NCBI GenBank assembly: GCA_046861655.1
Contig: JBHIAI010000049.1
Span: 1 to 12,625 of the forward strand
Direction of reading: 5' to 3'
Source: Fidelibacterota bacterium
GTDB lineage: Bacteria; Fidelibacterota; Marinisomatia; Marinisomatales; S15-B10
DNA length: 12,625 nucleotides
Shown here piece by piece: positions 1-12,625 of this stretch (positions are counted from its first letter, which is position 1; each line of letters opens with the position of its first letter). The notes below the pieces were generated by a model. It was not told the origin of the DNA, ran no database searches, and saw only the letters and a program-made list of their open reading frames with translations. The position numbers and the translations under genes are program-made.

Positions 1-92
1 TAGTTTCTTTCAACTTCCGTATCCCCACCCAAATCAAGCTTCAACCGTATCCGCGGCAAACACCGGTAGCGATCTTACGCCGGAGAATGCCG

Positions 93-121
93 TTGTGACC
101 TGTCCGCTAAGGGCCTAACTT
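93..121 (+). promoter_or_regulatory. Putative sigma70 promoter of the rib operon
   Basis: TTGTGA (93-98), 17-nt spacer, TAACTT (116-121). The implied start near 128 lies just before riboswitch stem P1 (130). Confidence 0.55.
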
Positions 122-129
122 AGAGCCAG

Positions 130-278
130 TACAAAGTCTTCGGGGCGGGGTGAAAGTCCCCACCGGCGGTTACAGCCCGCGACTCCCGCGTGTCCCGATT
201 ATTTCGGGAACATGTTGGGACTGAACCTGTGAAACTCAGGTGCCGACGGTGACAGTCCGGATGGGAGAAGACATTGTA
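130..278 (+). ncRNA. FMN riboswitch (RFN element) aptamer
   Basis: Hallmark blocks TCTTCGGGGCGGGGTGAAAGTCCCCACCGGCGGT, AGCCCGCGA, GTGAAACTC, GCCGACGGT and AGTCCGGATGGGAGAAG. P1 is GTCTTC (136-141) with GAAGAC (267-272), extendable to 130/278 with one mismatch. It sits directly upstream of ribD. Confidence 0.98.
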
Positions 279-285
279 AGGGTAT

Positions 286-313
286 GCCCCGGAGACTGTT
301 CCGGGGTTTTTTT
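286..313 (+). terminator. Intrinsic terminator of the riboswitch expression platform
   Basis: Hairpin GCCCCGGAG-ACTG-TTCCGGGGT (286-307) running into a T7 tract (307-313). The 5' arm can alternatively pair with aptamer 135-147. Confidence 0.9.
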
Positions 314-1354
314 ATGGGTGACATCGGCTTCATGAAACGGGCGATTGAACTTGCTAGAAAGGGGGCAGGACGGGTATCCCCAAATCCGATGGTGGGGGCC
401 GTGGTTGTCAGAGACGGCGATAGTATCGGGGAAGGATATCACGCCGAGTATGGTGCCACTCACGCAGAGGTGAATGCCATGGGGAACGGGGAAGTAAAGG
501 GGGCCACCCTCTACGTGACGCTGGAGCCCTGTAACCATTACGGACACACCCCTCCCTGCACGGAAAAAATTGTGTCGGAGAAAATTCGACGGGTGGTGGT
601 GGGCTCAATCGATCCAAATCCACGGATGCAGGGGATAAGTCTCGATCGACTGAAGGGGAGTGGCATTGACGTGGATGTGGGGGTGCTGCAGAACGAAACG
701 GACGGGTTGATCCGGTTTTACTCCCACTGGATACAAACGGGTCGTCCGTATGTCACGGTCAAACTGGCTCTCTCCGGCGATGGGTTTATCGCCCGTCCCG
801 AGGGGACTCCTGAATGGATTTCCTGCGTCGAATCAAGGACCGATGTTCACAGAATGCGGGCCGAATACGATGCGGTGCTGGTGGGAACGAATACCGTGCG
901 CGTGGATAATCCGGCCCTGACGGTTCGGGAGGTTTCGGGAAGAAACCCCAATCGAGTCGTCATTGATCGACAGGGGAGAATCGATCGCTCGGCCAGGGTG
1001 TTTGCCGGCAGCGCGGAGAAGGTCTTTTACTTCTCAACGGTCAGAAGAAACGATCTGCATTCAGCTGTTCACCAGACACGGCTGGATCCGGAGCAATTCA
1101 ATCTCTCCACCATCCTGACCATCCTGGGAGGGAACAACCAGCTCTCTGTTCTTGTGGAAGGGGGCGCCTCCATAGCGGAATCGTTCATTCGAGAAAACCT
1201 CTGCAATGAAGTGGTCATCTATCGTTCCCTCACGCATCTGGGGAGCGGGATCGGCTTTGATGAATCGACCGTACGGGTGTACGGATTCAGGGTGATCGAT
1301 CAGACCAGGTCCGGTGTGGACAGGAAGATCACATACCGGAGGGAGCATGTTTAG
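314..1354 (+). CDS. ribD: Bifunctional diaminohydroxyphosphoribosylaminopyrimidine deaminase / 5-amino-6-(5-phosphoribosylamino)uracil reductase
   Basis: Motifs SPNPMVGAVVV, HAE and TLEPCNHYGHTPPC (zinc deaminase), then LVGTNTVRVDNP and VEGGA (reductase). Start placed at ATG 314 (MGDIGFMKRAIELA) rather than 284, which overlaps the switch. Confidence 0.97.
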   Translation: MGDIGFMKRAIELARKGAGRVSPNPMVGAVVVRDGDSIGEGYHAEYGATHAEVNAMGNGEVKGATLYVTLEPCNHYGHTPPCTEKIVSEKIRRVVVGSIDPNPRMQGISLDRLKGSGIDVDVGVLQNETDGLIRFYSHWIQTGRPYVTVKLALSGDGFIARPEGTPEWISCVESRTDVHRMRAEYDAVLVGTNTVRVDNPALTVREVSGRNPNRVVIDRQGRIDRSARVFAGSAEKVFYFSTVRRNDLHSAVHQTRLDPEQFNLSTILTILGGNNQLSVLVEGGASIAESFIRENLCNEVVIYRSLTHLGSGIGFDESTVRVYGFRVIDQTRSGVDRKITYRREHV

Positions 1355-1952
1355 CGGTATTGTGGAGGGAAGGGGTTGTGTTGTTGGGATCAAACGGACG
1401 GGGGAGCTCGTCACCCTGACAGTTGAAGCTGGTCGGATAGCGGACGGGGTGGACGTGAATGACAGCGTGGCCGTGGATGGAGTTTGCCTAACAGTGATAG
1501 CGAAAGAGGGCAGCCGCCTGACATTCGATCTTGTTCCTGAAACGGTAACAAAGTCAACGCTCGGCCCGGAGGCCGAGGGAAGATTTGTGAATCTGGAACG
1601 GTCGCTGGGTGCCATGAACCGGATTGATGGGCACCTCATTCAGGGCCATGTGGACTGTATGGGAAACATTGTTGCCATTGAAGATCTGGGTGAAAGCCTG
1701 GTGATCGATTTCGAGGTCCCCCATCGTTTTTCGAACCTGATTGTTGAACGCGGTTCGGTGGCCATTGACGGAATCAGCCTCACGGTTGCGGAGTGTTCTG
1801 GGAATCAATTCCGTGCCGCTTTCATTCCCCACACATTGGAGCTCACCACAATGGGTGAGCACAAGGTAGGTGATCCGGTCAACGTGGAATTCGACATGAT
1901 CGGGAAATACGTGGTTAAAACAGTAGAAGCGTGGAAAGGGGTTACGTCCTGA
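1347..1952 (+). CDS. ribE: Riboflavin synthase (alpha chain; called ribC in E. coli)
   Basis: N-terminal MFSGIVE, then SVAVDGVCLTV, VNLERS, GHLIQGHVD, GSVAIDGISLTV, IPHTLELT and VNVEFD. GGAGGGAG lies just upstream, and the start overlaps the ribD end. Confidence 0.97.
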   Translation: MFSGIVEGRGCVVGIKRTGELVTLTVEAGRIADGVDVNDSVAVDGVCLTVIAKEGSRLTFDLVPETVTKSTLGPEAEGRFVNLERSLGAMNRIDGHLIQGHVDCMGNIVAIEDLGESLVIDFEVPHRFSNLIVERGSVAIDGISLTVAECSGNQFRAAFIPHTLELTTMGEHKVGDPVNVEFDMIGKYVVKTVEAWKGVTS

Positions 1953-3187
1953 TGGGAGGTCACAGGGACCTATCGTCCATAGAAGACGCCTTGGAGTCAA
2001 TTCGCCGTGGTAAGATGGTGATTGTGAAGGACGATGAGAAACGGGAGAACGAAGCTGACTTTATCATGCCAGCGGAGACGGCCACCCCAGAGGCTATCAA
2101 TTTCATGTGCAGATACGGTCGAGGATTGATTTGCGTGGCCCTAAGTGAGGAACGAGCGGGGGAATTGGGACTTGAGGAAATGGTTGGGAACAATACGGCA
2201 CTGCACGGAACCAGATTCACAGTCTCTGTGGATGCAATGAACAACACCACCACGGGAATTTCCGCATTCGACCGGTTCGAAACGATTCGCGCTTTGATTG
2301 ATCCGGAAACCACGCCCCGGGACCTGGGGAGACCGGGTCACGTTTTCCCGTTGGTTGCCCGTCCGGGAGGTGTCCTGGAACGTGCCGGGCATACGGAGGC
2401 CGCCGTTGACCTGTCCCGCCTGGCCGGGTTCGGCGGCGCTGGTGTGATCACGGAAATCCTCGATGATGACGGTCGCATGGCACAGAGTGACCGACTTTTC
2501 AGGTTGGCGGAGCAACATGGGTTGAAGATCATGAGCATCGCCGACCTGATTACCTACCGTCAGCGCAGGGAAAAGCTTGTTGAATGTGAGGCGGTATCCG
2601 AATTACCCAGCCGGTGGGGTGACTTCAAGCTACGTCTCTACAGGAATATCATAACGGATGAGTGCCACCTGGCGTTGGTGAAGGGGACAATCAAACATGG
2701 GTCGACAGTCTTGGTTCGCGTTCACTCCGAATGTCTCACAGGCGACGTGTTGGGATCATTTCGCTGCGACTGCGGCGATCAGTTAAGGCAGTCTCTTAAA
2801 ATGATCGGGAGATCGGGGTCGGGGGTTCTTCTCTATTTACGGCAGGAGGGTCGGGGAGTGGGACTCAACCATAAGATCAAAGCCTATGAGTACCAGGATC
2901 GCGGCATGGATACTGTGGAAGCCAATGAGAAGCTCGGGTTCTCGCCCGATCTCCGGGAGTACGGAACTGGGGCCCGTATTCTTTACGACCTGGGGGTCCG
3001 GAAAATGCGCCTTCTGACCAATAATCCCCAAAAGATCGTTGCGTTTGACGGGTATGGCCTGAAGGTGGTTGAGCGGGTCCCCCTGGAGACGGTTCCCCGG
3101 GATGCCAACCGGAAGTATCTGGAAACCAAGAGGGACAAGCTGGGTCATCTCATACTGGGAAATGGCGGCAAACGGGATGATGGCTGA
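1952..3187 (+). CDS. ribBA: Bifunctional DHBP synthase / GTP cyclohydrolase II
   Basis: RibB motifs DDEKRENEAD, GLICV, TTGISAFDR, RPGHVFPL and RAGHTEAAVDL. RibA motifs RVHSECLTGD, CDCGDQL, QEGRG and LLTNNP. The start is in a TGATG overlap with the ribE stop. Confidence 0.97.
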   Translation: MGGHRDLSSIEDALESIRRGKMVIVKDDEKRENEADFIMPAETATPEAINFMCRYGRGLICVALSEERAGELGLEEMVGNNTALHGTRFTVSVDAMNNTTTGISAFDRFETIRALIDPETTPRDLGRPGHVFPLVARPGGVLERAGHTEAAVDLSRLAGFGGAGVITEILDDDGRMAQSDRLFRLAEQHGLKIMSIADLITYRQRREKLVECEAVSELPSRWGDFKLRLYRNIITDECHLALVKGTIKHGSTVLVRVHSECLTGDVLGSFRCDCGDQLRQSLKMIGRSGSGVLLYLRQEGRGVGLNHKIKAYEYQDRGMDTVEANEKLGFSPDLREYGTGARILYDLGVRKMRLLTNNPQKIVAFDGYGLKVVERVPLETVPRDANRKYLETKRDKLGHLILGNGGKRDDG

Positions 3188-3635
3188 TTTCAGGGGGAAA
3201 TCCATTGGTCTCATTGTGAGCAGGTTTTATGCTGACCTTTCAGAAAAAATGGTTGAAGGGTCGATCCGAAAGTACGTGGAGCTGGGGGGAGAGTTAGACA
3301 ACCTGGTAACGTGTGACGTGCCCGGTTCCTTTGAGATTCCCCAGGCAGCCCAGAAAATGGTCGATACCGGACGGTTTGATGCGGTTGTCTGCCTGGGCAT
3401 TGTCATTCGGGGTGAAACCCCACATTTCGATTACGTGTGCGAAAACGTGACGCGGGGCGTAGGCCAGGTCGCCCGGAACGCGGGCATTCCCGTCATATTC
3501 GGGGTGCTCACAACGGAAAACCGGGAACAGGCAGGTGACAGGCTCGGAGGCTCGAAAGGACACAAGGGAGAGCAGGCTATGGTAGCGGCGTTGGAGATGA
3601 TGCAGGCTCTGGATCAGATTCGACAGCTGGGGTGA
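3177..3635 (+). CDS. ribH: 6,7-dimethyl-8-ribityllumazine synthase
   Basis: Motifs VPGSFEIP, LGIVIRGETPHFDYV, PVIFGVLTTEN and AALEM. The start is uncertain (ATG at 3162, 3177 or 3180) and overlaps the ribBA end. Confidence 0.96.
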   Translation: MMADFRGKSIGLIVSRFYADLSEKMVEGSIRKYVELGGELDNLVTCDVPGSFEIPQAAQKMVDTGRFDAVVCLGIVIRGETPHFDYVCENVTRGVGQVARNAGIPVIFGVLTTENREQAGDRLGGSKGHKGEQAMVAALEMMQALDQIRQLG

Positions 3636-3647
3636 TTGGACTATTTC

Positions 3648-4475
3648 TTAGTTCAAGGAGGCCTGCCTCCACAGTGCCGTAATCCCCGTGACCGATGCAA
3701 GCCACGCGGCAACCTCGGGAAGACTGGGATTTCCGTTCCAACCGAAAAGCCCGGCGGCGATGGATCCCAGGAGCCCTTTTTCGTGCAACAAGGGATAATT
3801 GCCATTCGGGAGCCTGGGTGGGTTGATGTCCCAGAGGGCACCCGCGTAAGGGATCAAACCAGCTTCCTCAAATTCGTGGATTCCGTGGGCGATGAGACCG
3901 GCGGCCAGAAGGATCAGCAAGATAGAGCTGACATCGAAAAACGTTTTCAAGGGGAGCTTTCTGCCCTGGGAGAATATGAGATAGCCGATGACAACGGCGG
4001 CCAGACTGCCGGTTACTGAGGTGGCCAGGGACAGTCCTCCCTGGTTTATGGTCACGCCGTAGAGGAACAAGACCGTTTCGACCCCTTCCCTCAATACTGC
4101 CACGAACGCCAGGGCGAAGATCCCCACTCCAGCTCCCAGGTTTCCCGTAATGGCTGAACGGGCCCGGTTTTCGATATGGCGGGAAACGTTTTTGTTTCTG
4201 GCCATCCAGACAATCATGGTGCTCAGGATAACGGCGGCGAGGATCATGACGGTCCCCTCAAAAATCTCTTCCCCCCTGCCGGTGAGCCCTCCCGCCACCA
4301 ACTGAATGATCAGAGCGGCGAACACACTGGCCGCCAGGGCGGCTGCGACGCCATTCCACAGCTTCGGCAGCAATTCAGTCCTCTCCGATTTGACCAGAAA
4401 GGTATAGACAATACCCACGACCAGGGCTGCTTCCAATGTCTCGCGAAACGTGATCAGGAATTCAGCAGTGCCCAT
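3648..4475 (-). CDS. FTR1/EfeU-family (OFeT) iron permease
   Basis: Two RExxE motifs (FRETLEA, LREGVET), about seven hydrophobic segments and a C-terminal LFGW..PS motif. AAGGAG SD upstream. Lies downstream of fur. Confidence 0.95.
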   Translation of the reverse strand: MGTAEFLITFRETLEAALVVGIVYTFLVKSERTELLPKLWNGVAAALAASVFAALIIQLVAGGLTGRGEEIFEGTVMILAAVILSTMIVWMARNKNVSRHIENRARSAITGNLGAGVGIFALAFVAVLREGVETVLFLYGVTINQGGLSLATSVTGSLAAVVIGYLIFSQGRKLPLKTFFDVSSILLILLAAGLIAHGIHEFEEAGLIPYAGALWDINPPRLPNGNYPLLHEKGLLGSIAAGLFGWNGNPSLPEVAAWLASVTGITALWRQASLN

Positions 4476-4510
4476 TCAAGATCTCTCCTTCTTAGCTTGA
4501 TGTATTCATC

Positions 4511-4612
4511 CACCACAGAAATCACAGAGAGTTCATCAGGATACTGGATTCCGGATACTTGATCCTTGCCATTCTGTACTTGTTGTTCTCTGTGAGTTCA
4601 GTGTCTCCATGG
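4511..4612. repeat. Imperfect inverted repeat with 9-nt periodic arms enclosing a 4x heptamer tandem
   Basis: CACAGAAATCACAGAGA (4514-4530) and TCTCTGTGAGTTCAGTG (4587-4603) are complementary at 15 of 17 positions. Between them lie GATACTG GATTCCG GATACTT GATCCTT (4540-4567). Confidence 0.7.
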
Positions 4613-4688
4613 GGAACAGTCGAGTTAGTTCTCGTCCAGCAGGGTTCCCAGCCGACCTGGAGGTTCCAGATCCTTGCAGCCGGGAGAA

Positions 4689-5126
4689 TCACCGATTCCT
4701 CTGGCACTCCTCGCAAAGGCCAAACAGCTGGTGTACATGACGGACCAGCTTGTAACGGTATCGGCTGGAGATCTTCTCCTGAAGTTTTTCGATTTCGGGA
4801 CTCAAGAATTCTTCGATTCTTCCACACCGGATACAGATCAGGTGATCGTGGTGGGAACAGTCCAGCCAGTGTTCATAACGCCACTTGCCGTCTCCGATGT
4901 CCATCCGGCGAACCAGGTCATGTTTATGGAGGATATCCATGGTGCGGTAGACCGTGGCCCGGGACACATGAACATTCCTGTCCCGGAGAGTGAGGTAGAT
5001 TTCCTCCGCCTCCCGGTGTTGATCGGAGGCACAGACTTCCTTGAACACCTCATGCCGCTGAGGGGTGAACTTGAGATTCTCCTCCTTCAGCACTTCCCTG
5101 AATTTTTCGAGCTCAAGTTCGGTCAT
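4689..5126 (-). CDS. fur: Fur-family transcriptional repressor, probably iron-responsive Fur
   Basis: Motifs TPQR, SRATVYRT, HHDHLICIRCG and GLCEEC. Upstream of an FTR1 gene with a Fur-box-like site. Zur, Mur or PerR specificity is not excluded from protein sequence alone. Confidence 0.93.
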   Translation of the reverse strand: MTELELEKFREVLKEENLKFTPQRHEVFKEVCASDQHREAEEIYLTLRDRNVHVSRATVYRTMDILHKHDLVRRMDIGDGKWRYEHWLDCSHHDHLICIRCGRIEEFLSPEIEKLQEKISSRYRYKLVRHVHQLFGLCEECQRNR

Positions 5127-5138
5127 GGGTCCGGTTGT

Positions 5139-5153
5139 TGAGACTGAATCTCA
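5139..5153. promoter_or_regulatory. Fur-box-like 7-1-7 operator
   Basis: TGAGATT-C-AGTCTCA on the minus strand is 6/7 symmetric and resembles TGATAAT-N-ATTATCA. It lies 13-27 nt upstream of the fur ATG, over the predicted +1. Confidence 0.75.
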
Positions 5154-5157
5154 TTAA

Positions 5158-5186
5158 AATCTAAGTCCGCCCAGGGATGTTGGCAA
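5158..5186 (-). promoter_or_regulatory. Putative sigma70 promoter of fur-FTR1
   Basis: Minus strand TTGCCA (5186-5181), 17-nt spacer, TAGATT (5163-5158). Confidence 0.7.
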
Positions 5187-5263
5187 CACATTCCTGGCTG
5201 CCGGGACCCTTGGGTCGGTTGTGAAAAGAGGGCGGTGCAACCATTCTTGCGGCGAGCTAACCC

Positions 5264-5293
5264 TTGCGTTAGTCCCCTTTTGGATTGTATTAT
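5264..5293 (+). promoter_or_regulatory. Putative sigma70 promoter of the DUF1232 gene pair
   Basis: TTGCGT (5264-5269), 18-nt spacer, TATTAT (5288-5293). Confidence 0.45.
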
Positions 5294-5382
5294 CATAAAA
5301 GGGGAAGGTGCTGGCGGGGTATCCATCGATGGTGTTCGAACTTTTGGCGACGATATTGATCTTTCATTGAGAACAGGAAACC

Positions 5383-5817
5383 ATGCCTGAGACGGACAAA
5401 GGGTACCGGGGGTTCTATGAGGATCTTGTGGAGAAAGTTCAGGATTATGAAGGGAGACGACAGAGAACAATCCGCCTGGCCCCCAAGTTTTTCAAGCTGA
5501 TGACCAATCTCCTTGAGGACAGGAAAACCCCTAAGGAGGCCAGGTCGCTGATCAGTTCCGCCATCGCCTATTTTGTGGTCCCGAGGGATGTTATTCCTGA
5601 GAAAGTCTTTGGACCGCTGGCTTTGATCGATGATGTCTTTGTTTGCCTGCATGTGACGAAAAAACTGTCCGGGATGATGGACAACGAATGGGTCAGTACC
5701 CATTGGGAAGGAGACGAATCTCTTGTGGACCTTGTGGATGAGCTGTATCCGCTGGCGGAGAAGTATGTGGGTCATGCAAAGGAAAAGATTCTGAACTATG
5801 TGGGATTGGATTCCTAG
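5383..5817 (+). CDS. DUF1232 / YkvA-family protein
   Basis: AIAYFVVPRDVIPEKVFGPLALIDD fits the family pattern Y..sP.D.IP....G....DD. AGGA SD upstream. Confidence 0.85.
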   Translation: MPETDKGYRGFYEDLVEKVQDYEGRRQRTIRLAPKFFKLMTNLLEDRKTPKEARSLISSAIAYFVVPRDVIPEKVFGPLALIDDVFVCLHVTKKLSGMMDNEWVSTHWEGDESLVDLVDELYPLAEKYVGHAKEKILNYVGLDS

Positions 5818-5834
5818 ACCTGCAGGGACAAGAA

Positions 5835-6308
5835 ATGCTTATTGATCACATTATTCAGATTCGAGGGGAAGCGGCCCGTCCCCAAATGCTAAGAGCTTTT
5901 ACCGACATTTTCGGGTGGGACCTTGAGAAGCAGGACTTTGGGTTTGGAACCTCGATTAATTTCGTCAAGGGAGTTTTCGGAGAGCTGGCCTCCACGGTAG
6001 AAGGCCCGGTAAGGGACTCGGATCCTTCCTACATTACCTCCATCGTTTCCCTCCTTTCGGCCGCGGGGGAGCTGCAGGGTGTCCGAGATGAAGAGTTCTT
6101 CATGGATGCCGAAGCTCTTGCGAGTCTCCCCTTTGAATTCAAGGCAGATTTCCTCCATCCCCTTCTGCTTGAGCACTGGTGTTCGGGGTTTCTTGCCTGG
6201 TTGGGACAGAGATATGTGGCCATGGACAGTGAGTGTTTTGAGGGGTTAAGGAAGCAGTTCGAAAAGGGTGGGATATCCATCCAGGTCATTGAACCCTTTG
6301 CGACTTAG
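5835..6308 (+). CDS. Hypothetical protein (157 aa, acidic)
   Basis: Starts 17 nt after the DUF1232 stop with AGGGA upstream. Natural globular composition. No motif recognised. Confidence 0.7.
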   Translation: MLIDHIIQIRGEAARPQMLRAFTDIFGWDLEKQDFGFGTSINFVKGVFGELASTVEGPVRDSDPSYITSIVSLLSAAGELQGVRDEEFFMDAEALASLPFEFKADFLHPLLLEHWCSGFLAWLGQRYVAMDSECFEGLRKQFEKGGISIQVIEPFAT

Positions 6309-6411
6309 CGTCCCTCCCCCGGATCATCCAATCGCTGGCGGTTTCCCCGGCGATCATCCCCTTCGAAATCCTTGATGACGCCCCGGGGTTTCAATCCGCG
6401 ATAGCACCTGA

Positions 6412-6440
6412 TTGACAACCCAGGTCATTTTTCCTATCTT
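6412..6440 (+). promoter_or_regulatory. Near-consensus sigma70 promoter
   Basis: TTGACA (6412-6417), 17-nt spacer, TATCTT (6435-6440). The implied +1 falls in the G run near 6446-6447. Confidence 0.8.
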
Positions 6441-6445
6441 GAAGG

Positions 6446-6590
6446 GGGGTACGGTTTGACGGGTGAGTCGGCCGTGGGTCTCTTGTCTGGGGGTTCCTGT
6501 AGGCGGACACAGCCTTCGTTGGTTCGCATCCTCCACACCCGTCCATGTGGTGAGGACGCAAAATCGTATCTTGCCGCGAAACCGCGGCCA
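6446..6590 (+). ncRNA. Candidate structured leader or small RNA of unknown family
   Basis: Begins at the predicted +1. Closing stem 6446-6457/6561-6572, perfect 8-bp pairing 6458-6465/6536-6543, two internal hairpins, and a GC hairpin at 6573-6588. Confidence 0.35.
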
Positions 6591-6630
6591 GTCTTGTTTA
6601 TGCGATCGTTAACGAGCCAAAGGAGCAAAC

Positions 6631-7173
6631 ATGATGAACAGGGTGCTGGCAGTCCCGTTAATCCTGATAATCTCCGGGATGGGCGGGAAAACAATCTGGG
6701 GGTTCCAGGGGGAGTTGGATGAACCTCTCCGGCCCCTTAAGCCGCTTCTTGAAAAGACCTGGAGAGGTACCACGAGTCAGTCTACTCCGGATAAACCCGT
6801 GCACGATGTGTCACGGTGGGAAAGAGTTCTGAACGGTAAAGCCGTCCGGATACTCCATTCTGTGAACGACGGGGAATACGGGGGTGAAACCATGATCATC
6901 TGGGATGCCCAAAAAGAAAGTCTCGTATTCTTCTATTTCACCACCGCCGGGTTCTACACTCACGGCACGATGGAGATCGAGGATGGAAGATTCACCAGCC
7001 ATGAGTTTGTATCGGGGAACCAGGACGGCATCACAGAAGTCAGGGCAGTCGGAACCCTTCTCCCTGACGGCAGGCTTCACAGCAAATCCCAGTATTTCCA
7101 GGATGGCAAATGGGTTGACGGTCACGAATTCATGTACGTGGAAGACCCTTCCGCTCAGGTACTGTTCCGGTGA
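6631..7173 (+). CDS. Exported hypothetical protein, probable lipocalin/DUF1579-like beta-barrel
   Basis: AAGGAG SD, signal-like N-terminus (MMNRVLAVPLILIISG), PLLEKTWRG resembling the calycin GxW start, and repeated beta-hairpin patterning. The fold is inferred. Confidence 0.8.
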   Translation: MMNRVLAVPLILIISGMGGKTIWGFQGELDEPLRPLKPLLEKTWRGTTSQSTPDKPVHDVSRWERVLNGKAVRILHSVNDGEYGGETMIIWDAQKESLVFFYFTTAGFYTHGTMEIEDGRFTSHEFVSGNQDGITEVRAVGTLLPDGRLHSKSQYFQDGKWVDGHEFMYVEDPSAQVLFR

Positions 7174-7271
7174 TTCGGTAGTCCAACAAAACGACGGCCG
7201 GGCCAGGGGAAAATGGGTGACAGTGTGCAGACGTCCAGGTCCTGTCAGGTGGGGAGAGTGACAGGCCCCTC

Positions 7272-8102
7272 TTAGCTCCCCTTTGTCTCATGGTCCTGCT
7301 GCATTTCCACCCGCTTCTTGTTTAGCTTCACGACCCCGAGCCACTTAACGACGGTGTTGCCAAAAGAGGGAGCAAGCTGTCCCAGGGCGAGTAATGGTCT
7401 CATGGGACCTGGATTGACAATGATCTCTGGTGTTCCCTCCCTGATGGCCCGGAGGACGGCGTCCGCCACAGCCTGGGGACTGGATGTTCCGAGAAGAAGG
7501 GGGGGTTTCAGATGGGCGTCGGCAAACATACCGACCTCCCGGATGTATCCTGGACAGATGACGGAAATCCCCACCCCGGTCCCTCTCAATTCCTGTGCCA
7601 TAGCGTCCGTCCAGGTTATCAGGCCGGACTTACTGGCGGAATAGACCGAATTGAATATGACACCTTTCTTCCCTGCCAGAGAGGCAATGTTGACGATATG
7701 TCCCCCCTTTTCCAGCAAAGAGGGGAGCACAATCCGGGTCAGTTCCATGGGCACATGGAGATTGAGGGTAAGTATGGAAGAGACGTCACCGTGGCTGTTG
7801 TCGACGTATTTGCGGTATGCTTCTATGCCAGCGTTGTTGATCAAGATATCGATTCCCCCGGCAAGAGAATTGACCTGTGCTATCAGGTCGGGAAGATCCT
7901 GAAGCCGGGTCAGGTCGAAAGGGATGGAATGGCACATTCCGCCCTGGGCCCGGATACCGTCCTGCGTCTTCCGGAGCCCCTCTTTCGACCGGGCCACCCC
8001 CACAATGGTCACCCCTTCCTTGGCAAGGGTCCGGGATATGAAGGGTCCGATTCCCTTGGAATTCCCCGTGACCAGGGCCACTTTACCTTTCAGTTCATCC
8101 AT
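7272..8102 (-). CDS. Classical SDR oxidoreductase, probably NADP(H)-dependent
   Basis: TGNSKGIG, basic VARS after beta2, NNAG, catalytic S and YSASK. Confidence 0.93.
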   Translation of the reverse strand: MDELKGKVALVTGNSKGIGPFISRTLAKEGVTIVGVARSKEGLRKTQDGIRAQGGMCHSIPFDLTRLQDLPDLIAQVNSLAGGIDILINNAGIEAYRKYVDNSHGDVSSILTLNLHVPMELTRIVLPSLLEKGGHIVNIASLAGKKGVIFNSVYSASKSGLITWTDAMAQELRGTGVGISVICPGYIREVGMFADAHLKPPLLLGTSSPQAVADAVLRAIREGTPEIIVNPGPMRPLLALGQLAPSFGNTVVKWLGVVKLNKKRVEMQQDHETKGS

Positions 8103-8125
8103 TCTCTAATCCGGACCGGCCGGTC

Positions 8126-8932
8126 TTATCTGTACCAATCGTACACAAACCTGTGGTGTACAGGCAGTAATCTCTGCAGGAGGTCATAGAATCTTGTGTC
8201 CCATCCGATCAGAATTCGTGTCTTGTTCTTTTTGATACCATCCAGGATTGAATGAGCAGCCTGGGCGGGCGTTATCTTCGCCATGGCATCAAACTGGTCG
8301 ATGAAATCCGACCTGGAAGCTACCCCGAGTCCGGAGATGAATTTTCCACTCTTCGCGATGTCCGTCTTGATGAATCCCGGATGGACGCAGGACACACCGA
8401 CGGAGGTATTCCGGAGTTCGTGATTGAGAGATTCGGTAAAGCCTCTGATGGCGAATTTTGTGGCACTGTACGCCGATTGGTGAGGAGGGGCCACGAGTCC
8501 AAACAGGCTGGACATGTTCACAACATGCGCTTCACCTTCTTTTTTCAGGTGCGGGAGGAAAACCTTGGTACCGTACACAACCCCCCAGAAATTGATTTCC
8601 ATGATCCTCCGGAAATCTTGAAGCGTCATCTCCTCCACGGTAGCTGACATGGCGATTCCGGCGTTATTGACAAGAACATGAATATGGTGGTGGGTTTCCA
8701 TTACGTCCTCGGCGAATTGCTCCATCGCGGTCTTATCCGACACATCTACCTGGTGGGATGAGACGTCCACACCCGAAGCCGCGATGGCCTTTTCGGTCTG
8801 GGATAGCTTCGCTACATCCACATCACAGATTGCCAGCGTGCACCCTTCCCGGGCGAGAGCCAGGGAGAGGGCGCGGCCGATTCCCGAGCCCGCCCCGGTG
8901 ACCACTGCGATCCGGTTTTGAAAACTACGCAT
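8126..8932 (-). CDS. Classical SDR oxidoreductase, probably NAD(H)-dependent
   Basis: TGAGSGIG, acidic CDVD after beta2, NNAG, MSS, YSATK and PGFIKT. The start overlaps the upstream stop by 8 nt. Confidence 0.94.
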   Translation of the reverse strand: MRSFQNRIAVVTGAGSGIGRALSLALAREGCTLAICDVDVAKLSQTEKAIAASGVDVSSHQVDVSDKTAMEQFAEDVMETHHHIHVLVNNAGIAMSATVEEMTLQDFRRIMEINFWGVVYGTKVFLPHLKKEGEAHVVNMSSLFGLVAPPHQSAYSATKFAIRGFTESLNHELRNTSVGVSCVHPGFIKTDIAKSGKFISGLGVASRSDFIDQFDAMAKITPAQAAHSILDGIKKNKTRILIGWDTRFYDLLQRLLPVHHRFVYDWYR

Positions 8933-9953
8933 TTGCCTGAGGGGGTGTGCCGGGGGGCAGCAACGGAACGCCCGGCGTTCTTTCGTACCAATCTATGACA
9001 CTCTTCAGGCCTTGACGCAGGGTAATCTTGGGCTCGAAACCCAATTCTGATCTAATCTTTTCACTGCTGCATATCCAGAACTTTTCCAGCATCTGTCTTC
9101 CGATATCGTTGAGAAGGAGAACTGGCCGTCCTCTCACTCTTCGGTACAATTTGGCCACATCGAGGGCAGTCTTGGCCAGGATGCGGGGAACGGGAAAGAT
9201 CCGTCCTTTCTTGTCCCAGATATCGAAGCACAGGCTCGTTATTTCCCGCAGAGTCAGGTTTTCCGGACCGGCGAGGAAGTAGATCTGTCCCGCGGATGAG
9301 GGATGTTGTGCGGCCAGAATCAGACCCCGAACCACGTCCAGGACGTGAACCGGACTCGCCATCTGGCCGTTCTTGCCCACCTGGAACACCCATCCTCGTT
9401 CCGCCATGGTCAGAAGCCACCCCATCAGGGAGACCCCCTCATTCCTGGGTCCGTATGCCGCCGTGAGTCTGACAATCGTGATGGGAACACGGTCTCTGTG
9501 GGACATGAGGTACTGTTCCGCCTCCAACTTGGTTTTCCCGTAGGAGCCCAAGGGTCGGCAGACGTCATCTTCCGTGATGGCTCGCCCGTCGGAACTGGGG
9601 CCCGCGGCGGCGAGAGTACTGACGAATATCAATCGTTTGAGTTCTGGTGCTACGCGTTCCGCAACGTCAAGAACATTCTTGGTTCCTACCAGATTAACCT
9701 GACGATACGTGACTTCTTCCCAGGCGTTTTTCACCGCAGCGAGATGGAAAATGTAGTCCACTCCGTCAAGAGGGGCCTGTAGCGTATCGATCCGCGTGAC
9801 GTCGCCGAAGAAAATCTGAACGGACGATTCATCCAGGGACTTCACGGATTCTCCTTGCAGGACCAGACACCGCACCTCGTGGTCATCTTTCAAAAGTTCC
9901 TCAACAAGGAAAGTCCCGATGAATCCATTCGCTCCGGTTACAAGGGCTTTCAT
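8925..9953 (-). CDS. Extended SDR: NAD-dependent epimerase/dehydratase, 3-beta-HSD-like
   Basis: MKALVTGANGFIG, FHLAA, VNLVGT, VST, YGKTK, YGP, HVLDV and ELGFEPK. Confidence 0.93.
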   Translation of the reverse strand: MKALVTGANGFIGTFLVEELLKDDHEVRCLVLQGESVKSLDESSVQIFFGDVTRIDTLQAPLDGVDYIFHLAAVKNAWEEVTYRQVNLVGTKNVLDVAERVAPELKRLIFVSTLAAAGPSSDGRAITEDDVCRPLGSYGKTKLEAEQYLMSHRDRVPITIVRLTAAYGPRNEGVSLMGWLLTMAERGWVFQVGKNGQMASPVHVLDVVRGLILAAQHPSSAGQIYFLAGPENLTLREITSLCFDIWDKKGRIFPVPRILAKTALDVAKLYRRVRGRPVLLLNDIGRQMLEKFWICSSEKIRSELGFEPKITLRQGLKSVIDWYERTPGVPLLPPGTPPQANA

Positions 9954-10079
9954 GGTTTCGCGTTTGCTGTCTGAGAGGGAATCCCCGAAGGAAATGTTTC
10001 CACTCGAAGATAAGATCGGGGATGCTCCGGTTCAATACCAATCTTTGCAGTTCCCGGCCGTGGCAATATTGTCGAGATG

Positions 10080-10088
10080 TGCTAAATT
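10080..10088 (+). promoter_or_regulatory. Possible extended -10 promoter for the plus-strand SDR
   Basis: TG-c-TAAATT 20 nt upstream of ATG 10109, with TGGCAA at 10061-10066. Confidence 0.35.
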
Positions 10089-10108
10089 CCCCCCAAGTGT
10101 GAACGCTG

Positions 10109-11014
10109 ATGAGTGTTGTACTTATTACCGGGTGTTCCAGCGGATTCGGGTTGCTGACGGCGGCGAGGTTGGCTGCCGGAGGTCATGCCGTTTACGCCAC
10201 CATGCGCGACCTTTCCCGGAAGGAGCAGCTGCTCGAAGAGGTGGAAAAAAGGGGTGGCAATGTCCATCTTCTGCAAATGGACGTTACCCATGACGGTTCC
10301 ATCTCCTCGGCAGCGAATCAGATTGCCGAGGAGCAGGGGAAACTTCATGGTTTGATCAACAACGCCGGGTACGGGATTGGGGGATTTTTTGAAGACCTGA
10401 CGGAAGAAGAAATCAGGAATCAGATGGAAACCAATTTCTTCGGCGTCCAGAAGGTGTCCCGCGCCTTTTTGCCCCTGATGCGAAGGACAGCCTCCTATGC
10501 CGGGGAACCGCCTGTTCAGATCATTAACATATCGAGTCCTCAGGGCCGGTCGCCCTACCCGGGCATGAGTGCCTACGCGGCATCAAAATGGGCCCTGGAG
10601 GGATTCAGCGAGAGCCTCTATTTTGAACTGAAACCTTTCGGGATATCTGTAGTTGTTCTCGAACCCGGGGCACACTGGACTCCGGGCTTTGCCGAGAACG
10701 CCAGGCGGGCAGAAAGAACCGGGGACCCGGAAAGCCCATACAGTCCCCTGGTGAAATTCCTGGAGAAGCGGCGGCAACGTATCATGGAGACGGGATTCGG
10801 AGTGGGAGACCCCGAAGACGTGGCGACCTTCATACAGAAGATCATTGACGATCCCAATCCCCGCTTCAGGTACGTCATCGGAAGGGTGGCGAAGCTCCGC
10901 CTTTTTCTCCGGGACCTCCTCCCGTTTCGCTGGTTTAGTTCCCTTCTCCTGAGAGTAGTGTTTGGAAGAGGCGGGCGGTTCAGTCCACAGGTTCCCGATC
11001 AGCGTGCCCGGTGA
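10109..11014 (+). CDS. Classical SDR oxidoreductase, 17-beta-HSD-like subgroup
   Basis: VVLITGCSSGFG, YATMRD, NNAGYG, NISS, YAASKWALEGFSESL and EPG. Confidence 0.94.
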   Translation: MSVVLITGCSSGFGLLTAARLAAGGHAVYATMRDLSRKEQLLEEVEKRGGNVHLLQMDVTHDGSISSAANQIAEEQGKLHGLINNAGYGIGGFFEDLTEEEIRNQMETNFFGVQKVSRAFLPLMRRTASYAGEPPVQIINISSPQGRSPYPGMSAYAASKWALEGFSESLYFELKPFGISVVVLEPGAHWTPGFAENARRAERTGDPESPYSPLVKFLEKRRQRIMETGFGVGDPEDVATFIQKIIDDPNPRFRYVIGRVAKLRLFLRDLLPFRWFSSLLLRVVFGRGGRFSPQVPDQRAR

Positions 11015-11976
11015 ATCAACAACACCTTACCGGTTGTTTGTCTCCCTTCGAGACTTCGATGGGCCTCTCGGGCCTGAGATAGCGGAAATGTGTGCTCGAT
11101 TCTCAGTGTAAGCTCCCCCGAAGCCACCCACCCCAGTACGTCAGTCGCTCTTTTTTCCAAACTTTCCCTGTCGGATGTGTAATGGGAGAGGGTGGGGCGG
11201 GTGAAAAAGAGGGATCCCCTGCTGTTGAGTATCTGAGGATCCATGGGCGGAACCGGACCGCTGGACTGTCCGTATAGCACCATGTATCCCCTGGGGGCGA
11301 GGGAATTCAGGCTCTTGTCAAAGGTAGTTTGGCCCACAGAATCGTACACAACGTCGACCCCCATGCCATCCGTTAATCGCTTTGTCTCCTTCTCGAAGTC
11401 TTGCTCCGTATACAGTATGGTATGGTCCGCTCCGGCTTCTTCCGCGATCGACGCCTTTTCTTCGGTGGAAACGGTTCCGATCACCGTGGCTCCGCATCGT
11501 TTGGCCATTTGCACAAGAAGCAAACCAACCCCACCCGCCGCGGCATGGATCAAGCAGGTGTCGCCCCGCTTGAGCGGGTATGAGCTGTGGGCCAGATAAT
11601 GGGCGGTCATACCCTGCAGCATAGCCGCGGCACCCTCCCGGGCGGTTAATCCGATGGGTAGACGGATCAATCTATCCGCAGGAACCAGAACGTATTCCGC
11701 GTAGGATCCGGGGATGCCCGTGTACGCCACCCGATCCCCGGCTGAGAAGTTCCTGACGTCTGGACCTACCTCAGTGACCTCGCCCGCTCCCTCCAACCCA
11801 AGAATGCGGGGAAGCTGTACCTTGTACAGCCCTTTTCGGTGATAGACGTCGATGAAGTTCACCCCGGATGCACCCAGTCTAACCAGGACCTGATTGGGGC
11901 CCGGGGATGGGTCCGGCACATCCGTGTACTGCATCACTTCAGGACCGCCAAATTCGCTTATCTCAATTGCTTTCAT
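10999..11976 (-). CDS. qor: NADPH:quinone oxidoreductase (zeta-crystallin/MDR family)
   Basis: GVNFID, LGLEGAG, AAAMLQGMTAHYL, HAAAGGVG, VVYDSVG, YGQSSG, RPTL and RQTTGKVLL. Confidence 0.96.
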   Translation of the reverse strand: MKAIEISEFGGPEVMQYTDVPDPSPGPNQVLVRLGASGVNFIDVYHRKGLYKVQLPRILGLEGAGEVTEVGPDVRNFSAGDRVAYTGIPGSYAEYVLVPADRLIRLPIGLTAREGAAAMLQGMTAHYLAHSSYPLKRGDTCLIHAAAGGVGLLLVQMAKRCGATVIGTVSTEEKASIAEEAGADHTILYTEQDFEKETKRLTDGMGVDVVYDSVGQTTFDKSLNSLAPRGYMVLYGQSSGPVPPMDPQILNSRGSLFFTRPTLSHYTSDRESLEKRATDVLGWVASGELTLRIEHTFPLSQAREAHRSLEGRQTTGKVLLIHRAR

Positions 11977-12030
11977 TATGCTCTCTACCGACTTAGCTGT
12001 ATGCCCGAACTGTGCAGGCCATGGCTGAAT

Positions 12031-12058
12031 AGATTATGTCATTGCCCAAGTATTTCAA
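12031..12058 (-). promoter_or_regulatory. Possible sigma70 promoter for qor
   Basis: Minus strand TTGAAA (12058-12053), 16-nt spacer, TAATCT (12036-12031). Confidence 0.35.
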
Positions 12059-12133
12059 AGGTAAACCGAAGAATGTTGAATCCATCATGGTTCCTGTTGC
12101 ACTTTTGAGAATGAAGGGAGATATTCCTCTGAA

Positions 12134-12625
12134 GTGACCAATCTCAAACGATCCATCCGGCTTCTTCACCTGGTTTTTCTCATGATTGTGAGCGTCCCGC
12201 CAGGGGTCAGGGGCTGGAATCTCACATACCTAAGTTCCTTCAATCCCCTGAATTACGAGTTGCTGGATGTGGAGATCTCCGGAGATTACGCCTATGTACC
12301 TGGGGGTCTTGACGGCCTCGCCGTCATCGATATTTCCAACCCTTCGTCCCCCCGGATGGTGGGATTGCACTATGCCAGCGGCTGCGGATTCGGTCGACTG
12401 TATGCCGTACATGTAAACGGAGATTACGCATACGGCAGCGGGCGGTATTGCGGAATAAAGGTGATGGATGTATCCAATCCGAATAATCTCGTAGAAGTGT
12501 CCGATTATGGATCCCGTGCAAATTCCTACGAACATTCCGATAGCAAGGGTGGGTACCTCTTCGCTGCTGTACACACGGCCGGTGTTGAGATCATCGATAT
12601 TTCCCATCCCGATTCCCTCCGTCTT
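12134..12625 (+). CDS. Exported LVIVD-repeat protein, N-terminal part (runs off the window)
   Basis: My translation from GTG 12134 is open to the window end: MTNLKRSIRLLHLVFLMIVSVPPGVRG-WNLTY..., then DVEISGDYAYV..GLAVIDISNPSSP, HVNGDYAYG..GIKVMDVSNPNN and GGYLFAA..GVEIIDISHPDS. There is an in-frame stop upstream at 12077 and AAGGGAG at 12114-12120. Confidence 0.9.
   Translation, partial: MTNLKRSIRLLHLVFLMIVSVPPGVRGWNLTYLSSFNPLNYELLDVEISGDYAYVPGGLDGLAVIDISNPSSPRMVGLHYASGCGFGRLYAVHVNGDYAYGSGRYCGIKVMDVSNPNNLVEVSDYGSRANSYEHSDSKGGYLFAAVHTAGVEIIDISHPDSLRL

Follow-up and report, generated by a model that had tools for sequence, protein, structure and literature searches.

Bacterial tyrosyl-tRNA synthetase (TyrRS) recognizes its tRNA through the identity elements G1-C72, A73 and the GUA anticodon. 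Outside translation, the closest described system is tRNA-Other of B. cereus, described as an element that resembles a tRNA and is part of a larger regulatory RNA (PMC3399842). Judged from sequence comparison, the locus analyzed here is on balance best explained as a decayed second copy of a tRNA-Tyr gene with an intact transcription unit, probably a relic. It lies in a 12,625-nt window, the whole of contig C86 of genome G000 (2.06 Mb, 92.8% complete), in a 322-nt gap between the genes for a 157-aa and a 180-aa protein. The gap has a GC content of 57%, with equally GC-rich sequence in 9/134 gaps of that length in the genome, and the stretch containing the candidate was found in hydrothermal-vent metagenome runs of one study. 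Elsewhere in the window, a Fur-family regulator adjoins an FTR1 iron permease at 3648-5126, both on the minus strand. The parts of the element are as follows.

6412-6440, plus strand: predicted sigma-70-type promoter, TTGACA-17-TATCTT, with the -35 box at 6412-6417 and the -10 box at 6435-6440 (10/12 consensus match)
Near 6446-6447, plus strand: start of transcription predicted from the promoter position
6446-6459, plus strand: 14-nt 5′ leader; 6446-6457 pair with the trailer (helix P1) and 6458-6459 can pair with positions 74 and 73, giving a longer acceptor stem
6460-6545, plus strand: putative degenerate tRNA-Tyr body, 86 nt from position 1 to A76
6460-6466, plus strand: acceptor 5′ strand, pairing with 6535-6541 (6/7 Watson-Crick)
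6467-6487, plus strand: D-arm remnant with G15, G18 and G19 in register and A14 and A21 lost
6488-6504, plus strand: destroyed anticodon arm with 1/5 pairs (G-U) and a loop 1/7 identical to Tyr
6505-6517, plus strand: long V arm of Tyr type, ending in C48 and 11/13 identical to the G465 tRNA-Tyr
6518-6534, plus strand: T arm with a loop 6/7 identical to Tyr (A58 changed to C) and 3/5 stem pairs
6535-6545, plus strand: acceptor 3′ strand (6535-6541), discriminator U73 (6542) and encoded CCA (6543-6545)
6546-6572, plus strand: trailer, whose alternative partners are the leader (P1), the tRNA 3′ end (second hairpin) and the terminator 5′ strand
6546-6555/6569-6578, plus strand: possible 10-bp antiterminator
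6573-6600, plus strand: GC hairpin resembling an intrinsic terminator, with a broken U-rich tail (z -2.7)
6631-7173, plus strand: gene for the 180-aa protein, with a hydrophobic N-terminus suggestive of export; DUF1579/lipocalin-like by language-model features

The earlier note had placed the strongest promoter of the window ahead of this region, and 6412-6440 was indeed the best (10/12) of the four consensus sites in the window, a scan which by itself is weak evidence as shuffled sequence yields 6.4 sites. In the whole genome, 49/105 such sites are intergenic, 6412-6440 included. In contigs from three vent runs of the one study, a C>A variant at 6438 changes the -10 box to TATATT, closer to consensus, and the same contigs carry no variant inside 6446-6630; a relative in run X4 has zero cover over 6332-6886 and is uninformative on presence or absence. 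Transcription from this site would give an RNA of about 145-150 nt starting at about 6446. To read the region as a promoter-to-terminator non-coding unit of about 145 nt was fair, but the earlier note overlooked the tRNA body at its core. A coding remnant was ruled out, the region being non-coding and a VRILH match a coincidence. The start of the 322-nt gap is partly common to G001, a genome of the same genus, and at 6320-6365, 3′ of the 157-aa gene, an 8-bp hairpin is flanked by a short direct repeat.

Descent of 6460-6545 from a tRNA-Tyr is very probable. In a cmscan of 6300-6700, a class II tRNA model, that of tRNA-Sec, matched 6459-6542 with a weak score (13.7 bits, E 7.2), and a BLAST search of 167 genomes of another phylum gave four matches, the sole non-coding one being the V and T arms of a tRNA-Tyr (G465). 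Against 40 tRNAs assembled without reference to the candidate, comprising those of the genome itself and those of L289 and L290 (family tRNA-Tyr genes having been retrieved by an anticodon that the candidate lacks), the two Tyr genes came first both by local z (12.3 and 9.7, next 4.6) and by global z (7.0 and 6.9, next 4.1). The similarity from the V arm to the CCA was reached by 0/2000 shuffles for each of three Tyr genes, and that of the 5′ half was weak, being reached by 7, 33 and 642 of 2000 shuffles, respectively. A Tyr covariance model (R2), the training set of which includes the G465 Tyr, itself selected for matching the candidate, gave a full-length match at 6460-6544, which ranked first of the 38 matches in the window at 18.5 bits and E 0.0042, ahead of a second at 10.7 bits. 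A V/T-arm pattern derived from the candidate matched 91 of the 228 other genomes of the order, with 88 tRNA-Tyr, 3 tRNA-Ser and no control matches; within the family, the V/T pattern found Tyr in 9/14 genomes and a too-strict pattern in only 2/14. BLAST of the 86-mer against five whole genomes did not recover the Tyr genes of G002 and G003, and MAFFT alignment A2 was left out because it misplaced the 5′ half.

The register of the body points the same way. With T54 at 6523 and A76 at 6545, the T-loop lies at the canonical 22 nt before A76, in a full-length body with a paired acceptor and a 3′ NCCA. The combination of a T-loop in register, CCA and a 6-bp acceptor, with thresholds fixed after the candidate was known, occurred seven times in 4.1 Mb (three real tRNAs, the candidate and three stretches outside intergenic DNA) and in 2/50,000 shuffles; relaxed thresholds gave 44 other non-coding matches, and without the CCA the pattern was non-selective. 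The sequence is closer to Tyr than to other isotypes or shuffles, with a weak signal at genome scale: a profile of 13 Tyr genes of the order ranked the candidate sixth (E 0.5), below two non-tRNA stretches, the Tyr covariance model gave E 0.66, and neither ARAGORN at default settings nor the Rfam tRNA model at E 10 detected it. These genome-wide values of 0.5-0.7 and the silence of the standard tRNA finders would suit a chance resemblance of an unrelated GC-rich leader or sRNA to a tRNA. This is nonetheless very unlikely, since the 185 nt in question had been singled out from 2 Mb in advance, since sequence, register, length, acceptor pairing and CCA all agree, and since Thr and Gly profiles do not find the candidate.

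As a tRNA the body is severely damaged. The residues kept belong to the elbow and the 3′ end (G15, G18, G19, C48, G53, U54, U55, C56, G57, C61 and CCA). The D stem has one Watson-Crick and two G-U pairs of four, and the anticodon arm is no more similar to Tyr than shuffles are, with no GUA in register; a CTGTA at 6497-6501 lacks a surrounding stem. A functional tRNA-Tyr was rejected on each count: the 5-bp anticodon stem and the 7-nt loop bearing GUA are absent, C1-G72 and U73 stand in place of G1-C72 and A73, and the T arm has 3/5 pairs and C58. The candidate is not the cell's tyrosine tRNA. The G000 assembly holds no tRNA-Tyr gene, and Gly(TCC) and Thr(GGT) are missing too. The working tRNA-Tyr most likely sits in an unassembled Thr-Tyr-Gly-Thr-tuf cluster: contig C146 ends 121 nt after Thr(TGT), and spacers to Tyr in the family measure 137-156 nt. 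An identical 4.2-kb rpsL-rpsG-fusA-tuf block occurs on C43 (11910-16106) and C48 (11145-15341). The duplication is probably a misjoin at the tuf repeat, and, as the upstream block is identical at both tuf copies, Tyr, Gly(TCC) and Thr(GGT) appear to have been lost from the assembly when the repeat was collapsed. The candidate should not be counted as the assembly's missing tRNA-Tyr.

The 3′ strand of the acceptor stem is identical in 13/13 distinct Tyr genes of the order; in the candidate, C1-G72 and U5-A68 are changed on both sides and A7·A66 is broken, so that 6/7 pairs are kept despite five changes (P 0.012 under random substitution, a value for one stem of five that assumes the lineage's Tyr as ancestor). 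In the fold of the 86-mer, the acceptor pair probability was 0.92-1.0. A CCA is encoded in the candidate and in the G465 Tyr, in 5/35 tRNA genes of G000 and in 0/26 Tyr genes of the order. Because the encoded CCA is unlike all 26 of the latter, the true ancestor may be other than the lineage's own Tyr gene, and a foreign ancestor could account for part of the acceptor differences.

Pairing outside the body was also assessed, and every strand named in the earlier note was found in the sequence at the position given there. Its 12-bp helix between 6446-6457 and 6561-6572 (P1) held up in the predicted fold with pair probabilities of 0.63-0.99, P1 and the terminator hairpin dominating the predicted ensemble. 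Among 1000 shuffles, helices of 12 bp containing 8 or more Watson-Crick pairs formed anywhere in 64, at the 5′ end in 11 and between both ends in 0. A start-anchored helix of this kind was present at 3/128 intergenic promoter-like sites of G000, and of 13 GC hairpins with a T-rich tail only the candidate's own was adjoined by one. P1 was moreover the longest leader-trailer helix among the 32 own tRNA genes compared (12 bp, next 10). Together with the pairing of positions -1 and -2 to 73 and 74, it would probably leave the CCA end hidden. Other elements of the original structure fared differently. The inner arm (6465-6472/6518-6525 and 6484-6489/6504-6509) had a pair probability of 0.0. The strands of the 8-bp helix offered as a pseudoknot or mutually exclusive alternative are present and do compete with the second hairpin (predicted probabilities 0.37 and about 0.5, the former helix arising in 78/1000 shuffles), but the helix is better read as the acceptor stem; likewise, the hairpin loop CCCGTCCA has the sequence reported and is reread as the tRNA 3′ end with its CCA. 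The remark that the 6526-6559 stem pairs better on the minus strand was borne out (z -3.4 vs -1.5).

The proposal of a new cis-regulatory RNA family was not supported. The folding energy of 6446-6630 lay inside the shuffled range (z -0.37), which the earlier note had itself named as counting against the proposal, and that of 6446-6590 gave z -1.2 to -1.5, whereas the genome's FMN riboswitch and 6S RNA score -2.35 and -3.6, respectively. The window itself contains an FMN riboswitch (132-307, 105 bits), which precedes the riboflavin operon and has a terminator occupying 286-307. No Rfam family reached its cut-off at the candidate; a likeness to c-di-GMP-I found no Rfam support. Leaders of homologs of the 6631 gene were compared at 65 loci (35 + 30, including the duplicates L014/L158 and L007/L176, none from L162, and among the 30 two loci of the unpublished genomes G478 and G535, which enter this count alone), and none resembled the candidate; four of the 65 exceeded the 95th shuffle percentile, as expected by chance. 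No riboswitch or attenuator motif conserved before related genes was found in these 65 loci or in a covariance-model scan of 74 loci. An attenuator or riboswitch-like switch for the 180-aa gene, in which 6546-6555 would pair either in the second hairpin or in an antiterminator engaging the 3′ strand of P1 and the 5′ strand of the terminator, is very improbable. In energy the antiterminator fold does come to within 3 kcal/mol of the terminated one (-57.6 vs -60.5 kcal/mol), and for the 6446-6580 intermediate it is the most stable structure predicted. Yet half of its pairs are G-U, alternatives come cheaply here (8 helices of at least 8 bp in 6446-6572 vs 4.6 in shuffles), the downstream gene suggests no ligand, homologous genes lack a like leader, and tRNA ancestry already explains the core.

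Searches for the RNA itself gave no homolog. BLAST found none in 60 relatives or in 383 other genomes of the phylum, where six short matches looked coding, and a single-sequence covariance model of the candidate (R1) found none in 100 relatives, the own genome or 74 viral loci. Run on 74 homolog and neighbor loci, R1 gave a best E of 0.078, for a terminator look-alike in coding DNA. A pattern of acceptor, T-loop and CCA matched once in 383 genomes, in a normal tRNA-Pro; a metagenome pattern scan returned 97 stretches, of which 80 were examined and none was homologous; viral pattern scans returned 0, 74, 0, 11, 0 and 0 stretches, the 11 being ordinary tRNAs; and phage and plasmid BLAST gave only fragments at E 3-9. 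A literature search, with most subscription papers outside its reach, returned nothing on the candidate element. The degenerate Tyr unit has thus been seen in one species so far, and this lack of conservation in relatives fits a relic.

The 180-aa protein has no Pfam match and 1120 relatives, with homologs in 26/383 other genomes of the phylum and in 36/151 genomes of the phylum of G389 (presumably KSB1). Its tree, which leaves out the loci of G478 and G535, suggests that the gene was acquired separately by horizontal transfer; this origin is not taken as established (p-AU 0.175). In G001 (93% complete), an epimerase-like gene directly follows the 157-aa gene, and promoter, RNA and 180-aa gene are all absent from the corresponding site. 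The absence of the whole block there, a best tree that does not place the protein within the clade formed by its 25 own-phylum homologs, and the restriction of strong similarity to the stretch from V arm to CCA would suit an integration scar, in which only about 6502-6545 is a displaced tRNA-Tyr fragment, left behind by an island that delivered the 180-aa gene, with the pairing on the 5′ side a coincidence. We consider this the least probable account. The 3′ acceptor strand differs from the lineage Tyr at 3/7 positions, two of them matched in the 5′ strand, and the length is the canonical 86 nt; the promoter ends 19 nt before position 1; inspection of the window ORFs revealed no integrase; and the AU test leaves an own-phylum origin of the protein unrejected at the p value above. 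At L139 (1330-1404), a homolog of the 180-aa gene directly follows an intact tRNA-Met gene and its terminator, in the same layout as the candidate. Separately, the short leader of a pirin-like gene (L032 about 1200-1277, and L034) carries a G-rich motif common to G000 and G001; a shared motif between the candidate and this pirin-gene leader on C10 was rejected, as the hairpin is not kept in G001.

The kept acceptor pairing and the rarity of P1 among the genome's own controls speak against pure decay. The two acceptor double changes and the 12-bp P1 hint at selection, although the folding energy is no better than that of shuffles. One form that this could take is an exapted mimic, derived from tRNA-Tyr and kept for its acceptor stem, T-loop, CCA and G18/G19. 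Outside decoding, it could form the structural core of a regulatory RNA, act as a decoy for proteins that bind or cut tRNAs, or be a substrate of RNase P or the CCA enzyme, in which last case processing would set the level of the downstream mRNA. The double changes against a 3′ strand otherwise invariant in the order, the survival of the elbow and 3′ residues beside an anticodon arm at shuffle level, the strong predicted promoter, the rare P1 and the precedent of tRNA-Other (PMC3399842) make this worth considering. It is still rather unlikely: A58 and two T-stem pairs are lost, the T arm is absent from the predicted fold (pair probability 0.0), with a 4-bp hairpin at 6470-6480 predicted instead of the D arm, the 86-mer folds at z -0.24 vs -2.58 for the family Tyr, and no search returned a homolog. 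Also unlikely is a tRNA-Tyr copy turned into an anticodon-less "top-half" RNA, acting as a decoy or processing-dependent switch for the downstream exported protein. In that case, the acceptor would have re-paired to C1-G72/U73, away from TyrRS identity, the leader-trailer helix would control processing to a free CCA end, and the locus would represent a recently formed bacterial non-coding RNA with a tRNA gene as its source.

The preferred reading remains the decayed gene copy. Such a unit would retain its promoter, the 14-nt leader, the 86-nt body ending in CCA, the trailer and the terminator. With no anticodon arm, only 3/5 T-stem pairs and A58 replaced, its RNA would be unable to decode on the ribosome. 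Bacterial TyrRS should fail to recognize it, since none of G1-C72, A73 and the GUA anticodon is preserved. Because P1 and the pairing between trailer and 3′ end would bury the CCA and impede regular processing, the most likely role of the RNA is that of an inert leader. The imperfect terminator would leak, possibly aided by the 10-bp antiterminator, and read-through would supply the 180-aa gene, for which the window scan found no other promoter-like site; the retention of the promoter may be explained most simply by this read-through. The locus would then be a tRNA gene worn beyond the reach of ARAGORN and Rfam with its promoter and terminator kept, a kind of relic that can pass for a new structured RNA. 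If, on the other hand, the acceptor compensation and P1 are selected, it would be a rare and testable case of a bacterial tRNA becoming a non-decoding RNA.

Other regions of the genome also contain structured or repeated non-coding sequences. On the minus strand of C41 (about 69175-69310, L269), a promoter heads a rod-like fold of about 130 nt, closed by an 18-bp helix, that reaches about -85 kcal/mol with its trailer and has no Rfam match; it is a better candidate for a novel ncRNA than 6446-6630. On the minus strand of C112 (about 8750-8830, L270), a promoter precedes a 76-nt hairpin, closed by a 15-bp helix and ending in a U run, which lies ahead of a small gene and for which Rfam gives nothing above noise. 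Intergenic repeats with terminal inverted repeats occur on C43, C44, C46, C147, C171, C13 and, just upstream of selC, C126; this family, MITE- or REP-like, carries a T-loop-like motif near its 3′ end. A second intergenic repeat of 66 nt has four near-identical copies, on C78, C85, C101 and C112.

Several known RNA classes were considered and rejected. For tRNA-Sec, judged by a UCA anticodon, a 13-bp branch and the Rfam cut-off, the 13.7 bits fall below the cut-off of 47, the type was the lowest-scoring, and the genome has its own selC on C126. For tmRNA, judged by a tRNA-like domain with G3-U70 and a tag reading frame, neither ARAGORN nor Rfam made a call at the candidate, a tag-like AKSYLAA lacks a stop, and a tmRNA-like acceptor from 6444 would start only 3 nt after the -10 box; the genome's own tmRNA lies on C159. 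The candidate's 127-nt branched fold differs from 6S RNA, a rod of about 180 nt with a central bubble, which was found on C66 (45.4 bits). RNase P RNA and part of SRP RNA were likewise located elsewhere in G000. A bacterial Y RNA (YrlA) was discounted as the 92.8% complete genome gave no Ro60/TROVE match.

The candidate resembles tRNA-Tyr(GUA) from its own family and order (L289, L290, L292-L321) and of G465 (L275) in its 86-nt length with CCA, long V arm, T-loop, D-loop G18/G19 and acceptor geometry. It differs in lacking an anticodon arm, in having C1-G72 rather than G1-C72 and U73 rather than A73, in the loss of A58 with two T-stem mismatches, and in encoding the CCA, which the genes of the order do not; it also stands alone, whereas the family tRNA-Tyr is in the Thr-Tyr-Gly-Thr cluster. 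With tRNA-Pro it shares an acceptor beginning CGGG with C1-G72, and CUGGGGG at 6487-6493 resembles the Pro(GGG) loop, notably that of viral locus L285. Pro ancestry was rejected, with a local z of 4.6 vs 12.3 for Tyr and a loop motif that lacks a stem and occurs in 30% of shuffles.

The allo-tRNAs, as described in PMC5389517 and PMC7609411, are similar in their long V arm, U73 and a 12-bp branch that can be drawn as 8/4, and the stem-breaking changes are like those of the inactive allo-tRNA pseudogenes of the UAU group. In contrast to the allo-tRNAs, the candidate has neither a long D stem with a tetraloop nor an anticodon stem, no toxin-antitoxin or transposon neighbor was seen, and its best match is canonical Tyr. 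Five candidate motifs were absent from the sequence table of PMC5389517. Judged by an 8/4 or 9/3 paired branch, a long D stem with tetraloop and a long anticodon stem, an allo-tRNA was rejected, the 8/4 drawing leaving 2/4 T pairs and an A·A mismatch with no such D or anticodon stem (PMC5389517). The nearest described case is B. cereus tRNA-Other (PMC3399842), the candidate itself being built like a pseudo-tRNA. Both appear to be tRNA-derived and non-translational, to lie in a longer transcript and to occur in a narrow group; they differ in the parent tRNA and in that the transcript of the candidate, of about 145 nt, is predicted, with a leader and trailer that pair with each other.
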